DNA from: a virus
Length of the DNA stretch: 64,000 nt
IMG/VR virus record: IMGVR_UViG_3300010371_000030
Location: 32,001 to 96,000 of that record
Direction: 5' to 3' (one strand)
Part shown: positions 1 to 64,000 of the stretch, piece after piece
Layout of the letters: every line of letters begins with the position of its first letter
How positions within the stretch are numbered: the stretch's first letter is position 1
Made by a program: the position numbers and the translations under genes
The notes under the pieces: generated by a model
What the model was told of the DNA's origin: nothing
Seen by the model: the letters and a program-made list of their open reading frames with translations, nothing else
Databases searched by the model: none

Positions 1-656
1 GTGAAGTTGGAGCCCAGAATCGACTTTCCACGGCCCGTGGTACCCATGATGAGTCCCACCTCGCCCTTCCGGCCGCCACCGCCCAACGCCTTGTCGAGGC
101 GAGCGATGCCGGTGGGGATGACCCTGAACTCGTCGGGGTGTTCCTTCTCATACTTGCGAGCGGCCTGTCGCTCGCCAAACTCCTCACTCCATCGAATGTG
201 CGTCCAAGTACGCTCCACGGAGACACCCCGGGAGACGCCCGCCAGCGCCTTGTCCGCGGCGTCGAGGTCATTCTTGGACAGCGCCTCCGCTCCGCGCTCC
301 ATGGCCAGTTGTAGCGTGACGTACCGAACAAACTTGGTCAGTTGTTCGAGCGCCGCTTTGGGGCCTGCCGGCTTGGTCTTCAGGAGGCGATGGACGAAGG
401 TGAGATGTAGCGCACGCTCCTCATCCTTCTTGAAGTCGGTCCGAGCCCGAGCGATGATGAGCTTGGCGTTTGGACGCTCCCGGTACTTGGCCCACGTCTC
501 GGCTGTCACCTTCCATAGCCAAGCACGCTCCTTGGTCCCGAAGTGGTGCGCACTACAGATGCGCGACGCCGTGCGCAGGTACGAATCGTCACGAAGACAC
601 TGCCCCAAGACAGCATCTTCAAACTCGGCATCGAACGTCGCTTCAGGCTCACTCAT
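1..656 (-). CDS. dnaB: DnaB-like replicative helicase, N-terminal part (runs off the left edge)
   Basis: Not in the ORF track; translated by hand from ATG at 656 (ATGA overlap with upstream stop): MSEPEATFDAEFEDAVLGQCL...VIPTGIARLDKALGGGGRKGEVGLIMGTTGRGKS. The IPTG..LD..LGG motif plus Walker A is typical of DnaB/RecA-fold helicases; lies directly after a DnaC-like gene. Confidence 0.85.
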   Translation of the reverse strand, partial: MSEPEATFDAEFEDAVLGQCLRDDSYLRTASRICSAHHFGTKERAWLWKVTAETWAKYRERPNAKLIIARARTDFKKDEERALHLTFVHRLLKTKPAGPKAALEQLTKFVRYVTLQLAMERGAEALSKNDLDAADKALAGVSRGVSVERTWTHIRWSEEFGERQAARKYEKEHPDEFRVIPTGIARLDKALGGGGRKGEVGLIMGTTGRGKSILGSNF

Positions 657-1327
657 TGGATGCCCAGTTCCTTCTTCATCCTGGCCTTGGCCGCCTTGCG
701 GAAGTCGCCCGCCTCCAGAGGCACCACTGTGTACTTCCCCTCCAGCATCGACTCGATGCTCGACCCATACATCTTGGTCAGAGCGGCATACGACAGATTG
801 GTGGCGAGGAGAACAGGATCGCCATCGTCATACCGACGCTTGAGAAGCAACTCCAACTGCGTCGTCAGCCACGAGTCCGCCTTGTAGTGCTCCTTGCCTA
901 GCTCGTCAATGGCCACGAAGTCCGAGTCCAGCAAGAACGCCAAGCGCCGATCAGAGTCCGGGCTGTGGAAGCCTCGCTTGATGTCGGCATCCAGTTGTGC
1001 CAGCGTGGTGTAGTAGGCCGTGCGCCCTCGCCGCAGGGCCTGTGTGAGCACGAACGACATGAAGATGGTCTTGCCCGCTCCGTTGTCACCGCTGAACAGC
1101 AGCGAGTAGCCACGGACCATCGCCACCTTCATTCGAGCCGTGTACTTCAACACACACGCATCGAAGGCAGCCCGATTGTACTTGATGTCGCCACTCCCGA
1201 CGTTCCAGAACGTCTTGGGGATACACGCTTCATAGCATCGCGTGTAATACAGCGCTCGTGTATCGTCGTCACCGAAGCGCTCCGCCATGGACGCTTGGAA
1301 GATGGAGACTTGTTCCGGCGTTCTCAT
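653..1327 (-). CDS. DnaC/IstB-like AAA+ ATPase, helicase loader
   Basis: Walker A LLFSGDNGAGKT, Walker B FVAIDELG, LKRRYD...VLLATNL; sits between initiator and helicase. Confidence 0.88.
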   Translation of the reverse strand: MRTPEQVSIFQASMAERFGDDDTRALYYTRCYEACIPKTFWNVGSGDIKYNRAAFDACVLKYTARMKVAMVRGYSLLFSGDNGAGKTIFMSFVLTQALRRGRTAYYTTLAQLDADIKRGFHSPDSDRRLAFLLDSDFVAIDELGKEHYKADSWLTTQLELLLKRRYDDGDPVLLATNLSYAALTKMYGSSIESMLEGKYTVVPLEAGDFRKAAKARMKKELGIQ

Positions 1328-2802
1328 GGCGTGAACAACACCTCCGCGACAAACTCCGCCATCTCTTTGGCCTTACCAGCTGCCATGAACACCTTCGTTC
1401 CTTTGGCCAGCAGTTCTGCGTTGTGCTGTAGAGTCAGCAGATACCTGTCGTTGTACGCTTGCGTCTTGAAGCCGCCCTGTTCCAACGTCTTCCGCAACTC
1501 CGGATGGAGTTGCCCCATAGCCGTGTAGCTGTTGCCCGCCGGTGGCTTCGGGCTTTCTGCCGACACGGCGGCCGACGTCGGCGCCGGGGCGGACATGGAC
1601 GAGCACGCTACGCGGTCGATGTTGGCAGGAGACTTCAGGAAGCTAAGCGGCGGCAGAACCATGTCACGTTGTGCGAAGTTGCCGATGTTGGCGTCCCAGT
1701 ACTGGAGAAGCTGGCGTGGTGTGACGCCCTTCCGAAGGCACATGATGCCCGCCTCTTCAGCGTATCGTCGCTCCTCGGCAGAGACGTTGTACGTGCTGAC
1801 CAGCTTGCGACGCCGCTCCGCCTCGCGCCGATATCGTGTGTAGATGCGGCTGAACTCGGTCGCAATCTTGTCCACGAGAGCTTGGCGTGACTTGTCGCTC
1901 TTGGGTCTGTCGAGAATGGCCAGGAACAGCGGATGTCTCCGGGAGCCGGGGTCAAAGGTGAGCACCGGGTCCTCATACCTATCCAGCTGTACCCAATCAA
2001 TAGTACCGGGAACGCGCCCTTGAATCTTTTGTGCTGTGGCGTGGTTCTTGCCGTTGGCAGCGCGCGCCTCGCTTCGCTCGGCTCTAAGCCTCTGTCGATC
2101 CGCTCCGATCCTTTCGACCATAGAAAGGGATCCGATCTTAGGCCCAGCAGCAAGAGGCTCCTTGTAGGCACCTTCGGACACGAATTTGACACGCTCTCCA
2201 TCGCCATCAAAGGCGATCTTGGTGGCAGCAAGAATGCTTTGTACACAGGCGGCCTGGAAGTCGGTCGACATCGCCGAAACTCCAGCGCCGATGGTCATCG
2301 AAAGGGCTTGCTGGGAAAGTCCGACTGGACCCCTGGGAAAGTCCGAATCCTGGCCTGGGAAAGTCCGACTGAAGCCCTGGGAAAGTCCGACTGACACAGT
2401 AAACGTGTCGGTTCCGACGTGAGTCACGCGAGGCTCCGCCCTGTCGAGGGCTGCGACGGCGACGTCTGCGAGACGCGCGAAATGGTGCGCGCGAGCATTG
2501 ATCAGAGCACGACGCTCGATGATGACGCGCGTCGGCCGACCGCCCCCGACGGTGTCAAATGAGATGTAGCCCTTGAGATGGAGCTCACGGAGAACTTCGT
2601 TGCTCCGGCGTTCAGAATACTTGAGCAGCTTGGCGAGTTTGCCACGACCAGAAGCCAGCTCATCATCCGTCGCGACGATGAGACGCATCCAAACGGCGAA
2701 TCCTTCGCTGGTCAGCTCATCAAAGGCAGTAGAGATGCGGGCGGGCCCTACTCCGGGGTGCGAGACTGGCGTTGCCTTCTGCCGTCTTACGATTGGATCC
2801 AT
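1324..2802 (-). CDS. Phage replication initiator (lambda O-like position, N-terminal winged HTH)
   Basis: HTH-like LAKLLKYSERRSNEVLRELHLKGYI; internal iteron array; precedes loader and helicase. Start set at MDPIV (2802, GAAGGA upstream) rather than 2943 because a terminator-like hairpin lies at 2867-2908. Confidence 0.7.
   Translation of the reverse strand: MDPIVRRQKATPVSHPGVGPARISTAFDELTSEGFAVWMRLIVATDDELASGRGKLAKLLKYSERRSNEVLRELHLKGYISFDTVGGGRPTRVIIERRALINARAHHFARLADVAVAALDRAEPRVTHVGTDTFTVSVGLSQGFSRTFPGQDSDFPRGPVGLSQQALSMTIGAGVSAMSTDFQAACVQSILAATKIAFDGDGERVKFVSEGAYKEPLAAGPKIGSLSMVERIGADRQRLRAERSEARAANGKNHATAQKIQGRVPGTIDWVQLDRYEDPVLTFDPGSRRHPLFLAILDRPKSDKSRQALVDKIATEFSRIYTRYRREAERRRKLVSTYNVSAEERRYAEEAGIMCLRKGVTPRQLLQYWDANIGNFAQRDMVLPPLSFLKSPANIDRVACSSMSAPAPTSAAVSAESPKPPAGNSYTAMGQLHPELRKTLEQGGFKTQAYNDRYLLTLQHNAELLAKGTKVFMAAGKAKEMAEFVAEVLFTP
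2311..2390. repeat. Iteron array 1: four copies of CTGGGAAAGTCCGA at 22-bp period, probable replication origin
   Basis: Copies start at 2311, 2333, 2355 and 2377, inside the initiator gene as in lambda ori. Confidence 0.85.
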
Positions 2803-2866
2803 CGTTTGGATTCCTTCCATTGTGCCCACGTCCGTCTGGGTCGGAAACCGCTGTATCCCTCTGCTT

Positions 2867-2908
2867 AAAAGCAAACGGCCGACATCCCGTTGGAGGATTG
2901 TCGGCCGT
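2867..2908 (-). terminator. Intrinsic terminator-like hairpin upstream of the initiator
   Basis: 10-bp stem ACGGCCGACA (2875-2884)/TGTCGGCCGT (2899-2908), followed on the minus strand by TTGCTTTT. Confidence 0.65.
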
Positions 2909-3035
2909 CTCTGCTCACGAAGCAAGCGCCCGAGCGCGCCCACCGTCCGCCGCTCGTCCGTCCCTACGTCAAGCAGCGTAGGGAGAAGCCTAACCGGCGA
3001 ACGTCCGGAGCGAAAGCGTTTTTTCGCCCAGTCGG

Positions 3036-4526
3036 CTAATTCCTGACTTCGACAAGAAACGCTGGCTCAGACTGGTACGCTTCCAACCGAGCTTGGGAGT
3101 GCTCCTCCAAGTAATGGTTGGTTTCGTCCATAAAGTCGATGAACAAGGCTACACGCTTGCCCTCGGCCATCGTCAGGTTACGCTGTCGCTGGATGGCTCT
3201 CTTGATATCCCTGCCACCTTCCGCGTTGATGACACACTCGACGGCCGGGATGTCCACGCCCTCGCCCAGGACTGTGCCAATAAGCACGTTGAACTCACCA
3301 GACAGCATACGCTCGATGAGCGCGCGGCGTTTATCCTTCCGCTCCCGCCCCGTGATCTTCTCGTTGGGCACACCCACGGAGTCGAGCCATCGACGAAGCG
3401 TGTTAATGTGCTCCAACTCACGCGCGAGGATGAGCACCTTCATGCCCATATCCACACTCGCCTTCCGGGCGAGCCGAGCGATCATGCTATTGCGCTTGTC
3501 GTTGTTCGTAAGACACATCGAGCGCATCATATCGCTCCACCCCGCAGTCTTGAAGCCGGTCGGTGTGGTAATGCGATACATCTTGACGTTCTGGCGCATC
3601 AGGTAGCCAGCTTCAATCAAGTCCGACATGGACAAGTCGGTTCTGACGGGCCCAAACACACCCTTGAGCCAGATGATGCCGCGCTCCGCTTCCTTCACAT
3701 CGTCCAGGAAGACGGTGGCAGAGAGCGCGACCTTGAACATGGCATCGAAGTCGTATGGAATCTTGTACCACTCGCCCTCGCCCCGGATGTGGTGCGCTTC
3801 GTCGCAGATGAACACGTCCCGCGTGTGAATCAGTTCCTTGTAACGTGGATCCATCGGGCGTCCATTCTTCTTGCCTGGGTCCGAACGTTTGCCGCGCCAA
3901 CGCGCGAGCGATTGAAGCATCGCCACGATGAAGAAGCCATCCTTGTACTCGGAGTCCCCAATGTATCCAATGTCGAGTCCGGGCAAGGACTCCCGCAGGG
4001 AGGCAACCGTCTGCTCCAACAGCATCTGGCTCGGCACGCCGAACACCCCGGGGCGCCCGATTCGACGGATGACTTCAGCCGCTGTCTTGGTCTTGCCCGA
4101 GCGGATGGGCATCTTGAGAATGCCCAGTCCTGGCATCTGGCAATTGAAGATGGAGTCGACCGCCGCCAGCTGGTAGGGACGCAACTGGATGTCTGGATTC
4201 CACGCGATGTCCACGCGTTCGTGGTGGGCATATCGCTCATTCACGACCTTGTAGGGCAGCTTCATCCGCTTGAGCTCTCTGGCGATGTCGATGGCCAGGC
4301 CTGCGGGCGCGAAGTACCCTTCTGGCTCTGCGTACTGAAGCAGATGCTCCTTGCCGTCCCATCGTTTGGCCCGGAAGGCGGGTGAGAAGTGCGAGCCCGC
4401 GATCTTGTAGCTGGTCAATCTTCCAATGGCTCGTGTCACCTTGAGCGAGGCGCCCGAGATGACCACGTGACGATTGGTGACCCGAAGGGTGATCATGGCG
4501 CCGTACGATACCTGGCGCCGTGTCAA
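3036..4526 (-). CDS. Superfamily 2 DNA helicase (UvsW/XPB-like)
   Basis: Q-motif LRPYQ, motif I MPIRSGKT, DEAHH, LSAT, LGEGVDIP, IQRQR. Start may be at 4496. Confidence 0.9.
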   Translation of the reverse strand: MTRRQVSYGAMITLRVTNRHVVISGASLKVTRAIGRLTSYKIAGSHFSPAFRAKRWDGKEHLLQYAEPEGYFAPAGLAIDIARELKRMKLPYKVVNERYAHHERVDIAWNPDIQLRPYQLAAVDSIFNCQMPGLGILKMPIRSGKTKTAAEVIRRIGRPGVFGVPSQMLLEQTVASLRESLPGLDIGYIGDSEYKDGFFIVAMLQSLARWRGKRSDPGKKNGRPMDPRYKELIHTRDVFICDEAHHIRGEGEWYKIPYDFDAMFKVALSATVFLDDVKEAERGIIWLKGVFGPVRTDLSMSDLIEAGYLMRQNVKMYRITTPTGFKTAGWSDMMRSMCLTNNDKRNSMIARLARKASVDMGMKVLILARELEHINTLRRWLDSVGVPNEKITGRERKDKRRALIERMLSGEFNVLIGTVLGEGVDIPAVECVINAEGGRDIKRAIQRQRNLTMAEGKRVALFIDFMDETNHYLEEHSQARLEAYQSEPAFLVEVRN

Positions 4527-4600
4527 CGCGCTGTCAGCTTATGCTGCGGGGAGGGCGACGTCTGGGCCGACGTATGCGGGCGAACGTCGGCCTGCCAGGT

Positions 4601-5359
4601 TCAGGCAGCGGCGTGGAGCGGGTGCGCGGAGAGGGGCAGCCGCGGCGGGCGAGGCGGAGTCAGCAGACGCTGGACGTGGCGCGCGGTGGGATGGCACCTG
4701 TCGAAACCGTGCTTGGCGCACTTCGGGCACGCGCCACCCGGCCTGGTCCGCTCTGCCGGGATCTGGCTCGTCTGCCCGTTGATCATCACCATCATGTAGC
4801 CGCCCATGGCCGTGTCGACGGACCAAGGCGACGTCAGCACCTTCATGAAGTCCACCGGGTGCCCGACCGGCGAAGCGTCGTTGAAGTAGTCGGGCGTCAC
4901 GAAGTCCGACATGGCCACGTTGTTGATGCGGTAGATGCGCCCTTCGCACGGGTCGCTGAGCTCGTCGGCCACGTGCATCTTCTTGGCCTCTGACCACCAC
5001 CAGTTGTTGACGCCAGGATCCTTGAGAGCCTCGGCCGCTTCGTGACTCACCGTGGAAGTGATGTCGTCCAGGCTCATGCCGTCGGTGAAGATGTACCCGA
5101 TGGGCATCCCGTTCTGGTCGGTGGTGTGATATCCGGCCGCCCCGGACACGTCGGACGCTCGGGCCAGCCGAAGCTGGGTTGAGCCGGGCGGAGCGGCGCC
5201 CGGCTCGCTGACGGCGGTGACCGACGGAGCGACTAGCCCCCAGATCGGGCAGACGTCGCGCGCCAGCTGGATCTGGAGCGCTGCGCCCACCTCGCTGAGC
5301 TGCGCGAGGGTGATCGCCGGAGAGCCCGCGACCAGGCAGAACTGCTTGATCGCAATCAC
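4601..5359 (-). CDS. Putative zincin-like metalloprotein (HExxE)
   Basis: GAAGYH, TVSHEAAEALKDP and ELSDPCE motifs; GTGA overlap with the upstream lipoprotein gene. Confidence 0.6.
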   Translation of the reverse strand: MIAIKQFCLVAGSPAITLAQLSEVGAALQIQLARDVCPIWGLVAPSVTAVSEPGAAPPGSTQLRLARASDVSGAAGYHTTDQNGMPIGYIFTDGMSLDDITSTVSHEAAEALKDPGVNNWWWSEAKKMHVADELSDPCEGRIYRINNVAMSDFVTPDYFNDASPVGHPVDFMKVLTSPWSVDTAMGGYMMVMINGQTSQIPAERTRPGGACPKCAKHGFDRCHPTARHVQRLLTPPRPPRLPLSAHPLHAAA

Positions 5360-5766
5360 TGCTGCACCTGCGCCTTCACGCCCTTGTCGGCGAGCTGCGC
5401 CACGAGCGCGCTGGCAGCGTCCGGCCGGAGCACGCCCACGAGGCGTCCGCTGTCGGACAAGCGCACCTCCTTGAAGCCGGTGGCGGTCGCGGCACCCTTG
5501 CGGACGGCCTGGCTGGCGACGTTGAGCCCTCCGCCGATGAGCTGGAGCACCTCCTGGCAGATGGTGCCGGCCGTCGGATCGTCCGCCACCGCGGACACCC
5601 AGGAGCAGCCGGGCCCAGCTACCGTGTTGGTGACGTTGCCCGCCGTCTGAAGGTCGGACTTGACCGTGGACGTCGGAACGTTGCAGCCGACGGATGCGCC
5701 GGGAAGCGCCGCCGCGAGCACGGACGCGAGGATGATGTTGGCGAACAATTGTTTGACGGTGAGCAT
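5356..5766 (-). CDS. Predicted lipoprotein
   Basis: GAGGAGG RBS before ATG at 5766; hydrophobic signal IILASVLAAALPGASVG followed by Cys. Confidence 0.6.
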   Translation of the reverse strand: MLTVKQLFANIILASVLAAALPGASVGCNVPTSTVKSDLQTAGNVTNTVAGPGCSWVSAVADDPTAGTICQEVLQLIGGGLNVASQAVRKGAATATGFKEVRLSDSGRLVGVLRPDAASALVAQLADKGVKAQVQQ

Positions 5767-5785
5767 CGTGAACCTCCTCAAGAGG

Positions 5786-8700
5786 TCAGGTGTAGGACAG
5801 CAGGTTACAGACAAGCGAAGTGTTGCTGCCGCTGAAGGTAGTAGTCACGAACGTGGACGTGACACCGCTGTTCGAAGCACGTCCGATGATCGTAGAAGAC
5901 ACCCCATCTGAAGCGTCAAAGTTGATGGCCGAATAAGTAGTGTTGTTCCAGTAAATGAAGCCATTCATGATCATGTGTTGCCGCCCGTTAAGCGTAGAGG
6001 TGTGCCCGGTGAGGTTGATCACCGGGTTTCCGTCGGTCAGCTGGGTGCACTCGATGCGGAAGTCATTCACGAACAAGCGATTGCACTCGTCCCCATAGAT
6101 GACCGGACAATGGTTCTGCCCCATCCATCGCAGATAGAGACCACGGATGGCCACGCTGTCGCTCGATGAAGGAACATAGATGAAGGCGAGCGAACCAGGC
6201 CCCGCAGAAGCCGCGTTGGGCGAGGCAGGACCGTTGGAGCAGTTGAGCAACTGGCAGCTATTGCCCAGACGGACAACTCCATCGGTGCAAGACACAGCGC
6301 CGTAGCCTCCGCCTCCGCCGCGCGCTTCCAGCATCACGCCGTCCAGCTGAACGCAATCGTCCAAGTACAGGCCATACTGCCATCGATTGGAACCGTCGCC
6401 GCCAGCGCCGAAGTCGATGTGTACGTCGCTGTGCTTGGTCACAGGGCTGATGAACGCCACTTGGTAGGTGGAAAGGACTCCGACGGGCGATCCCAGGTTG
6501 CCGACCTTGAAACGGTGGCCGCGCGTCTTGTTCATGGCGATCATCGCCGGGAAGCCCGCCGCCAGGCTGTCGTTGCTGGTCGTACGCGTCAGACCGTTGT
6601 AGTCCACCTGGATGTTGTTGAACGTGCACGAGGCGACGTTGTTACCAACGCAGTACAGCGTCGGGCCGTTGTGGATGTTGATGCCCGAGCCCGTGGTGTA
6701 GAAAACGTACAGTCCATCCACGTGCATGATACCCGTCTGGCCGTCGTCGCCAAAGCGGATCAGCGGGTTTTGGGCTCCAGTCGGACGGGCCGCCGCGCTT
6801 CCGATGAGCACCAAGTTGTTTTTCCACGTGAACTTGCCGCCGTTCGCCGGGGTGGCCCAGATGAACTTCGGGTCTGCCAGCGTATGCGGCGACGACAAAT
6901 CCTGTCCATCGGCTACAAAGATGCAGTCTTCCACAGTCCCCGTGCACCCCGGCGCGTAGAGCGCTTGCCCCTCGGCCGTGAAGATGTAGCAGTTTCGCAG
7001 GTGGATGTCGGCCCCGTTTCGAGCGCTGATGACGGGCGAGTACACGCCCGGCGTGGCGAGAAACACGCAGTTGTCGAAGGTGTACTTGTGAGTGCCGTTG
7101 AGAAACACGGCAGGCACGTCCGCCGAATTGACCCAGAAGATGCAGTTGCGGAAGGTCACAGGCGTGATGATCTCATCGCCAATCGTCGGACCGCCCGTCA
7201 AGTCCGACCTGAATGCCGCGGTGGCAGACAGCGATGAGGCGTCGGGCCCATAGATGACCACGTTCTCGATGGTGCCGAACGACAGGTTGTTACCGCCCGT
7301 AGCATGGGCGATGCCGAGCGATTCGGAGTTGGGCGCGTTGTCTCCGGTCTGTGGCTTGATGATGCCGTTGCGGAGATGATACGGCTGAAGGCGGAGGACA
7401 TTGTGATCCAGCAAGCCGACGTAGCCCGCCCGGATGCCGAAGTCTTCCATGATCACGTTGTTGCCGTTGACAGGATCGCCCAACGCAATCGAGCCGGTGC
7501 TGGTCGGGTCAGCATCGAGATAGCACCGCATGAACGTGCCACGGTAGATGGCAGAGCCCGTGACAGGTCCGCTCGTCGTGATCCACGTCCGGACGGAGGG
7601 ATCGGCGCCGGATGGATCGGACACCTCGCCCAGCACGAACGATTGATTGGCCCCCGTATCGCCGCCTGGAGCGATCATGTACTTGTTTGCCGGATTGGCA
7701 ACACGCTTGAGGTAGTACAGCCCCGAAGTCTGGAACTGAGTGGCGAATTCCGTATTGGAGTAGTCGCCGATGAAACCAGAGCCTTGGTCTCCGAACGTGG
7801 CCGTGACGCTCCGGGCGCGGCGGAGTTGCGTGTCAGGCCCTTTCAACAGGAACGTCTGGAGAGTGTCGGTGGACGGATTGAACGTCCCGTCCGTCACGTT
7901 GCCCAGACCACCCGCGGGCTGCGCCGCCATGGGCTTCCTGGGAGTGAACGCCGTCATGTCCACGCCCAGACGCGAGACGCCCGAGGGGATTGCGGTGGAC
8001 GCCAGAACATCGACCACCTGCTGGAAGCCTTCTTGGACCGTTCCGGCCGTGATCCACTTGTACGTGGTGAGCAGAATCTGGCTGGCATCCTCGAACGTCT
8101 TGAGGACTCTCTGGTTGGAGTTGTCGAAGCTGACTGGGGTGTTCCCGGTGCCGACTCCGAGCACGGTGCCGAGGAAGCACACCGTGGGCGTGAACTGTAG
8201 ATTGATCGTTTTGGTGATGATCGGACCTTCCAGGCACACCGTGTAGTCGGCTGCGTTGGTGTCGACGCTGTTCTGGCCCAGATTGCCGGCGGTGATGATG
8301 TAGTTGTGCGTCCCGTCCCACTGGCACGTCTGGGACTCGATTGCGATGGCCGCCGTCGTGGCCTCCTGCGCCGGAACGTTCATCCACACTTGGAACGTTC
8401 GGCCAGCATACGACGTGCCTGACTCCACCACGGCGTCGACCACGATCTTGATCGTGCCATTGCCCAGGTCGGTGATGCTCGTGGGAGCGCCGGAGCGCCC
8501 GATCTGGTCGATCATCCCGCGATACTGCGGCCTGCCCGTGCGCGGATTGATGGTGATCTCGTTTGGAATCTGCGTGTGCGTCAGACCGACATAGTACAGG
8601 ACCCCCAGGTTGTTCTCGAAGAACATCTGCTGTCCTCCGATGGCCTGGGTGATGTCCATGATGTGGCCCTCGCCGTCCGTCGCGAGGCTCGTGCCCGTCA

Positions 8701-8887
8701 CATGGACGGTGTTTGGCACCGAGGAATCGAGCACCAGGAGCGTATCGAACACGCCGTCCAGATTCCAGTGCGTCTTGATGGACTCGATGACCTGCGCCTG
8801 GAGGTACTGGACCACGCGCACGGCGAAGTCCTGGAATCCCAGGATCATCTTGTCTTGGAGGTTGGCCTGTTCGAGCCCGGTGGTCAT
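5786..8887 (-). CDS. Tail fibre/tailspike with right-handed beta-helix repeats
   Basis: 1033 aa; last gene of the tail module; repeats such as VTFRNCIF, YTFDNCVF, IHLRNCYI, TVEDCIF. Confidence 0.75.
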   Translation of the reverse strand: MTTGLEQANLQDKMILGFQDFAVRVVQYLQAQVIESIKTHWNLDGVFDTLLVLDSSVPNTVHVTGTSLATDGEGHIMDITQAIGGQQMFFENNLGVLYYVGLTHTQIPNEITINPRTGRPQYRGMIDQIGRSGAPTSITDLGNGTIKIVVDAVVESGTSYAGRTFQVWMNVPAQEATTAAIAIESQTCQWDGTHNYIITAGNLGQNSVDTNAADYTVCLEGPIITKTINLQFTPTVCFLGTVLGVGTGNTPVSFDNSNQRVLKTFEDASQILLTTYKWITAGTVQEGFQQVVDVLASTAIPSGVSRLGVDMTAFTPRKPMAAQPAGGLGNVTDGTFNPSTDTLQTFLLKGPDTQLRRARSVTATFGDQGSGFIGDYSNTEFATQFQTSGLYYLKRVANPANKYMIAPGGDTGANQSFVLGEVSDPSGADPSVRTWITTSGPVTGSAIYRGTFMRCYLDADPTSTGSIALGDPVNGNNVIMEDFGIRAGYVGLLDHNVLRLQPYHLRNGIIKPQTGDNAPNSESLGIAHATGGNNLSFGTIENVVIYGPDASSLSATAAFRSDLTGGPTIGDEIITPVTFRNCIFWVNSADVPAVFLNGTHKYTFDNCVFLATPGVYSPVISARNGADIHLRNCYIFTAEGQALYAPGCTGTVEDCIFVADGQDLSSPHTLADPKFIWATPANGGKFTWKNNLVLIGSAAARPTGAQNPLIRFGDDGQTGIMHVDGLYVFYTTGSGINIHNGPTLYCVGNNVASCTFNNIQVDYNGLTRTTSNDSLAAGFPAMIAMNKTRGHRFKVGNLGSPVGVLSTYQVAFISPVTKHSDVHIDFGAGGDGSNRWQYGLYLDDCVQLDGVMLEARGGGGGYGAVSCTDGVVRLGNSCQLLNCSNGPASPNAASAGPGSLAFIYVPSSSDSVAIRGLYLRWMGQNHCPVIYGDECNRLFVNDFRIECTQLTDGNPVINLTGHTSTLNGRQHMIMNGFIYWNNTTYSAINFDASDGVSSTIIGRASNSGVTSTFVTTTFSGSNTSLVCNLLSYT

Positions 8888-8890
8888 CTG

Positions 8891-11335
8891 TCAGTCTCCC
8901 GGATTGATGTCGATGAAGTCGGTCGTCATCGGGTTGAGGAACATCTCCACCTCGGACAGCTCCATCGTTCCGCCCGAGTAGTGGCCAACGGCCATCGTGC
9001 CGTGGTCCAGAGTCGAATCTGTAGCCGAGATCACCAAGTCTGCCTCCCAAAACACCTGTAGGTTGTTCTGTACGCTTCCCGGAAGCGTCGGCGTGACCGT
9101 GATTCGGAAGGTATAGAAGATGTTGGCAACCAACAACTCCGTGCCATGTACGTTGTGCGGCGGTCCGGGATAGTACGTCCCCAACGTCGTGGCGACGCCG
9201 GCCGACAGCGCCTTGAGCGTGATGCTATTGTTGGCGATGTCGATCTCCATCCGATAGGCGTCTGCTCCGCCAGGCACATCCGAGCGGTACACGTCCATGT
9301 AGTACACGCCTGTGCCTCGGATTCGGAACGTGGCCGTGAGATCAGACCAGTCGTCGGAGATGTTCACACCGTTGTTCGTGTACGTCTCGGTGTCCTCGTC
9401 AATCACCGTGTCGAGCAGGTGAAGCATCTGCCCGGACACCGTCGAGGTGCCCGATTGATCGTGCCACTGCGTCTTAATGTTGTCAGTCGGGAACAGGTCG
9501 CTGAACGTGACGTAATCCACCTCCACGCGCTCGCCGCACGGCCGCGTGAGCTTGAGGATGTGACGGATCATGTCATAGTCCAGCGTGCCGTTGTCGACGA
9601 TACGAACGGCATACGTCTGCGAGTCCGGACCTTCCCCGGGACTAGAGAGCAGCCACGGGTCGATTCCCAGATGGTCCTCGCCAAGCGCCGTCTCGCCCAG
9701 GATCCACCGATACCAGAACCAGTTGAGCACCCGAACCTGGGTGCCCGTGATCATACGCAGGATGTCCTCGATGATGTCTTCCACGCCGCGCTGCTTCCAG
9801 AAGGTCACGGACACGCTGATCAGACGGCGAAGCGAGTCCGGATCCAGCTTGGAAGTGATCGGGTTGTATCTGTCAGTCCATCCAACGATGTTCTTGACGT
9901 ATACCAGCAGTTGATCGGGCACGGCGTCCAGATTCCAGATGTTCGGGATCTCCAACGCCAGCTGCGTAGTCTGCTCCCACATCTGCTGCGGACCGCCGAA
10001 CAAACGCTGAATGAACTGCCCTCCATTCGCTTGATCCTCGTCACGGATGCTCTGAAGGATGAAGCGATACATGTCCAGAACTTGCGCCGGAGCCGGGAGC
10101 GGCGACGCCGTGAATCCGAGCATGGCCACCATATACGGCTGTGCGAGCAAGTTGCCCACCAGATCACGGATCGTCGCGCCGTTGATCGTCAGCTGATACA
10201 GCTCGCCCTCGGTCTGGTCGGACGTTGAGAGGATGATCGTGTCCGACTCCACTTGCATGATCTTGGTGGTCGTCAGTCCGTTGTCCCACGTGAAGTTGGA
10301 CACGTCCAGGGACAACAGCTTGGAGTCGGTCGCGATGGGCTCGCTGAAGTAGATGGAGACCGTGTTCGCATCGGTCGCGATGACCATCTTGACGAACGGC
10401 TTGACCCCCACGCCATAGAACGCGGCCGCATCCTTTGACACCGGGTTGCCAAAGGAAGTGATCAGGGAGCCCGAGGATGAACCGTACCCAAAGACGGGCT
10501 GCGCAATCACCTCCGTCCACCAGCCCTCGGCCGTCCCGGCAGGGTCGTACACGATGAACTCGAACCACCCCGGACCTTCGGGCAGGTAGAACAACGCCGT
10601 GTTGCCGTTGCTAGGCAATACATCGTTCCAAGTCCCGGGAGCAGGGGGCGAGCTATCCTGCCAGATGACTACGGGCGGACCGCCTACCGGCCTGTACTGG
10701 ACGATGAAGTTGGGCGCGAACGCGTTCTGGTACTTGGCCTGGATTTGATAGCACTGCCCGTATCCGGCATTGTACTGCTGGAAGATGCCGCCCTGTTTGC
10801 CCGATACAGTCGTCTGTGCCTGGATGTAGTTGAACGTCCCATCGAAGCCGGTCAGGAGCGTGGCGAAGCCCGCAATGGACCAGTACGTGCCAATCGTGCC
10901 CACCTGGGACATGTCGCTGTCCAGGAACGCGTCGGCGCCGATGAGAAGCTGCTCGCTGTTCACCGTGAGCAGATACGCCGCGCTGTCGAGCATCGGAGAC
11001 ACGATCACGATCACGTACTTGGTCGTGGTGCCAGCCGAGGAAGGAACCTCCACGGCCAGCACGGCAGGCGTCGACAACTCCGCATCGTTGAACCCGTACA
11101 TGTTCCAGTTGTCCGGGTTGACGAGCGCCGCATTGTTATCGACGGGCGCAGTGAAGTCGACGCGAATGCGCGTGTTCGACGTGGGCTTGGCTCGCTTGAT
11201 CCGAGTGATCTTCTGTAGATCGCCCGTCATCGTCAGCGACAGCGCCATCGTCTCGGACGATGACATATGTTCGGTGCCTTCGCCGAACAGCTTCAGCTTG
11301 AGCGCGACGGTCGCCGATGACGAGATGAAGGCCAT
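8891..11335 (-). CDS. Baseplate wedge / tail protein I-like with Ig-like N-terminal domains
   Basis: LDAVPDQLLVY...VGW...RRLISVSVTFWKQRG resembles P2 gpI-type tail proteins; Ig-like strands (IRVDFTAPV, VSIYFSEPI). Confidence 0.7.
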   Translation of the reverse strand: MAFISSSATVALKLKLFGEGTEHMSSSETMALSLTMTGDLQKITRIKRAKPTSNTRIRVDFTAPVDNNAALVNPDNWNMYGFNDAELSTPAVLAVEVPSSAGTTTKYVIVIVSPMLDSAAYLLTVNSEQLLIGADAFLDSDMSQVGTIGTYWSIAGFATLLTGFDGTFNYIQAQTTVSGKQGGIFQQYNAGYGQCYQIQAKYQNAFAPNFIVQYRPVGGPPVVIWQDSSPPAPGTWNDVLPSNGNTALFYLPEGPGWFEFIVYDPAGTAEGWWTEVIAQPVFGYGSSSGSLITSFGNPVSKDAAAFYGVGVKPFVKMVIATDANTVSIYFSEPIATDSKLLSLDVSNFTWDNGLTTTKIMQVESDTIILSTSDQTEGELYQLTINGATIRDLVGNLLAQPYMVAMLGFTASPLPAPAQVLDMYRFILQSIRDEDQANGGQFIQRLFGGPQQMWEQTTQLALEIPNIWNLDAVPDQLLVYVKNIVGWTDRYNPITSKLDPDSLRRLISVSVTFWKQRGVEDIIEDILRMITGTQVRVLNWFWYRWILGETALGEDHLGIDPWLLSSPGEGPDSQTYAVRIVDNGTLDYDMIRHILKLTRPCGERVEVDYVTFSDLFPTDNIKTQWHDQSGTSTVSGQMLHLLDTVIDEDTETYTNNGVNISDDWSDLTATFRIRGTGVYYMDVYRSDVPGGADAYRMEIDIANNSITLKALSAGVATTLGTYYPGPPHNVHGTELLVANIFYTFRITVTPTLPGSVQNNLQVFWEADLVISATDSTLDHGTMAVGHYSGGTMELSEVEMFLNPMTTDFIDINPGD

Positions 11336-11348
11336 GTCAGACTCGCGA

Positions 11349-11765
11349 TCAGATGGTGATGGTCAGCGGAGTGACGCCGGCCTGGAACCTGTACACGTCC
11401 GTATCCAGCACGGTCCGAGGATTGGCCAGCGGGTCGGCCGTCAGCAGGTTGCCACCCGATGGCGCATCGAAGATGCCCACCCAGGTAATCAGCCCCCACG
11501 GACCGCCCGAGGCGGCAGGGAACACGATGTCAGCCGCGTGAGACTTGGCTCGCCCGGCTGCGGCGGGCCAATGCCCTGCATCGTTCGTCACGGCCACACG
11601 CGCGTAGTTGTTCCCGGACGGCTCGACAACGCCTGTGCCATCGCTGTTGGGAGCGGCGGTCATGAGACCCACGTACACGGTCGCCGGGAAGATGCTCGTG
11701 GAGCCGAGGAGCGAGTCCAGCACCTCGTTTGCGTACAGATCGATCAGCCCATTCGCAATAGCCAT
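11349..11765 (-). CDS. Small tail/fibre-associated structural protein
   Basis: VYVGLMTAAP, NYARVAV and WGLITWVGIFDAPSGGNLL, a pattern common in phage tail proteins. Confidence 0.7.
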   Translation of the reverse strand: MAIANGLIDLYANEVLDSLLGSTSIFPATVYVGLMTAAPNSDGTGVVEPSGNNYARVAVTNDAGHWPAAAGRAKSHAADIVFPAASGGPWGLITWVGIFDAPSGGNLLTADPLANPRTVLDTDVYRFQAGVTPLTITI

Positions 11766-11772
11766 GACGCGC

Positions 11773-13941
11773 TCAGCTGTGGATGGTGATGGTGAAGTTT
11801 CCCGCCGTCGGAAGCTGGCGCGAAGTCAGGGTGATATCTGCCCATCCGTTCAGAACCACCTTGGTAATCGTCGGATCCACGGAGTGGATCTGGAAGTCGA
11901 TGAAGCTGAGAGCAATCACGCCCCCGAAAGACCACAGGAACGTCACGCCGTCCGGCCCCAGCGCTTCCGGTTGGAGGACCGCCGCCAACTGGTTGATGAT
12001 CATCTGGCTGGTCACCTCCACAGGCGCCCAGACGTCGGCATTGATGTTCACGGCCAACGGGCTGTAGTTGGTCGCGACCACCTGCTGATTCGCGACAAGG
12101 CGCTTGCGGACCGGCGGCACCACGGTCTTGTCGCCATTGAAGTAGGTGGACAGGTTTCCGAGCTGAAGTGCCGTCGCGAGCCCTCCGCCCTTCGCCACAC
12201 AGATGAGCTCAACCGTCTTGGGTCCGAATCCCTCTTCCACCGAGAAAGCGCGGCTGAACGGACTAGCGCCGGTGGAGTCGACGTAGTTGAGCGTCATGTC
12301 CGCGAGGTCATCCGGACCCAGCGCCACGTCACGATCACGGAGCGACGCGGGCCCTTCCTGCTTCGCTTGGGCGAGGCTCGCCGCGCTAGCGCTCTGCGCT
12401 TCTGCCCACCCGCTGGCCACGCGCGGATTCCAGAACTTGTTGATGAACGTCATTCCGGTCTTGTCGACCGAGATGGCCAGCGCGCCGACGTTTCCGTTGT
12501 CGTCGGCGCCATAGCGATAGTTGACCTGGATATTGCCCTGCCCGATGTCCGGGATGGCGCCGTTTTTGCCATCTCCGAACACGAACTGCGCCACGTTATC
12601 CGGTCCGAGCTGGACGCGGTACACCAGGTCTGCTCCGGCCGACGTCAGTAGCTGTAGAACATTCGTCCACGGTACGGCGTCGACCGTCAGCGCGTCGCTA
12701 TTGAGGATGAAGCCAGTCTGCGATGACGTAAACATCTGTCCGGGCGCACCCGTGGAGCTGCCCAACGTCTCGCCCAGCACCGACTTGCCCTGTACCACCT
12801 GCCCAATGACGTACTGCTTGCCTTGGTCGATGCGGATACGGCCGAACGTTCGGCCAGGCGTGGGCGAGCCCGAGACCGACACGACGCGAATGCGAAGCCA
12901 GAACGCCTTGATACCATTCACCGTGAATGGATTCCAGTCGTGCGTCAGGTCCTGAGGGAGCGTGTACCCCCACTGCGTCTCGGACTGCGAGACGGTGAAC
13001 GGCAACTCGCGCCAATCGGTCCCAATACCATAGTCAGATACATTGGTCGACGGCACCGACTGCCCGAGGAGTCCCGTGGTGACGATGTTGGTAGTGCCGT
13101 TCCAAGTGCTGACCACATCCTGATACGACGCGTTGGTCTGGAGCTGAACACGCACAGTCGCGCCGGCTCGGTTGTTCGGACCGAGGAGCGACGTGACATC
13201 GAACTGGAGCTGGCCACCGCCGATGTTGGTAACGGAAGTGGGCTGCGCGTTCTGGAAGTCTCCATCGTAATACTCCAGGATCTCAATGGAGACAGCAGGT
13301 CCTGTAGTAACGCTGCCCGTTCCGGCCACGAGATTGACCTGGTCCCACATGACCGTGCTATGGCCGATGTAGAGCATGTCGCCAGCCTTCTCGGTGCCAA
13401 TCCAGTTCCAGTTGGCACCGCCGATGGCGTTGGCGTTCGTAGTATTGTCTGTATACGTGAGCGCCGTTCCATCGAACGTGAGCACGCTCGTAAGCTGATC
13501 GGAACGGTCGATGGTGATGCCGGCCAAGCACTCGTATGGAACGGCCGGAGTGGTGCCCGACTGCTGCGTGGCGACTTGAGCGAGCTGCGGCACGACGGTC
13601 GTGGAAGTGTTGAACGGACGCGTGAGCTGGAACACGACGTCGGCCTGCGCCGGTGTCGCCGGGCGCATCTCGTAACCGATCAGCCGCAGCATGTTGCGGA
13701 TGGTCTCGGGCAGCTGCGCGGTCGGCAGCGTGCACTCGTTGGCGATCATGTCGATCAGCGTGTTGTTCAGATGCCCGACGAGTGCGGCCGCGCGCAGGAA
13801 CTGGATGAAGGGTTCAAAGTCGGATTCGTCGGTCAGCTCCGGCAGGTTCTCCCTCTTGTAGAGGATGAGCGCCTCCAGAATCTCACCATAGTAGAACACC
13901 GACCAGTTGAACGACGGGACCTTGATCACATTGGCAGCCAT
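11773..13941 (-). CDS. Baseplate J-like wedge protein
   Basis: ELTDESDFEP, ECTLPTAQ...LIGYEMRPATPA, FGDGKNGAIP, VNYRYG; follows the gp25-like gene. Confidence 0.88.
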   Translation of the reverse strand: MAANVIKVPSFNWSVFYYGEILEALILYKRENLPELTDESDFEPFIQFLRAAALVGHLNNTLIDMIANECTLPTAQLPETIRNMLRLIGYEMRPATPAQADVVFQLTRPFNTSTTVVPQLAQVATQQSGTTPAVPYECLAGITIDRSDQLTSVLTFDGTALTYTDNTTNANAIGGANWNWIGTEKAGDMLYIGHSTVMWDQVNLVAGTGSVTTGPAVSIEILEYYDGDFQNAQPTSVTNIGGGQLQFDVTSLLGPNNRAGATVRVQLQTNASYQDVVSTWNGTTNIVTTGLLGQSVPSTNVSDYGIGTDWRELPFTVSQSETQWGYTLPQDLTHDWNPFTVNGIKAFWLRIRVVSVSGSPTPGRTFGRIRIDQGKQYVIGQVVQGKSVLGETLGSSTGAPGQMFTSSQTGFILNSDALTVDAVPWTNVLQLLTSAGADLVYRVQLGPDNVAQFVFGDGKNGAIPDIGQGNIQVNYRYGADDNGNVGALAISVDKTGMTFINKFWNPRVASGWAEAQSASAASLAQAKQEGPASLRDRDVALGPDDLADMTLNYVDSTGASPFSRAFSVEEGFGPKTVELICVAKGGGLATALQLGNLSTYFNGDKTVVPPVRKRLVANQQVVATNYSPLAVNINADVWAPVEVTSQMIINQLAAVLQPEALGPDGVTFLWSFGGVIALSFIDFQIHSVDPTITKVVLNGWADITLTSRQLPTAGNFTITIHS

Positions 13942-13942
13942 G

Positions 13943-14347
13943 TCACACCGTCCCAGTCGTCGTCGTGGTCGAGATGGTTTGTGGGAAGCTCATCTCAAAG
14001 TCCCGTTCGTTATCAGACTCCATGTTCCAGTACACGAACGAAAGCACCAGTTCGCCCGCGGTAGTCGTCGCCCAGTTCACGGAGCCTTGGACGAGCTTGT
14101 ATCGCTTCTGCGCCTCAAAGCTCTGGAAGATGGTCACCAGCCTCGACATGATCCTGGACTTCGACACGGTGTCTGAGATGGTGAAGATTGGAGTCAATCC
14201 CAAGCCTGGATTCTGCTGGAAGGCGTTGTCGTTACTATCGTCCAGCATGGCCGTGCGAATGATCTTCCGGTCGTTGTCATCGCCAGAAACCATCGCGGCC
14301 CCGCCACCGGGACCGACGCCAACAGGGATTGCCAATCCAGTCGCCAT
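13943..14347 (-). CDS. GPW/gp25-like baseplate protein
   Basis: 134 aa, NPGLGL..IF and FEAQKR motifs; position between spike and J. Confidence 0.7.
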   Translation of the reverse strand: MATGLAIPVGVGPGGGAAMVSGDDNDRKIIRTAMLDDSNDNAFQQNPGLGLTPIFTISDTVSKSRIMSRLVTIFQSFEAQKRYKLVQGSVNWATTTAGELVLSFVYWNMESDNERDFEMSFPQTISTTTTTGTV

Positions 14348-14350
14348 GTA

Positions 14351-14767
14351 TCACCGAGGCAGGCCAGGGTTGGAGCCGCCCGAGCCGGGGATGGAGCCCA
14401 TGGACGAGCGATGCGGGCCGGTCGCCTCCACGTCAGAGCAGCGGCACATATCCAGGCCACGAGGCTTCTCGTCCTGCTCGCCGAACCATCCGCCGCACTC
14501 CTCGCACAGGAGCACTTGCGGCGCGAGCCGTCGGAGCGCGCGACGGATACGAACCAGCTGGCCAGGGATGGTATCCACCACAGTATTGGTTTCTTGGTGG
14601 ATACGCATCGCGTCCTGTAGGATGGGCAGAAGCTGTCTTGTGATGGAAGCCTGCTCTTCCAGAGTCTGTACGTGCTTGTTCGTGATGACCTTGATCGCCC
14701 ACACGATGGCAGCGGCGACGGTCATGATCGCACTGGCGGCGGCGGCATCGGGGAATGTAATCGTCAT
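14351..14767 (-). CDS. Membrane protein with one N-terminal TM helix (possible holin)
   Basis: AAASAIMTVAAAIVWAIKVI hydrophobic helix, then a coiled segment and CEEC/CRC. Confidence 0.45.
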   Translation of the reverse strand: MTITFPDAAAASAIMTVAAAIVWAIKVITNKHVQTLEEQASITRQLLPILQDAMRIHQETNTVVDTIPGQLVRIRRALRRLAPQVLLCEECGGWFGEQDEKPRGLDMCRCSDVEATGPHRSSMGSIPGSGGSNPGLPR

Positions 14768-14788
14768 GGTGCTTCCTATCCTACGATG

Positions 14789-15688
14789 TCACCCGCATTT
14801 CACCACGGTCGACTCCAGCCCGGAAGGCGGAGTGATTGGCGGCCCCGTAGGCGAGCCCGGACCCGAGGTGGAGTGGGTATGGTTGGTGAGGTAATTGGTG
14901 ATCTCATCGCCAAGTCCTACGCCGTGCGCGTTGCCTCCCAGGTCCACCTCGTCGGCATTCACGACGCATTTGGCGCCGCTGGCGACGTTGACCGTGACTC
15001 CGCTGCTATCCAGCGTGACGGTGTTTCCGTTCTTGTCGGTAACGGTGATGCCGTTCTCATCGAGCTTGATGGAGTTTTGGTTCTGATCGGTGACCGTGAT
15101 AGCAGGCGTGCTATCCATCACGATGCTGTTCTGGTTTTCGTCGGACACCGTCAGCTGCTTTTGATCGGCATCCATGGTGACTGTCGCCCCGTTCTTGTTC
15201 GTGAGCGACACGGAACCATTCTGGTCCACCTGAAGGCTCGCCTGGTCGCCGCCTTTGTTCTGCCACTGAACGGTGAGCGCCTCTTGCCCCTCGGTGTCAT
15301 CGAACCAAATGATATGGCCTACGGGCGTGGCGAAGCCACGTCGCTTGCCGTAGTTGGTCAGGAACGGCGACGGAACAGGGGTTGGCGTGTCGCCGTCGGT
15401 ATTGCCCCATAGACGCGTACCGCGCCACCGAAGGTTCATGCTCACGATGGAGACGGTGCCGGGCTGCTCGTCGTCGCTCGCCCCGGTCACGGCGACAATC
15501 TCCACCAGCTCGCCCACATCCGGTACCACAAACCATCCCCACGGAAGGTACGGCTTGATCCATTGGGGCAGGTCCTGGTCCTCGCCATCGAGTAGCGCCT
15601 GGCACGCTACCCTGATCTGCCCGAGCTGATCAGGGTCCTCATTGGCAGTAACGACGGCCAGATGGCACTCTTCAACAACTACAGACAT
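14789..15688 (-). CDS. Baseplate central spike (gpV/gp5/Vgr OB-fold)
   Basis: NEDPDQLGQIRV, WFVVPDVGELV, beta repeats (ITVTDKNGNTVTLD) and a C-terminal HTH (His-x-His) metal motif. Confidence 0.9.
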   Translation of the reverse strand: MSVVVEECHLAVVTANEDPDQLGQIRVACQALLDGEDQDLPQWIKPYLPWGWFVVPDVGELVEIVAVTGASDDEQPGTVSIVSMNLRWRGTRLWGNTDGDTPTPVPSPFLTNYGKRRGFATPVGHIIWFDDTEGQEALTVQWQNKGGDQASLQVDQNGSVSLTNKNGATVTMDADQKQLTVSDENQNSIVMDSTPAITVTDQNQNSIKLDENGITVTDKNGNTVTLDSSGVTVNVASGAKCVVNADEVDLGGNAHGVGLGDEITNYLTNHTHSTSGPGSPTGPPITPPSGLESTVVKCG

Positions 15689-15690
15689 GG

Positions 15691-17028
15691 CTAGCTGGTC
15701 TCCCCAAACACGCTGTTCGCAGGCGATTGAACCTGAGTCGCCGACACATCCGGGAGCGAGGGGACCACACGCCGTGCGCTGAAGTCCAGCTCATATCCGC
15801 TCCCTGGATTCATGATGTGGCGAACGCGGGTGAAGTAGTACGACCCATCGAACAAGGTTCCAAGGCCGTGCAGATTGTGAGTCTGGCGCGCCATGATATC
15901 CTCGATGCCGATGATTCGCCCGTTGCCGATGATGAACAGCTCCCGATAGCGCCTGAACCAGTTGTTCGCCCAGAGGGCGAGCGCTTGCGGGCTGTCGAAA
16001 AAGCGGTTGGTCTTGACCTCAAAGCTGTACTCTTCCAAGAACAGCTTGACGGTTGAGCCGGAGCCGGCCGCCGTGAGAATCTCGTTGCCTTGTGGCACGA
16101 GGGTGGCAGGCGCCGACTTGTTCGCAGACGGATTGGGAGTCGTCGGATCCACGAACACGTCGGGGGAATCGTCGTTTTCCTCTTCCAAGACGGCCGTGAT
16201 CAGCTTTCCAGTCTTCCAGTCCTTGGTCTCAGCCTTCATCTTGGTGACGGCGTGCTGGATGGCCAGCTCGGCGTCGAAGGACATGAGCGTGCTGTAGTCC
16301 TGCTGGTTGTACTCGAATGTATACACCTTGTCTTGGACGTCGGACTGCTGGAGCTTGTCTGGGTCCTTGAAATGGAGCGTCCAGTTGCCTTGGTCGTCGC
16401 CGTCTACCCAGAACAGGAAGCCACACAGATTGGCGAGCCCGCGCACAAAGTCATAGTCCTTCATGTGCGCCTTCTGGATGAAGTCGCTGGGCGGGTCTGG
16501 CGTCTGGTCGATGTCGAGGATGAAGCCATAGTCGGCTGCGCGAGCAGACACAGCGTCGCTGTACGTGAACTGCTTGAACCGACGTCCAGCCTTGGACTTG
16601 ACCACCTTGAGCTTTGGATTCTTCTTTCCGACCACCTTCTGGTCCTTCAGATTCTCCGGCGCGGTATCGGACATCATCGAGTCCTTGGTGTACGCGATGA
16701 CTTCCATCGACGGAAGCGCGTTGGCCGGGAAGCTGGGCCGGATGCGGCGGATGATCGCCCGTCCGATGTGGTTCAGCATCGGTCCGTAACCCAGCCAGAG
16801 GTCCAGCTCGTTGCCAGGTACGAACAACTTGCTGTCCCGGACAAGGAGCCGGCCAGTGCTGTCCGTCTGCGGGTCAGAAACTGTCAGCTTGAGCTGATCG
16901 TGCATTCCATCTGCGGATTCGTACTCCAGCGACTGAATACACGCCCTGATACCGTCTGCGATTCGGTTGCCGTTGACAGCCAAATCGAAGTTGGGGGCAT
17001 TGACTCCGAGGTCAGAAGGGCCCGGCAT
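15691..17028 (-). CDS. Baseplate hub / late control D-like protein
   Basis: DQLKLTVSDP, LWLGYG, QKAHMKDYDFVRGLA, GLGTLFDGSYYFTRVRH. Confidence 0.85.
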   Translation of the reverse strand: MPGPSDLGVNAPNFDLAVNGNRIADGIRACIQSLEYESADGMHDQLKLTVSDPQTDSTGRLLVRDSKLFVPGNELDLWLGYGPMLNHIGRAIIRRIRPSFPANALPSMEVIAYTKDSMMSDTAPENLKDQKVVGKKNPKLKVVKSKAGRRFKQFTYSDAVSARAADYGFILDIDQTPDPPSDFIQKAHMKDYDFVRGLANLCGFLFWVDGDDQGNWTLHFKDPDKLQQSDVQDKVYTFEYNQQDYSTLMSFDAELAIQHAVTKMKAETKDWKTGKLITAVLEEENDDSPDVFVDPTTPNPSANKSAPATLVPQGNEILTAAGSGSTVKLFLEEYSFEVKTNRFFDSPQALALWANNWFRRYRELFIIGNGRIIGIEDIMARQTHNLHGLGTLFDGSYYFTRVRHIMNPGSGYELDFSARRVVPSLPDVSATQVQSPANSVFGETS

Positions 17029-17031
17029 GGT

Positions 17032-17859
17032 TCACTCGCCGCTCCGAGGAGTGATGTTGACCACGAAGGATGTATATGGCGTGCTACGAAGCTTGAACCA
17101 GGCAATGCGATGGTCTCGCGTGTCGCTCTGCTTCCGGCCGAAGGCTCCCGCGAGCTGGATGGACTGCTGCTGTGGCACCGACGTTCGGATGCCCTCGATG
17201 GAGGGCAGCACGACGATGTCACCGGTACCAATCAGCGGCACGTTGATACTCCGCTGCCGGAGTACCACACCCAGCATTGGGTTGCCATACTCTTGCTGCG
17301 CGAGCAGCTCATAGTAGTCGCCCTCTTTCGCTCGGGCGTAGCGCGTGTCCGTGTTCTGCGTATCATCGACGCTGAACGGCACATACACGATCATGTTCAT
17401 CGTGAACGTGACGTGCCGGACGTCGCCCAGGAACGTTGGCTGGTTGTATTCGATGTCGGTGACGGACTCGATGATCACCTGCTTGGTCAGGCTGCTCGAC
17501 GTTCCAAGCATGAACAAGCACACGGGCGGCCGACGCACGATGCTATCGAGCTGGGACCAACTCACCAGCTTGTCGACCTTCGCGGCCGGGTCCGACGACG
17601 TGATGTCGCGCATGTAAAAGCGCGACTTGAGCGACAGCGTCTCTTCCTTGCCGTTCAGGAACTGGAGGATGGGATTCTGGCGATTGAGCGACGTAGTGCG
17701 CGAGATGTTGCTGCCAGTGTTCCGGGTGAAGCCGTCGTGCGGGAAGTCACCGATGAACACCTCGCCAGTTTCGGTGTTGGTGATCGTCCACGTCGCCGTC
17801 TTGAGCAACGCCTCCAGAACGGTTGCGCCGACGCCAATTGCTGCCGCTGCGACTCCCAT
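17032..17859 (-). CDS. Tail tube initiator (gpU-like) with C-terminal LysM/gpX-like domain
   Basis: PILQFLNGKEETLSL, RPPVCLF, then AKEGDYYELLAQQEYGNP...GDIVVLP; follows the tape measure gene. Confidence 0.75.
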   Translation of the reverse strand: MGVAAAAIGVGATVLEALLKTATWTITNTETGEVFIGDFPHDGFTRNTGSNISRTTSLNRQNPILQFLNGKEETLSLKSRFYMRDITSSDPAAKVDKLVSWSQLDSIVRRPPVCLFMLGTSSSLTKQVIIESVTDIEYNQPTFLGDVRHVTFTMNMIVYVPFSVDDTQNTDTRYARAKEGDYYELLAQQEYGNPMLGVVLRQRSINVPLIGTGDIVVLPSIEGIRTSVPQQQSIQLAGAFGRKQSDTRDHRIAWFKLRSTPYTSFVVNITPRSGE

Positions 17860-17861
17860 GG

Positions 17862-20342
17862 CTACATCGTCCCCAATCCACCGACCGGGACAGCTCCCTG
17901 CTCGGCAATCGCGCGCCGCTGCCACGGCGTCGTTTTGAAGCCATTACGCTCGTGGATCTCTTGGGTGTGCTTGGCGCTGGCCAGAGCCACCTCGCGCCCG
18001 TCGATCTTGGTACAAGCGTTGACATCGATCTTGCGCTTGTCTTCCAAGTTGACCTTCACATCGACGTTGGGCGTCTTGTTCTTGTCCGCCTCCTTGTCGG
18101 CGAACGCCTGCTGGATCTTGTCGAGGAAGCTGCCCTTGTCGTCCTTGGCAACCGAAGGCTGCTTGCCCAGAGCGTTGAAGTCGGCGCTCGCCACCTGGTC
18201 TTGGATGCTGAAGCTCCCTTGTGCGGCGAATTCTCGGAAGCCCTTTGGCACCCAATCGCTCTTGCCCACGGCATCGGCGAGCATCACCATCGCTTTCACC
18301 GTCTCGTGGATGTTGTTCACCACGTTTTCGATGATCCATAGAGCGATGGACTTGATCAGACGAAACACCGGAGTCAGCGCGTCCAGCAGCATATCGAAGG
18401 CGACGATGGCCTTGGATACGAACCAACCAACGATGGAGCCCAGTACGCTGAACAGACCCTTCATGAAGGGTGTGAGGAAGCGGAACGCCTCGATGACTCC
18501 GCCGATGGCCTGTGCGGCAATCTCTCGGAACGTAGTCATGAACGTCTTGAGTTTCTCCCACGCATACATGGCATAGGGCAGCACGTAGTCGATGAAGGAC
18601 TTGGCGAACGGCTGGATGGCCGTATCATATACCCAGTTGATCAAGTCGCCGATGGCGTTGAAGATGCGCTTGAACGTGTCCCAGACGCTCTCTCCCTGGT
18701 TCCGGAAAAGCAGGAAGACCGCCACGGCGATCAGCCCCCATCCGGTCATCGCGGTGGCGATGAACTCGATAACAGTAGCGATGGCGCTAACGGCCGGGAT
18801 GACGACCGAGGTTACGAACGCGGCGACGCCCGCGAAGGCGATGAGAATGGGCGCGATGAGCCCGCCGACGAGCACGAGGATGGTCACGACCTTGGCGATG
18901 GAACGAACAATCTCCGGGCTGGCCGTGCCCGCCACCTGCTGCATGAAGGCCATGAACTCCGCCTTCACTTCGCCGATGGTCGTGATCACCCAGTCGAATC
19001 CATCCTTGATCCCGACGGCGACGTTGAACGTCGTGGCACCATACTTCTTGATGAGCGCTTCGTCAGTCTCCGTCTTGGAGTTGAGCGCTTGCATCACGAG
19101 GATGACGTTGTTGAGCGCGTCGGTGATGATGTCGAACGTGCCCGACATCGGCTTGAGGAAGGCACCAAACGCCTCGATGAAGAACACCTGGACCGACGAC
19201 GCAAGGAGCGTCATACGCCCGGCCAGGTTGTCGAGGCGCCGTTTGGCCATCTGGTCGGCCGTCCCCTCCGCGTGGGACAGCTGGTCAAACAGCTTGTCGA
19301 TCTTGCCGGACTCGATGCCCGCCTGGAAGGCGTTGAACGCCTTCATGCCACGGTCGCCGAACAGCTCTTGTGCCAGAGCGGCTTTCTTGACCACGTCCGT
19401 CTCGCCGGACATGGCCTTGTCGATCTGCTTGACGACATTGATGATGTCCAGACCGCCATCCGCGGTCTTGGCCATCTCGATGTTGTGCGCCTTGAGCCAG
19501 TGAGTTGCCTCCTGCGACGGCTTGGCCAGCTTCTTGAGCATGGCGGCAAACGAAGTACCGCCCACAGAGCCTCGGTTGCCCGCGTCGGCGGCAAGACCGA
19601 GCATGGTCGCCGTGGTCGCCAGATCAATCTTCATGATCCGAGCGTTGGCGGAGGCGTATTTGAACGCCTCGCCCAGGGAGACCATGTCCGTGTTGGTCTT
19701 GGTGCTGGTCATCGCGAGCACGTCAGACACAGAGCTGGCTTCCTTGAAGTCCATGCCCATGCCACGGATGACCTTAGAAACGATGTCCGCCGACGTCGCC
19801 AGGTCGATGGAGCCGGCCGCCGCCGCGTCGAGCACGCCCTTGATGCCAGACATGGTCTCCGGGACCGTCGCGCCCGCTCGGGCCATATTCTCCATGGCCT
19901 GGCCGACCGACGTGGCAGAGAACACAGTCTCGACACCGAGCTGCTTGGCTTTGTTCGTCAGCGTCGTCATGTCGGTGGCAGAGGCAAGCGAGACGGCGCC
20001 CACGGCGCTCATCTGCTTCTCAAAGTCCATTGCGTCTTTGATGCCAAGACCAAAGCCCGCGGACAGCGGAGCGAGCGCCATGCCGAGGGAGCCCGCGATG
20101 CCACCTACCTTGCTCACGGCGTTGCTGATCGACGCGGTGGCGCTCTCGGTCTGCCGCCCGGCTGCGGCAGCTTTCTTGCCAAGAGCGTCCACCGCGTCAC
20201 CAGCCTGCTGCGCCTTCGGGGGAAGCTGTTCAGTCGCCTGGCTCAGGAACTGCGACGCTTGACCGGCCTGTCCCATCCCCTGGACGGCCTGATTGACGTC
20301 CATCGTCATCACCGCACCCAGGCCCATCTTGTCAAGCGCCAT
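17862..20342 (-). CDS. Tape measure protein (TP901 family core)
   Basis: AMDFEKQMSAVGAV, FSATSVGQAMENMARAG, TNTDMVSLGEAFKY, RLDNLAG; Ala-rich with TM segments. Confidence 0.95.
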   Translation of the reverse strand: MALDKMGLGAVMTMDVNQAVQGMGQAGQASQFLSQATEQLPPKAQQAGDAVDALGKKAAAAGRQTESATASISNAVSKVGGIAGSLGMALAPLSAGFGLGIKDAMDFEKQMSAVGAVSLASATDMTTLTNKAKQLGVETVFSATSVGQAMENMARAGATVPETMSGIKGVLDAAAAGSIDLATSADIVSKVIRGMGMDFKEASSVSDVLAMTSTKTNTDMVSLGEAFKYASANARIMKIDLATTATMLGLAADAGNRGSVGGTSFAAMLKKLAKPSQEATHWLKAHNIEMAKTADGGLDIINVVKQIDKAMSGETDVVKKAALAQELFGDRGMKAFNAFQAGIESGKIDKLFDQLSHAEGTADQMAKRRLDNLAGRMTLLASSVQVFFIEAFGAFLKPMSGTFDIITDALNNVILVMQALNSKTETDEALIKKYGATTFNVAVGIKDGFDWVITTIGEVKAEFMAFMQQVAGTASPEIVRSIAKVVTILVLVGGLIAPILIAFAGVAAFVTSVVIPAVSAIATVIEFIATAMTGWGLIAVAVFLLFRNQGESVWDTFKRIFNAIGDLINWVYDTAIQPFAKSFIDYVLPYAMYAWEKLKTFMTTFREIAAQAIGGVIEAFRFLTPFMKGLFSVLGSIVGWFVSKAIVAFDMLLDALTPVFRLIKSIALWIIENVVNNIHETVKAMVMLADAVGKSDWVPKGFREFAAQGSFSIQDQVASADFNALGKQPSVAKDDKGSFLDKIQQAFADKEADKNKTPNVDVKVNLEDKRKIDVNACTKIDGREVALASAKHTQEIHERNGFKTTPWQRRAIAEQGAVPVGGLGTM

Positions 20343-20348
20343 GACCGT

Positions 20349-20567
20349 TCACCTTCTCTTGCGCCGGGCGCGCTCGTTGGCGGCTTTCTCCGCCTTCTGT
20401 TCCTTCTCCAGCTGTTGCCCGAGACGTTGGATGTACCACGCTCGCTCAGCCGAGTCCATGTTCATGACGTCCGTCCAGTTGAATGCTCCCTTCGAACAGT
20501 ACGTCAGGGTGAAGATGTCTTCCCGCAGCTCCTTGAGGTCTGCTAGCGGGAAGAATTGGAGAAAAAA
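20349..20567 (-). CDS. Frameshift extension of the tail assembly chaperone (gp51-like small domain)
   Basis: -1 frame from the slippery site T TTT TTC (20561-20567): FLQFFPLADLKELREDIFTLTYCSKGAFNWTDVMNMDSAERAWYIQRLGQQLEKEQKAEKAANERARRKRR; stops 6 nt before the tape measure ATG. Confidence 0.7.
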   Translation of the reverse strand, partial: FFLQFFPLADLKELREDIFTLTYCSKGAFNWTDVMNMDSAERAWYIQRLGQQLEKEQKAEKAANERARRKRR

Positions 20568-21529
20568 GCGTCATATCTCCAATCGATGGGCTGGAGAGAT
20601 TCCTTCTCACACCGCTCGCACGTCAGCTCCAGCGCCATCTTCGGGCCCACGTTCATGTCGTCCACCGCGGACACGAGCCCCTCCAGGTCGCGCTTGTGGA
20701 TGTAGTCCATATCAGCCTCGGTCATGGCGGTGTTCTGCGGGTTGTCGACGAAGCCGACGATGGCCCCGCGAAGGACAGCCAGCTTGGACGTCGCGTCGGT
20801 GATCACGCCGGTGGCAGCCATCTCGACGGAGTGCCACGGGGTCGGCCCCATCCGGAAGCCGGTGACCTTCTTGCCCCGGATGTCGACGGGGCGCTGGAGC
20901 GTGTACGTCCAGTACAGAGCATCGGGATGCTCGACGGTGATCACCTCCAGCGTGTCCAGGTCGGCCGGGAAGAGCCACTTGTGCTGGCAGAACGGGCACT
21001 GGACGTTCATCTTGATGATGTTGCCCATAGCCTCGCGACGCAGGTAGCAGTAGGCGTAAAGCACGTCGCCCATCGACATCTGAGCGAGCTGGACGCGCCG
21101 CTCGGTGACGTCGCTCTGCTTCGCCGGCATGTCCGGCCACGTGAGCGCACCGAATTCCGAACACATGCACGCGACCACGAGCGTGACGTGCTGGGCCATG
21201 TTGTCGCCCTTTTTCTTGAACTTGGCGATGGCCTTCTCCTCCAGCGTACGCCAGGGCCGCGCGTCGATGCGCTTGACCAACGGCTCGCCCGACGTCGCGA
21301 CGATACCGCCGACGGTCGTGGTGCCTCCGGCGTGGACGATGGAGCCGACCGGAAGGCGCGGCCCCAGCTGCCCGAGGGTGGTCTTGCCGCGCGTCTTCTT
21401 GGTGTCTTCGGCCGGCTTGTCGCCGTCGCCCTCGGGCTTGGCCGGAGGGGCGAAGACAGCGCGCCCCGGAAGCGGGGCGGCGGTCGTGGTCGGAGCGTCT
21501 TTCTTGGTATCGGTCTTGTCGGTCGGCAT
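20543..21529 (-). CDS. Tail assembly chaperone / T4 gp26-like hub assembly protein
   Basis: Lies between tube and tape measure; two CxxC motifs (CPFC, CERC), MGDVLY, ends DAFFSNSSR. Confidence 0.7.
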   Translation of the reverse strand: MPTDKTDTKKDAPTTTAAPLPGRAVFAPPAKPEGDGDKPAEDTKKTRGKTTLGQLGPRLPVGSIVHAGGTTTVGGIVATSGEPLVKRIDARPWRTLEEKAIAKFKKKGDNMAQHVTLVVACMCSEFGALTWPDMPAKQSDVTERRVQLAQMSMGDVLYAYCYLRREAMGNIIKMNVQCPFCQHKWLFPADLDTLEVITVEHPDALYWTYTLQRPVDIRGKKVTGFRMGPTPWHSVEMAATGVITDATSKLAVLRGAIVGFVDNPQNTAMTEADMDYIHKRDLEGLVSAVDDMNVGPKMALELTCERCEKESLQPIDWRYDAFFSNSSR

Positions 21530-21593
21530 GATGTTTTCGGTCGCCTCCAATTGGCTTTCGCCTTGTTAGGCCCACCTGGTGGATTGGTGTCGA

Positions 21594-22031
21594 TCAGAGC
21601 GGGATGATGTCGTCGATGGAGATGGGGAACGTGATCACCTGCATGTTGCCTTCGTCGCCCATCTTCATGCCGGGGATGCCGCGGCCGGTGACCCAGACGC
21701 CCACGAGCGTGTAGGAGCGGCCTGCCGCGCCGGAGAGCCGCGGCATGACGAGGGTGCAGGGAATCTTGTACGTCGGCAGCACGGGGTCCTGCCCCGACTT
21801 GTACCACAGCTCCATCGCGATGATGTCGGCATCGTGGTGTGCGGGGATGCTGATCTCCGTGGTCGTCGGGGGACGGACGCCGCCAGTGGCCGCCGTACGG
21901 TCGGGCAGCTCGATGCGAGTGAGCTCTTCTTTCAGCTCGCCAATCTCGACGGCAGTGATGGGCGCGATGCCCACCGGCAGGAACTGGAACTGGTTGTCTG
22001 CGATGTGGTCGGGTTGGATCGCGCCCTTCAT
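21594..22031 (-). CDS. Tail tube protein
   Basis: 145 aa beta-rich protein after the sheath; RSYTLVGVWVTG...VITFPISID; strong GGAGGAGAGG RBS. Confidence 0.75.
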   Translation of the reverse strand: MKGAIQPDHIADNQFQFLPVGIAPITAVEIGELKEELTRIELPDRTAATGGVRPPTTTEISIPAHHDADIIAMELWYKSGQDPVLPTYKIPCTLVMPRLSGAAGRSYTLVGVWVTGRGIPGMKMGDEGNMQVITFPISIDDIIPL

Positions 22032-22065
22032 GGCCTCTCCTCCATCCTTCTGGCTTGATGCGAGA

Positions 22066-22113
22066 TGCTGGCCCCTGCGTGCCGCCGGAAGGGCGACGAG
22101 CTAGGGGCCAGCA
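22066..22113. promoter_or_regulatory. Intergenic stem-loop upstream of the tube gene
   Basis: 11-bp inverted repeat TGCTGGCCCCT/AGGGGCCAGCA with no U-tract. Confidence 0.4.
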
Positions 22114-22149
22114 CGGGACGCATCGGTCATTCCTCGTGTCAGCGGCGTG

Positions 22150-22854
22150 TCAGGGCGCCGTGGGCTTCACCTTCGTGTAGAAGAACAGGAGCGAGTTCAC
22201 CAGCGCGTCGTCGGTGCCCAGCGTCCCGTTGTGGGGCTGCAGCGACACGGTGGCGGTGGCGGGGCCGCCGTTGGTGGGCAGGGCGAACGTTCCGCCCTCC
22301 ACCGACACCAAGACGTCCTGGATCGTGTTGGCGGTGGCGGTGGCGTTGAAGGCATTGGTCGTGCCCGAGAACGTGGGGCCGGCGCCGTCGGCGTCGCCCG
22401 GCAGCTGCTCCCACACCGAGATGTCGAAGGTGGTCGCGTCGCCCATCGTGGCGCCGGTCTTGGATCCGCGCACGAGGAAGCCGGCCGGCTGCGTGACGTC
22501 CATGTCGGCGGGAAGCAGCAGATCCATGAAGATGGCCGTCTGGGTGGCGGCATCGTTCCACCTGACGGCCATGTTCTTGCCGCCGTTCACCACCAGACCG
22601 GGGCTGCTCGTCGCCTGGTCGGTGAACTTGGCGAGCGGGGTGCCGTCCGCCAGGAGCGCTCCGCGGAGCCCGACCTTGAGCAGCGAGCCCGACAGATACA
22701 GCGCATCGATTGCCTCCACGACTGCGCCCAGAAACTCCTTGAGCGGCGATTCGCCCGTGTGGCTGTAGTCGTTGCCGGCGCCCGCCTCGCCGATGTCGTC
22801 CGGAACCTGGAGCCCGGAGGTGCCCGCGATGTTCGTCTCACCCTGATCCAGCAT
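22150..22854 (-). CDS. Hypothetical, probably virion protein between sheath and tube
   Basis: Clean 234-aa ORF with strong codon bias, beta-rich. Confidence 0.6.
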   Translation of the reverse strand: MLDQGETNIAGTSGLQVPDDIGEAGAGNDYSHTGESPLKEFLGAVVEAIDALYLSGSLLKVGLRGALLADGTPLAKFTDQATSSPGLVVNGGKNMAVRWNDAATQTAIFMDLLLPADMDVTQPAGFLVRGSKTGATMGDATTFDISVWEQLPGDADGAGPTFSGTTNAFNATATANTIQDVLVSVEGGTFALPTNGGPATATVSLQPHNGTLGTDDALVNSLLFFYTKVKPTAP

Positions 22855-22913
22855 GTCTCTTCCACCCTGTCGAGGCGCCTATGGCGCGTTGAATGCCGAT
22901 GTTCCCTTGGCGC

Positions 22914-25250
22914 TCACGAAGCCGGCGCCGTGAAGATGCCCTGCTTGCCGATGCGGATGATGAGGCGCTCGGTGGTGTCGGCCAGCCACAGCGTCACCGA
23001 AGCGATCTTGTTCCCCGCGGCGCGCACGGCAGGCGTGTTGAGCTCGCTGTCGACCTTGATCACGGCAGCGTCGGTGAACTTGGTCCCCTGGAGAGCCCGC
23101 TTGTTCCACTCCGGGAGAAAGAAGTTGTTGAGCGCCGTCTTGACGGAGTTGTCCGACTGGCTGTCGTTGATGGCGAACACGATCCAGTCGAAGTTCTCCA
23201 GGAACACGTGTTCGTAGTACGACATCTGCTCACGCTGATGCTTCCACGTCCACGTCGTGTCGATGCAGATGGTACGGTCACCCCAGAGCACGTAGTTGCC
23301 GGCGGACTTCTTGATGATGCCGATGCCGACCGGGTTCAGGTCTTCCTCGTCCAGCTTCCGCGTGCCGGTGGGGAGCCTCAGAAGCCGGGGCAACGTCGCG
23401 TCCTGGCCCGCCTCTGCCTTGTGGTAGCCCTGCCAGTTGGCGGCCATCGACGCCTCGCGACCGTGGATCATGCCGGTGAGCGAGATGAGCTTCATCTTGC
23501 CTGCGTTGGCAGCGATGGGGTCCGGATCGGGCACGTAACCATACGACGGGTGCGTCACCACGCCCATGTCGCTACGCCCGAGCGTATCGTTGATGTACTC
23601 GATGACCTGGAAGTCGTCGTTCACGCCGATGTTGGACGGCACCTCGACTCTGTACTGGTAATTCTTGGCCTCGCAGTACGCCTTGCCCGCGTTCTGCACG
23701 GTGGTCGAGGTGATGCCCGGCGTGGCCATCTTCACGAGACCCAGATTCAGCCCGATCAGGTCGTTGTAGGGCGAAGCGTTGGTGTCCCACGGCACGGAGG
23801 TGTACGCCGCGTCGGAGATGTCCGCGTTGCCGTCGCGACCGCCGGTGAACTCCTGCGGCGCGACCACCATGAACTCGGTCGCCTCCGAGCCGGCGTTGCC
23901 GGTCATGGTCATGTCGTTGCCGCCCGCGATGGTGATGGTGTTGTGATCGTTGGCGACGATGCGGAATTTGGTGCGCTTGGCGTTCACCTTGTCGGGGTAC
24001 AGGTAGCCGCCCACGAGAGTGTTCGCCATGAGCGGCTTGAACACGATGGTGATCGTGTCGTTGGCGGCGAGCGCCGTGCCTCCGGCGGTGAGCGTGAACG
24101 GAGGCGCCCACGCGACATCCGGAGTGAAGAGTGTGCCCAGGTGGAGCGTTCCGGTGAAGGATCCATAGCGGTCGGACTTGACCGTGCCCTGGGTGGCGCT
24201 GGTCATCGTCACCGTGATGATCTGCGGCAGGTGGGCATCGGTGACGGTGCCGAGCGCGAAGGTGGGATCACCGCCGCCGACGCTGTTGACGCTGAACTCG
24301 TTGATGACCGCCGTGAGCACCGTCGGCTGCGACAGCGCGGCGGTCGTCATGCCGTACACGTTCGCCGGACGGACCGACGGCGTGTAAGCACCAGTCCACT
24401 CGTCGGTGACCGTGATCTCGTCGTTGCCCTGGTCGTTGTTGATGACGTTGACCCAGTAGTTGGGGGACGATGGATCGCAGTTCAGGTTGTCGTAGTTGTC
24501 CACGAGAGAACCATCGACGTACACCTGGAAGCTGAACTCTCCATCGCTGTCGTTCTGCCCATCTGCGATTGCGAGCGACAGCGCCTTGCTTCCGGTGAAG
24601 TTGGCCGCTTGCCCGTCGGTGTTATCCAACGTCAGGTAGTACCGCAGATCGGTCTGGGTGGCCATCGCAGTGGCCATCGTCGAATCGGCGGACACCGTGA
24701 TGACGCCTGCCGAAGTGTTGCCCACGATGGCGAACTTGGCGTTGGGGAGCGCATCGAAGATGAGCCAACCGCCCTTCCACTCGTCGGTCTTCCACGCGTT
24801 GGTGAGGTTGGTCGTGAGCGTGGTCTGTGCCACCTGGGAGAGATTGCTGATCTTGGCGGTCCAGCGCTTCCACTTGCCACCCCATCGGCCGCCGTTCGCG
24901 GCTTGCACGAGGCCCATCACGGTCTGCGTACCGGCGATGCGCGCGTACAGCACCATCTGTGCCGGCACCTCGTTGCCGTCCGTGACACGAACGGTGGCGA
25001 TGCCGCCCGCTCCGTTGGCCAGGTTGTAGAAGTCCTGCGCGGCGTCGGGCAGCAGCGACTCCGGGATGATCCCGCCATGTCGCTTCGCCCACAGCGTGCT
25101 CGTCGCGCAGATGGACAGCTTGTTGACGGGGCCCTTCTCCAGCAGGCCGGTGTAGCCGACCCAACCGAGCGCGGCCGGCGTGATGCCGGCGCCGTCGCTC
25201 TGTTCCTCCACCCGGACGCCTGCGGCACGGACTGCTCCAAACGTTCTCAT
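22914..25250 (-). CDS. Contractile tail sheath protein
   Basis: AAGVRVEE, GLLEKGPVN, LNPVGIGII, VLWGDRT, WIVFAIND, DSELNTP. Confidence 0.93.
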   Translation of the reverse strand: MRTFGAVRAAGVRVEEQSDGAGITPAALGWVGYTGLLEKGPVNKLSICATSTLWAKRHGGIIPESLLPDAAQDFYNLANGAGGIATVRVTDGNEVPAQMVLYARIAGTQTVMGLVQAANGGRWGGKWKRWTAKISNLSQVAQTTLTTNLTNAWKTDEWKGGWLIFDALPNAKFAIVGNTSAGVITVSADSTMATAMATQTDLRYYLTLDNTDGQAANFTGSKALSLAIADGQNDSDGEFSFQVYVDGSLVDNYDNLNCDPSSPNYWVNVINNDQGNDEITVTDEWTGAYTPSVRPANVYGMTTAALSQPTVLTAVINEFSVNSVGGGDPTFALGTVTDAHLPQIITVTMTSATQGTVKSDRYGSFTGTLHLGTLFTPDVAWAPPFTLTAGGTALAANDTITIVFKPLMANTLVGGYLYPDKVNAKRTKFRIVANDHNTITIAGGNDMTMTGNAGSEATEFMVVAPQEFTGGRDGNADISDAAYTSVPWDTNASPYNDLIGLNLGLVKMATPGITSTTVQNAGKAYCEAKNYQYRVEVPSNIGVNDDFQVIEYINDTLGRSDMGVVTHPSYGYVPDPDPIAANAGKMKLISLTGMIHGREASMAANWQGYHKAEAGQDATLPRLLRLPTGTRKLDEEDLNPVGIGIIKKSAGNYVLWGDRTICIDTTWTWKHQREQMSYYEHVFLENFDWIVFAINDSQSDNSVKTALNNFFLPEWNKRALQGTKFTDAAVIKVDSELNTPAVRAAGNKIASVTLWLADTTERLIIRIGKQGIFTAPAS

Positions 25251-25268
25251 GGCCTGTTAACTCCTCTG

Positions 25269-26537
25269 TCAGCCTGGAATCTTGAGGTTGCCCGAGCCAC
25301 CGAATTGAAGTGGGTTGATCGTGGCGAACACCTGCTCAGCTTCTACCAAGTAGAATACTGCGTTGGTGATTCGGACAGCGACCCGCGCACCATGAAGACC
25401 AGCGGCGCTCGGGACAGTTTTCTGCTCGACGTCTCGATCAACGATCATGGTGAACTCTTCATCGAGACCCACGACCGTCAGAAGCGTGTTGTTCCAGAAG
25501 AATGAAGTGAATGCCTCCGCCATCCGCTGTGCATCCTTCTCCTTGTCCGTGATCATGCGGATGTCCATCGCCAAATCGACTTGGGTGCCCAACGGCAACT
25601 TCCAGCCCGCCCCCGTCGCCCGATTGAAGCACGTGTCCGAACCAAGAATGTAACGCATGTTTTCTTGGTTGACGTTCTCAATGTTGAGCGCCGGGAGCCG
25701 CGCGACCTGGCTGAACTCTTGGTCCGTCGTCAGCGACACGACAGGACTGTAGATGAACCTCACATGGAGACGGTCGCCCACGCTTCCTGGCGTCGTCAGA
25801 GCGACCGTCATCGTGGTCGGATTCCACGCGCCCGAGATGTCCGTGAGCATCGTCGGGTCCGTGGTCAGGTTATACACGGAATCGATGCCAGTAATGACGT
25901 ACTTCGTGGGCGTTTTGATGGTTACTTGGCCAAGATTGTCACTCTGCTGGAGCGCGTAGGTGTAGTCAGCGATAGGCTGGACTCCGGCCTGGAGCGCAGG
26001 CATGAAGGACCTGACCACATAGCTCTCGATGTATTCGATGTCAGAGAGCCACAGGACCTTGATCCAGAACACCTGCGGGGTGTACGCCGGATTGGTCGTG
26101 GACAGATTGATGACCACTTGGATGCCGCCGTTGGCCATCGGAAACGAGGCGATGTTGTTCGCCACGTCCGCCTCGGTGTTCCACTCGCCCGTATTCGCCG
26201 CGCGCCAGCTCGCTCCGTCCCAATAGAGTTCATCGGTGCCATCGGTAGACAGCCTGAACTTAGCGAATGTAACCTGTGCCTTGTTCACCGTGAACTGATT
26301 GTCATTGAGCTCAAATCCAATACACTGCTTCATCGTCGTGGGACGCACGAGACGCGTCTTCACATACAAGCCGGAGGTGGTCGGGAACACCCCGGGCGCC
26401 GTCGGGACCAGCTCCAGGCGCGGCTGCGACAGCGGATCATCGGCGTTCAACCGAGTATTCGGCCCCAGCGTGAGCTTGGGCAAGCTGTTCGGATTGAACG
26501 TGTGGGTGGTGATCAGCTTCTTGAGTCGCCTGCTCAT
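25269..26537 (-). CDS. Putative tail terminator/neck protein
   Basis: Position directly upstream of the sheath; C-terminal RLPALNI...QVDLAMDIRMIT pattern. Confidence 0.55.
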   Translation of the reverse strand: MSRRLKKLITTHTFNPNSLPKLTLGPNTRLNADDPLSQPRLELVPTAPGVFPTTSGLYVKTRLVRPTTMKQCIGFELNDNQFTVNKAQVTFAKFRLSTDGTDELYWDGASWRAANTGEWNTEADVANNIASFPMANGGIQVVINLSTTNPAYTPQVFWIKVLWLSDIEYIESYVVRSFMPALQAGVQPIADYTYALQQSDNLGQVTIKTPTKYVITGIDSVYNLTTDPTMLTDISGAWNPTTMTVALTTPGSVGDRLHVRFIYSPVVSLTTDQEFSQVARLPALNIENVNQENMRYILGSDTCFNRATGAGWKLPLGTQVDLAMDIRMITDKEKDAQRMAEAFTSFFWNNTLLTVVGLDEEFTMIVDRDVEQKTVPSAAGLHGARVAVRITNAVFYLVEAEQVFATINPLQFGGSGNLKIPG

Positions 26538-27400
26538 TTGAACGCCTTGCGGATGGAACGATTGACCACCTTAGTCACGCGACGACCGACCTTCTTGCCC
26601 GTACGCGTGACGGTCCTGTTGGCTCTCTTGCCGAACTTTGCCACCGACTTGCCCGCCTTCTTGGCGCGCCTGGCTAGAGTCCTGCGGAGACCGCGCGTGC
26701 TGCGCTCTAGGCGCTTCGCCGTCTTGGCTGCCTTCTTGGCGGCCTTGATCGCTTTGCCAACGATGGTCTTGTCGGCGGCTCTACCGGCCAGCTCGGCAAA
26801 CACGGCTTCGATGGCCTGCTCCCAATTGAGCATGATCTTAGCCTTGAAACTGGCATCGTTGAGTGTAATTGACACCCAAGGACGGCCAGGAGTGGTGATA
26901 ACGGTCGTGCCATCTTCCAGCGGATACCAACCGCCGGGGCGACGATTCCACAACTCCGCGGCTCGCCCGGTCAGCTGGTCCGGGCGAATGGCCCCCGTGC
27001 TCGCCTTCCAGAGGTAGAAGAACATGCCGCGCATCGCAGGCGTGACCTTTGTTTGGAATCCATCGTGGAGCGCCTGTGCGAGATTGAAGCCTTCCTCGTC
27101 TTGCTTGAGGACTCCGGCAAACACCGTGTACTCGTCAACCACTTCGTACGTCTGGCTACCGTACAGATCGGCGAAGTCCACGAGCGGCTTGCTGGAGCCC
27201 TTGATAAACACCGTCAATGCCGCGTTCGCGGCCATCCCCCTGCTCGTCGCGATGGTCTCTCGGAGCGCCTTGGCCGCGGTCATTCCATTGAGCTCGGTGG
27301 CTTTGGCCATGTGCCTCTTGAGCACACGCTCGAATCGCCGCGGATCGCACGCTGCTTGGTACTCCTTGAACCCAAACTTCACCACCCGAGCGGGCATCAC
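26534..27400 (-). CDS. Tail completion / virion morphogenesis protein with basic C-terminal tail
   Basis: NAALTVFIKGSSKPLVD, ITTPGRPW; neck position. Confidence 0.7.
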   Translation of the reverse strand: MMPARVVKFGFKEYQAACDPRRFERVLKRHMAKATELNGMTAAKALRETIATSRGMAANAALTVFIKGSSKPLVDFADLYGSQTYEVVDEYTVFAGVLKQDEEGFNLAQALHDGFQTKVTPAMRGMFFYLWKASTGAIRPDQLTGRAAELWNRRPGGWYPLEDGTTVITTPGRPWVSITLNDASFKAKIMLNWEQAIEAVFAELAGRAADKTIVGKAIKAAKKAAKTAKRLERSTRGLRRTLARRAKKAGKSVAKFGKRANRTVTRTGKKVGRRVTKVVNRSIRKAFK

Positions 27401-27810
27401 GTGCCTCGGACGGGTTGGCGATCCTTGAAGAATGCCTTGACCATGGCCGCTCCGAACGCACTGGGATAGTGCGCCATCGGCTCCAGCCGGGCGATGTACA
27501 CCTCGCGCGTCACCATGTTGGGCCCATCCCCGAAGGTGACAAAACGATCGTCAATGTGTAGGGTGATGTTCAGGAAGCGCAGATCCAGCGTACGAAAGAC
27601 CACATAGCCGTCGGAATCGTCCTGCGTACCAATACGAGTGATGTCCAGACCGGCTTCCGTTCCCCAGAACACCTGTCCTTGGCAGTAGACCGTGTCGCCG
27701 AACGTCCCGCCCTGGACGGGCTCCCGATAGCCAGGATCTTCCTCGGCCACGCCCCTCTGAAAGGACTGGATGCCAATTCGGACGGGGTGCTGAAGGTTGG
27801 GCGAGGTCAT
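27397..27810 (-). CDS. Putative head closure (stopper) protein
   Basis: 137 aa, EDPGYREPV; ATGA overlap with the adaptor gene. Confidence 0.6.
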   Translation of the reverse strand: MTSPNLQHPVRIGIQSFQRGVAEEDPGYREPVQGGTFGDTVYCQGQVFWGTEAGLDITRIGTQDDSDGYVVFRTLDLRFLNITLHIDDRFVTFGDGPNMVTREVYIARLEPMAHYPSAFGAAMVKAFFKDRQPVRGT

Positions 27811-28604
27811 CGGATGTAACTGACGTTGGCTGGCGCGGCCATCGCGATGGGCGAACGGTAAGCCTTCATCGTGAGGAGCACCTCTGGATTGTTCGTCCAC
27901 CCGGCCCATGCCGACGGCCGGACAGTCTTGGTGTTCCCACCGGCGAGCACATACTTGATGTAGTGCCCATCGGTCCCTTCCTCCTGGATGTTCCCGAGCA
28001 CCGGAGGAAGGGGCGGAGCGGGGCTGGCCGGATTCACGTACACCGGGGTGAGCAGTTTCTCCAGCGTCAGAAGCAGCATCGCACGCTTGATGGGCTCGGG
28101 CACAGAGCCGTCCGGCTCTGTGTAGCCGAAGGTGCCATTGACCACCTGGTTCTGACGCCCTTTGCGGAACAGCATCCGACCAATCTGCATCGGCGCGACA
28201 TAGATGTCCATGTCGCCGTGCCTATTGTCGAGCAGCTTGATCCGCGGGTTGTCCCGGTCTGCAGGGTTGTTGTACACTCGATAGTACATGCGATCCAGCG
28301 GGCATTCGCCCGGCACGTCCCACATCGAGTTGAGCCAGAGTTGGTCGACAGAGATGATCGCGACGGGCAGATGAAGCGCGTCGCTGTCAGTCCCATCGAA
28401 CACCATCTGAAGTCGCTGTGGATAGAACCACTGGCGAGTCGCGCGCTCGATGTACGCCTGCGCCAGGCGAATGGCGCCCACGATCTGTAGGTCGGTGACC
28501 GTGTCCGGAATGCCCACCGCCCGTACATCCGACACATCGATGTACGGGAGCGGCGGAAACGGCGCCGGAGCGGGCGGAGGGAACGGAGGCACGGACCCGC
28601 TCAT
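27807..28604 (-). CDS. Head-tail adaptor protein
   Basis: YIDVSDVR, AQAYIERATRQWF, FDGTDSDALHLP, GTFGY...VPEPIKRAML. Confidence 0.8.
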   Translation of the reverse strand: MSGSVPPFPPPAPAPFPPLPYIDVSDVRAVGIPDTVTDLQIVGAIRLAQAYIERATRQWFYPQRLQMVFDGTDSDALHLPVAIISVDQLWLNSMWDVPGECPLDRMYYRVYNNPADRDNPRIKLLDNRHGDMDIYVAPMQIGRMLFRKGRQNQVVNGTFGYTEPDGSVPEPIKRAMLLLTLEKLLTPVYVNPASPAPPLPPVLGNIQEEGTDGHYIKYVLAGGNTKTVRPSAWAGWTNNPEVLLTMKAYRSPIAMAAPANVSYIR

Positions 28605-28607
28605 GGC

Positions 28608-29078
28608 TCAGAGCACTCCGGACCAGAGCGCCTTGTTCACCGGCGCCCAACCATCGGCGCCCTGCCCCGGGATGGGCTCCGCGTGCTCCACGGGGCCGCC
28701 TTTGCCCTTGTACGTCTTGACGACCGTCTTGGGCTTGTAAGTGGTGACGCGCTGAACTTCGGACAGGTTGCTGAAGGTGAACACGCCCGTTTCGGCGTCG
28801 CGTTCGTACGTAGCGGCGCTGTACATGTACTTGCCGCGCTTGTCCTCGCTCTTGCTGTAGATGTTGACGCTGAGGACGACCACCGAGGAATACACGTCCA
28901 CCACGTACGCGTAATCCTGCTTGGGGTCCATCTTCAGCTGATCCATCACCCACTTGCGCGCGGCGTCGCTCATCGCCTGGGTGAAGTCCTGAACGGACTC
29001 CCCTGTCACGAGCGGGATGTTGGCCTTGTGGACCACCGTCTCGTGCGTTACCTGCTTCTGTTCACCTTGGTCGCTCAT
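28608..29078 (-). CDS. Hypothetical head-module protein ending PVNKALWSGVL
   Basis: Clean 156-aa ORF; C-terminus nearly identical to that of the scaffold. Confidence 0.75.
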   Translation of the reverse strand: MSDQGEQKQVTHETVVHKANIPLVTGESVQDFTQAMSDAARKWVMDQLKMDPKQDYAYVVDVYSSVVVLSVNIYSKSEDKRGKYMYSAATYERDAETGVFTFSNLSEVQRVTTYKPKTVVKTYKGKGGPVEHAEPIPGQGADGWAPVNKALWSGVL

Positions 29079-29151
29079 GGTCGCTTCCCTTCGCTTGTCG
29101 ATTGTCGCCTAAACAGTGGCGACGGACAAGCCGCGGAGCGCCGGGAGCGAG

Positions 29152-29490
29152 CTAGCGCGGGCGACCTACACGAGACATGGCGATGCGCATGGACGCGCAA
29201 TTCTTGTGAGACATGACTACCAACTTGACGCCATTGGCAACGATGGTCAATCGTTCGCCGCCGTTCTGCCCGACGTCAGGCGCTACACACTCCATCCGAA
29301 TAGACGGGTGATCGAAGCCAACGGGGCGAATGATGCTGGCTTGGTATCCGTGTGGTGACACCATCGTTACGGCCGTCAACGACAGCTGTACTTCAGAACG
29401 CGCGAGCTTTGGAAGCCACTCGCGCGCCTGATCCTCGCTGGCTAGGTCGACCGCTACGGTGCGGCCATCGTCGTGGTGGAGCTTGAACAT
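29152..29490 (-). CDS. Hypothetical protein
   Basis: 112-aa ORF fitting the operon. Confidence 0.55.
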   Translation of the reverse strand: MFKLHHDDGRTVAVDLASEDQAREWLPKLARSEVQLSLTAVTMVSPHGYQASIIRPVGFDHPSIRMECVAPDVGQNGGERLTIVANGVKLVVMSHKNCASMRIAMSRVGRPR

Positions 29491-29515
29491 CGCGCAACCG
29501 GATGCGCGCGGCGAG

Positions 29516-30073
29516 TCACTTCTTGTGGAACGGGTTGCCGTCCGACTTGGCCTCCGGCGCAGTCGGCGAAGCGGCGACCGGGGCAGGCGTCGAGACGGCC
29601 GGAGCGGGCTCGGGCTGCGCCGGAGGCGTGGCGGGAGCGACTGCGGTGGACTCGGGCTTGGCCGCGGCGGCCGGACCGCCGGACTGCGCCGGAGGCGTGG
29701 CGGGACGCACGATGTCGAGGATCACGACCTGCTTGGCCATGCCCGGCGCCTTCTGGAGCAGGTTCAGCTCGTCCTTGGTCACGGTGCGCGTGGAGTTGGG
29801 CTGAACGTGAAAGGCGCCAGTCCGCCCCTCCGCCCGCTTGATCTTCGCCGGCATCTCCACCTGGATCACCGGCGCCGTCGGGCGGAACTGGATGTGATAC
29901 AGCTGGTCGGGCGTGTGGTCCGCGGCCACGCGCGACACGCGCTCCATCACCGGCCTGTGACGACCGCCGCCGCCGCTCATCGTGTAGGTTCCACCACCGC
30001 TCTCCTGTACGACGTCGACACCATCGACGCACAGGACCGCACCCACCGCCACGCTGTTCACGTTCGCCGACAT
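29516..30073 (-). CDS. Hypothetical protein with Pro/Ala-rich tail
   Basis: GAGG RBS, strong codon bias. Confidence 0.65.
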   Translation of the reverse strand: MSANVNSVAVGAVLCVDGVDVVQESGGGTYTMSGGGGRHRPVMERVSRVAADHTPDQLYHIQFRPTAPVIQVEMPAKIKRAEGRTGAFHVQPNSTRTVTKDELNLLQKAPGMAKQVVILDIVRPATPPAQSGGPAAAAKPESTAVAPATPPAQPEPAPAVSTPAPVAASPTAPEAKSDGNPFHKK

Positions 30074-30079
30074 GGCCCC

Positions 30080-30613
30080 TCACTCCTCGGCCGGAGTCAC
30101 CGCCGCCATCATGGCGTCGATGATGGCCGTCTTGGTCATGCTGAGGTTGATCTTGACGCCCATGGCGGGCAACCCGTCCGCCTGGGCTCGCTGGATGAGT
30201 TGGCTCTTGTTGAGCACTTCCAGCTCCGCGCGAGCGTACGACGGCAGCGCCGTGGGCTCGCCCTCCGTGGTCTCCTCGGCCGGCTCCTCGCCCTCGGACG
30301 CCTCGGGCTCTCCCTCGGCCGGCTCCTCGGACTCGTCTGCTGCCTCGGTGCCACCCTCCTGCTCCTCGGAATCGGGCGCGGCTTCGTCGGCCTGCTCGAC
30401 AGGCTCGGGCGCCTTCGTGCTGGCAGCGCGCGCGTCGAGGGAGCCCGACAGGATCGTGATCTCCACGCACCCACAGGACATGTAATGCCTGATCTCGGCG
30501 GGGTTGGCGGAGATGATGGACGAGCCCTTGAGGAGGGTGCGCCCATTGCTGGTGAACGACTGCGGGCCCGTCTCCTTGATCTGGATACGGGCGCTGAGAG
30601 GTGCATGTGCCAT
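30080..30613 (-). CDS. Acidic post-capsid protein with C-terminal helix-extension-helix (Rho-N/LEM-like) motif
   Basis: Glu-rich linker, then ELEVLNKSQLIQRAQ...SMTKTAIIDAM. Confidence 0.6.
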   Translation of the reverse strand: MAHAPLSARIQIKETGPQSFTSNGRTLLKGSSIISANPAEIRHYMSCGCVEITILSGSLDARAASTKAPEPVEQADEAAPDSEEQEGGTEAADESEEPAEGEPEASEGEEPAEETTEGEPTALPSYARAELEVLNKSQLIQRAQADGLPAMGVKINLSMTKTAIIDAMMAAVTPAEE

Positions 30614-30630
30614 GGCTGATCTCCCGGGGC

Positions 30631-30677
30631 GCTCGGGCGACGCCCCGCCATTACGTCAGCGGGGCGCCGTCGCGAGC
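30631..30677 (-). terminator. GC-rich stem-loop after the major capsid gene
   Basis: CGCCCCGC/GCGGGGCG core stem with extended imperfect pairing; weak U-tract. Confidence 0.45.
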
Positions 30678-30685
30678 AGCGGAGG

Positions 30686-31891
30686 CTACAGGTTGAGACC
30701 GATGTTGTGCCCGTAGGCCACGGCGTCGACTTCCTCCAGCTGGACGTCGACCTTGGTGGTGATGGCGTACTGGTTCACGCCCTTGAAGATGTCGCGATCC
30801 TTCTCGATGCGGACGTCGCGACCGATGCCGATGATCATGTTGTCCTTGTGGGTCAGCATGATCGTCGGGTTGGACTGGTAGGTGACCTTGACGGTCGCCC
30901 CGCTGCTGATGCCGCCGCCGACGCGCGTGATGCCGCCGCCGCTGTAGTCCACCGTGTAGTCGGTGTTCTCCACGTACGGCGTGACGGGCGTGTTCCCGAG
31001 CGTCACGGGGGTGACGACCACGTTGGTCACGGGCCCGTGGAGGAGCGACGTCTTGGTGGTGCCGGTGAGGACGATGTGCTCCACGACGATGGGCTGGAGC
31101 GCCCAGAGCGGGACGGGCACCGCCTTGATCCCGAACGGGCCCTGGAGCTGATCGGGCGTCTGGGTGGCCGCGTCGTCACCGAGCTTGCCGATGCGCGTGG
31201 CCATCTTCTCCTGGAACATCTGCCACAGGTCCGGGCTGAGGAACCAGCGCAGGTCCTGGAGGCGCCGACGGAACTTGATCGGCAGAGCGCGCATGATCTT
31301 GCCGAACACGCTCAGACCGATGTTCTGCCCCTGGAGGTCCACGACGTGGCCGGTCATGCCCAGCTTCTGCCAACCGTCGACCAGCGCCACGAAGGTGTCC
31401 TTGATGTAGCGCGTGCTGTCGCCGCCGTCGATGAGGTCGGACTCCAGGCGAGCGGGACCGAGCTTGTTGCCGGTGATGTACTGCTCCTCCAGGTCGTTGC
31501 CCGTCTGGGTCGCCATGAGGCGCACGATGGTGTCTTCGACATCGCGCCCCTCGATGTTGATCTCCGCGAAGATGTCGCTGATCTCGAAAGGCGTCATGAC
31601 CTCGTGCGGCTGGAGGGTCACCTTGGAGGTGGTGACGCCGCGACGGCGGCGCGGATCGGTCGCCTCCGACTTGGCCATGGCCGCGCGCTTCCCGACGCCG
31701 ATCTTGTCGATCTCCAACGTCTCGTTGGTGAAGCGCACCACGCGAGCGTTGTTGCGAAGGATGGTGATGTCGATGACGTAATCGATGAACTTGTTCGACT
31801 GCGCCGGGTTGAGCTTGCCTGCCGTGGCCAGCGCGTCGGTGGTGACCACCGCCTTGTTGACCAACTCTTCGTTCGTGACGCCCGTGCTCAT
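30686..31891 (-). CDS. Major capsid protein (HK97 fold, PBSX XkdG/P2-like)
   Basis: GKLNPAQSNKFID, EIDKIGVG, EINIEG, NDLEEQYITG, NMIIGIGRDVRIEKDRDI, EEVDAV. Confidence 0.92.
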   Translation of the reverse strand: MSTGVTNEELVNKAVVTTDALATAGKLNPAQSNKFIDYVIDITILRNNARVVRFTNETLEIDKIGVGKRAAMAKSEATDPRRRRGVTTSKVTLQPHEVMTPFEISDIFAEINIEGRDVEDTIVRLMATQTGNDLEEQYITGNKLGPARLESDLIDGGDSTRYIKDTFVALVDGWQKLGMTGHVVDLQGQNIGLSVFGKIMRALPIKFRRRLQDLRWFLSPDLWQMFQEKMATRIGKLGDDAATQTPDQLQGPFGIKAVPVPLWALQPIVVEHIVLTGTTKTSLLHGPVTNVVVTPVTLGNTPVTPYVENTDYTVDYSGGGITRVGGGISSGATVKVTYQSNPTIMLTHKDNMIIGIGRDVRIEKDRDIFKGVNQYAITTKVDVQLEEVDAVAYGHNIGLNL

Positions 31892-31946
31892 GATCGGTCT
31901 CTCCTCTTGGTCTATCGTCCTGTGTCCGCTGCCCCTGGTCGCCTGG

Positions 31947-32906
31947 TTACAGGACGCCGTTCCAGAGGGACTTCTTCACCGGCGTGGCGCCGCCCTCGCC
32001 TCCGCCCTCGGAGTTGCCGGCGGGGCGCGCCTTCTTGACGTCGGCCACCTCGCCTTCGATCTTGGCGAAGCGCGGCTCCAGCCCCTTGGCGACCGCCGCG
32101 GCGATGTCCTCGACGGTGAGGCTCTTGGACACCTCCATGCCGCCCGGAGCCGGCTTGATCTCGCTGGGGGTCGACACCGAGGTGGCATTGGGCAAGTTCT
32201 TGCCCGGACCGCCCGCGATGGGGTGGTCGCTGTCCGGGGCGACGTCGCCCACCAGCTCGTCCAGGAGCCCCTTGAGCGCCTTGAGCTTGCCCACGCGCTC
32301 GGGCGTCATGTGCTTGGCCTTGACGATGAGCGCAGCGAGACCATCCATGGTGAGCGGCGCGTCGCCCTCGTCGCCCTTCTTGGTCTTGGCCTCTTTGGTG
32401 TCCTTGTTCTTGGCGCCGTCCACGTCGGTCGCCGCGCCGCCCGGCCCGGAGCCCGCGTTGGGCTTCTTGTTCGGCTTGGGCGCGGTCTCCTCGTCCGTCT
32501 CGTTGGGCGACACGAGCTTCATCGTGAGGTCCACGCCGGACTTCTTGGCCTTCTCCTCCATGTCCTTCATCTGCTCGTCGGACATGCCCGCGGCCTTGAG
32601 GAACGCCTTGAGCGTCGTGCCCTTGGACTTGTCGACGTTGACCGTGTCCGGAGGCGAGACGCCGGCCAGCGCCGCGACGTTGGCGACGATGGCGGTGACC
32701 TCCTTGAGGATGTCGACCGTTGCATCGCCACCGCCTGCCGCCTTGACCACGACCTTCTCCGTGCCCTGTTCCTGGGTGCCCATCTCTGCCTCCGTCTGGC
32801 CCTTGTCTTTGGTGACGAGCCATTCCTGTTCATTGGCTGGCTCGCCAACCAGGCTCACCTCGCCCACCGCGAGCTTCAAGAATCGCCTGGCTGCTTTCTC
32901 GCTCAT
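31947..32906 (-). CDS. Capsid scaffolding protein with N-terminal protease-like EVSLVGEPAN strand
   Basis: Low-complexity charged/coiled protein directly upstream of the capsid gene; possible internal start at 32783 with GGAGG. Confidence 0.75.
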   Translation of the reverse strand: MSEKAARRFLKLAVGEVSLVGEPANEQEWLVTKDKGQTEAEMGTQEQGTEKVVVKAAGGGDATVDILKEVTAIVANVAALAGVSPPDTVNVDKSKGTTLKAFLKAAGMSDEQMKDMEEKAKKSGVDLTMKLVSPNETDEETAPKPNKKPNAGSGPGGAATDVDGAKNKDTKEAKTKKGDEGDAPLTMDGLAALIVKAKHMTPERVGKLKALKGLLDELVGDVAPDSDHPIAGGPGKNLPNATSVSTPSEIKPAPGGMEVSKSLTVEDIAAAVAKGLEPRFAKIEGEVADVKKARPAGNSEGGGEGGATPVKKSLWNGVL

Positions 32907-33733
32907 AGAAGTTGCGTCCCGTTGGTGCCCGCGTTGGATGCATCGGCGGGCAGCTTCTTGACCGTCGCCTTACCACCGATGCTGAAGCCCTTGATCTTGC
33001 CAGCCTTGACCAGTTTCCACACCGCGGCGTCGAGCACCTTGACCGTCATGATCCAGGAGCCAGCCTTGATCTGTGTCGTTCCGATGGTCAGGTCCAGAGG
33101 TGCGATCCAACTCTCCACGAGCGCGAATCGCCCCTGCCAATTCTTGAAGTCCTTGTGCTGGAAGCCGAGTTTGGTGACGACGTTGTAGCCCGCCACGAAG
33201 GCATGGGCCGCCTCCTGGATGACATCCGCGTCATAGATGTCAGCTTGGGCGTCGGTTTTCTCCGGGGCGAGGACCAGCCCCGTGACCAGCTGTTTTTCGT
33301 CGTTGGACTTGATGATACTGACGTCCAGAACGACATCCACGCTCTTAGTTGTGGCAGCCTCGCTCTCCCGGATGGCGTTCTCCTGGTCGATGGCGCCTTG
33401 TTTGGAGTCGTGCTTGCCGAGCACGCGCGAACCGTCTTGGGTGTACAGCACCCACTTGTCGCCTTCGTGCTTGATGTGCTTGGTCACCGCGTCGGCGCCG
33501 TCGTCGGCCGGCTCGCCCCATGGCTCGTCGCACTTACACGTCCCCGCATCGGACTTGGCACAGTCGCACTTCTTGGTCGGCGGGTTGACCCCGGAGGCGC
33601 CCATGCCCTGCTTGGGCAGCAGCTTGCCAGCCTCGGCCAGCGAATCCGACGTGGCTCCACCGCCCTTCGTGATATCCACGATGCGTAGGAGTCCGCCGAC
33701 GATGTTCTGGTACAGGGTTTCCGCCGTCTCCAC
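32903..33733 (-). CDS. XkdF-like prohead serine protease
   Basis: EKQLVTGLVLAPEKTDAQAD, IQEAAHAF, GFQH, VESWIAP, GSWIM, WKLVKAGKIKGFSIGG. Confidence 0.9.
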   Translation of the reverse strand: METAETLYQNIVGGLLRIVDITKGGGATSDSLAEAGKLLPKQGMGASGVNPPTKKCDCAKSDAGTCKCDEPWGEPADDGADAVTKHIKHEGDKWVLYTQDGSRVLGKHDSKQGAIDQENAIRESEAATTKSVDVVLDVSIIKSNDEKQLVTGLVLAPEKTDAQADIYDADVIQEAAHAFVAGYNVVTKLGFQHKDFKNWQGRFALVESWIAPLDLTIGTTQIKAGSWIMTVKVLDAAVWKLVKAGKIKGFSIGGKATVKKLPADASNAGTNGTQLL

Positions 33734-33767
33734 GAGATGGAGGATACGGCGATGTGGTAGCAGACAC

Positions 33768-34847
33768 CTAGTCGTCGGCCAGATCTGCGTACGTCGTATC
33801 AGAGGCGATGTCCACGGTCGACCGGCAGCGGAAGTGGTACGGTGGAAGTGCCAACCCTTTGTCCGCCAACGCCTTGGACCCGCCCTTGGCCCGGATGGCG
33901 CTCATCTTCGCGCTTGATACCCACGGATGGGCGGCGCGTACTTCGTCGGGCGTCTTGGCCGCTCGGAGCGCCGCCATCTGATTCACACCATCCTGGACGG
34001 CGAACGTCGTGCCATTCATGTCCTCACAGAATGGCGTCGTGCGACTGTCCATTGGGTTGACAATCTCATACGTCGTCACCTTGATACGTGCGAACGATTC
34101 CAGCTGCCCCTGAACACGAGCGTTCGTAACAGAGTTGGCCGCCAACCCCTCAAAGTAATCCTCGTCTGTACCGCGCCAGCCACCGGGAGCGAAGACACCC
34201 TTGAGCTTCTGCTCCACGATGTCTTGAACCAGCTTACCGGCCGCCTGCCTTCCAAGTCCTTCCAGGAGGGCTTCGCCCACGCCTTCCTTGATGGCCGCGG
34301 CGACGTTCTCACCGTAATGCTCGCCAATCCAGAGCATCTCCTGATTCTGTAGAGCCTCGATGGCGCGCTTGTCTTGGAGATCAAACGACATCTCCAGATT
34401 GGCGTCCGGCAACGGCTTCTTGGCCGCTTTAGCCACCTTGGTCTCGGGCAGAACGTACTGGAGGGAGGCGGACGTCTTGCCCGTGGCCTTCTTGAATCCG
34501 GCGATGCGGGCAAGTCTGTACGTCTTGGCGAGCGACTGTACGTACACCTCCTGTACGTCGCGCGGCCACTTGTCCATCACGGCGTTCACCCGTGACGATG
34601 CTTGCGCCCGGGAGCCTCCGCCGATGATGACAGACTTCGCGGCCAGCGCGGCTTCCTTGGAACGGATTCGCCACTTGGCGAGCAGATACTCACGAAGGCG
34701 TTGTTCACCACGAGCGATTCGGGCCACCTCCGAGATGGCCAGCGCCTTGGCGACCAGCTCGTCTGATCGCTCCACATAGGCGTGTACGATGTCGATGTGC
34801 TTGGAACCGCACTCGCACACCAAACGTTCGCGCACATCCATGGTCAT
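33768..34847 (-). CDS. Minor head protein (Mu gpF / SPP1 gp7-like)
   Basis: DSRTTPFCEDMNG and PPYHFRCRS. Confidence 0.88.
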   Translation of the reverse strand: MTMDVRERLVCECGSKHIDIVHAYVERSDELVAKALAISEVARIARGEQRLREYLLAKWRIRSKEAALAAKSVIIGGGSRAQASSRVNAVMDKWPRDVQEVYVQSLAKTYRLARIAGFKKATGKTSASLQYVLPETKVAKAAKKPLPDANLEMSFDLQDKRAIEALQNQEMLWIGEHYGENVAAAIKEGVGEALLEGLGRQAAGKLVQDIVEQKLKGVFAPGGWRGTDEDYFEGLAANSVTNARVQGQLESFARIKVTTYEIVNPMDSRTTPFCEDMNGTTFAVQDGVNQMAALRAAKTPDEVRAAHPWVSSAKMSAIRAKGGSKALADKGLALPPYHFRCRSTVDIASDTTYADLADD

Positions 34848-36763
34848 GCCGCCTTGGCTTGCCTACGAAACAGATCTTCCACCACGCCCTGGAGCGTCAG
34901 AAGCTTCTTGGCAACAGACACGTTGTCTTCGTCGTCGCCGATGACCAACGACAGATCGTCGCCCAGAATCCCCAGCGCCTTCAGCGCGGTGACTTGTTGC
35001 CCAGGCTCTGAAGGATCAGCTTCGTTCTTGACCGCCTGTGCCATAGTGAGACTGAACGGAACATCGGCCGGGAAGGCATCCGGGAACGGCGGAAGGTCCT
35101 GCCCCAGAATCTCTTCCAGCGCCTGACGGGCGATACGGGGCGTCATGCCGCCGGTCTTCTCGGCGCCAGCCACGATCTTCACGAGCGCCATGTTGTCGGT
35201 CGTGTTGGGCGTGTTCGACTTGAACTGATGGAAGACCACGCCCATCTCCGGGAAGATGTCCCGGTTCATCATGTCGTCGATGAGCGCGCGCTCCGGCGAG
35301 AACACCTGCTCATCGCCCAGCGAGCGCGACGCCTGGATGGTCGCATAGCTGTAGTCCTGGCTCACGCCGATGAACGCCGGAGGGAGCCGGAACGCCCGGC
35401 GAACGCGCTCCGCGTTCTTTTCACGGTACGTGGTGAATAGCTCATCCGTGCGTTGCGTCTTGACCAGTTCTTTGGCGTCGATCTTCACCTGCCCACCGTC
35501 CACGCCGGTGTCCGTCTCGAATGGCTCGCCCTCCATGATGATGAACTTGGAGTAATTGTCGCTGCCCTGGATGTTCGAGTCGGTGAACGACATCAGGCGA
35601 TCGATGGTGCCCTGTGTCAGCACGCCGTTGGACACCATGATGAGCATCGACGGGATGTTGTTGTTCCTGAACGTGACGTAATTGATCTCCTCGGCCGCCC
35701 GGTCGCCAAAGATGGAGAGCAGGTTGCCGATGTATCGAGGGAGACCATACGGTGTACGGGCGCTGTACAACTTCAGATGGATGATCTCGGTGGCGGGCTT
35801 GCGCCCCGCCGGCAGCGGAGGGTACTTGTCGCCCTTCGGGTCCATGGTTCCATCGGGCCATTTGGCAAACTCGCCCGTCTCACGGTCCATGTTCCTCGGA
35901 TCCAGGTGCTCCTTGAACCACCTGATCCGGTATCCCATCGTCGTGAAGCGCAGGTTAGACGCGGGCCAGACGGCGCGCGTCTGCACGAACGGCCGAAAGC
36001 GCCGCCACTCCTTGCGCTTCTTTGCCACCACGCTGCCATCGAGCTGCAGCTCCAACACAGGACGGTCCACCAGCATCTCATCGAGGTCCAGAATGCCCAT
36101 CCTCATCTGATACGACGGGATGTGTACGAATCCGACGATGTTGCCATCAACGTCCCGCAGAACTTCGATGTAGGCGTTGCCCGTCGCTTCCAAGTCGCGC
36201 CGGACGCGGCGGCGAAACGCGGTGAATGACTCCCGCGTGGCGTACGTGAAGAAGTTGGTGAGCATGACGCGCTCGGCATCCGCCTGCTTGCCCAGGTCGC
36301 CCGCGCCTTCCGCGTTGCCTTTCGCGTCCATCTTCAGACGCGACACGTAGCGATGCCCCGTCGCTTCGCAGTTGACCTCCATCGCCTCGATACACTGTCC
36401 CAGCTCGGAGTTGTGCTCCACGAGCATAGTCAGCGTCAGCATGTCAAACGGAGGCTCGATGATCTTGCCGTTGAGAGCCAGTCCGCTCCAAGGATCTTCG
36501 GGCAGCACGTTGGACGGCTCCGGGGTGGCCGCCTTGGTGACGCTCGTCTCCTCCACCATCGAGCGCTCGGCATCGGAGCCCGCCCCGCCCGGCTTACGCT
36601 TGACGACATCGATGATCCGAACGCGCACTTGGCGCACCGCGTCCTGATTGGTCGCGTTGGCCCGAAGAGTTGGACCGCTCGTTTGACCCGGCACCTCCAG
36701 GTCAATCGTTTTGTCCTTGATGACCGTAGTCTCGCTGGCGCCCTTGCTCTTGTCGTCGCTCAT
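34844..36763 (-). CDS. Portal protein (PBSX family)
   Basis: IEPPFD, DLEATGNAYIEVLR, EIIHLK...YGLPRY, FRNNNIP, RAFRLPP. Confidence 0.93.
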   Translation of the reverse strand: MSDDKSKGASETTVIKDKTIDLEVPGQTSGPTLRANATNQDAVRQVRVRIIDVVKRKPGGAGSDAERSMVEETSVTKAATPEPSNVLPEDPWSGLALNGKIIEPPFDMLTLTMLVEHNSELGQCIEAMEVNCEATGHRYVSRLKMDAKGNAEGAGDLGKQADAERVMLTNFFTYATRESFTAFRRRVRRDLEATGNAYIEVLRDVDGNIVGFVHIPSYQMRMGILDLDEMLVDRPVLELQLDGSVVAKKRKEWRRFRPFVQTRAVWPASNLRFTTMGYRIRWFKEHLDPRNMDRETGEFAKWPDGTMDPKGDKYPPLPAGRKPATEIIHLKLYSARTPYGLPRYIGNLLSIFGDRAAEEINYVTFRNNNIPSMLIMVSNGVLTQGTIDRLMSFTDSNIQGSDNYSKFIIMEGEPFETDTGVDGGQVKIDAKELVKTQRTDELFTTYREKNAERVRRAFRLPPAFIGVSQDYSYATIQASRSLGDEQVFSPERALIDDMMNRDIFPEMGVVFHQFKSNTPNTTDNMALVKIVAGAEKTGGMTPRIARQALEEILGQDLPPFPDAFPADVPFSLTMAQAVKNEADPSEPGQQVTALKALGILGDDLSLVIGDDEDNVSVAKKLLTLQGVVEDLFRRQAKAA

Positions 36764-38244
36764 CAGATCAACCCCGGCTCTTTGTCCCTTGTTCGACGTC
36801 GCTTGCCGAGCTTACTAGCCAGCACGGCCAAGTCAAAAGCGTCGAACAGATCATCGTGTTGATGATTTGGGAAGAGCACGAGGTGTTCGATCAGGAGCAA
36901 CTGTGACTCCCTGAAAAACATCTTCTTTTCCTCGAACAGCGAGGACAGCTTCCAAGCCCGAGTCACCTTGTCCTTGTCGGTGATAACCGGGCGAAGCCTG
37001 ATGTCTGGGTCGGTGTCCTTGAGCGTTTGGTATTGGGCCGCTTGATACGCGTTGGTCTCAATCGCGATACGGATTGGGTCCCAACGCTTCGCATACTCCT
37101 TGATCTTGGCCGTTTGGGCGCCGAACCTCAGTTGGTCCTCGTAATGGTCCAAGACATAGAACGCAGTGCGGTCCTTGTTGACGCCAATCACCACGATGGC
37201 GAACTTGTCGTTGGTTTCATCTTCTCCAATCGCCAAGTCGACGCCCATGAACACCTGAAGTCCCTGGGCGTCAGGCCATTCCGTGTCGGGAACGCGCTGG
37301 CAATCGTCGTACTGGAAGATTTCACCCTTCATGGCGTCAGTATCATTCTGATACTGGGCGTTGAAGATGATCAGGCCGCTCTTCTCTCGCTTCGCCGTGA
37401 ACCACTTGGGCGGATACTTCTCGGGCCACGGCGACCGACCGAGTTCATCCAGCGCCTTGATGATATGCACGTGGTTCTTGAGCTCGTGAGAGATCAAGTG
37501 CCCATAGTAGTCCAGGTGGTGATAACGCGTCCCAAGCCGATGACGCTCACCGCGGTGCGGCACCTTCGGGTCAGGCGGCTCCAGCGTCGGGTCCAGCGTG
37601 GTATACGCCCAAGACACCAGCTTGTCGCGCTGGTGCTGCGTACGGCTGTTCTCCTCATCGACAATGTCATCCTCGATGATGACATCGTAATGCTTGGACA
37701 CGATGGTTCCGTCAGCCCCGACGCACGTGATGGAAGCCTCCTTGTTAGGGCTCCGCCGGGGCAGGACCTCAATCTCACGATTGTCCCACTTGGTGACCTT
37801 GCGAGCATCGTAGTACTGGCCGAACACCTCGGCCAGACGTTCGTTCTGCTCAAAGTGTTTCTTGATACCACGCAAGAATCCCTCCGCGTTCTGCGCCGTC
37901 TTGGAGGCGATCAGGATACGCAGGTTTGGATCCTTGAGAAGTAGATGAATACACTTCGTTTCCGTACAGAGCGTGGACTTGCCCGCTCCTCGGAAGATCA
38001 GCTGTAGGTTGTCGGGGTGGGCGAACTGCCACTTGAGCATGGCCACGTGGAACGGCATCACCGTCAGGCCAAGCACCGCCGCCGCCAGGATATCAATGCG
38101 ATTGTTCTGGATGACTTGCCGTCGAATCCACTCGTTGTTCATCGAGCGGCAACGGCGGTAATACTCCACCAGTTCGCCGTGGTCGGCTACTGCCAGCGCG
38201 CTGGCAGATAGCATGCCCGGCGAGGCGGCCTTGGCCGGGACCAT
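36763..38244 (-). CDS. terL: Terminase large subunit
   Basis: RGAGKST Walker A, IIEDDIVD Walker B, GTRYH, FNAQYQN, MGVDLA, IETNAYQ, HDDLFDA. Confidence 0.95.
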   Translation of the reverse strand: MVPAKAASPGMLSASALAVADHGELVEYYRRCRSMNNEWIRRQVIQNNRIDILAAAVLGLTVMPFHVAMLKWQFAHPDNLQLIFRGAGKSTLCTETKCIHLLLKDPNLRILIASKTAQNAEGFLRGIKKHFEQNERLAEVFGQYYDARKVTKWDNREIEVLPRRSPNKEASITCVGADGTIVSKHYDVIIEDDIVDEENSRTQHQRDKLVSWAYTTLDPTLEPPDPKVPHRGERHRLGTRYHHLDYYGHLISHELKNHVHIIKALDELGRSPWPEKYPPKWFTAKREKSGLIIFNAQYQNDTDAMKGEIFQYDDCQRVPDTEWPDAQGLQVFMGVDLAIGEDETNDKFAIVVIGVNKDRTAFYVLDHYEDQLRFGAQTAKIKEYAKRWDPIRIAIETNAYQAAQYQTLKDTDPDIRLRPVITDKDKVTRAWKLSSLFEEKKMFFRESQLLLIEHLVLFPNHQHDDLFDAFDLAVLASKLGKRRRTRDKEPGLI

Positions 38245-38253
38245 GGCCGACGC

Positions 38254-38685
38254 TCAGGCCGTCTCGACGGCGTGGGAAGCGCTGACGAAGAAAGCCACGC
38301 CCTGACCGGACGAAGGCGCGTTCTTGAGCAGGACGATGAAAGGCATCTCGTCCATCTCCACGTTGATCTGGAAAGCCTTGCCGGCCCCCGCGCCCGGATC
38401 GCCCTGCGCGTCCCAGCTGCTGTTCAGCACGTACAGCTTGGCGTACGGATTCCAGACGTAGATGTCGAAGGCGCCATCGCTGTTTCCGAGCCCGACTGGA
38501 ACGCTCGGCCAGTCGGACGGATCGGGCGGCGGATCGTCGGTGTTGATCGGGATGGCTTGGATGGTGGCGTAACGGAAGCCCACCATGTTGACGGCCAGCG
38601 TGTTGTCCGTGAAGGTGGTGGGATCATCCGCGGCGGTCGCCACGCGATGAAGGGACAGCGTGCCTTTGGTTGCCGGACTCTGCAT
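38254..38685 (-). CDS. Hypothetical protein
   Basis: 143-aa beta-rich ORF with GAGG RBS. Confidence 0.6.
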   Translation of the reverse strand: MQSPATKGTLSLHRVATAADDPTTFTDNTLAVNMVGFRYATIQAIPINTDDPPPDPSDWPSVPVGLGNSDGAFDIYVWNPYAKLYVLNSSWDAQGDPGAGAGKAFQINVEMDEMPFIVLLKNAPSSGQGVAFFVSASHAVETA

Positions 38686-38709
38686 GGTTCCCTCGCGTCC
38701 AGAGGAGTC

Positions 38710-38734
38710 GGGCGCTGGCCCGTCGCCAGCGCCC
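38710..38734. promoter_or_regulatory. Intergenic hairpin
   Basis: GGGCGCTGGC/GCCAGCGCCC perfect 10-bp stem. Confidence 0.45.
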
Positions 38735-38747
38735 TACCAGCCGCCGC

Positions 38748-39083
38748 TCACTCCTCGGCCCACCAGTAGACGACGTGGTTGGAGCCCGGGTTGAGGTCGC
38801 TGTCGGTGCCGACCACGAACTGATCGTTGACGCCGGGCGACGGCGACGCGCTCTGGCTCGCCGACACCGTGATGCCGGAAGCACCCGTGATGACCGAGCC
38901 CGTGCCGCCCGCGGTGCGCTTGAAGGTGGTGTTGGTGGACGACATCGCGTCCTGGTATTCGCCCTCCGCTCCGGTGTCGACCTTCAGCGTGACCCTGGTC
39001 GCCGGGAAGCCCAGCTGGACCGTTCGCGCCGTCCCGTCGCTCTGGAAAGACCCCGACAGTGCCTGCCTGTATCCGCTCGCCAT
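38748..39083 (-). CDS. Small beta-rich protein, possibly virion decoration
   Basis: GSFQSDGTARTVQLGFP...FVVGTDSDLN...YWWAE; GGAG RBS. Confidence 0.55.
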   Translation of the reverse strand: MASGYRQALSGSFQSDGTARTVQLGFPATRVTLKVDTGAEGEYQDAMSSTNTTFKRTAGGTGSVITGASGITVSASQSASPSPGVNDQFVVGTDSDLNPGSNHVVYWWAEE

Positions 39084-39157
39084 GTGCGCTCTCCGTTGTC
39101 GATGCGGCCTTGCCGCTGCTTTCGACTTCAGAGCCTACGCCGGAGCGGCCGGGGTGC

Positions 39158-39886
39158 CTAGCGCGCTGGCTTGACGGGCGGCTTGGGCGCCGGCTTGGCT
39201 GGCATAGCCGTCGCCTTCTTGCGCACGACGATTGGCGCCTTGGCGACGGGCGGAGGGGGCGGCGCGGGCTCGGGCTCCTCCACGGCCAGAAGGGCTTCGT
39301 CATCCTCTTCCACGGCGTCGATCAAGCCAGGGCCGCGGTGGAGCGGTCCAGTCTCGACTCTGGACATGTCCACGTCACCGAACTTGGACATCAGTTCCGC
39401 TGTACTGCCGGTCATCTCGGCAATCTCTTTGCGCAGCTCATCGTCGGTCAGGCCTGCCACGCCTTTGGTTCCAACGGTAGTATCGGTTGGAGCGGAGCCT
39501 TGCTGTGTCTTGCGGAAGATACCCAGGTCAAAACCACGCTCCAGCACGCGGTCCGTAATGTCCACACGAAGTCGAATGGCACCAACGAAAGCGTTGTAGT
39601 GCGCTTTGCCGCTACCGCCCGAGCTGGCCGGATCCAGCTTGGTAAGCAGATTGTCCACCAACCTCAGGTTGTGCTTCTGATCGAGCAGGTACTCCACATA
39701 CACGTGCTCGCGCGACTTGCCACGGAAGTCGGCCGCCTTGGCCTCCAGCATGAAGCGTTTAGCTTCCGCAAACGCTTCGGCATCCAGTCCCAGCGTCGCC
39801 ATGATAACGTCGTCGGACTCGCCCGCGATCCAAGCCTCGATGATGGTAGCAGCCAGCTCCACCTTCTCTGCTTTGCTGAGCGCCAT
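39158..39886 (-). CDS. Candidate terminase small subunit
   Basis: N-terminal HTH-like region (GESDDVIMATLGL), helical core, GLTDDELR; close upstream of terL. Confidence 0.5.
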   Translation of the reverse strand: MALSKAEKVELAATIIEAWIAGESDDVIMATLGLDAEAFAEAKRFMLEAKAADFRGKSREHVYVEYLLDQKHNLRLVDNLLTKLDPASSGGSGKAHYNAFVGAIRLRVDITDRVLERGFDLGIFRKTQQGSAPTDTTVGTKGVAGLTDDELRKEIAEMTGSTAELMSKFGDVDMSRVETGPLHRGPGLIDAVEEDDEALLAVEEPEPAPPPPPVAKAPIVVRKKATAMPAKPAPKPPVKPAR

Positions 39887-39887
39887 T

Positions 39888-40382
39888 TCAATCCTCGGCC
39901 GCCTCGATGGCGAGATGTGGCGGAAGCGTCTGTGCGTCTGCCAAAGCCAAAAGCTGGTCCAACTCCGCGGGCTTCAGCTTGTATTGTTTGGCGGCCATCA
40001 GATTGCTCCCCGAAGTCAGAAGCATACGCTGAACCCGTGCGGCCATCAGCGCCCGGCCATCCCGAATCGCTCGGGCCACCATCGACTCCGACAGTCCCAG
40101 ATCATTAGCAATCTTCAGATTGGACTTGTCGGGATGCGCGCGTTTGACGGCATACACCTTGTCCCGAAGCGCCCGGGTGTACTTGGTCTCTCGCTGTGGT
40201 AGCACACGCCCTTTGGAAGCTAGAACATGTTTCCAAGTCAACCCGGCCGCTACCTTGTAGACCAGGTTGTATGGCTTTCGTAGCTCACGCGCCAAGTCGG
40301 CGGGCGTCCTGCCTTGCAAGACCGCCTGCTTGATGTACTTGGCTTCGCGCTCGGTGATGTCGGCTTGAACTGGCGAAGGCAT
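39888..40382 (-). CDS. Multi-HTH DNA-binding protein
   Basis: TPADLARELRKPYNLVYKVAAGLTWKHV and SNLKIANDLGLSESMVARAI. Confidence 0.7.
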   Translation of the reverse strand: MPSPVQADITEREAKYIKQAVLQGRTPADLARELRKPYNLVYKVAAGLTWKHVLASKGRVLPQRETKYTRALRDKVYAVKRAHPDKSNLKIANDLGLSESMVARAIRDGRALMAARVQRMLLTSGSNLMAAKQYKLKPAELDQLLALADAQTLPPHLAIEAAED

Positions 40383-40398
40383 GACCCGTCCCGGAGCG

Positions 40399-40842
40399 TT
40401 ACCGCCCCGCGGGCTCGGGCGATGGCTTGATCGAACGCTTGGCCGCGCGCACATGAGCACGTGCGGCGCGCTCCACGGAAACGACAGCCATCCGAAGGTC
40501 ACCACGCTTGCGCTTCAGCTTGAAGCACGCATCATAGATGAACAACGTGGCAGTCCACCGACGCTGCCCGACGGTACGGCACACCAGAAGCCGAAAGATG
40601 CCCCGTTGTGCGGCGTATTCCACGCCGGTGTCGTACACTCGCTCCTGGACCGGAGCGCCCAGGAACAAGAGCGGAGCGACTTGGTAGACCACGGACATGC
40701 CGCGGTAGCGCGGCATCCGAGACGCCATGTTCTTGGCTGCTCGCGCCGTAGACATCGTCACGTAGTACCCCGCCGCGTTCGCCGTGACGTCGAGCACCGC
40801 CCTGTTCCGCTTCAGCAACGCTCTCAGATCATCGCCCAGCAT
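40399..40842 (-). CDS. Hypothetical protein
   Basis: 147-aa ORF with GAGG RBS. Confidence 0.55.
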   Translation of the reverse strand: MLGDDLRALLKRNRAVLDVTANAAGYYVTMSTARAAKNMASRMPRYRGMSVVYQVAPLLFLGAPVQERVYDTGVEYAAQRGIFRLLVCRTVGQRRWTATLFIYDACFKLKRKRGDLRMAVVSVERAARAHVRAAKRSIKPSPEPAGR

Positions 40843-40949
40843 GTTATGCCCTCGCCTGCCCCCGTTGATCGTACGTGGCAGAGACGCTCGCCCTGGACCG
40901 TCGCTTGGACAGCGGAACGCGAGCAGCTTCCTGCCTGGGCCCGGTGTGA

Positions 40950-40995
40950 AGAAAGTGGAACGGCTTCGCCCCCATCCGGTGAAGGGCGAAGCCGT
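40950..40995 (-). terminator. Intrinsic terminator
   Basis: 12-bp stem ACGGCTTCGCCC/GGGCGAAGCCGT followed on the minus strand by TCCACTTTCTT. Confidence 0.6.
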
Positions 40996-41022
40996 CCAAG
41001 GTACATCGAGGTGGCGGTGTGA

Positions 41023-41331
41023 TCAGCGCCGCGCGGCGGCGGCCGGGGTGGCGGCCGGGGCGCCGGCACCAGGATCGGTGTCGAGCTGCTGGGCGAGGGC
41101 GACGAGCGCCTGGATGTCCGTGTCGAGCTTGGCGTGCGCGGCCACCAGGGCGTCGTGGGCCTGCTGCGCGGCGGTGGAGGCGGCGGTGTAGGCGGCCATC
41201 TTGCTGGTGGCGTCGGACCAGTCGGCCTGGACGGTGGTGGCCAGGTCGGACAGCGACGGCGTGCTGGAAGCGGGCGGAGCGGCCGGGGTGTCTGCCGCGG
41301 GTGGTGCCTGGGTCGGGTCGGTCGTGCTCAT
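41023..41331 (-). CDS. Ala/Thr-rich coiled-coil protein (nested in-frame start)
   Basis: AAAGGAG RBS before ATG at 41331; composition switches abruptly at this point. Confidence 0.65.
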   Translation of the reverse strand: MSTTDPTQAPPAADTPAAPPASSTPSLSDLATTVQADWSDATSKMAAYTAASTAAQQAHDALVAAHAKLDTDIQALVALAQQLDTDPGAGAPAATPAAAARR

Positions 41332-41823
41332 GGGCGAATCTCCTTTGGTCTGGCTTCCCTGTTCGGGCGAAGCGCAAGGATACCCTACCACAGGCGCGCC
41401 AAATGGGCTGAGCTCGATGCAGAGTCGGCGCGCCAACTCCGACACGCGGCTGTCGGGCCGATAGCTCTCACCGAACACCACGCGCTTGATGCCCACGTTG
41501 ACGATTGCCTTGAAGCACTGCCAACAGGGCATAGCAGTCACATAGATGTCGGCACCATCGACTCTGACGCCGTTCCGAGCGGCCAGGATGATCGCATTCC
41601 ACTCCGCGTGATTGACACGGACGCAATGCCCATCCTCCATCATGTGTCCGTGTTCGTCACAGTGTAGGTCGCCCCGAACGGCGCCGTTGTATCCAGTCGA
41701 CAGGATGGCCTTGTCGCGAACGATGACCGCCCCCACGTGCTTCCGGTCGCACGTCGCTCGGGTGGAAGCCGCGACGGCCATGTACATGAAGTATTGGTCC
41801 CAGCCAGAACGCGCCACGACCAC
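41023..41823 (-). CDS. dCMP deaminase (ComEB-like), in frame with a downstream Ala-rich ORF
   Basis: RATCDRKHVGAVI, TGYNG, HAEWNAI, PCWQC. Confidence 0.9.
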   Translation of the reverse strand: MVVARSGWDQYFMYMAVAASTRATCDRKHVGAVIVRDKAILSTGYNGAVRGDLHCDEHGHMMEDGHCVRVNHAEWNAIILAARNGVRVDGADIYVTAMPCWQCFKAIVNVGIKRVVFGESYRPDSRVSELARRLCIELSPFGAPVVGYPCASPEQGSQTKGDSPMSTTDPTQAPPAADTPAAPPASSTPSLSDLATTVQADWSDATSKMAAYTAASTAAQQAHDALVAAHAKLDTDIQALVALAQQLDTDPGAGAPAATPAAAARR

Positions 41824-41826
41824 GCC

Positions 41827-42000
41827 TCACTTCTTGGAAAGCTTGGAGATGTTGGTGTGAACTTCACGACCGTCACGAAGCACGTGGACGTTGCCGCCCT
41901 TGTCCGGCTCGGTGAGCACCTTGACATCGACAGCCTTGCCGGCTCCGAGGTCCATCCTGACGATCTTGTCTTTGTGGTCGATGACTTGCTGTCTTCGCAT
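41827..42000 (-). CDS. 57-aa hypothetical protein
   Basis: Below the track cutoff: MRRQQVIDHKDKIVRMDLGAGKAVDVKVLTEPDKGGNVHVLRDGREVHTNISKLSKK. Confidence 0.55.
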   Translation of the reverse strand: MRRQQVIDHKDKIVRMDLGAGKAVDVKVLTEPDKGGNVHVLRDGREVHTNISKLSKK

Positions 42001-42038
42001 GATTGGCTCGCTACAGCGACCGGGCGAGCCTACGCTGA

Positions 42039-42362
42039 TCAGTGCTTCTGGTCATCGGGCGGCATGGGCTCGCCTTCGGCCGCCGCCTCGTTGGCGACTT
42101 CACCGATGTCTCTGGCCATGCGCGCGGCGGCCGACTTCCACTTGGCTTGCTCTTGGAGGCTCATGATGAGCCACACATTCATGATGATCTCGCGATCAGC
42201 CGCCGTCGTCGCGCCGCTGGCGATGATCAGCGCCTCCACGCGATTCACGACCGCATCGATCCACTCCGCCGTCGTGCGCTTCTCTTCACGCGTCGACAGC
42301 GCCATCTGCGCCTCCTGAATCATCGTCCAAATGTTGGCCGCGTCATCCATGTTCAGCTTCAT
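42039..42362 (-). CDS. Hypothetical protein
   Basis: 107 aa with GAGGAG RBS. Confidence 0.6.
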   Translation of the reverse strand: MKLNMDDAANIWTMIQEAQMALSTREEKRTTAEWIDAVVNRVEALIIASGATTAADREIIMNVWLIMSLQEQAKWKSAAARMARDIGEVANEAAAEGEPMPPDDQKH

Positions 42363-43132
42363 CAGATCTGCTCCTCTCGTACACGTCTCATCCAGCGTTC
42401 TCTATCGTCATCGTCATACTCTGGATACATCTTCAGCAGTCGGCAAAGACACACGCCGCGCGCCTCCAGGTCGCGCCTCATCGGACCGTTGTTCCACGCC
42501 AAGATACAGATGTTGCGCACCATCTCAGTCGCGCCTTGAGGAGTGATCATGTTCCTGGACATGGCGTAGTCGACCAGTCGATGGTGCGGTGGTCCGTGGT
42601 TCGTTCGTACCGTGATGTGCTCCATCGAGCGCCCGTGCTCCAGATAGCGATGTGGCGTCGTCGTGCCCCAAGTCCATTTGATGTCGTCGTGGACGAAGCC
42701 AAACTCCAGCAGACGAGTCCTGACGTACTCCCTGAATCCACGCACCATCAACACTGCATCCCAAAGCTGAAGCGGCGCCGCTCTCAGGCTAGTCTCGATG
42801 GCATCCAGTTGCTCGCCACGCACCCTGATCTCTTTGTCGACCGAACGCACCAACCCATCGACAGTTCGATTGACAATCTCCAACGTGCGTGACGTCGCCG
42901 GTCGGCAATCCGGGGCGAGCCCGAGTGCGCGTCTGACCTTGGTCATCTTGACGTTGGCAGTCTGCGAGATGAGCTTGAGATCCCGCATGACACGGGCTCG
43001 TGCCTCCATCGACGGCTCACGCGACTTGTAAGGCTTCGCCCGCTCGAAAGTACGAATGAGATCAGTTGCCATTATCGTCCTCACGAAGGTCGAATGGTCG
43101 CTGTGGGTTAGTTTCAGGGTCGAACAATCCAT
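42362..43132 (-). CDS. Hypothetical protein
   Basis: 256-aa ORF; start probably at the internal MATDL. Confidence 0.55.
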   Translation of the reverse strand: MDCSTLKLTHSDHSTFVRTIMATDLIRTFERAKPYKSREPSMEARARVMRDLKLISQTANVKMTKVRRALGLAPDCRPATSRTLEIVNRTVDGLVRSVDKEIRVRGEQLDAIETSLRAAPLQLWDAVLMVRGFREYVRTRLLEFGFVHDDIKWTWGTTTPHRYLEHGRSMEHITVRTNHGPPHHRLVDYAMSRNMITPQGATEMVRNICILAWNNGPMRRDLEARGVCLCRLLKMYPEYDDDDRERWMRRVREEQI

Positions 43133-43633
43133 CGTAGTCGCCTCTGTCGATGTCGATGAACTTGTCCTCCCATCCGGAGCGAAGGCGCAACGCGTACTGC
43201 TGGGTGGAGCAGCTCCAGGTGATGGTAATCACCGCCCACTTCCTGCCTTCGTACTCAATCACCGGGAAACCAACCCACATCGGCGTACGCCTCCGGCCGT
43301 TGGATACCGGGGCGCGCCTCGGCTAGCTGGCGCTTGGATCGCTCTTGCCTTGCCGACATGCCGGCGCCGACTCGCTACGCTCGTCTGGAGTAGAGACTTC
43401 GTTACTTTGTAAGATCCCCTATAAGTGCGCACCATATGCCTTGTCTGGACGGCAAGCGTGCCAGAATCTTCCAAGGCAGGTCGCGTCTGCTGCCCCGTAG
43501 GGGCAGCACCCCTTTTGCCGTTGTGCCCTTTCGGCGTCGCCCGGCCTGTCAGATCCAGCACGTATGTAATGCTACAGGGAATTCCACTTTGTGCCCGTCG
43601 GACGTCAAAACCACAAACGGACATGTGGAGCGG

Positions 43634-43713
43634 CTGGGAAAGTCCGACTGGACCCCTGGGAAAGTCCGAATCCTGGCCTGGGAAAGTCCGAATCCTGGCC
43701 TGGGAAAGTCCGA
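43634..43713. repeat. Iteron array 2: four copies of CTGGGAAAGTCCGA at 22-bp period, intergenic
   Basis: Copies start at 43634, 43656, 43678 and 43700; same orientation and largely the same spacers as 2311-2390. Confidence 0.88.
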
Positions 43714-43980
43714 CTGACACAACTTTCGTGTCGCGGAACGATGTGTCTACGCCTTGAGGCGAGGCGGCCGCAGCCCGGACAGGGAGGCGAGCTTGAACGG
43801 CCGGATGGCGCCAGGGCCGGGGCGGCGGCCATTGGGGTTGATCTCTCGGAGCGTCCGAGCCGTGGCCGCAGCGGCTGCCGACTGTTGGAAGTGTCCGTGG
43901 GCGTGGTGACGGCGTGCTTCCTGTTCCATCGTCTCGGCCAAGTCCAGATGGATAGGGATCTGTTTGTCCACGTTCGCCTC

Positions 43981-44865
43981 CTACGCGGTCGGAGCTGCCG
44001 GGATCAGCCCGAGGAGCAGCGAGACGTTCACCTTGTTCCGAGCGGTCCACGCGACGTTTCCGCGTGCGGGGATGACACACTCCGTCGCAGCGGTAGCCCA
44101 ATCCCTCGCCCGGACGGCGGTGGTGAACTTCGGCCACGTGCGCGGGAAGCCCGCGCCGAGAGCCCAAGCCATGGACATGATCGCGCGTTGCGCCGCCTCC
44201 GGCAAGCTCGCCAGGTCCGGGAAGAATCCCAGGAGCACCTCTGCGTCCTGATCGAAGCGCTTGAGGCACTCATTGTCGATGTCGCGATCATCGAGGTACA
44301 GCGCGCCCGGCACGTGGTAGTACGTCGCCAGCTCGCCCTTCTTCATCGAATGGACGCGATTCCACTCGATGGTGATCTGTTCGTCGGTCGCCAACCCTTG
44401 ATCGGTCGGCCGACGCCAGTTGTAGGACATCGCCGCCTGTGCCGTGAGCAGAAGGAAGCCGATGCCCGTGGTGACGTACCCTTCGACATCCAGGTACATC
44501 TCGTGCTCGCGCCCTTCCCACTTTGCGTTCCAGTCCAGCCAGTCGTTACGGACCGCGGGGCACGGGTTGGAAGCGGGCTTGATCGCCAACGCGCGCTCGA
44601 TGGCGGGGCGAACGTCGATGGCCGGGCGGCCGGGCGCGAGGCGTTCCATCGCCCTCTTCAGCTCTTCGCAGCGTTCGATGGCCTCATCGCGCTGCGCCGT
44701 ACGCTCGCCCACGCGCTCTGCGAGGGCCAAGTTGGACCTGACCGCCGCCGCTCGGTCGCTCTCCAGAGTCCTGACCTCTCGTCTCAGCTCCACCACCAGC
44801 TCGGACTCGGCCGGCCGAGGCGAGCGCCTGAGGAAGTCGTGTAGAAAGTTGCGCATGGCTCCCAT
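43981..44865 (-). CDS. GH24-type lysozyme (endolysin candidate) with N-terminal coiled coil
   Basis: WEGREHEMYLDVEGYVTTGIG (E-x8-D-x5-T), LPEAAQRAIMSMAWALG, WPKFTTAVRARDWATAATE, RN. Confidence 0.85.
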   Translation of the reverse strand: MGAMRNFLHDFLRRSPRPAESELVVELRREVRTLESDRAAAVRSNLALAERVGERTAQRDEAIERCEELKRAMERLAPGRPAIDVRPAIERALAIKPASNPCPAVRNDWLDWNAKWEGREHEMYLDVEGYVTTGIGFLLLTAQAAMSYNWRRPTDQGLATDEQITIEWNRVHSMKKGELATYYHVPGALYLDDRDIDNECLKRFDQDAEVLLGFFPDLASLPEAAQRAIMSMAWALGAGFPRTWPKFTTAVRARDWATAATECVIPARGNVAWTARNKVNVSLLLGLIPAAPTA

Positions 44866-44880
44866 TGGTTTGCCCTCCGA

Positions 44881-45495
44881 CTATCGGGTGGTGCGGACGA
44901 TCAGGAGCAGGTTCAAGAGCGCTGCCGCCTCGGTCGCCGCCTCGATGTAGTCCTTGTTGCTCTTGCCCGCCGCTCTGTCGAGCCTGTCCAGAGCCTTGCG
45001 GGCGTCTCGACGCATCGTCTGGGTGTTGAGCACGGTGTTGTAGCGCACCATCAGCGTCGCCATCATCGGCCCGATCAACGCGCTGGCGACATAGTGCGCG
45101 TCGATGGTGATGCTCGCGTCGATGTTGCGCTTGGCCTTGACGGCGCTCTCCATCGCCCTCGGGTTGTCCTTGATCGCTTCGTCCGCCTCCGCCCGGATGG
45201 TAGCCCACTGTTCGCACGTGAGCCCTTCCGGAGCGCCGCACCCCTCGCAGATGCCCGTCTGGACGGAGCGCGTGTGTGCCACCGGCTTGTCCGGAACGGC
45301 GCTCCACTCGCCCGGTTGCTCCATCAGCCCCGGGGCGCACGGGACGCGTTGGACGATGGAAGGGATGGGCGACCAGCAGGACATCATCTGTCCCTCCGCC
45401 TCATTCCACTCCACGTATACTTGAGCGTGGAAGTCCTCACGACGGACCTTCTGCCCCGTCGCCATCGCGTGCATCTGTGCTTCCATTCCGTTCAT
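44881..45495 (-). CDS. Hypothetical protein
   Basis: AMATGQKVRR..., CEGC motif. Confidence 0.5.
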   Translation of the reverse strand: MNGMEAQMHAMATGQKVRREDFHAQVYVEWNEAEGQMMSCWSPIPSIVQRVPCAPGLMEQPGEWSAVPDKPVAHTRSVQTGICEGCGAPEGLTCEQWATIRAEADEAIKDNPRAMESAVKAKRNIDASITIDAHYVASALIGPMMATLMVRYNTVLNTQTMRRDARKALDRLDRAAGKSNKDYIEAATEAAALLNLLLIVRTTR

Positions 45496-45710
45496 CGTCC
45501 CATCTCCCTTCGGGCACTTCATCCATGTGCCCATACCATCTCGGTTGATCATACCAAGGGCCATCCAGCAGCGTTGGAGCGCAGCGCCGAAAGCCCACGA
45601 GCGGTTGGACGCCGATGCCCATAGGCGTACCGACCCACCATCCAGGCGAGCACTCTCGCAACCAGCGAACACTCACCATCGGCCCGAAGCATCGAGCCGG
45701 GCGGGCCCCG

Positions 45711-46436
45711 TCAGGGTCGCACTGTAGCAACACGCTTGTGCTTCTCCTTGTAGTCGAGGTGCCCGACCTTCCGGCGCAGAACAGGATCCCAGAAACCCCA
45801 ACTGTTCTTGTACACGCCGGTTGCGAGGAGACTCCAGCACGCGCCCGACTCCAGCTTGTCGATGCGATGGAACTGCCCCGCTTCCATCCTGTATACGTCA
45901 CCGGGACGGCGCGTGATCGGGTTGGGGATGGTCTTGTAGGCGGGGCCCCAATCGTGGTGGTTATCCTTGTCGTCGCCCGCGCCACAGTACTTCTGCCTAG
46001 GCATCTGGTCTCCGAATCGGCCGCACTTGCCGCATCGAGTCCCGCTCTCCACGACGTCGTACTGCCAGTCCACGTATGTGTTGACGAGACGAAGCACCGT
46101 ACAGTCCCATGGATGATCGTGCGGGTCGTCATCGACGTCGGCCCGATGGATGTGATCGAGGTAGATGTGTCCACCGCCGTGTGGAGCGCCGCGACACTCG
46201 ATGAGCGTGTAGCGCGTCATGTACACGGAGTTGTCCGAGCCCGTGAACGTGGTCGACCGCAGACCGCCGTCGTACACGCCAACGATGTACGACAGGAACG
46301 CGTTGATGTCGCGCTCCTCCCTGTTCTGGCCGAGCCAATGAACGTCCGAGAAGGCTCCGTCCAAGATGGTCGACAGCAACGGAACGTTCACCAGCTCATC
46401 CAACGTGGGATCAACAATCACCATCTCATCCTCCAT
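45711..46436 (-). CDS. Cupin-like hypothetical protein with Cys-rich insert
   Basis: YLDHIHRADVDDDPHDHPW and FHRID...WSLLATG...WGFW. Confidence 0.6.
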   Translation of the reverse strand: MEDEMVIVDPTLDELVNVPLLSTILDGAFSDVHWLGQNREERDINAFLSYIVGVYDGGLRSTTFTGSDNSVYMTRYTLIECRGAPHGGGHIYLDHIHRADVDDDPHDHPWDCTVLRLVNTYVDWQYDVVESGTRCGKCGRFGDQMPRQKYCGAGDDKDNHHDWGPAYKTIPNPITRRPGDVYRMEAGQFHRIDKLESGACWSLLATGVYKNSWGFWDPVLRRKVGHLDYKEKHKRVATVRP

Positions 46437-46620
46437 CCGGGCAACCGACGCCCGCGTCAGGGCAGTACCACTCGCCATCGGGCGACCGGCACGCCGTCGC
46501 GTCACCGCACCCATCCAACTCGGGCTCGCCGCCGCTACACGTGGCGCAGACGATGGCGGCGGCGAGCGTCGCCAACGCCACGATCAACGCGAACCAGTTC
46601 TCAATCGGGGTCCATCGCAT
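46426..46620 (-). CDS. Small Cys-rich membrane/lipoprotein
   Basis: TM segment then CSGG...CPDAGVGCPDGG. Confidence 0.5.
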   Translation of the reverse strand: MRWTPIENWFALIVALATLAAAIVCATCSGGEPELDGCGDATACRSPDGEWYCPDAGVGCPDGG

Positions 46621-46624
46621 CTCA

Positions 46625-46861
46625 TCACCCTCCCTCGCCGCACCATCCCGTGAAGTGGAACTCAGCGCTTGCCTGTTCCATGTACGCCTGCGCTTCGTCG
46701 TCGGGCACGGACATGGCATGGCGTTCGCTTCCCCGGGCCAACGTCAGCTCGGTGAAGCCCTCGTATCCATCGGAGGGCGCCGTGGCGATGACGGCCCACA
46801 GTTGTCCTTCGATGTCTACAGCCTTGAAGTGTACGGTGAATCCGACGGTCGATGCGCTCAT
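46625..46861 (-). CDS. Hypothetical protein
   Basis: 78-aa ORF fitting the operon. Confidence 0.45.
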   Translation of the reverse strand: MSASTVGFTVHFKAVDIEGQLWAVIATAPSDGYEGFTELTLARGSERHAMSVPDDEAQAYMEQASAEFHFTGWCGEGG

Positions 46862-46897
46862 GTCGGCCCTTACTGTAGAGCCGGAGCGCAGCGATGG

Positions 46898-47467
46898 TTA
46901 GCGCTTTGGGCGCGCTTCGTACGTGGTCTCGCAGTTCAGACGGTTGGCCTTCCGTCTCGCGTCCATCTCGGACATGCCGCTGTCGTACCAATGCCCGCCG
47001 TCTTTGCCGGCGCACCATACGCCCCATCCGCCACGTTCCAGCAGCGGGAACGATTCAGACGGGGCGAACATCGACCAGCAGCGGACGGCGTTCAACGCCT
47101 CTGCCAGCTCGTGCTGCCCGGCGGAGTCGGACGTGTCCCGGGCTGCCCGAGCGTAGATGCCGAGCGCCTTTGCCAGCGCCGTCACCGCCGTGGACACCTC
47201 GCGTCGGACGTCGGCCGCCTCGGTCTCCGTGAGCGGAACGGGCGGCCCAGGCGGCGACTTCGGGCAGCCATCGAAGTGCCCGAGATGCGGCGAAGCCAGA
47301 TGTCGCAGCAGCCACTCCATCGCCGCTTCCAGATCCTCACGTGAAGCCGGAGTCATGGTAATGTACGGCTTGCGTTCGTGTCGCATACTTTGGAGCATGC
47401 TACGAAGGGCTACCAACGTTTGGATGTGCTGACGAATGGCCCGAGGGAAGCGTGTAGTGGCCTTCAT
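46898..47467 (-). CDS. Hypothetical protein
   Basis: 189 aa with GGAGG RBS. Confidence 0.55.
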   Translation of the reverse strand: MKATTRFPRAIRQHIQTLVALRSMLQSMRHERKPYITMTPASREDLEAAMEWLLRHLASPHLGHFDGCPKSPPGPPVPLTETEAADVRREVSTAVTALAKALGIYARAARDTSDSAGQHELAEALNAVRCWSMFAPSESFPLLERGGWGVWCAGKDGGHWYDSGMSEMDARRKANRLNCETTYEARPKR

Positions 47468-47832
47468 CGGTCGCCTCCTTCATCGAAACGACGGCGGCCA
47501 GCGCGGCCAGGCGGCAGCTTGGATTCATCTACCACGATGACACTCGGCCGCAGCCAGCCGTCGCTCTTGCCTCGCGTTCGGATGGAAGCGACACCGTTGG
47601 TCGGCACATCCGCCGGGCGCCAGATCATGCCGCACCCGTGGCACTGGTGAGAGCGGTGCGGAGGGTTGGTCCACCCGTTCGCGGGCTCCGGCGCGTCCAC
47701 GTGCGGAAGGAAGCAGCGCGGGCACTGGAGCAAGATGTCGATGGGACGGCCATACATGTAGACCGTCCGAGCGAGGCAGAGCAGCCCGAGCAGGAGCCCG
47801 AACAGGGCGATGGCGACATGAGGGAAGTTCAC
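47464..47832 (-). CDS. Membrane-anchored Cys/His zinc-ribbon-like protein
   Basis: N-terminal TM, CPRC...H, HRSHQCHGCG..WRPADVPTNGV. Confidence 0.55.
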   Translation of the reverse strand: MNFPHVAIALFGLLLGLLCLARTVYMYGRPIDILLQCPRCFLPHVDAPEPANGWTNPPHRSHQCHGCGMIWRPADVPTNGVASIRTRGKSDGWLRPSVIVVDESKLPPGRAGRRRFDEGGDR

Positions 47833-48245
47833 GGCTTCGTTCCCTTCGGACGCGTCTCCACGACCTTGCCGACGCTGGAGACGACGTAGCCACCCGGCAG
47901 CTGCCACGAGGCGTGATGGAGCGTGTGCCCGACGTCGGTGGTGTCTTCATCCTCGGGCACCTCCAAGTTCAGTACCACCGCCACGCGCTTCGTCGGGCCC
48001 GCGGGCGTCGCCTTCGGCCCCTTGGCGATGGCGGGCGGAGCGTCGATGGCGCCCTTGATGTCGGGGTCCACCTGCCGGTTGTGATGCGCGAGGAGCGCGG
48101 CCGTGGTCGCGCGGAAGCTGGCGTTGCCGTCCACCTTCGCCAGCTCCGTCAGGAACGTCGTCAGACGCGTCCACGCGATGTACGGCAGAAGCTTCGTACC
48201 GATGAGGTTGTAAACGTCGATCACCGTCTTGTTCGATGCTGCCAT
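47829..48245 (-). CDS. Hypothetical protein
   Basis: AAGGAG RBS before ATG at 48245. Confidence 0.55.
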   Translation of the reverse strand: MAASNKTVIDVYNLIGTKLLPYIAWTRLTTFLTELAKVDGNASFRATTAALLAHHNRQVDPDIKGAIDAPPAIAKGPKATPAGPTKRVAVVLNLEVPEDEDTTDVGHTLHHASWQLPGGYVVSSVGKVVETRPKGTKP

Positions 48246-48256
48246 GGCTGATCTCC

Positions 48257-48790
48257 TTACTGTAGAGCCTGAAGCGAGTCCAAGAGCGACGACATGACCG
48301 CCTCCACAGCGGGCTCGATGTCGATGCGAGCGTTGCCCGCGATGTTGATCACCAGCGGACGCTTCAGCAAGTGTCGATAACGCACGATGTCGAACACGGC
48401 TGCGCCGATGTGGCCTTCCAGCGCGACATACAGACGGTCCGCGTCGTGACGATACAACGGGATGTCGACCATCCGACGCTTCGTGGAACGGCACGCCGTC
48501 GCCGTCAGGCGCTCGCCCGGCGAGTTGTAGTCCACGGCGATGCGGATGGTCATGTCGCTGTCGCGAACGTTCGCCCAAGTGCGCGGAGGGTAATTGGGCG
48601 AATGGGACTCGGCCAGACCAAACTCCTCGGCCCAATCGGGGCGAGGGCCGTCTTTGGTCCTGAATCCCTTCGGCATCGTGCCGCCAGTCGGATACCCTCG
48701 ACGGGCAACGGCCCGGAGCGCGGCGATGTCGGCGCCTACTTGAGCACCGCTGATGAACTTGTCGATGAAGTAGCGGCTCATGGAGTCCAC
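48257..48790 (-). CDS. SLOG-superfamily protein (putative molybdenum-carrier / YpsA-like)
   Basis: ISGAQVGADIAAL, GGTMPKG, YPPRTWANVRDSD, INIAG. Confidence 0.85.
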   Translation of the reverse strand: MDSMSRYFIDKFISGAQVGADIAALRAVARRGYPTGGTMPKGFRTKDGPRPDWAEEFGLAESHSPNYPPRTWANVRDSDMTIRIAVDYNSPGERLTATACRSTKRRMVDIPLYRHDADRLYVALEGHIGAAVFDIVRYRHLLKRPLVINIAGNARIDIEPAVEAVMSSLLDSLQALQ

Positions 48791-49415
48791 TCCAACGTAG
48801 CTACGCCGTCACGTACGTGCAGAGACATTCCAACTCCCCACTTCTCGTTCAGGATCCAATCCTTGATCGTTTGGGCGAGCACCTCATTACCTTCGCGCTT
48901 CCCCTCCGCGCACAAACGAAGGTGCTCACAAGCCAGTTCCATAACTTCGCTCTGCCGTTCGTACCTGTAGATGTACCAAGCCATGCTACACCAGTTGGCA
49001 GAGGATGGACTTGATCGTCGACATACGCGGGTCACACGACATCCCGCTCACACCCATCAGGACCGGCAGCGGCTCCAGCCTGAGAGCGGCACGACAACCG
49101 GGACACGTGACGCGCGCGTTGTCTTCGTACTGCCCCAGGATGATGTCGCGACCGTATGCGTTCAAGTCGTCGCACGCCGGTCTACAGTTCCAATTGATCG
49201 CGCCGTACTTGTGGACATCGCCGCTCATCGTCGTCTCCGTGGGTGTGTGCCCTAAAAGCAACCGGGGTAGCGCACCTGTCTCGACGGCTACCCCGGTTGG
49301 GCGTCCCTGTCTTACATTCCTGCCTCGCCGCGTTGGGCCTCCGCCACTACCACCGAGACGCCTGGACGGCGGCCTGTCCTCCCCTCCCTACGCGCGGCGC
49401 GGCCAACCGGCTGGG

Positions 49416-49985
49416 CTACGCTCCGCCAGCCCCGCTGACGCTGGACGTCGCCACGCCGATGCCCGTGGAGTCGACGCCTGTCCCGAAGTTGCCGCCCAGC
49501 CCTGTGCCCGACGACGCACCGCCGAATCCGCTCGTGGAGGAGCCTCCGCCCGCTCCGAGTCCGCCACCGACACCGCCGACTTCGGAGCACAGGTTGTTCC
49601 CACCGCCCGAGCCCGTCAGGCCCTGCGGCAGCGGACCCATCGAGCACGCGTTGGAGCACAGCGTCGAGGTACACGAGGAAGGATCCACGTACACGCTGTT
49701 GGGCTGGTACTTGTACTTGGACGGACTGACCGCGCTCGGGCTCGGTGTCTTCCGCACGATGGAGCCGATGAGGATGACCGCAGTCGATTCGTTCGCCGCA
49801 GGGATGGAGTACGTGCCCCGCTCCACCGTGGCGCCAACCACCGTCGTGGCCTGCCACTTACACGTATACCACAGCTGTTCGTACGGTGTACACGCCGTCC
49901 AGAGCGCTCCGACAGCCCCGAAGATCAGCGGCGTCAGGATACACGCCAGAGCCGCCCGAAGCACCTTCTTGTCTCTTGATCGCAT
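49416..49985 (-). CDS. Secreted/lipoprotein, Cys-containing with Gly/Ser-rich tail
   Basis: Signal-like N-terminus ending WTAC; GGGSSTSG tail; GGAG RBS. Confidence 0.6.
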   Translation of the reverse strand: MRSRDKKVLRAALACILTPLIFGAVGALWTACTPYEQLWYTCKWQATTVVGATVERGTYSIPAANESTAVILIGSIVRKTPSPSAVSPSKYKYQPNSVYVDPSSCTSTLCSNACSMGPLPQGLTGSGGGNNLCSEVGGVGGGLGAGGGSSTSGFGGASSGTGLGGNFGTGVDSTGIGVATSSVSGAGGA

Positions 49986-50069
49986 CGTCTCGTTTCCGTT
50001 CTCCCCCAGTCCACTCGTTCGGTAAGGGCGCCGACGTCGTGGGGCTGACGATGCGTAGGGCGAATGTGA

Positions 50070-50573
50070 CTATGCGGTGGTGATCAGATGCCACTGGTAC
50101 TTCGGCCGGGAGAGGCGGAGCGCTCCGCAGGCCCGGTCCAGACACTGTCTAGCACCCACCACGGCGTCCGCCATCATCTCGTTTGGAGACACATCGTTGG
50201 GGCTAGGGTCGCGCAGTCTCACGCTCCACGCGGGCTTCTCTGCTACCAAGAGCCAGTAGCCTTCGGGCCCCTGCCGAACCAGTCGGCATCCCGCCCTACG
50301 TACCAAGTCTACATCGAACATTGCCGCCGCCGCCGTCTCTCCGACGACCACGAAGCCATAGACCAGCTCGGCGCTCGGCTCCTCGCCGGTCGCCAACGGC
50401 ACGCCCAGCTTCCGCAGAAGGTCCCGGGCGGCATCTTCCGGGGTGGCGCCCTCGCCGGTCTCCGTGAACTGCGGCGTGTCTACGAAGGCGATGGCCCACC
50501 AGCGCTTCTCGGACACGTGGAGGAGCATATGGAAGTTGGAGAGACGAAGCGCCTGGTTGAGTGCGGTGTTCAT
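50070..50573 (-). CDS. Hypothetical protein
   Basis: 167 aa with GEGATPEDAA motif. Confidence 0.5.
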   Translation of the reverse strand: MNTALNQALRLSNFHMLLHVSEKRWWAIAFVDTPQFTETGEGATPEDAARDLLRKLGVPLATGEEPSAELVYGFVVVGETAAAAMFDVDLVRRAGCRLVRQGPEGYWLLVAEKPAWSVRLRDPSPNDVSPNEMMADAVVGARQCLDRACGALRLSRPKYQWHLITTA

Positions 50574-51621
50574 GCGTTGGACGTACGGGGCGACGGACCC
50601 GTGGGGCTGACCGACCGACGGGCGAATGGACCTGCTGTGATGTCGAGCATCTGAATGACGGGTGGATGTGGCGACGTGCCGACGGACCTATGCGGTGTGA
50701 TGTGCACCCAACCATAGCCAGCAGGCAGTGGGGGCGAAGACATTACACACACAGTGGGGCCCCTGGGGTGGCGCCCTTTGGCTGGCAGCCAATCGTGCTA
50801 TGGTGTCGACGGATTCCATAGCACCCCACATCCATCGACCAATGTTCTGGCGACGACATACGCGCGACACTGATTGATGTAGTATCGATGAACGCGCTTC
50901 CATAGGGCGACGTATGTATATGTAAGCATTGGATAGGTCCAACACTACATAGCACTATGGATTGGTATGCTGTCTGGTGTGCTCACGACTGTATGGCTGC
51001 TGTGGTGGTGTGTGCCATGCGTGTGTGCGGGGTTGGTCACACAACACAAACACATCGGTCTCTACTCCATTGGGCAAGACCGGGAAGCTAGCTAACATGG
51101 TGTACCAATAACATATCGTTCCCTAAGTATTCCATACCCATCGTATACGCGAGATGTTCCCCCTTTATTACGTACGGGGGAAGAATTCTGGGCCCAGGTA
51201 TTAGGACACACCGGGCGCCTCGGTCTCTATAGGGGGCGCTACTAGGGCTCTGGCTCGTATGGTTCGGGCGGGGGATGTGGTTTGGCACGGTGTGGGTTCG
51301 CCGAATGGTGTTGGGAAGCGAACAACGAGGATTGGCCACTTACATAGGCTCGGTGGCTCCATCCCGGAGATGTAATCTGCCAAGCCGTATTGGACACAGC
51401 CGGAGCGCGCTCGGAACACTGTCTGAGCTTGTCGGCTTACGTCGTCGCGAGTGGATACGCGGCAAGACGCGGATTGTGGCCATAGGCGGATGCCGAATTT
51501 GGCATGCTCCGCGGGCTGGCTCCGGAGGGGCGCGCTACGGGGCGTTGGCTACGCTTTCGTGGTCGGAGCTGTTCGTGTCAGCTGTGGGTCGAAAGCGTCG
51601 TGGGTTTTGGCGACTGGCCCC

Positions 51622-51650
51622 TTTACTTGTGCCAGGGGACAGGTTAGACT
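51622..51650 (+). promoter_or_regulatory. Sigma70-like promoter
   Basis: TTTACT-N17-TAGACT about 30 nt upstream of the plus-strand ORF. Confidence 0.55.
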
Positions 51651-51681
51651 ATCCGAGCTGGTCCGAAGGGCCAGCGGAAGG

Positions 51682-51891
51682 ATGACGACGATGAACATCG
51701 AGCCGGGCGTGGTGGTGATCAAGCTCTCGGAGCACGGCCCCATCTGGGAGGCGACCTGGTGGCACACGAAGTTCCACCTGGAGTCGACGGCGGAGAACCT
51801 GGAGAAGCCGCTGCTGCTGGCGGACTTGCGCCGGAGGGACCCAGGGCTGACCCACTACAGGGACATCAACGGGACGTTGAAGAAGCTGTAG
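51682..51891 (+). CDS. Small hypothetical protein, the only credible plus-strand gene
   Basis: MTTMNIEPGVVVIKLSEHGPIWEATWW...KKL; strong GC3 bias, GGAAGG upstream, terminator downstream. Confidence 0.7.
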   Translation: MTTMNIEPGVVVIKLSEHGPIWEATWWHTKFHLESTAENLEKPLLLADLRRRDPGLTHYRDINGTLKKL

Positions 51892-51916
51892 CGCGACGTC
51901 CGAACGGAGCGCGCGG

Positions 51917-51954
51917 AGGGCCGACCGCCTCGATGGGGGTCGGCCCTTTCTTTT
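51917..51954 (+). terminator. Intrinsic terminator
   Basis: AGGGCCGACC/GGTCGGCCCT stem followed by TTCTTTT. Confidence 0.8.
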
Positions 51955-51955
51955 G

Positions 51956-52510
51956 TCACCGAGGCAGCGGCAGGACGCGGTAGCGCAGCCACTTGCCGAG
52001 CGGCGCGGCCACCTGGATGATGAGGCCAGCGTCGGACAGCTCGTGGAGACACGCGGCGAGTCCGGAGAGGCGGTCCGTACGCGTGGAGAACTTCGACAGG
52101 TGGTACAGACGACCCACAGGATGCTCGCCGGAAGGCTCCGTCAGCCGCTCGTACATCTGCTCCACGTCCAGATCCTGGGTTGACTTGAGCGTGGACAGCG
52201 TCTGAACGATGGCGTCCCGAAGCAGCTTCTTGCCCTTGTCGACGTCCTTGAACAGCTCGTCTTCCCACGCGTGGAGATCCACGAATTCGGTGCGCTCCTC
52301 CACGGGAAGCACCGAGCGACCGGCGCGTGCGCGCAGGTCCTGAAGGCGGAGCGCCTTCACGCCGTGGCTGGCGTTGGCTTGTCGCGACGCCCACACGAGC
52401 CACTCTTCCATGTGTCCGAGCAGCCGCGCGTCGCGGAGGGTGAGGGCGACGTCTTGCTGGTGCCCTCGCAACATCAACAGCATCGACAAACGGATGACTT
52501 CATCGTTCAT
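51956..52510 (-). CDS. Hypothetical protein
   Basis: 184 aa with AGGAG RBS. Confidence 0.6.
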   Translation of the reverse strand: MNDEVIRLSMLLMLRGHQQDVALTLRDARLLGHMEEWLVWASRQANASHGVKALRLQDLRARAGRSVLPVEERTEFVDLHAWEDELFKDVDKGKKLLRDAIVQTLSTLKSTQDLDVEQMYERLTEPSGEHPVGRLYHLSKFSTRTDRLSGLAACLHELSDAGLIIQVAAPLGKWLRYRVLPLPR

Positions 52511-53264
52511 GGCTGGTCTCTCCTGGCGCCGGGTTGGCGCGTCGGGAGCTTATGCTGCCCCGGGTGAGCGGTCGCTGCTTACGCTTGAGGGGTGGAAAGG
52601 ATGGACGCCAGGAGACGCGGCGTGACGTCTGCGAGGAAGTGATCCTGACAGCAGTAGAACGTCGTCCAGCGTTGGATGAGCCGCGCTCCGCACGTAGGGC
52701 ACAAGCCGGCTCCGATGGCACTGTCGATGAGCAGGCAATGGGCTTCCCACGGAGGCTCGCGCGGCGGGTCGACTACCTCTAGTGCCATCTGTCGCCCGAC
52801 AGGAGCTTGAGGAAGTGGAACGCCTCGCTTCCAGCGTAGCGTGCTCGTCGCGCTTGCTTGTCGATCCAGCACCGCACCAACCATCGCCTCCGCTTCCACG
52901 GAGACCAGGCCGAAGTAGGCGTGTCGTTGCGAGGCGTCACAGGCATGACGTCAACGACGTCCATGCACACCTCCGGCCGGCAGGGGCTCGGGCGAGGGCA
53001 GGCACGCGTACAGCGTCGTGAGCGCCGCTGCCACCGAGATGAGCACGCCGGCCGTCACGCGGCGTCTAGCTCGTCGGGCCTGGATCAGGGCGAGGCTCGC
53101 CCGTTTCCGGCGCATGATCTCCGGATCATTGGGCGCCACGGGCAGGTTGTAGAAGTCGTCAGGGTGAAACTTGAGGCTGGTCGTCGGCTGAACTCCCATG
53201 CCCCCTTACATAGAGCTGGCAGCCGAGGCGCCGCAAGCGGGCGAACAGAGAATCCGGGGCTGCC

Positions 53265-53696
53265 CTACTCGTCTTGGCCGGGGATGGGCTCGGGCTTGTC
53301 GTCGCTGAACAGGCGCTCGACATCGGTGCCGTTGATCGTCGTCAGGGGCGCGTCGGACATGGACAGGAGCGCGATCAGCTTCTGGATCTCGCGGATGACC
53401 GCATCGTTCGGATACATCGGAGGCTCCGGCGCGCCCTTGAAGAACTCGATGGTGCCGAAGCGCATTCGGTGCCCGCGCTCGTGCTCGTATCGCGGCTGGT
53501 AGCGGCGCAGCTCGTTGATGTTGATGTTCACGAGACGTTGGTTGACGTGCGCACGGACCCATCGTTCCATGTCCGTCTTCCACACGGAGACATCGTGCTT
53601 GTATCTGGCGATGTCCTTCTCGCGACGCTTCTTGAGGACGGCCAAACGCTTCTTGAGCTTGACGATGTATGCCTTGGTCTTGATCTTCGTCTCCAT
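53265..53696 (-). CDS. Hypothetical basic protein
   Basis: GAGG RBS; METKIKTKAYIVKLKK... Confidence 0.6.
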   Translation of the reverse strand: METKIKTKAYIVKLKKRLAVLKKRREKDIARYKHDVSVWKTDMERWVRAHVNQRLVNININELRRYQPRYEHERGHRMRFGTIEFFKGAPEPPMYPNDAVIREIQKLIALLSMSDAPLTTINGTDVERLFSDDKPEPIPGQDE

Positions 53697-53710
53697 GGTC
53701 GTTTGCCTCT

Positions 53711-54226
53711 CTACGGCCTGATGGCGTGGGTGTGGGCCGTGCCATCTTCGCACAGCGGGCAGTCGACGCCCTGGACGCGCCGGGACTCGACCGGGACCGC
53801 GCGAAGATGCTCGATGCCCTTGTAGCAGGCTTCCAGCTGGACGCGAGCCTCGTTGAGCGCCAGCTGCTCCTCGGCCATCTTGGCGGCTCGATTGGCCAGA
53901 ACCTCTTCCAGAGTCCTGATGTTGGCCTTGATGTGGTTCGCCTCGATGGACAGCGTGTCGATGGCCTTGGAGAACGGATGGTGCCCCTCCATCCACGCGA
54001 CCTTCGCGCGAGCGGCCTTGTCGGCGTCGTTCAGGCCCTCTTCATAGCTGTGCGCGCCTCGATTCTTGAAGCCATCGTGTGCGGCGGCGAGCACCTGCTT
54101 GGCGTCCGCCTCGGTGAAATGCTTGCCGTCGATGGCGGCACGAACGATGTTGTCGATGTCGGCGTTGTACGCGTCGCGGGTGCGATGGCTGCGCGGCGCG
54201 TGTACCTCGTCCATTCCACTTCCCAT
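53711..54226 (-). CDS. Hypothetical coiled-coil protein with C-terminal CPLC..H.H
   Basis: AGGAG RBS before ATG at 54226. Confidence 0.6.
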   Translation of the reverse strand: MGSGMDEVHAPRSHRTRDAYNADIDNIVRAAIDGKHFTEADAKQVLAAAHDGFKNRGAHSYEEGLNDADKAARAKVAWMEGHHPFSKAIDTLSIEANHIKANIRTLEEVLANRAAKMAEEQLALNEARVQLEACYKGIEHLRAVPVESRRVQGVDCPLCEDGTAHTHAIRP

Positions 54227-54537
54227 GGCTGTCTCTCCTGTTCTACTGCTGAGCGTGGCGCGCCTTCGGAGGCATCGTTTGGCACCAGCAATACATCTCA
54301 TACTCGAATGCCGCGGCGTCACGTCCGACTGGATCCACGTGCCGAAGCATCCACGCGGCGGACGCTGCCCGGAAGCCGCGCCGCGCCGACTCCTGCCGCT
54401 TCTCTTGCTTGGCCTCCTCCTTCACTGATACACCACGAGCCCGAAGATGAGCAGGATGGCCCAGAGGATCATCGCCGCCAGGATCAGCGTATCCGAGATG
54501 ACCCACGAGCGCATACGCTTGCTAAGCGTCGCCACGG

Positions 54538-55023
54538 CTACAGCTTCCGACCGTGCTTGATCGGTCGCGTCTCGTTGTACGCCATCTTCTCCCTGAACAC
54601 TCGCTCGATGTCGATGTGGTGCTTGCCGCAGAAGTGGAGAACACGGATGAGCTCATCGGCCATCTCGCTCGGCACGCCGCACGGCTTGTACGGGTGATTG
54701 ACGTCCCATCCGCCGCCCGGCAGCTTCGGATATGGATGGTCATGGCGGATGGTTCGCCACATCGGTTTGCCATCCATCACCACCTGCCTGTCGGGCTGCC
54801 CTTCGCCCATGAACATGATGTCCGAAACCATCAACGGCACCTTCTCTTCGTACCAGACGGCCGTCAAGTCGACGCCATCGCGGATGTCCTCCATTGCCTC
54901 GCTCAGCTCGGTGTGCATGAGCGCAACGTCTTCCCCGGGCGTGGCGTCGGTGAACTGGTGTGCGACCGCGATGGACAAGCACTCGTCGCGCAGCTCGTTG
55001 AGGCTCTTGCTCCCGTATCCCAT
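54538..55023 (-). CDS. MazG-like nucleotide pyrophosphohydrolase
   Basis: ALMHTELSEAMEDIR, GVPSEMADELIRVL, EKMAYNETRPIKHG; AAGGAG RBS. Confidence 0.85.
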   Translation of the reverse strand: MGYGSKSLNELRDECLSIAVAHQFTDATPGEDVALMHTELSEAMEDIRDGVDLTAVWYEEKVPLMVSDIMFMGEGQPDRQVVMDGKPMWRTIRHDHPYPKLPGGGWDVNHPYKPCGVPSEMADELIRVLHFCGKHHIDIERVFREKMAYNETRPIKHGRKL

Positions 55024-55024
55024 G

Positions 55025-55633
55025 TCACTTCTCTCCTTGTTCCTTCCACACCAAGTCTTCCCAGGCGTGGGGAGCCTTCTTGGCCCGCTCGATGTAACGA
55101 TACAGCTCCTGTGAACGAATGACAGCCATGCGATACTGACAGCCGCCGCCAGCATACACGGCATACTGGTCTTCCTTCGGCCGAAGGCGACACTCATGAA
55201 GCGAGCGAACAACGATGCCCATGGCCGCTCTCACGGCTTCATAGCGGCTGTTGTCGAAGCGCGCCCCGTCGCCCGGCTCCATCGGGTGTACTTGCCAGAT
55301 GGAATGTGCGTTACCGCTGTCGCAGCGGAGGCTCTTGCCGTCCTTGCCTCGATAGCACTTCCCGGCATCGACATCCGGGGCAAAGTCGCTCTCGTGGTGC
55401 GCGATGGCGAGTGCTACGTTGATGTACCACCTGGCGCAGACGCGCGGCTTGGCATGCTTCTGGCACGCGTCCAACGCCGCTCGGGCGACATCGTACGCGA
55501 TGAGGTTGTACCGCGACAGGCGCTCGCCAGGCGTTTCGGCCCATCCCGGTACCGCCTCGTGACGCCAAGTGACCGGCGACAAGTAGGTGATCACCGAGAG
55601 TGCGAACGCGAACAGATACTGTGAGAGAGTCAT
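55025..55633 (-). CDS. SLT-like lytic transglycosylase with signal/anchor sequence
   Basis: Hydrophobic N-terminus, LAIAHHESDF (catalytic Glu-Ser), SIWQV, AVYAGG. Confidence 0.65.
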   Translation of the reverse strand: MTLSQYLFAFALSVITYLSPVTWRHEAVPGWAETPGERLSRYNLIAYDVARAALDACQKHAKPRVCARWYINVALAIAHHESDFAPDVDAGKCYRGKDGKSLRCDSGNAHSIWQVHPMEPGDGARFDNSRYEAVRAAMGIVVRSLHECRLRPKEDQYAVYAGGGCQYRMAVIRSQELYRYIERAKKAPHAWEDLVWKEQGEK

Positions 55634-55679
55634 CGCGGCCCGAAGATACCGCCGCGGCGTGGGCGAGCGCTGGCTTGCG

Positions 55680-56267
55680 TCAGGCCTCTTGGCCTTGGTT
55701 GTAGTAGGCGTACATGCGCTGCGTGTCGACGATGCCAGCCACGAGACGGCCGGTGTCCATCTCCATCCAGTAGACGCCGTGGCGGATCATCGCGTGCGCC
55801 TTCCTCAGCACCGTCTCGCGACCGGGCGGAGGATTGGAAGCGTCGGTGCGCTGGCCGCCGTCGATGCGGATGCCATCGCCGATGATGGTGCCGATGTGCT
55901 CGACGTGATCGCCGTTGGGAGCGAGGTGGATCTGGTTGCCGCGCACCAGGAGCGTGGCATAGTCCGGATGCGACGGCTCGATGTACGCAGCTGCCTGCTT
56001 TGCTGCGTCGATCAGGTTGGTGATGGCGGCGCCGTACTTGTACTTGCCGCGTGGAGGGAGCGCGATGCCTCCACCCTCCTGAATCGCCCACCCCACCAAC
56101 GCGCATCCCGACGCGTTGTCGATGGCCGTGATGTCGGCGGCATCGTCGTTGGCCACCTCCCATTCGGCCACCAAGCAGCTGTAGCGCTCGTCGGGCGCGC
56201 TTACATTCTCGATGCTCTCTGCGTACTCTGCCACCGCTTCGCGCGGATCATCGTCGATGAGTGCCAT
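55680..56267 (-). CDS. Hypothetical protein
   Basis: GGAGG RBS; MALIDDDPRE... Confidence 0.55.
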   Translation of the reverse strand: MALIDDDPREAVAEYAESIENVSAPDERYSCLVAEWEVANDDAADITAIDNASGCALVGWAIQEGGGIALPPRGKYKYGAAITNLIDAAKQAAAYIEPSHPDYATLLVRGNQIHLAPNGDHVEHIGTIIGDGIRIDGGQRTDASNPPPGRETVLRKAHAMIRHGVYWMEMDTGRLVAGIVDTQRMYAYYNQGQEA

Positions 56268-56305
56268 GTATCGCCTCCAATCGGGCGATCCTACGGCGGT
56301 GGCTG

Positions 56306-56710
56306 CTAACCACCATAGCTGACGTGGCAGATGGCTTCGGCCGTGAGCACGAGAGAGAGCGACACCGGGCCGACCGCCGTGCCAGGGAGCCACAGGCGAA
56401 TCTCGCCGCCCGGCGGAATGGAGACCGACGACGTTTGGCTTGCTTGGTCGGTCCACTCGGCGCGTACCGGGCTGGCCGCTCCGGTGCTGTTGAGTGCATC
56501 CACGGCGATGCGCATGTACTGGGCGCCAGCGGGCGGCAGCTCGGACAGGTCCACGACCTTCGTGCCGGCTTCCAGGATCATGCGCCCGTTGGGCTGGAAG
56601 ACGCTCACCTGGATGGACGGCGGCCGGAACGTGTCTTGCTCGGGCTCGCCATCCTCCTTGTTCGTGAAGGTCGAATGTACGACGGCCAGCGATTGAGTCG
56701 GAGTGGTCAT
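56306..56710 (-). CDS. Hypothetical protein
   Basis: GGAGG RBS, ATGA overlap. Confidence 0.5.
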   Translation of the reverse strand: MTTPTQSLAVVHSTFTNKEDGEPEQDTFRPPSIQVSVFQPNGRMILEAGTKVVDLSELPPAGAQYMRIAVDALNSTGAASPVRAEWTDQASQTSSVSIPPGGEIRLWLPGTAVGPVSLSLVLTAEAICHVSYGG

Positions 56711-57156
56711 GCCTCCGAGTCTAGCGGATTGCCTGACACGTCTGTGTATCCCTTGACGAACACGGCGATGTCGACGTCGTACCTGGGACGCCAAGTCTGG
56801 CTACCGATAGACTCCATTCCCAGCTTCCTACCTGCCATGCTTACCACGCGCACGTTACGTCTGGTGAGCTTGTCGACGAACACGGAGCCTGGATGGACCA
56901 CGAGCGTTCCGACGCGCTCCCAAGCGTCATCGATTCGTACGTGTATGCCGCCATACGCTGTGGTGATTGAGCCGTCGCCAACCACGGTGTCCTCGAACAG
57001 CACGAGGTATGCCGGGTTGGCGGGGTCGCACCACGGCGCGCCTCGCCGGATCACCGTCCCCTTCGGCCATCGGTCTTGCGACAGACGCGTTCGGAGCGCT
57101 TCCAGCCTCACGTCGGGCACCGAAGCGTACAGAAGCATCGGCCCGTCAGTCCGCAC
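56707..57156 (-). CDS. Hypothetical protein
   Basis: 149-aa ORF fitting the operon. Confidence 0.45.
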   Translation of the reverse strand: MRTDGPMLLYASVPDVRLEALRTRLSQDRWPKGTVIRRGAPWCDPANPAYLVLFEDTVVGDGSITTAYGGIHVRIDDAWERVGTLVVHPGSVFVDKLTRRNVRVVSMAGRKLGMESIGSQTWRPRYDVDIAVFVKGYTDVSGNPLDSEA

Positions 57157-57459
57157 CTAGGCTGGCACAAGTCACACGAGACGATGACGTTGCCGTGGTT
57201 ACAGATGTTAGCGGCGAGCGCCTTCTGTACGTCGCCTTCGGCCGCTTGTTCGCTGGCATTCGGACCGGAAGGCGGAGCCGGGCGAGGCGGCCCCGCCGCT
57301 GCTGGATCGGCATCGAGCGCCTTGTCGCGGGCGTCTTCCTCACCCGGCTGTACGCCGTGTGCCTCCGGCACGCCATCTGTCGACATCGTGGGCTTGCCCG
57401 TGATCTGGAAGTCGCCCGCCGCGATGCCCTGTTCGACCGTTTTGACGATGTCTCCAATG

Positions 57460-58026
57460 TCACCCATGGTATCCTCGCGCACATCCATCCACCGTCAGGG
57501 ACGTAGGATTGTGTTCACAGTAGATGGCGACATTCTCGTACACGACACCAGGCCCATACACGAAATGTCGATACAGACGAAACTGACGATGTCGTTCAAA
57601 CATGTGGAACTTCGCTTGATCGTCGGCCCAATCCAGGCTTCGACGATTCGAGCGGCCATCGGGCAGCGCCATCATTTCACCATAGTATCCACAACGCTCG
57701 ATGTGCCCATCGAATTCGATGAAGCACGGGATTCCGCTCGGCTCGGGCGTGACCGCCGGGAAGCGCCGTCCCGGCAGCTCGTGAGGGAGGAATACGATGC
57801 TGACGCCCGGTGGAACCACGAATGCGTTGCTGTAAGTTTCTGTGTATGCCCGATGTACCTTGTGGATGTAGTCCGTGTCTTCAAAACTCTGCGAACCACT
57901 GAGCACGAACGCAGGCAGCGGTCTGTTAATGTCGATGCGAGCATCGTTCGGACCGACGGGGTTGTCATCCTCGTCATCGGTCTGCGCTGCCGCGGCAGCG
58001 CGTCGGCGGAGCTCATCGAGGTCCAT
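57460..58026 (-). CDS. Hypothetical protein
   Basis: 188-aa ORF. Confidence 0.5.
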   Translation of the reverse strand: MDLDELRRRAAAAAQTDDEDDNPVGPNDARIDINRPLPAFVLSGSQSFEDTDYIHKVHRAYTETYSNAFVVPPGVSIVFLPHELPGRRFPAVTPEPSGIPCFIEFDGHIERCGYYGEMMALPDGRSNRRSLDWADDQAKFHMFERHRQFRLYRHFVYGPGVVYENVAIYCEHNPTSLTVDGCARGYHG

Positions 58027-58138
58027 CGATCACGAGGCCATAGCGGCGGTGTCGGGTTGACAGCAGGAGGGGCGCGGGCCCATCGGGCGCTCCCTACGCG
58101 TGGAGCGCTCGGGAGGCTGTCACGGCGGTGTCACGCCG

Positions 58139-58648
58139 TCAGAAGGATGTACAGATGCGCAGAACGTTGGCGCACGGCGGCGGCCAGATGTCGGGGCCCC
58201 AGCATTCCACCCCGCCGCCACCGCCCATCGGGCAGCACTGGCCACATTCCATGCCGAGAACACAATCGCAGGCCGACGTACACGTGTTGGCGTTCATCGT
58301 CGGCCTGGCGCAAGCGTCGGGCGATTCGTCGATGCTCGCATCGCCTGCGTCCATCGGGTCGCCCGCGTCACTTCCGCCATCCGCCTCATCAGCGGCATCG
58401 CTGGAGGCATCGACAGCGGAGGCATCCGACTCTTCCATTCCAGCGTCGCCCGCGTCGGCGCTCGCCTTCCCGGCATCGACCACAGGAGCGGCATCCACCT
58501 CGGGCTCGCCGCCGTCGTTGTGCTCGTGTACGCCCGCGCCGTGCGTTGTGCTTGGCGGAGCAAACAGAGCGTCGATGTCGCCAGACAGCCCGCAGCCGAC
58601 CAACGACATCGTGAGGAGCAGCGAGAGTGCGAATGGCTTGTGGTTCAT
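58139..58648 (-). CDS. Lipoprotein with DAG/DAS repeats and Cys-rich C-terminal domain
   Basis: Lipobox LVGC; VDAGKASADAGDAG...; C-terminal CTSACDC...CGQCC...C. Confidence 0.75.
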   Translation of the reverse strand: MNHKPFALSLLLTMSLVGCGLSGDIDALFAPPSTTHGAGVHEHNDGGEPEVDAAPVVDAGKASADAGDAGMEESDASAVDASSDAADEADGGSDAGDPMDAGDASIDESPDACARPTMNANTCTSACDCVLGMECGQCCPMGGGGGVECWGPDIWPPPCANVLRICTSF

Positions 58649-58689
58649 ACGCGTCCCCTACGGCCAATTGGGACGCGTCGCTGAGTGTG

Positions 58690-58926
58690 TCAGCTTTTAC
58701 GTTCGCGACGTACGCTCAACGGAACCACGTTTGGTGGCGGAGCGCGCATCTCTGCCGACTCGGAATCGAGCCCGCGTTGTAGATACTGTCTGGCCAAGAC
58801 AGCCACGGTTACGCCGCGGCGTGCGGCCACTCGCATGAGCAGCCGATCCATGTCTTCTGTGAGGCAGATCGTTCGCGCTTCGGGATAGCGCTCGGGCGAC
58901 GCCTTGGCCAGCCCGGGGCGCCTCAT
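58690..58926 (-). CDS. Ribbon-helix-helix (CopG-like) regulator
   Basis: RTICLTEDMDRLLMRVAARRGVTVAVLARQYLQRGL. Confidence 0.7.
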   Translation of the reverse strand: MRRPGLAKASPERYPEARTICLTEDMDRLLMRVAARRGVTVAVLARQYLQRGLDSESAEMRAPPPNVVPLSVRRERKS

Positions 58927-59139
58927 CCCCAGTGCCCGTATCCGTGGACGCGCATCACCTGGATGCCAGCGATGAGCACGGCGACGAACAGGCACATGTA
59001 CATCACGATGGTTACAGGAAGGAACCACCGATTGCCGCGCCATCGCACCCAAGTAGTCACTGCTCGCAGTCTCAGCTCCAGCATAGCCCCCATCTCCTTT
59101 GGTTGGACTGATAGGGCCGTCCGGGGCGGCTCGCTGTGG

Positions 59140-60285
59140 CTACTCCGCGCCGCAGTTCAAGCGCATGGAGCCGACCCAAATGACGGTGTCGTACGTGTAC
59201 GTGCCGGCGGTAAGCCCGAACACGGACAGCGAAGTGGAAGAGCTGATGACGAGGCTGCCGCCGGTCAGCGTGCTATCCGTCAGCACGATCTTGTTCCCGC
59301 CCGAGCCTCCGACGGCGGCAGTCATCGACGGCCACGTGGACTCGATGGCAGCCAATACTGCTGGCCCGTTGGCGGACGTCGTGCTGCCATTGAACGTCAG
59401 CGTAGTGCTGCCACCGCCATTGACGTTCATCGTGAGCGCCTTACCATCGAGCGTTCCGCCCATTCCGAACAGCGAGCCAGACGTGACGTCGTTGGTCCCG
59501 GTCGTGCCGATCTTCGGACCCTGGATGGCCGCGACGAAGTATCCACCGCCATAGGTGATAGCAGCTCCAGCGCCGTATCCGATGTTGTTGATGAGCGTCG
59601 GACTTGCGACGGATCCATACGCCGTCATCGATCCACCGTCCGATGGATTGATGTCGAAGTATCCATCCGGAGTAGCCAGCGAGATGGCGCCTCCAGTCGA
59701 CGTATCGACAGCCACCACATCCACACGAGCGGAGCAGAAGTCACCGCTTGTAGACACGGGCAGGACCATCACGGACTGATTGCTCGCATCCATGGTCGTG
59801 ACGCGCCCCGACGTACGCCGCTCGGTGCCGTCGACCAGCGACGCCAGGCCTTCTGTCGGCACCGGGAGCACGAGCTGCTGGGTGATCTCCATCACGCCGG
59901 GAACGCCCGCGTCCAGCTCCGTGACGCCCTGGATGGACATGGTAGCGTTGGATTGGTCCCAGAGCAGCGGCGCGACTGCCGAGGTAGGCAGACTGTAGTA
60001 GCCAGGCGGAAGCGTTCGCGTGGACATGCCGATGGGCCGAGGTGACGGCGCTCCGGCATCGGCAGGCTCGGACGGGCACGAGCACGCAGGGCACGACGTC
60101 GGCGCCGCAGAGGTGACAGGCGAGGCGGAGGCGACCGTCAGTTGCGGCGTGCCGTAGCGCGTGTGGAGGATGTTCGAGACGATCGCCAGGATCAGCGCGA
60201 TGACCGTGCCGACCACGTGGATGAACTGGCGACGGCGGGCGATGTCTTCGGGCGAGGGCTTGTTGTCTTCGGGCTTCGTGTCCAT
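59140..60285 (-). CDS. Membrane-anchored protein with large Gly/Thr/Ser-rich beta domain
   Basis: AAGGAG RBS, RRR followed by a TM helix, CPACSCP linker. Confidence 0.7.
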   Translation of the reverse strand: MDTKPEDNKPSPEDIARRRQFIHVVGTVIALILAIVSNILHTRYGTPQLTVASASPVTSAAPTSCPACSCPSEPADAGAPSPRPIGMSTRTLPPGYYSLPTSAVAPLLWDQSNATMSIQGVTELDAGVPGVMEITQQLVLPVPTEGLASLVDGTERRTSGRVTTMDASNQSVMVLPVSTSGDFCSARVDVVAVDTSTGGAISLATPDGYFDINPSDGGSMTAYGSVASPTLINNIGYGAGAAITYGGGYFVAAIQGPKIGTTGTNDVTSGSLFGMGGTLDGKALTMNVNGGGSTTLTFNGSTTSANGPAVLAAIESTWPSMTAAVGGSGGNKIVLTDSTLTGGSLVISSSTSLSVFGLTAGTYTYDTVIWVGSMRLNCGAE

Positions 60286-60298
60286 CGTACTCTCCTTG

Positions 60299-60787
60299 TC
60301 AGCTCAGCGAAGGCGTCTGTGCGATGTTGATCTCCACGCGCATCGACCAGTTGATGTTCCGACTGGCCATGCCCGTGATCTCAATCTCCAGGGAGCTTTC
60401 GCCGTCGCGATTGTAGTACATGTTCGTGACGCCGGCCGGGACGCTGTCGCCGGTGAACGTGGAAGCCTTCAGCGGCGCTCCGCCCGCTCCCGGGTTGAAC
60501 GTGCCACCGAACGTGTCGAATGGTCCATAGCTGTAGTTGGAAAAGCTATGGCTACCATCGTTGCCAGCCAAGTCGATTGCGATCGACCCGCACGCGGAAG
60601 CGGGGATGGGAAACTTGGCCATGATGATCGGCGTAGCATCCGGCGTGCTTGCCTTGGCGATGATCCGGGAAGGGACCGCCGGAATGTCAGCGATGTCGCC
60701 GCCATCGCCGAACACGATGTTGCCGAGCGCATCGACCCAGACGATGATCTTGCTGCTCCATTGGAGCAGGACGGTAGGAGAGCCCAT
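60299..60787 (-). CDS. Hypothetical beta-rich protein
   Basis: 162 aa with GGAG RBS. Confidence 0.55.
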   Translation of the reverse strand: MGSPTVLLQWSSKIIVWVDALGNIVFGDGGDIADIPAVPSRIIAKASTPDATPIIMAKFPIPASACGSIAIDLAGNDGSHSFSNYSYGPFDTFGGTFNPGAGGAPLKASTFTGDSVPAGVTNMYYNRDGESSLEIEITGMASRNINWSMRVEINIAQTPSLS

Positions 60788-60820
60788 GACTCCAAGCGTA
60801 CTTGCCGTGCTCGGAGCGTG

Positions 60821-61684
60821 CTAGCGTCGATGTAATAAAGGCTCGGAGCGACGCTTGCGATGGAACTCACGCTTGATATGGTGACGTTTCCACGGACGAC
60901 GCGAGGCAGGGCTGCCCGGGCGAGGCGGCACACTAGGACGTCGCCACTTGGCGCGCTCCTCATTCCGAAGCAAGACGAGGTAGCCAAAGTGGAAGTCATC
61001 GAACGTCGCATCCATCTCGGTCGCCATCGACATCAGCGCTTCGCGCGTCATCGTCGACAGATCCAGCGTCGCCGCCTTGGCCGCCTCCGCCAATCGTAGA
61101 AGCATCCTGTCAATCTCTTCCTTGAGATTGTCGGGCATGCCAATGTCGTGGAGCGCCTTGGCCCACTCATGAATCCATCCAGGCACAGGCATGCCGTACC
61201 TATCCAGCTTGCCTACTTCGATGTCACGAGCGAGCTTGGCATAGGCTTCGGTGATCTCCTTGGAAAGCTCGCTCGTGGTAGTGTATCCACCCGAGTGGAT
61301 GGCGCCTCGGAGTGCTTCCGTGCGGCCTGAGCGACGGCTGCCTACACTAACGCTGATAGGCGCCGCATCCCTGATCTTCGCCAGCGTCTCGTCATCGATG
61401 TCGAATCTATCCACGATGACGAACGTTCCAGGGCGTTCGCCCTTGCGTACCATCACAGCCACGGACTTGTCGCTGCTACCAGGCTTGGCGAGATCCACCG
61501 CAATCGCGTCCACGGCGCCTTCGGGCCAAACCATCCCGTCCCTGGCAACGCGCGCCTTCAGCAACTCTTCCTGCCACGGAAGGAACTGCGGCAGAACGTC
61601 GGCCGGAGCCGGGCGCCGCTCGGGCTCCTCGGCCGCTCCCGGCAAGCCCTCCGATGCCGCCGCTCTGAGCGCTTCCAGCTTCAT
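60821..61684 (-). CDS. Hypothetical protein
   Basis: Start at MKLEALR (ATGA overlap). Confidence 0.5.
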   Translation of the reverse strand: MKLEALRAAASEGLPGAAEEPERRPAPADVLPQFLPWQEELLKARVARDGMVWPEGAVDAIAVDLAKPGSSDKSVAVMVRKGERPGTFVIVDRFDIDDETLAKIRDAAPISVSVGSRRSGRTEALRGAIHSGGYTTTSELSKEITEAYAKLARDIEVGKLDRYGMPVPGWIHEWAKALHDIGMPDNLKEEIDRMLLRLAEAAKAATLDLSTMTREALMSMATEMDATFDDFHFGYLVLLRNEERAKWRRPSVPPRPGSPASRRPWKRHHIKREFHRKRRSEPLLHRR

Positions 61685-62091
61685 CGCTTCCTGCCCGCTC
61701 CCGCCAAACGGAAGCCTGACGCCGGTCCGCTCGCTTCGTCGTCGGGAGCGGGCGTTGGCCGCGTTGGCGCCGTCGCCGCCCACGCCATCGCTTGCCGTAC
61801 GTTCTCTGCGGCTCCAAGGAAGATGGAGAACAGGTAGTGCTGATCGCCCGCTCCGGAGCGACGGGAACACGGAGCGACCAGAATCGCGTCGTGCTGGTAC
61901 TGGTACCAGCCAGGCCCTTTGAAGACAAACGGTCGCCCGTCTGGATGCAGCGTTTCCTGGGCGTGCGCGATGGTCATCTCTGCCGCCGCGTGCGCCTCCA
62001 CCAGGAGCGCGGCGACGTCCACGACGATGCGCCCGCCGTCGGGCCCGTCGATGGTAGCGTCTTGCCACTCGTTGTCACGTTCGTGTGCCAT
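61681..62091 (-). CDS. Hypothetical protein
   Basis: Start at MAHERD. Confidence 0.5.
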   Translation of the reverse strand: MAHERDNEWQDATIDGPDGGRIVVDVAALLVEAHAAAEMTIAHAQETLHPDGRPFVFKGPGWYQYQHDAILVAPCSRRSGAGDQHYLFSIFLGAAENVRQAMAWAATAPTRPTPAPDDEASGPASGFRLAGAGRKR

Positions 62092-62107
62092 GGCGTCGTG
62101 AAGCGAG

Positions 62108-62434
62108 CTAGCGGCCGGGCGGAGAGCCCGCTGGCTTCGTCGGAAAGGCGGGCGCCGTGAACGACACCGAGACGTCGATGCCCGTCGTGGGGTCCAGCGG
62201 GATGGGCTCCGCTCCTCTGTCGGCGTTGAGCGTGATGTACGTCTCGCCCACGTCCGTGACGCGCGTCTGGATGGCGCCAAGCCGCCCGAAGCGCCCGTTG
62301 ATCGTGATCTCGGGCTTCACCCCGAACATCCCCTGGAAGGCGCGGGACACTTGAGCGATCTGGGCCGCCGTCGGGGCGTCGAGCATGACGGCTCCGGCGA
62401 GCCTCGGGTGTTTCGTCTTCATTCGTCTAGACAT
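62108..62434 (-). CDS. Hypothetical protein
   Basis: 108 aa, Sm/SH3-like beta pattern. Confidence 0.45.
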   Translation of the reverse strand: MSRRMKTKHPRLAGAVMLDAPTAAQIAQVSRAFQGMFGVKPEITINGRFGRLGAIQTRVTDVGETYITLNADRGAEPIPLDPTTGIDVSVSFTAPAFPTKPAGSPPGR

Positions 62435-62987
62435 TCCCTTCCACCCCCAATCGTTACATCAGATGTTTACATACGGCGCGTGGCCTTTGGAGGACATAGC
62501 GGCGATGGACGCGTGTTCGTCAGGACGGCGGATGCTGATACATCTGAAAACCATGTTCCCGTCCGTCCGCACATCCACAATGCGCCACCTATCGCCGCCA
62601 AGAGGGTGGCGGAACACCCGCTCAAGTCGATTACCTTGTCGGGCACCCAGCCATCGCACTTCCGAACAGTCGCCCGTTCGCCTCGGGCCATCCACACATG
62701 TACTTCGGTATCATCAGATACAAGCGTGGTGTCTTGTCGCACGAGAGCCAGCCGGTTGCCCTCTTGGTTCCGCATGTTCCACAGGAACGTTCCTGCCTTC
62801 CAAACGGCCGGAGGGGGCGGAGGCGGAGGGGCGAACCTGGACCTGAACGCATCAAGCTTCACAGAATCACCTTCCTGGAACGGCTTGCCATCATCCTGCT
62901 TGGTTTCCGCCCACGACCACCCCGACCTATGACGGACGGGGCGCGCGTTGGCAGGGGACGCCGCGCTGTCACGGCGTCCCGCCTAGC

Positions 62988-63959
62988 TCACTTCCTGCGG
63001 CCGTCGCCCTTCGGGGCGCGCCTCGGAGGCGGAGGGGGCTTGTCGCTGCGCAGGTAGGTGCTGATCATCGCCAGCGGTTCCTGCGGAGCCACGAGCTCCC
63101 TTCCTCGCACATAGTCGTCGACGCTGAGTCCCGACCAAGCGGCGATCGCCGCGAGGCTGTCGACGTCGGGCCGCTTTCCCTGCGCCATGCGTGTGAGCGT
63201 CGACGCGCTGATCCCTGCCTCCTGGGCGAGCTGCTTCCAGTTCTTCCCCCTGGCGATGCGGACCGCGTCGAGAGCCGAGAAGAACGCATCGGCGTCGAAC
63301 GCCCCCGCACGGATGGCAGGCGGCTCAGTTGCAGGCGAGGACGCCGGCGGGCGAGGGGGCGCCGAGGGATGCCCCGACCCGGTGGATTTGACTCTTGCAA
63401 TTCGGTTCGCCATGTGCAATTTGACTCTAGCAACTGGCCGCTGCGGCAGCAAGCGCCCAGTGAGGAGGGGCGAAGCGGGGCGGTGGCGCAACGCCTCGAT
63501 GTCCTCAAGCGTCGCTCGGGCCATGTCCGTCGCGACGGTCGGGTTGGCCAGCAGCCACTCCTCCAGGTGCGCGAGCATCGGGATGTCGCCGTACACGATG
63601 GTGCCGTCCGCCTTCTTGGCACGCAGCTCCTGGAGCAGGATGACCTTGTCCGACAGCGTAGCGCGCGCCTCGGCCGCCCCGGTGGCCGCGTGGAACGGGT
63701 TTGGCGTCCGAGCCGGAGCGAGACGCCACGAGCCGACCTTGGCGTGTCCCACAGTCTTGATGTCGAAGTCCAGCACGCCTGCGTCGCCCATCTTCGTCAG
63801 GAGCGCGGCCAGGACGGTGATCTGCTGGCTCCGCTCCGGGGCGAGTGTGAGCGCCCCCAGACGGTCCGCTCGTGACAGCGCCTCGTGGATCTCCGCCGCG
63901 GAGTAACGCTGTGAACCCTTCGACATCTCCGCCAACGTCACGCGGATGTTGTTACGCAT
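62988..63959 (-). CDS. Transcriptional regulator with C-terminal XRE HTH
   Basis: LDAVRIARGKNWKQLAQEAGISASTLTRMAQGKRPDVDSLAAIAAWSG. Confidence 0.8.
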   Translation of the reverse strand: MRNNIRVTLAEMSKGSQRYSAAEIHEALSRADRLGALTLAPERSQQITVLAALLTKMGDAGVLDFDIKTVGHAKVGSWRLAPARTPNPFHAATGAAEARATLSDKVILLQELRAKKADGTIVYGDIPMLAHLEEWLLANPTVATDMARATLEDIEALRHRPASPLLTGRLLPQRPVARVKLHMANRIARVKSTGSGHPSAPPRPPASSPATEPPAIRAGAFDADAFFSALDAVRIARGKNWKQLAQEAGISASTLTRMAQGKRPDVDSLAAIAAWSGLSVDDYVRGRELVAPQEPLAMISTYLRSDKPPPPPRRAPKGDGRRK

Positions 63960-64000
63960 CCCCTCGGTGTCGATGGACGTCTGGCGCTGGTAGCGGCGCG

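Follow-up and report, generated by a model that had tools for sequence, protein, structure and literature searches.

A conserved C-terminal tail shared by the scaffolding protein and small unrelated proteins of uncultured tailed phages is probably a capsid docking tag

Phage T4 (with its N-terminal CTS), encapsulins, and P22 engineered to carry scaffold fusions are known to load proteins into HK97-fold shells by means of a peptide address. In encapsulins, a short C-terminal peptide that follows a flexible linker sends cargo, whose gene adjoins that of the shell, into the lumen of a shell that works without a scaffold, portal, terminase, protease, tail genes, or DNA. In T4, the CTS is a leader of about 10 residues at the N terminus; the gp21 protease removes it at L/I-x-E, and it is not known to be shared with the coat-binding end of the main scaffold. 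In herpesviruses (UL26/UL26.5), lambda (C/Nu3), and Mu (I/Z), protease and scaffold end in the same C terminus, and the herpesvirus protease removes this shared segment at the M-site, thereby releasing the scaffold. To our knowledge, all characterised scaffolds (P22, 80alpha, and herpesvirus) bind the coat via their C-terminal end, and we know of none whose coat-binding peptide resembles in sequence the tail described here. The T4 CTS brings internal proteins as diverse as IPI-III and Alt into the scaffolding core (PMC3012670). The scaffold SP of phage 80alpha and the CpmB protein of SaPI1 have in common a C-terminal helix-and-hook with an RIIK motif that binds the N-arm of the coat protein; the two proteins differ outside their C-terminal domains, and the peptide is interchangeable between the two (PMC5644958).

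The phage analyzed here belongs to a large group of uncultured tailed phages of about 100 kb that, judging from their genes, share the tail of the scaffold with small unrelated proteins. As in the SP/CpmB pair, a C-terminal peptide is common to a scaffold and a second protein, shown here for phage genes, but the second carriers are small globular modules of the phage itself rather than the competing, size-determining scaffold of a satellite. The consensus, [TV]xKS[FL]WxGVL, lacks RIIK, and no helix is predicted for the tail; moreover, coat binding is established for SP and CpmB and is a prediction for the KS[FL]WxGVL tail. Like the T4 CTS, it is a short peptide on diverse proteins that vary between related phages, but it lies at the extreme C terminus and is the same as the scaffold's own end, and the protease is of the XkdF type (S78_2) instead of gp21. 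As in herpesviruses, a C-terminal segment would target several proteins, and the release at V-x-K|S proposed below parallels the M-site cut. However, the nested protease/scaffold systems yield in-frame products of one gene, whereas here the genes are separate, the bodies are unrelated, and the protease, which shares the scaffold C terminus in the lambda, Mu, and herpesvirus systems, is tailless. With encapsulin cargo peptides the tail has in common its short, terminal form, the flexible linker, and the unrelated carriers, but its consensus is not GSL-type, and the genome, a complete, myovirus-like virus record of 105.8 kb, includes a terminase, a portal, MuF, a protease, an adaptor, and a sheath.

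The window (64,000 nucleotides, positions 32,001 to 96,000 of IMG/VR record IMGVR_UViG_3300010371_000030) contains both tagged genes where a preceding sequence-only reading had placed them (Table 1). We assign the upstream gene to the scaffold because it is positioned between an XkdF-type protease and the major capsid protein (MCP); it has no family match of its own in Pfam or PHROGs. The second gene, 2.9 kb away with MCP and three other ORFs intervening, encodes a protein that we refer to as module A. The last 11 residues of the two proteins are identical at 8 positions and stand directly before the stop codon in both, and of the 825 stop-to-stop ORFs in the window that are 40 aa or longer, the runner-up reaches 4/11. 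In the entire genome, only these two ORFs end in the motif, and modules B and C, which we describe below from relatives, were not found in it. The claim that the two proteins have nothing else in common was borne out, since hhalign aligns only the last 17 columns of their family alignments (59% identity). A Gly/Pro-rich segment precedes the tail in each protein, again as had been noted.

Table 1. Features of the head-gene region, in window coordinates
Feature	Position	Strand	Basis
Head-tail adaptor gene, directly downstream of module A gene	27807..28604	-	phrog_442, E 4e-9
Module A gene (156-aa tagged protein)	28608..29078	-	ORF; homologs P0002, P0003; 255 clusters in profile search
Module A C-terminal tail PVNKALWSGVL	28611..28643	-	ORF end, family conservation
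Module A flexible linker, residues 111-145	28644..28748	-	AF2: no secondary structure, lower pLDDT
Module A globular core, residues 27-110	28749..29000	-	AF2 model, pLDDT >90
MCP, 401 aa, presumed docking partner	30686..31891	-	phrog_1623, E 3e-66
MCP N-terminal motif NEELVNKA, residues 7-14, candidate protease site	31850..31873	-	invariant and nearly invariant columns, alignment A5
Scaffolding protein gene, 319 aa	31947..32906	-	between XkdF protease and MCP; has homologs
Scaffold C-terminal tail PVKKSLWNGVL	31950..31982	-	W and G >80% conserved across 62 scaffolds
Scaffold KKARPA motif	32019..32036	-	invariant columns K291-A296, alignment A2, six closest homologs
Scaffold N-terminal conserved block VGEVSLVGEPANE, protease-like strand	32829..32867	-	invariant in alignment A2
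XkdF-type prohead protease, 276 aa	32903..33733	-	PF14550, E 3e-30, residues 140-257

A census of 80 related IMG/VR loci, anchored on MCP, yielded 65 unique scaffolds, of which 62 end in the tail. The consensus of its last 7 to 8 residues is K-S-[F/L/M]-W-x-G-[V/I]-[L/I/V]-COOH, with T or V at -10; outside the W/G core, conservation is highest for K at -8 and S at -7. The main conserved block besides the tail in the 62 scaffolds lies at the N terminus and weakly matches the N-terminal part of the protease family phrog_3017. MCP itself is well represented: the search gave 979 homologs up to an E of 1e-10, and the 120 highest-ranking ones are 60-89% identical. Within the census loci, the scaffold body is about 30% identical across the clade and MCP 50-65%, so the constancy of the tail fits a partner that is itself conserved.

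Module A is a member of a large phage family that lacks annotation and comprises 255 clusters at 50% identity; the tail is the hallmark of this family. Retention of the tail by homologs was a point on which the sequence-only reading had made its tag proposal depend, and among the best 150 of the 255 cluster representatives, 107 have the pattern [FLMIV][WF]x[GSND][VILA][LVI] at their very end and 7 more have it 1-4 residues short of the C terminus; the remaining 36 fall outside the pattern, several of them as variants or fragments. The linker varies in length and sequence among homologs, some of which hold whole inserted domains there, and in module A it includes a conserved G-W about 13 residues before the C terminus. 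The AF2 model (m3e184f27d7a4) predicts a core fold in which a single helix packs on a four-stranded antiparallel sheet, and in the same model residues 111-156 have no secondary structure and a pLDDT mostly of 50-75, in agreement with the flexible linker proposed earlier. None of modules A, B, and C matches a family in Pfam or PHROGs, a PDB sequence profile search returned nothing under E 0.17, and a tblastn search of 50,697 cultured-phage records with the 156-aa protein gave no match. Fold comparisons yielded only generic helix-on-sheet matches of the cystatin/NTF2/VirB8-like kind (Z <=7.6, Foldseek E no better than 0.028), from which naming module A a protease inhibitor would be an over-interpretation. 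The predicted structures nearest to module A lie within multi-domain prohead-protease proteins.

Other proteins of the clade carry the tail as well, and the set of tagged modules differs between loci. Module B (about 88 aa, MPFPNEHAARQ...), encoded 5-9 kb upstream of MCP, ends in the tail in at least 11 lineages, and module C does so in L101 and L102. Fusions ending in the tail join A to C (L037, L058, L074, and L078) or B to A (L050 and L071; L085 is truncated). Module C also occurs tailless, joined directly to the prohead protease or built into a giant protease polyprotein (L020 and L084), and these fusions, together with the nearest structures of module A, tie modules A and C to the head interior. 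Across the 80 loci, the tagged proteins are the scaffold and modules A, B, and C only, all encoded in the virion-gene region flanking MCP. No module A homolog was seen in ten loci whose flanks are complete to 10 kb on either side, and eight of these also have no second tagged ORF. That the tail is a portable C-terminal tag on otherwise unrelated proteins is thus well supported, as the profile match is limited to the tail and the tail recurs on further modules and fusions. The idea of a modular tag, as put forward earlier, therefore stands with regard to a conserved, strictly C-terminal peptide on unrelated proteins, while its description as a one-off reuse in a single phage has to be given up, the tail being instead an ancient trait that marks a large family of proteins throughout a whole phage clade.

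As to function, the analogies drawn above suggest that the tail is probably an address label that docks its carriers inside the young capsid. Held on its flexible linker, it would tether its carriers to the inside of the prohead shell during assembly, the likeliest partner being MCP with its high conservation, and the scaffold would bind coat subunits through it. We propose that module A, and in relatives modules B and C, enter the prohead core during assembly, competing with the scaffold, because they bear the same peptide. The tailless XkdF protease would probably be recruited by the scaffold, whose conserved N terminus resembles a protease strand, and may then cut at [T/V]-x-K|[S/A] before the tail, freeing the globular parts. 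The [TV]-x-K-S that precedes the tail resembles the invariant V-x-K-A at the coat N terminus, which fits such a release. Binding to the coat interior and prohead loading of tagged proteins are here carried over from 80alpha SP/CpmB, the herpesvirus scaffold, encapsulins, and the T4 CTS, and "cargo" serves only as a label for module A, which may be a retained cargo or a discarded core component alike. Taken as a whole, this sequence of portable docking, co-assembly of modules, and later release seems to us somewhat better than an even prospect. A stronger version, in which the clade runs an encapsulin-like C-terminal cargo loading, with the scaffold's coat-binding peptide as a universal label onto which modules A, B, and C and their fusions are shuffled, to be packed into the head, cut at V-x-K|S by XkdF, and delivered with the DNA, is a doubtful extension that we put forward tentatively.

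Instead of anchoring to the coat, the tail might chiefly mark proteins for processing, being recognised or cleaved by the XkdF prohead protease or docking on it. Beyond the W/G core, K at -8 and S at -7 are conserved best, with T/V at -10, and the protease itself is without the tail, ending shortly past GFSIGG. The V-x-K-A form of the motif is invariant at MCP residues 11-14 (K13-A14 being invariant in alignment A5), matching the V-x-K-[SA] before the tails, and recurs in the scaffold as DVKKA, the KKARPA stretch providing a second such site about 25 residues from the C terminus. An N-terminal cleavage motif is likewise common to CP and SP of 80alpha. Both of these proteins are cleaved (PMC5744158). 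However, a cleavage site needs no exact spacing of 7 residues from the end, while the motif is terminal in 62/65 scaffolds and 107/150 family members, and the residues that vary least, namely W, G, and the hydrophobic last two, fall after the putative cut. Since the scaffold must also bind the coat, and nothing in it but the tail and the N-terminal protease-like strand is conserved, we regard a purely protease-directed role as unlikely; a protease signal and a coat anchor are compatible and not exclusive.

Docking of the tail to the portal, to the MuF-like protein, or to the scaffold core by co-oligomerisation would account for the position of the module A gene, which always adjoins head-tail joining genes, and for modules fused to MuF-protease polyproteins. 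A first, shallow AF2 model even placed the tail, with low confidence, as a strand against the sheet of module A itself, but the deeper model leaves it unstructured. The characterised scaffolds bind coat by the corresponding end, and a portal of 12 copies is hard to square with bulk scaffold using the same peptide, so that a partner other than the coat appears quite improbable. A role outside head assembly, as a degradation, localisation, or host-target signal, might be read into so short and hydrophobic a peptide, but we consider it very improbable, as the tag is limited in the census to the scaffold and the three modules of the virion-gene region and tracks the MCP type, and the sequences have no visible transmembrane or secretion features. 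Chance likeness, or an ancestral leftover without common function, has only the brevity of the match in its favor and is already contradicted by the conservation data, namely the runner-up of 4/11 among the 825 ORF ends and the keeping of the tail over hundreds of clusters whose linkers diverge freely, which makes it scarcely credible.

If the docking reading holds, these phages, in which unrelated proteins from separate genes bear the scaffold's own C-terminal end, would be a natural intermediate, missing so far, between the scaffolds of phages and the cargo peptides of encapsulins. The 255 clusters of module A would then be a new, unannotated family of head-interior proteins, an ending in KS[FL]WxGVL would be a simple rule for predicting virion-internal proteins in metagenomic phages, and the tag of 7-8 residues would be a candidate means of loading these capsids with foreign proteins.

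Several smaller observations concern the tail and its neighbors. The scan of related genomes that had been suggested earlier found the tail on scaffolds and on further unrelated modules, as described above. A degenerate DNA pattern for KSFWxGVL-stop retrieved 17 stretches from IMG/VR, made up of 8 scaffold ends and 9 that arose by chance in non-coding regions of AT-rich phage genomes, and is too narrow to serve as a census because it is codon-restricted. Tails of the same genome resemble each other slightly more than shuffled pairs do (last-7 identity 91 versus 82.4, p ~0.02, kinship ignored), a weak co-variation that is confounded by relatedness; examples are GGMWKGVL/GGIWTGVL in L053, KSMWEGVL/KSLWEGVI in L047, and KEFWDGVI/KTFWDGVI in L090. 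Over 61 pairs, the MCP columns with the highest mutual information to tail positions were simply those that vary most. The protease scores 105 bits against PF14550 (curated cut-off, 24), and its end overlaps the scaffold start as ATGA. A programmed frameshift or readthrough from protease into scaffold was rejected, with frames 0/1/2 occurring 17/24/14 times in 55 loci and no slippery site seen at the ATGA. Finally, as with the adaptor gene here, a large ORF in L012 lies directly downstream of the module A homolog.

In the window, which belongs to a complete 105.8-kb IMG/VR virus record, the scaffold ends in PVKKSLWNGVL and the 156-aa protein (module A) in PVNKALWSGVL, and this shared tail, pointed out in a sequence-only reading of the same DNA, stands out clearly among the 825 ORF ends compared in the window, where the runner-up matches at only 4 of 11 positions. 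The same reading saw no other similarity between the two proteins, and a profile-profile comparison of their families agrees, aligning them over the last 17 columns only. The tail motif was not found at the end of any further ORF in the whole genome.

Head genes of the window, sites within them, and loci of relatives
Feature	Position	Strand	Match or remark
Large terminase	36763-38244	-	
Portal	34844-36763	-	
MuF-like protein	33768-34847	-	
XkdF-type protease	32903-33733	-	PF14550, E 3e-30
Protease/scaffold split region	32829-33733	-	
Scaffold, 319 aa	31947-32906	-	no family match; assigned by position
Scaffold KKARPA	32019-32036	-	
Major capsid protein (MCP)	30686-31891	-	phrog_1623, E 3e-66
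MCP N-terminal NEELVxKA	31850-31873	-	
MCP residues 282-342	30866-31048	-	phrog_807 "major tail protein with Ig-like domain", E 1e-5
Three small ORFs	between MCP and 156-aa ORF	-	
177-aa ORF after MCP	30080-30613	-	sole PHROG match weak: phrog_10064, E 0.003
156-aa ORF (module A)	28608-29078	-	
Head-tail adaptor	27807-28604	-	phrog_442
Neck1-like gene and sheath	after head-tail adaptor	-	
Giant polyproteins of relatives	L084:4496-8986; L095:3691-9045; L108:4550-8956; L065:1-4215; L057:4972-8964; L079:5189-9055		
BillNye protease, 449 aa	L035:6617-7963		

The tail W, G, and L are invariant in six close scaffold homologs (34-100% identity), as is KKARPA about 25 residues upstream. A wider census was anchored on the MCP, which is far better conserved than the scaffold (979 homologs at E <= 1e-10, with identities of 60-89% for the best 120), and sampled 80 IMG/VR loci with 10-kb flanks whose MCPs are 50-65% identical to that of the window. 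Such a scan of related genomes had been suggested in the sequence-only reading, and it shows that, of 65 unique scaffolds whose genes lie immediately upstream of the MCP gene, 62 end in the tail. Conservation of 80% is reached only by an N-terminal block of the scaffold (V-x-EVS-x-VD-x-PAN), by a few isolated positions, and by the tail W and G. The capsid maturation protease of the cultured Streptomyces phage BillNye, presumably a protease-scaffold fusion, ends ...KSKGSKWGGRFLGLSDLQ, with K-S-x-W-G-G-x-[FL] close to, not at, its C terminus; the scaffold of locus L008 has a similar end (...KSGSIWGGRILPTR), and the two ends could be remote forms of the tail.

Only two close homologs of the 156-aa protein were returned by a word-indexed search (68% and 58% identity), both retaining KALW[SA]GV[LI] past a diverged linker, and the protein itself as query found no homolog among 50,697 cultured-phage records. 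Distant relatives in IMG/VR loci (32-37% identity) also retain the tail. A seven-sequence profile, searched against 1.84 billion cluster representatives, matched 255 proteins at E <= 0.001 (62 at E <= 1e-30); the 156-aa protein is no orphan. Homologs keep the tail: among the best 150 of the 255 matches, the final residues of 107 fit [FLMIV][WF]x[GSND][VILA][LVI] exactly, and in another 7 the motif lies 1-4 residues short of the end. The other 36 include several that are variant (DWHEVL, DWTGVI) or apparently truncated. The family consensus at the end is G-W-x-x-[T/V]-x-K-S-[F/L]-W-x-G-V-L-COOH, and searches of Pfam, PHROG, and PDB sequences gave no match for the family.

At the same loci the tail also terminates proteins with no match to the scaffold or module A family. 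As a free-standing protein with the tail, module B (about 88 aa, MPFPNEHAARQ...WLKxHGFK...) occurs in at least 11 lineages (e.g., L038, L049, L052, L054, L060, L073, L074, L078, L080, L087, and L090), and module C (LPDAAFAYIE...RALRHLPHH...VDLPHLRNAxARLxQT) does so in L101 and L102. The modules are also fused, as A-C-tail (L037/L007, L058, L074, L078, and, with a degenerate end, L087) or as B-A-tail (L050, L071, and, with a truncated end, L085). Neither B nor C has a Pfam or PHROG family, and neither was found in the window's genome. Since scaffold, modules A, B, and C, and the fusions carry it, at least four unrelated architectures end in one peptide, and the tail is, by this comparison, a portable tag.

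Without the tail, module C is fused upstream of the XkdF protease (L020, L026, L066) or lies inside the 1,496-aa L084 polyprotein, whose end is a protease motif, so that tail-bearing modules also occur in one polypeptide with a protein that has to work within the prohead. Several relatives encode the protease as the C-terminal domain of a giant polyprotein (1,288-1,784 aa); in the window, unlike these, the MuF-like and protease genes are separate. The AF2 model of module A, built with 93 sequences, has a confident core (residues 27-110, pLDDT above 90) of one helix on a four-stranded antiparallel sheet, with residues 111-156 unstructured. In the PDB, this fold matches arrangements of the generic cystatin, NTF2, and VirB8-like kinds (Z up to 7.6, a commonly seen range). 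Among predicted viral and Atlas models, the closest are segments of multi-domain prohead-protease proteins (S78_2, S78, DUF2213, YonD_N; TM about 0.5, Foldseek E 3e-4 to 5e-3), a modeling lead that agrees with the fusion data.

All our inference is based on sequence, and it is best explained by a tail that docks proteins to the prohead interior. The likely partner would be the coat protein: any scaffold has to bind coat, conservation within this scaffold falls mainly on the tail and the N-terminal block, and no protein of the head module is better conserved than the coat. Tail-bearing proteins would then be co-assembled with the scaffold. The two tails of a genome resemble each other slightly more than shuffled pairs do (last-7 identity 91 versus 82.4, p about 0.02; 24 unique genomes with both tails), as in L053 (GGMWKGVL/GGIWTGVL), L047 (KSMWEGVL/KSLWEGVI), and L090 (KEFWDGVI/KTFWDGVI), but this co-variation is only suggestive because the p value ignores relatedness.

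The protease ORF lacks the tail and ends 10-20 residues past GFSIGG, and the scaffold starts with a conserved strand, EVSLVxxPAN, which in HK97-type and XkdF-type proteases belongs to the protease chain itself. This split is kept across the clade, and a recoding or frameshift product joining the two is ruled out by their scattered frame relations (frames 0/1/2, 17/24/14 in 55 related loci among L002-L112), which argue for separate genes. Because the tail-less protease stops early and the scaffold begins with that strand, the scaffold may bridge protease and coat, completing or recruiting the protease in trans. Outside the W/G core, the best conserved positions are K at -8 and S at -7, with T or V at -10. 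The V-x-K-[A/S] form just before the tail recurs at the scaffold's KKARPA and, as an invariant V-x-K-A, at MCP residues 11-14 (42 sequences all share K13-A14), and these MCP and scaffold sites are candidate prohead-protease cleavage sites; if cut there, the MCP would lose 13 residues. The suggestion of the sequence-only reading that V-x-K-[SA] could allow release by the protease gains some support from this shared form and from the K/S conserved before the tail.

Known systems offer partial parallels. Herpesvirus UL26/UL26.5 and lambda C/Nu3 share C termini through nested genes, and the herpesvirus protease cuts off the end that binds coat. Encapsulins rely on C-terminal peptides placed behind flexible linkers but have neither scaffold nor portal nor DNA. 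The T4 CTS is an N-terminal leader. That CTS loads diverse internal proteins into the scaffolding core (PMC3012670). By analogy, the closest mechanistic precedent is 80alpha SP and SaPI1 CpmB, whose shared, exchangeable C-terminal helix-and-hook binds the coat N-arm (PMC5644958). In that pair the second carrier is a competing scaffold encoded by a satellite, and the motif has no sequence relationship to the tail. The present system would resemble these four in working, with the defining features of none.

The 177-aa ORF that follows the MCP is acidic and rich in Glu over a long middle part, and its C-terminal end (LNKSQLIQRAQADGLPAMG...) looks helix-extension-helix-like by eye. The MCP carries an Ig-like insertion; the shorter MCPs of PBSX, Vibrio, and Streptomyces phages, which align to residues 1-267 only, lack it. 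By chance, a DNA pattern scan also surfaced a non-coding sequence of at least about 180 nt, with stops in every frame, that recurs almost unchanged in 94-159-kb AT-rich phage contigs (L021, L025, L027, L031, L032, L033, and L029; IMG/VR sample 3300045988 and others) and has the look of an RNA or a conserved non-coding element.

Follow-up and report, generated by a model that had tools for sequence, protein, structure and literature searches.

A prohead protease fold apparently divided between a catalytic core gene and the start of the adjacent scaffold gene

In the 64,000-nt stretch of viral DNA analysed here (the window), two adjacent genes on the minus strand together probably encode one prohead serine protease, made of ORF1 plus the ~33 N-terminal residues of ORF2, whose long scaffold product would both complete and tether the enzyme. 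We also consider it likely that this protease, a member of the XkdF/S78_2 family, has the assemblin fold of HK97 gp4, T4 gp21 and the herpesvirus proteases. The initial annotation of this DNA had already suggested a heterodimer completed by the scaffold N-terminus. The apparent division of the fold, the homology of the donated strand and the strand modelled in a relative all favour that suggestion, which otherwise stays a proposal. Table 1 gives the coordinates.

Table 1. Features of the protease-scaffold region, in positions of the window.
Feature	Position	Strand	Description
ORF1	32903-33733	minus	Putative prohead protease core protein, 276 aa, GTG start; from the ORF list and translation
ORF1 N-terminal segment	33605-33676	minus	Residues 20-43, DITKGGGATSDSLAEAGKLLPKQG; resembles capsid N-arm residues 9-32
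XkdF/S78_2 domain	32963-33316	minus	ORF1 residues 140-257; Pfam match
His193 codon	33155-33157	minus	Within KLGFQHKDF of ORF1
Ser251 codon	32981-32983	minus	Within GFSIGG (32972-32989) of ORF1
ORF2	31947-32906	minus	Putative scaffold, long isoform, 319 aa; between the protease and major capsid genes
Strand module	32808-32888	minus	ORF2 residues 7-33, RRFLKLAVGEVSLVGEPANEQEWLVTK; putative counterpart of HK97 gp4 ~131-159 and T4 gp21 ~154-173
E16 and K33 of ORF2	32859-32861 and 32808-32810	minus	Within the strand module
Internal RBS GGAGG and in-frame ATG	32789-32793 and 32781-32783	minus	ATG is Met42 of ORF2; span 32781-32793
Predicted short scaffold isoform	31947-32783	minus	278 aa, without the strand module; from the conserved internal start
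Scaffold C-terminal tag	31950-31982	minus	PVKKSLWNGVL; from the ORF2 translation
Capsid protein NEELVNK	31853-31873	minus	Residues 7-13; resembles ANEQEWLVTK of the strand module

The catalytic core gene

ORF1 is a member of the Peptidase_S78_2/XkdF family, as judged from its Pfam score, its conserved His and Ser, and its position in a head module. Residues 140-257 match PF14550 (Peptidase_S78_2) with 105.2 bits against a cut-off of 24, and we find 74 ORF1 homologues with this domain, mostly 160-245 aa long. His193 and Ser251 are invariant in an alignment of 26 homologues. With hhalign they fall on H65 and S114 of HK97 gp4 and on H85 and S140 of T4 gp21, and the H85A/S140A protein is the catalytically dead form of gp21 in PMC12991175. 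The genes follow the order terminase (PF17289), portal (PF04860), a MuF-like gene (PF04233 score of 28.3 bits, slightly below the 29.6 cut-off), ORF1, ORF2, and a capsid protein ~33% identical to annotated major capsid proteins. This is the order of a head-morphogenesis module, which supports the family placement.

The ORF1 chain ends in ...GTNGTQLL-TGA, 25 residues past GFSIGG. ORF1 alone covers positions 5-123 of the 126 in PF14550, so the XkdF model is already full. The chain looks incomplete only when it is set against HK97 (PF04586) and the fold definition of T4 gp21, and the Pfam search reports no PF04586 match in ORF1 at E up to 10. The initial annotation had placed the His and Ser motifs in an XkdF-like ORF that stops soon after them and is overlapped, as ATGA, by a gene carrying EVSLVGEPAN; we find each of these elements where it put them.

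A strand module at the start of the scaffold gene

The ATG of ORF2 overlaps the ORF1 stop codon (ATGA, 32903-32906). The translation begins with MSEKAARRFLKLAVGEVSLVGEPANEQEWLVTKD, in which EVSLVGEPAN is encoded at 32832-32861, and related loci have a homologue of ~300 aa in the same position. The module near the N-terminus has the pattern RRF..L.V.EVSLV..PAN....LV.K, and some of its columns are nearly fixed across 54 distinct related modules (E 53/54, S 53/54, V 54/54, A 54/54, K 53/54). The window departs from the consensus at two well-kept columns: one that is D in 50/54 has G, and one that is F in 49/54 has W. Neither the whole of ORF2 nor its first 45 residues match any Pfam family, and a tblastn search of the phage collection with the whole protein gives no match. 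When the 37-aa N-terminus is searched by tblastn against 2.3 Gb of phage DNA, the matches lie only inside a prohead protease gene. At the other end of the protein, the C-terminal tag is similar to the S[VLI]W[DS]GL[LVF]-type tails that close many single-chain Bacillales XkdF protease-scaffold proteins.

The module goes with the protease core. Among 64 distinct related cores whose surroundings could be checked, all 64 are accompanied by it, 61 times on the next gene and three times at the N-terminus of the protease itself. With near-fixed columns in 54 modules and a module beside every core that was checked, the agreement of the motif is far above chance.

Conservation of the split

The initial annotation had allowed that the split could be an indel at the junction. 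A frameshift introduced in sequencing or assembly, or a pseudogene, has nothing in its favour beyond the first impression of a shortened known domain, and we regard it as next to impossible. Independent assemblies keep both the stop position and the tail: all 25 aligned ORF1 homologues end 8-28 residues past the Ser motif, and the two closest end in GGQKL where the window has GTQLL. Over 50 distinct loci share the split, as does the cultured, completely sequenced Vibrio phage R21Y. The spacing from core gene to module gene varies between -14 and +108 nt, with counts of 20, 19 and 14 for the three relative frames. Such free variation of gaps and frames among relatives rules out an assembly error and also a conserved recoding site.

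The same variation bears on the possibility that ribosomes join ORF1 and ORF2, by a programmed -1 frameshift or by read-through, into a single-chain protease-scaffold protein. Ahead of its ATG the ORF2 frame has 25 open codons, and in some relatives both genes are in frame with one or two stop codons between them; both features would fit such joining. But the final 80 nt of ORF1 show no slippery heptamer of the form X XXY YYZ, the longer gaps contain further stops, and ORF2 homologues have starts of their own; we give this explanation very little credence. Over a large phage clade the gene boundary between core and strand is conserved, and the comparison supports a protease fold that is divided between ORF1 and ORF2.

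Four placements of one module

The module is found in four placements. It lies on the next gene in the window, in uncultured relatives and in Vibrio phage R21Y. It lies in the same chain, after the Ser motif, in Streptomyces phage BillNye, in loci L088-L090 and in HK97 gp4. It lies in the same chain but ahead of the core in Bacillales XkdF proteins, whose N-terminal residues are invariant, and in the archaeal virus HCTV-2. Finally, in locus L051 it is a free-standing ORF of 35 aa ending in ...VVIKS-stop, which argues that the strand can work unattached to the scaffold. The PBSX-type XkdF proteins of Bacillales prophages and that of BillNye share with the window the PF14550 core, the module and a scaffold-like tail with an S.W.GL tag. 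The order of parts in these single chains is strand-core-scaffold in Bacillales and HCTV-2 and core-strand-scaffold in BillNye and L088-L090, whereas the window has the core on one gene and strand-scaffold on the next.

These placements also bear on whether the module could be a leftover of gene fission, in which the break in an ancestral protease-scaffold fusion fell between core and strand, the XkdF core is self-sufficient, and the module persists on the scaffold with some other role or with none. The completeness of PF14550 within ORF1 fits that history, as does a survey of jumbo phages (PMC7824862) in which XkdF is a peptidase family with no relation to the T4-type (S77) prohead peptidase, and in which the strand module goes unmentioned. 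However, the columns are near-invariant in 54 modules whose flanks have diverged freely, the module accompanies every checked core, and it is kept both when it is N-terminal and when it is free-standing. A leftover without function would not be held at this conservation, and we think this origin improbable. For the reasons given above, we reject assembly error, programmed frameshift and functionless leftover.

Profile and structure comparisons

In translated HK97 gp4, GMSVGF is followed after 24 residues by REISVCTFPANEQ in one chain, which bears out the earlier statement that HK97-family proteases carry this strand after G.S.G in the same polypeptide. The two pieces of the window are collinear with gp4 through H65, S114, the ISV..PAN block and K159, when compared by MAFFT and a profile. 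An hhalign comparison of the family alignment with HK97 gp4 or T4 gp21 as single sequences aligns the His and Ser and ends at the Ser motif, and MAFFT with a purpose-built profile was therefore needed to reach the strand. On a profile made from single-chain proteases only, ORF1 takes nodes 5-124 and ORF2 residues 2-30 take nodes 136-166. Of the Pfam models, PF14550 is full with ORF1 alone, and PF04586 spans both pieces in the read-through chain of a relative, L002 (positions 95-148 of 165, Ser motif and module, 16 bits, below the cut-off of 21). BillNye has a PF04586 match that takes in both motif and module and, at 27.6 bits, passes the cut-off. In the window the PF04586 domain is not whole in either chain, as ORF1 stops before the strand and the strand is on ORF2. 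By these alignments, the scaffold N-terminus is a homologue of the last strand of HK97-type proteases.

For structure we used the AlphaFold model of L002 as a single chain, since ORF1 and ORF2 of the window are in different frames; in L002 the genes are in frame across a single TGA, and its core is 63% identical to that of the window. The module is modelled as a strand (residues 148-161) with pLDDT block-means of 81 (141-150) and 93 (151-160), and the linker ahead of it has lower confidence; both the covalent linker and the presence of single-chain relatives in the alignment favour docking in this model. The L002 model superposes on T4 gp21 (5jbl_B) with Z 11.0 and rmsd 2.8 over 130 residues (model 10-167, chain 15-173), and on herpesvirus proteases with Z of about 5-8. 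A model of the permuted form (type 2), in which the strand is out of sequential order, matches T4 gp21 with Z 9.0 over 115 residues, reaching only residue 153. Its N-terminal module is still a strand, with pLDDT block-means of 85 (1-10) and 72 (11-20). T4 gp21 is absent from the top 1000 Foldseek chains for the permuted model, and the Z of 9.0 comes from the exhaustive comparison. A PDB sequence search with the family profile returns nothing at E up to 10. The assemblin fold, including a strand after the Ser strand, is thus matched by a predicted model of L002, which stands as a proxy for the window's own chains.

An internal start and two scaffold isoforms

Within ORF2, GGAGG sits 5 nt ahead of the in-frame ATG at 32781-32783. 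Among the 52 loci with an equivalent ATG, a 5-nt Shine-Dalgarno core lies 3-11 nt upstream in 40 and a 4-nt core in 5 more, against a background rate of 4.3% for internal in-frame ATGs of the same loci. The first codon encodes L, Q, T or S and yet always ends in G, a sign of selection on the nucleotides. The long form begins with TTG or GTG in 19 of the 53 loci with an assignable start, and in L051 the scaffold gene begins at the equivalent Met, after a stop codon. Given the conserved GGAGG and ATG (M42), most of the scaffold is predicted to be made without the strand, and only a minor long isoform would bear it. ORF2 thus has, at the level of sequence, the in-frame internal start for a scaffold-only product that is expected of a nested gene, but its long product does not contain a complete protease, only the ~27-residue module, with the core encoded separately.

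Candidate cleavage sites

NEELVNK of the capsid protein and ANEQEWLVTK of the module are candidates for a shared cleavage site after Lys. Capsid proteins of related loci keep SNEELVxKA at their N-termini, and the module Lys (53/54) aligns with K159 of HK97 gp4. The ORF1 N-terminal segment is also similar to the capsid N-arm (10 of 24 residues identical, BLASTP E of 3e-5 for the pair), and protease homologues and capsid N-termini have in common the pattern L.xK...ITxDxLxxGGKLxPxQ. This capsid-arm-like N-terminus may be a second encapsidation handle, in which case the scaffold tether may not be needed.

The module might on these grounds be mainly a substrate, recognition or inhibitor element, bound in the cleft and cut after K33 as the first site or as a temporary blocker. 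Its second half resembles capsid SNEELVxK and the N-terminal site of the protease, and T4 gp21 is described as kept inactive by its N-terminal residues until it cleaves itself (PMC9958956). Against this, the first half of the module (RRF..L.V.EVSLV) is collinear with an integral part of HK97 S78 and lies inside the Pfam S78 profile, the capsid N-terminus is without the EVSLVD part, and the model that bears the module after the core reaches gp21 residue 173 where the permuted form stops at 153. We consider a mainly substrate-like role unlikely. The strand role and an adjacent cut-site role are compatible, and the explanation that we favour, a strand that completes the protease, includes both.

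Proposed mechanism

We propose that ORF2 is translated from two starts: Met42 would yield the abundant short scaffold, and the start coupled through ATGA a rarer long form. The N-terminal strand of the long form would insert into the protease core, as NS4A does in the NS3 protease of hepatitis C virus. The inserted strand would complete the fold, and its E16 or a neighbouring residue may serve as the third residue of the active site. The strand contact would also be a non-covalent tie between protease and scaffold, by which the protease is built into the prohead. After assembly the enzyme would cut after Lys at LV.K-type sites, namely K33 of the scaffold, K13 of the capsid protein and possibly K23 of ORF1. 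The cut at K33 would free the enzyme with the strand peptide still bound, and digestion of the scaffold would follow. The initial annotation had suggested that proteolysis could switch on only inside the prohead and off by a cut at LVTKD, which stays a conjecture; a cut after K33 would leave the strand on the protease, and release is the more plausible outcome.

Two points weigh on how far this mechanism should be taken. Because ORF1 on its own fills PF14550, the core may be able to fold and work unaided. The candidate for the third catalytic position, the E16 column, also varies: 53 of 54 trans modules have E there, but the single-chain forms have H, F or Y. A stronger version, which we hold only tentatively and think doubtful, makes the enzyme an obligate two-component assemblin-type protease: the core would be inactive or unfolded alone, the long scaffold would give both the strand and E16, proteolysis would be licensed only where the two meet, and the strand would be movable among its placements.

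Comparison with known systems

One of the closest known systems is HK97 gp4 (Pfam S78), with the same order of His, G.S.G, a ~25-residue linker and R.F...L.E[VI]S.V..PANE......K. HK97 has no separate scaffold. There all parts are in one chain and the capsid-targeting part is the C-terminal tail of the protease, whereas in the window the protease chain stops past the Ser strand and the scaffold gene encodes what remains. T4 gp21 (PDB 5JBL) and the herpesvirus assemblins have the same fold and equivalent His and Ser, but they are single chains with identities of 13% or less.

The predicted isoform arrangement resembles that of lambda C/Nu3, Mu I/Z and herpesvirus UL26/UL26.5, in which a long protease-linked product is made alongside abundant short scaffold that begins at an in-frame start within the gene. 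In these nested systems the scaffold part brings the enzyme into the procapsid, and the long product holds the whole protease covalently; the fold of lambda C is a different one, ClpP/S49-like. The window shares with them a conserved internal GGAGG and ATG, but its long product has only one strand, and the link to the enzyme would be non-covalent. In hepatitis C virus NS3/NS4A and flavivirus NS2B/NS3, the protease barrel is completed by a beta-strand from a second polypeptide that also anchors the enzyme where it acts. We propose the same working principle here, as a mechanistic analogy only, since those proteases are chymotrypsin-like, come from RNA viruses and are anchored to membranes.

For tailed phages and herpesviruses alike, a central question is how the protease enters the procapsid and stays quiescent until assembly is done. 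Known solutions are covalent, with the protease either fused to the scaffold or equipped with its own targeting tail. The window and its relatives suggest a third, in which enzyme and scaffold share one beta-strand. In the literature that we searched on XkdF, on S78_2/PF14550 and on the HK97 protease and scaffold, we found annotation-level mentions only and no description of a split strand. The Pfam XkdF model leaves out a conserved structural element of the family, and the modelled similarity suggests that XkdF proteases have the fold of T4 gp21 and the herpesvirus proteases, although PMC7824862 calls the XkdF family unrelated to the T4-type prohead peptidase. The four placements of one strand offer a ready natural system for studies of protein fragment complementation. 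If the obligate two-component version were true, they would amount to a naturally occurring set of circular permutations and complementing fragments of a capsid protease common to bacterial and archaeal viruses. Scaffold genes of this clade are also misannotated: that of Vibrio phage R21Y is labelled as a K+-dependent Na+/Ca+ exchanger.

A protease core and a proposed donated strand

The best-supported reading of this head gene cluster, supported by computation, is a two-piece prohead protease. The head genes all lie on the minus strand, in the order terminase, portal, MuF-like protein, ORF1 (the XkdF/S78_2 protease core), ORF2 (the scaffold gene) and capsid. ORF1 includes the motifs KLGFQHKDF, with His193, and GFSIGG, with Ser251, and stops 25 residues past the latter. 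The ORF2 ATG overlaps this stop as ATGA, and the ORF2 N-terminus, MSEKAARRFLKLAVGEVSLVGEPANEQEWLVTKD, carries the strand module (residues 7-33). The coordinates in the initial annotation, which had proposed a protease split across the two genes, all agree with the ORF translations. The rule that it gave for HK97 also holds: in translated gp4, GMSVGF is followed after 24 residues by REISVCTFPANEQ in the same chain.

Features of the window and of two related loci
Feature	Position	Strand	Remarks
Large terminase	36763-38244	-	PF17289
Portal	34844-36763	-	PF04860
MuF-like head protein	33768-34847	-	PF04233, 28.3 bits, slightly below cut-off
ORF1	32903-33733	-	276 aa
Capsid-arm-like stretch	33605-33676		ORF1 20-43
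Cysteine cluster	33530-33568		ORF1 56-68
Insertion	33347-33526		ORF1 ~70-129
GFSIGG	32972-32989		
ORF2	31947-32906	-	319 aa
End of strand module	32808-32831		K33
GGAGG	32789-32793		
Internal ATG	32781-32783		Met42
Scaffold C-terminus	31950-31982		..PVKKSLWNGVL
Major capsid protein	30686-31891	-	~33% identity to annotated Vibrio, Streptomyces and PBSX-like phage capsid proteins
Capsid NEELVNK	31853-31873		K13
Capsid N-arm	31796-31867		capsid 9-32
156-aa protein	28608-29078	-	no Pfam match
L051 module ORF	about 3390-3510		IMGVR_UViG_3300017991_000604
R21Y 'exchanger'	3248-4408		L094, OR147960.1

ORF1 is complete by the Pfam XkdF model (PF14550, positions 5-123 of 126, 105 bits), which itself stops at the Ser motif, and cut short by the HK97-type definition. 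On a custom profile of 175 nodes, built only from five single-chain proteases (related loci L088, L089 and L090, BillNye, and HK97 gp4), ORF1 residues 143-263 fall on nodes 5-124 and ORF2 residues 2-30 on nodes 136-166, so that the two matches are complementary and collinear. Window ORF1 and ORF2 occupy different frames; the proxy for a joined chain is the related locus L002 (63% identical in the core), whose two genes share one frame and are parted by a single TGA. The Pfam S78 model (PF04586) reaches from the Ser motif across to the strand in BillNye (residues 105-166, positions 93-153 of 165, 27.6 bits, above cut-off) and in the L002 read-through (residues 107-167, positions 95-148, 16 bits, below cut-off). 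A tblastn search of 2.3 Gb of phage DNA with the 37-residue ORF2 N-terminus gives only two matches, both weak (E 3) and both to the archaeal virus HCTV-2, from two of its records; the equivalent motif lies within the annotated prohead protease gene of this virus.

ORF1 has two further features. A ~60-residue insertion (KHIKHEGDKWVLYTQDGSRVLGKHDSKQGAIDQENAI) is peculiar to the window protease and missing from its homologues; it matches PHROGs phrog_3684 and phrog_1578, both of unassigned function. Ahead of the protease core comes a CxC-7-CxC cysteine cluster (KKCDCAKSDAGTCKC), possibly a small metal-binding knuckle, which most close homologues share (EKCACGKS...KC).

The split is conserved in related loci

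A database search finds 74 ORF1 homologues, mostly of 160-245 aa and all with PF14550. The C-terminus lies 8-28 residues past GFSIGG in all 25 that were aligned, and the two closest end in ...GGQKL, compared with ...GTQLL in the window. From viral and genomic collections we drew 91 related loci, with 64 distinct cores having enough flanking DNA. The strand module is found at most 520 nt downstream in 61 of these 64, and at the protease's own N-terminus in 3. The consensus of 54 distinct downstream modules is [RQ]RF.[DE]L.V.EVS[LV]VD.PANE.EF.V.K, in which V and A are present in 54/54 and E, S and K in 53/54 each; the window departs from it at two columns (G21 for D, W29 for F). The spacing from protease stop to ORF2 start ranges from -14 to +108 nt, and all three relative frames of the core and module genes occur (20, 19 and 14 times). 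With spacing and frame this free, the split cannot stem from an assembly frameshift, a pseudogene or a conserved recoding signal. No slippery heptamer is visible at the ORF1 end in the window sequence. In seven loci (L032, L048, L053, L060, L064, L073 and L079) a protein of ~930-1130 aa has the XkdF core as its C-terminal domain, and a scaffold gene opening with the strand module still comes next.

Arrangements of core, strand and scaffold

The family parts are a core (C), a strand module (S) and a scaffold tail (F). The one-chain order C-S-F is found in Streptomyces phage BillNye (a 449-aa 'capsid maturation protease') and three Bacillales prophages. S-C-F, also one chain, includes the archaeal virus HCTV-2 and the large Bacillales XkdF family, whose N-terminus, MPREL.NA.ITHVS[YL]VDKGAN.K.F...KS, has many invariant residues. 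The two-gene form, C then S-F, collects the window, uncultured ~100-kb phage contigs and the cultured Vibrio phage vB_VhaS_R21Y. Three ORFs, C then S then F, occur in a single contig, L051. There the module has its own 35-aa ORF, which ends ...VVIKS-stop and shares the frame of the scaffold; the scaffold begins anew at the following Met, the usual internal one. Either this is a natural arrangement, the fourth, or one contig has acquired a nonsense change.

The S-C-F tails often end S[VLI]W[DS]GL[LVF]. These endings resemble the ...KKSLWNGVL of window ORF2; the three parts are thus homologous in all arrangements. A 156-aa window protein has a C-terminus (..PVNKALWSGVL) near-identical to that of the scaffold; its ..ALWSGVL tail is a candidate capsid-interior targeting tag on a cargo protein. 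In R21Y, the gene after the XkdF protease is labelled 'K+-dependent Na+/Ca+ exchanger'. Its product opens with the module, ASYISVVDRGANRLPIRMLK, then NEGENM, and has only weak Pfam matches of coiled-coil type; this is a misannotated scaffold gene.

Structure models and catalytic residues

No solved structure of any relative is detectable by sequence. We folded the L002 core, linker and module as a single chain, reading the TGA as Gly; the alignment comprised 10 more read-throughs of this kind, 3 natural C-S-F proteins and 21 homologues with the core alone. In the AlphaFold model (mean pLDDT 81.8), GFSIGGKARVQK forms strand 119-130 and RRFLGLNVDEVSVV forms strand 148-161 (block means 81 for 141-150 and 93 for 151-160), joined by a linker of lower confidence (block mean 66 for 131-140). 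Its best structural match is T4 gp21 (5JBL; Z 11.0, rmsd 2.8 Å, 130 residues, model 10-167 on chain 15-173), followed by herpesvirus proteases at about Z 5-8. For the permuted form we modelled residues 1-180 of L081, a natural S-C-F protein (mean pLDDT 76.8), in which the N-terminal module is a strand, residues 3-17 (block means 85 for 1-10 and 72 for 11-20). In an exhaustive comparison this model matches gp21 with Z 9.0 over 115 residues, with 31-160 on chain 3-153 only. The extra ~15 aligned residues and gp21 segment 154-173 are gained only with the module placed after the Ser strand in sequence, from which we conclude that the module is the modelled counterpart of the gp21 strand following the Ser strand. 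Computation thus supports the central proposal of the initial annotation, that the scaffold N-terminus completes a heterodimer. By these models the family is XkdF/S78_2 with an assemblin fold. A survey calls XkdF unrelated to the T4-type prohead peptidase (PMC7824862). Nowhere in the literature searched did we find the strand module described, or its permutation or move to a scaffold gene.

H85A/S140A has been used as catalytically dead gp21 (PMC12991175), and these residues align with ORF1 H193 and S251. In gp21-like enzymes the triad is reported to be His, Ser and an acid about 25 residues past the Ser (PMC5694885). Collinearity would place this acid on the strand that ORF2 encodes, and E16 is its main candidate. 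The E16 column is E in 53/54 modules in trans and in HK97, and H, F or Y in single-chain forms.

Predicted scaffold isoforms and cleavage

Fifteen codons past the PAN motif, ORF2 reads acGGAGGcagagATG, with a GGAGG before an ATG. In 52 loci with an equivalent ATG, a 5-nt Shine-Dalgarno core lies 3-11 nt upstream in 40 and a 4-nt core precedes it in 5 more; 2165 other internal in-frame ATGs from these loci give a background rate of 4.3%. The core is spelled nnG-GAG-Gnn. G is invariably the last base of its first codon, whichever amino acid is encoded (Leu, Gln, Thr or Ser), a sign that selection acts on the nucleotides. Of the 53 loci whose long-form start can be assigned, 19 use TTG or GTG; the window's long form is coupled to the protease by ATGA, without an obvious Shine-Dalgarno sequence. 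ORF2 would yield much short scaffold and little long form, the same gene logic as lambda C/Nu3 and herpesvirus UL26/UL26.5, predicted here from sequence.

ORF1 would supply the His/Ser core and the minor long isoform the last strand, which would complete the fold and tether the enzyme to the scaffold so that it is encapsidated; a cut after the predicted LV.K site would free the enzyme. The working principle resembles HCV NS3/NS4A, and the gene logic of the protease-scaffold pair that of lambda C/Nu3. In the switch suggested by the initial annotation, proteolysis might come on only within the prohead and go off when the scaffold is cut; the 'off' half is improbable, since cutting would leave the strand on the enzyme. 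Such a two-piece protease is of solid interest for phage-assembly specialists and easily tested.

In this clade, capsid proteins open with ..SNEELV.KA[VI]I.., and this SNEELVxKA resembles the ..ANE.EF.V.K.. closing the strand module, whose Lys aligns with K159 of HK97 gp4. The likeness suggests a shared cleavage site after Lys; a cut after K33 is predicted to separate the scaffold from the strand held by the protease. The free-standing L051 module ends one residue past this Lys. A similar ..L[VA].K.. site occurs at the protease N-terminus, followed by a stretch resembling the capsid N-arm (protease ..ITKGGGATSDSLAEAGKLLPKQG, capsid ..LVNKAVVTTDALATAGKLNPAQS; 10/24 residues identical). L.xK...ITxDxLxxGGKLxPxQ is kept in homologues of both proteins, and the capsid-arm-like protease N-terminus could be a second route into the shell, or a shared propeptide.

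Follow-up and report, generated by a model that had tools for sequence, protein, structure and literature searches.

The window analysed here is a 64,000-nucleotide stretch (positions 32001-96000) of a 105,832-bp IMG/VR virus record, the genome of an uncultured soil phage of ~106 kb rated by CheckV as 100% complete. The genome has 63% GC, and nearly all of its genes lie on the minus strand. Its genes for a large terminase, portal, capsid, tail sheath, tape measure and baseplate show the phage to be a myovirus. Within the window, a set of four direct repeats (array 2) lies in a gap between two small genes, and transcription in this region proceeds from array 2 towards the terminase gene 5.4 kb away. 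The locus has the following features:

43062..43280, minus strand: 72-aa gene, transcriptionally downstream of array 2, with GGAGG 9 nt before its ATG; ortholog at L064 980-1198
43248..43525, no strand: highly conserved non-coding block that separates array 2 from the 72-aa gene start, with a hairpin at 43488-43508
43281..43746, no strand: non-coding gap of 466 bp holding array 2, between two small minus-strand genes
43634..43721, no strand: array 2, four CTGGGAAAGTCCGA cores with a 22-bp period, followed by CTGACACA
43716..43732, no strand: inverted repeat directly after array 2, GACAC-N7-GTGTC with the loop AACTTTC
43747..43971, minus strand: 74-aa gene whose stop codon is 25 nt from array 2; ortholog at L064 1668-1895; no family match

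The GC3 frame plot shows no frame-specific signal over 43281-43746, indicating that this region is non-coding and that the first-pass annotation was right to place array 2 between genes. The genes neighbouring array 2 have no PHROG or Pfam match, except for a dCMP deaminase gene further on. Scans of the gap around array 2 for Rfam families, tRNAs, sigma-70-like promoters and terminator consensus sequences were all negative, although the promoters of the host may differ. The same annotation had described the stretch at about 43390-43620 as AT-rich. Its composition is indeed shifted (56.3% GC, where the genome has 63.3%; 4.7th percentile of windows), but the shift is only modest. Sequence adjoining array 2 has 55-56% GC (5th-10th percentile; genome 63%).

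Two arrays and the replication gene cluster

The repeats of array 2 have an exact counterpart inside the gene of a putative replication initiator, where they form array 1. The genes of this second locus follow each other in the order SF2 helicase, initiator, DnaC/IstB-like loader and DnaB-like helicase:

3036..4526, minus strand: gene for an SF2 (ResIII/UvsW-like) DNA helicase, immediately upstream of the initiator gene
1324..2820, minus strand: initiator (replisome-organizer-like) gene; N-terminal winged helix, disordered linker, conserved C-terminal helical domain
2311..2398, no strand: array 1, within the initiator gene; four identical cores with a 22-bp period, then CTGACACA
2393..2409, no strand: inverted repeat after array 1, GACAC-N7-GTGTC with the loop AGTAAAC
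653..1327, minus strand: gene for a DnaC/IstB-like AAA+ helicase loader, overlapping the initiator stop (PF01695 2e-9, phrog_50 8e-22)
1..656, minus strand: 5' part of the gene for a DnaB-like replicative helicase (DnaB_C 3.5e-9, KaiC-type ATPase match 1.4e-14); the whole gene is at 31217-32656 of the genome (G000)

The 14-bp core CTGGGAAAGTCCGA is present in four exact plus-strand copies at 2311, 2333, 2355 and 2377, and in four more at 43634, 43656, 43678 and 43700. A direct count thus confirms the exact 22-bp period reported earlier for both arrays, whose cores span 2311-2390 and 43634-43713, respectively. Searching the whole 105,832 bp with up to one mismatch revealed only these eight copies; the chance expectation for an exact 14-mer in the window is ~0.0005. 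With the trailing CTGACACA included, 83 of 88 nt are identical between the arrays. Spacers 1 and 2 (CTGGACCC and ATCCTGGC) and the trailer are common to both, and all five differences fall in spacer 3, as had been claimed. The distance between the arrays on the record is 41,323 bp, in agreement with the 41 kb from rep given at first, and the other arc would measure 64.5 kb if the genome is circular or permuted.

The flanks of the two arrays had been considered unrelated. They do not align, but this description missed one shared element located 3' of each array. After five variable bases both arrays resume with CGTGTCG, forming a GACAC-N7-GTGTC inverted repeat whose loops differ between the two loci. 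Outside this genome, blastn of the array-2 region against GenBank phages gave no match, and the exact two-iteron pattern was found in IMG/VR in no record other than the phage's own.

The open reading frame of the initiator reaches position 2943 (1324-2943, minus strand). Alignments with relatives begin at RRQKATP, which makes the methionine at 2820 or 2802 the probable start. In the AlphaFold model, a confident N-terminal domain (residues 28-101) is followed by a linker that is disordered (103-231) and, at the C-terminus, by a helical domain. The N-terminal domain (residues 25-108) is a winged helix, with VIA-align Z-scores of 8-9 against winged helices of MarR, Fur, ORC and TFIIE, as well as against the RepA_N initiators of plasmids and the primosome DnaB of Geobacillus. 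Array 1 encodes residues ~144-170, that is, a part of the disordered linker, as in lambda O. No family match was obtained in Pfam or PHROG at E-values up to 10, and a profile search of the PDB returned no sequence relative, only the generic winged-helix fold being recovered by structure. The family of this protein comprises 322 clusters at 50% identity; many of the 322 representatives are 260-370 aa long and match the C-terminal domain alone. From the gene context, the fold and the internal iterons, we infer that the protein encoded at 1324..2820 is the initiator.

Array 1 flanks have 58-67% GC, and judged by the GC of the flanks there is no clear AT-rich unwinding element beside either array. 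GC skew calculated per 4 kb changes from negative to about zero or positive near genome position ~36000 (window ~4000), close to array 1, with no change of gene strand. We rejected this sign change near 36 kb as evidence for an origin, because skew is uninformative in a genome with almost all of its genes on one strand. A more distant relative (G004) shows the same module-wise pattern wherever its repeat clusters lie, so this pattern may reflect gene content rather than replication.

One of the roles initially proposed for array 2 was copy-number control by titration or handcuffing, similar to P1 incA, in a phage capable of a plasmid-prophage lifestyle. Extra iteron sets do control initiation in P1, F and RK2, and near-identical arrays such as these could pair via initiator bridges. 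As in P1 and plasmids with control iterons, array 2 represents an additional initiator-type iteron set outside the minimal origin. However, incA flanks repA directly and serves plasmid copy control, and plasmid control iterons in general adjoin rep, rather than being 41 kb away. The search for parAB or an integrase, suggested earlier as a check, was run on the whole, CheckV-complete genome and returned no tyrosine or serine recombinase (integrase, resolvase), ParA, ParB or protelomerase (PF00589, PF02195, PF13614, PF00239, PF16684), nor are there partition or lysogeny genes. The absence of these genes makes a phage-plasmid copy-control role unlikely. Within the sensitivity of the scan, 185,579 cellular species genomes likewise contained no relative of the initiator. 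Furthermore, the phage encodes its own helicase and loader, which fits a virulent lifestyle. We therefore regard copy-number control as very unlikely indeed.

Conservation of both arrays in a close relative

An exact-pattern scan of JGI metagenomes yielded two contigs, both from a single sample, Ga0134128. One of them (L063) carries the ortholog of the initiator gene, with 83% nucleotide identity and an 83% identical protein (P0003). The other (L064) carries the ortholog of the array-2 locus, 76% identical over 42103-43975, and retains both small genes on either side of a 469-bp gap. The close relative thus has both arrays. Since each lies within matching unique flanks, misassembly of array 2 can be rejected.

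Between array 1 and its L063 counterpart, none of the 56 core positions and 11 of the 24 spacer positions have changed (Fisher p = 2e-7); for array 2 and L064, the corresponding numbers are 1/56 and 10/24 (Fisher p = 1e-5). The GACAC-N7-GTGTC repeat has also been kept at both arrays of the close relative, with array-specific loops. Given that cores are kept while spacers have diverged, and that array 1 is coding yet array 2 is not, selection must act on the cores as DNA at both loci. Array 2 is thus old and under selection, as judged from these substitution patterns.

This result bears on the question of whether array 2 might be a functionless copy produced by ectopic recombination, or whether the repeats might be bound by some DNA-binding protein other than the initiator, both of which we consider improbable. 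Taken alone, the 83/88 identity, which extends to the spacers, could suggest a very recent copy. However, the array 2 of L064, with its ~76% flank identity, has kept the cores and not the spacers. As orthologous cores are retained while spacers diverge, a neutral duplicate can be rejected.

How, then, could the two arrays of this phage be so similar? In the close relative, the two arrays have unlike spacers. The spacers shared by the arrays studied here therefore point to recent gene conversion between them, rather than to a recent origin of array 2. The putative conversion tract ends at CTGACACA, before the array-specific loops, and conversion appears to have altered the linker peptide of the initiator as well (P0002 compared with P0003). 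When positions 2311-2390 are compared with L063 622-710, conversion or slippage is seen to shift the iteron register relative to the reading frame. As a consequence of this shift in the intragenic array, the linker peptide differs between close relatives (VGLSQGFSRTFPGQDSDFPRGPVGLSQQ versus VGLSQAGVGLSQGKSRTFPGQESDFPRQP). The initiator linker would thus seem to tolerate rewriting by its own DNA signal.

The same alignment drew attention to the sequence next to array 2. The non-coding block at 43248-43525 is 88-97% identical to L064, compared with 65-85% in the coding flanks, and includes a perfect hairpin with a 9-bp stem (43488-43508), followed by CACCCCTTTT on the plus strand. The block has no match in Rfam; a promoter or leader, a small RNA and a terminator acting in both directions are possible identities. 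On the other side of array 2, the alignment with L064 stops at 43975 and resumes at 44655, so that ~680 bp (43976-44654) of a 294-aa gene (43981-44865, minus strand) are absent or replaced in the relative.

Distal iteron clusters in distant relatives

Alignment-based scans of IMG/VR identified syntenic relatives of ~80-116 kb, whose initiators are 32-45% identical to the one studied here; a single-protein scan of viral contigs had found no relative. In these genomes, repeats occupy the same position in the initiator linker, with a sequence that differs by genome:

G001: iteron CCAAAGTTTA
G002 and G003: iteron CAnnCA(G/C)TTACC
G004: iteron AACCCAATTACCC / GCACTTACCC
G005: iteron TCACACACTTGC

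A 53.5-kb relative (L017) showed no clear iteron array in the rep linker and was left out of the comparison. Each genome was then searched with its own iteron motif, which revealed distal clusters in three of them:

G002, 47229-47950: at least 11 copies, in the largest non-coding gap of the variable region
G004, 92481-92844: 9 copies in a 1.76-kb gap
G004, 102439-102924: 6 copies
G005, 6041-8667: at least 12 copies

Co-variation of the two arrays in relatives, which had been proposed as a check, is thus observed: G002, G004 and G005 each have distal clusters of their own iteron. In a control with 9-mers, those taken from the rep array find the distal cluster in their own genome only (76, 19 and 10 hits on the diagonal and at most 6 off it). 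All distal clusters lie in the variable, non-syntenic early region, at different places, and the copies vary in number, orientation and position. Cluster 3 of G004 is positionally the closest to array 2. The spacing of ~41 kb is found in both G000 and G002, but we consider this a coincidence, since on the syntenic map the clusters fall on opposite arcs.

From one genome to another, the genes on either side of the distal clusters are unrelated, which leaves the initiator gene as the sole constant partner of the clusters. The search for a conserved gene beside them was negative, which argues against a dedicated binding protein encoded next to the clusters. Bearing on the possibility of a different DNA-binding protein raised above, arrays with a family-specific sequence are found at the same initiator-linker position in every relative compared (L017 having been left out), and nothing else co-varies with them.

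Two of the genomes contribute little to this picture or diverge from it. G001, also 100% complete according to CheckV, has no distal cluster. It does have two extra inverted iterons at 67697-67727 (L013 ~10494-10524), ~200 bp downstream of the four direct ones and inside the rep gene. The G003 record ends early; its one iteron-like hit, 140 bp from the contig end, is uninformative.

Several features of the relatives deserve a mention in their own right. Their rep arrays fall in the windows of lowest GC in the genome. In G004, the initiator is seemingly split exactly at the iteron-bearing linker (~37780-37910; L014 10200-10330), with iterons shortly before the ATG of a gene that encodes only the C-terminal domain. 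In the phage studied here, the lowest-GC non-coding island of the genome (50574-51622; 48% GC, genome position ~82917) has no iteron-like sites at up to three mismatches, unlike comparable large gaps in G002 and G004, which do hold distal iteron fields.

The arrangement of distal copies in two relatives raises the possibility that array 2 is a transcriptional operator or roadblock. The initiator bound there could repress a promoter of the downstream unit, which runs from the 72-aa gene through dCMP deaminase to the terminase and structural genes, or it could block read-through from the upstream early region, so that expression would be coupled to the initiator level. In G005, several small early genes have inverted iteron pairs with an 8-bp spacer (TCACACACTTGC-N8-inverted copy) 30-80 nt ahead of their start codons. 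The pairs at 7247-7278, 7790-7821 and 8656-8667 (L074, L081, L075) read TCACACACTTGC-N8-GCAAnTnTGTGA, each followed by CGGAAA, in an operator-like layout; the next ~30 nt are conserved at two of the sites. Cluster 3 of G004 has four sites in a 170-bp gap directly upstream of a gene. Array 2 itself lies between two minus-strand genes and adjoins the unusually conserved non-coding block, a possible promoter or leader. In iteron plasmids, moreover, Rep bound to inverted repeats represses transcription. On the other hand, the layout of array 2 is that of an origin (four direct repeats with two-turn phasing and the inverted repeat of array 1), not that of an inverted operator. It is ~350 bp away from the next start codon, with no promoter consensus in between that we could recognize, bearing in mind that the promoters of the host may differ, and the genes beside distal clusters are not conserved between genomes. 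A primarily transcriptional role for array 2 is thus the main rival explanation and a serious one, though less likely than a role in replication.

Possible role of array 2 and its counterparts in known systems

From the anatomy of the arrays, the selection on their cores, the family-wide co-variation and the gene context, we infer that array 2 serves the phage's own initiator as a second binding array maintained by selection, similar to SPP1 oriR, and that it may act as an auxiliary origin or as a fork barrier. We assign this interpretation a probability of roughly 0.6. The central idea of the first-pass annotation, a second iteron set far from rep, gains support from conservation in the close relative and co-variation in distant ones, insofar as sequence comparison can provide it. 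Of the three functions it had listed, a second origin and an operator are both viable, whereas phage-plasmid copy-number control is not supported, no maintenance genes having been found.

Mechanistically, the N-terminal winged helix of the initiator would bind the 14-bp cores. As the 22-bp period corresponds to two helical turns, the four sites would be on one face of DNA, and each array might nucleate one cooperative nucleoprotein complex. Array 2 also has the GACAC-N7-GTGTC repeat seen at array 1 and is thus probably capable of every function of its counterpart. One option is that array 2 recruits the DnaC-like loader and the DnaB-like helicase and thereby serves as an auxiliary origin. Alternatively, a tight initiator complex at array 2 may arrest forks arriving from array 1, as has been proposed for SPP1 oriR in the theta-to-sigma switch. 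That array 2 reproduces the whole array-1 module, four direct cores with two-turn phasing and the inverted repeat, favours a role in replication over mere binding sites. Against such a role, neither array has a clear unwinding element, GC skew is uninformative, G001 has no distal cluster, and the distal copies of the other relatives differ in number, orientation and position; those in G005 and in cluster 3 of G004, being directly upstream of genes, are more operator-like.

The first-pass annotation compared the design with lambda and P1; Bacillus phage SPP1 provides a closer precedent: its oriL lies within gene 38, its oriR is distant, and both are bound by gp38 (PMC6316719, PMC3485210). The SPP1 initiator gp38 binds direct repeats at these sites, oriR is located in one of the longest intergenic regions, and the two are 12-13 kb apart on the circle (PMC6316719, PMC3485210). 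It has been proposed that gp38 bound at oriR stalls replication forks and triggers the switch from theta to sigma replication (PMC6316719, PMC3485210). The phage studied here resembles SPP1 in having repeats inside the initiator coding sequence (four cores at 2311-2390 in 1324-2820, minus strand) and the same repeats, similarly organised, in a distant non-coding region (array 2 in its 466-bp gap). It also has genes for the initiator, helicase loader and DnaB-type helicase in a row, in the same order as 38-39-40. SPP1 is virulent, as this phage appears to be, and its distal site has been proposed to be either a second origin or a fork barrier.

The differences are also considerable. Our initiator has no detectable sequence similarity to gp38 or to any Pfam family, and the apparent lack of homology to either SPP1 gp38 or lambda O counts against the interpretation of array 2 as an oriR-like site. 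The loader of this phage is of the AAA+ DnaC/IstB type, which the SPP1 loader gp39 is not known to be. Unlike in SPP1, no clear AT-rich unwinding element is found beside either array. The phage is a myovirus with a 106-kb genome of 63% GC and arrays 41 kb apart, compared with ~12-13 kb in SPP1, and in its relatives distal sites number up to ~15 and occur in both orientations. The layout is therefore analogous to SPP1 oriL/oriR, with no demonstrable homology of the initiator. We consider this phage a well-supported new example of a known, SPP1-type design and not a new system.

Other known systems match less well. Lambda gene O likewise has four phased iterons in the linker between an N-terminal DNA-binding domain and a C-terminal domain that interacts with the loader, and the loader gene is next to it. 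However, the single array of lambda is followed by an AT-rich segment, which has no clear equivalent here, and the phage studied here shows no match to the O family in Pfam and has its own DnaB-like helicase. In satellite phage P4 (ori and crr, bound by the alpha protein) and in plasmid R6K (gamma, alpha and beta origins), one initiator uses the same short repeats at two separated loci, the distal one acting in cis. Our phage shares with them the presence of the same repeats at two separated loci of one replicon. However, the P4 initiator is a primase-helicase, the loci in P4 and R6K are separated by ~4-5 kb, and both P4 loci are required; here we see a winged-helix organizer with a separate loader and helicase, and a distance of 41 kb. 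Thus, the system belongs neither with the lambda O-family origins nor with P1 incA-type control loci or P4 ori/crr.

For ~30 years, ideas on the role of SPP1 oriR have rested on a single phage. The same two-locus design is now seen in large, high-GC soil phages with an unrelated initiator family (no Pfam model, ~320 clusters). To this our analysis adds an ortholog test, co-variation across multiple genomes and evidence for gene conversion between the arrays. Co-variation of intragenic and distal repeats across at least four iteron types indicates that the distal site is selected rather than accidental, and provides a comparative data set. The variation among relatives, from direct arrays to inverted pairs in front of genes, could help to separate the roles of origin, fork barrier and operator. 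For genome annotation, it follows that a distal array should not be called 'the origin' before the initiator gene has been checked for the same repeats. More speculatively, in this family of ~100-kb phages the initiator might double as a genome-wide regulator. Distal iteron fields could then serve as operators, or as programmed sites of fork or transcription arrest that time the early-to-late and theta-to-sigma transitions, while gene conversion between arrays would repeatedly rewrite the initiator linker.
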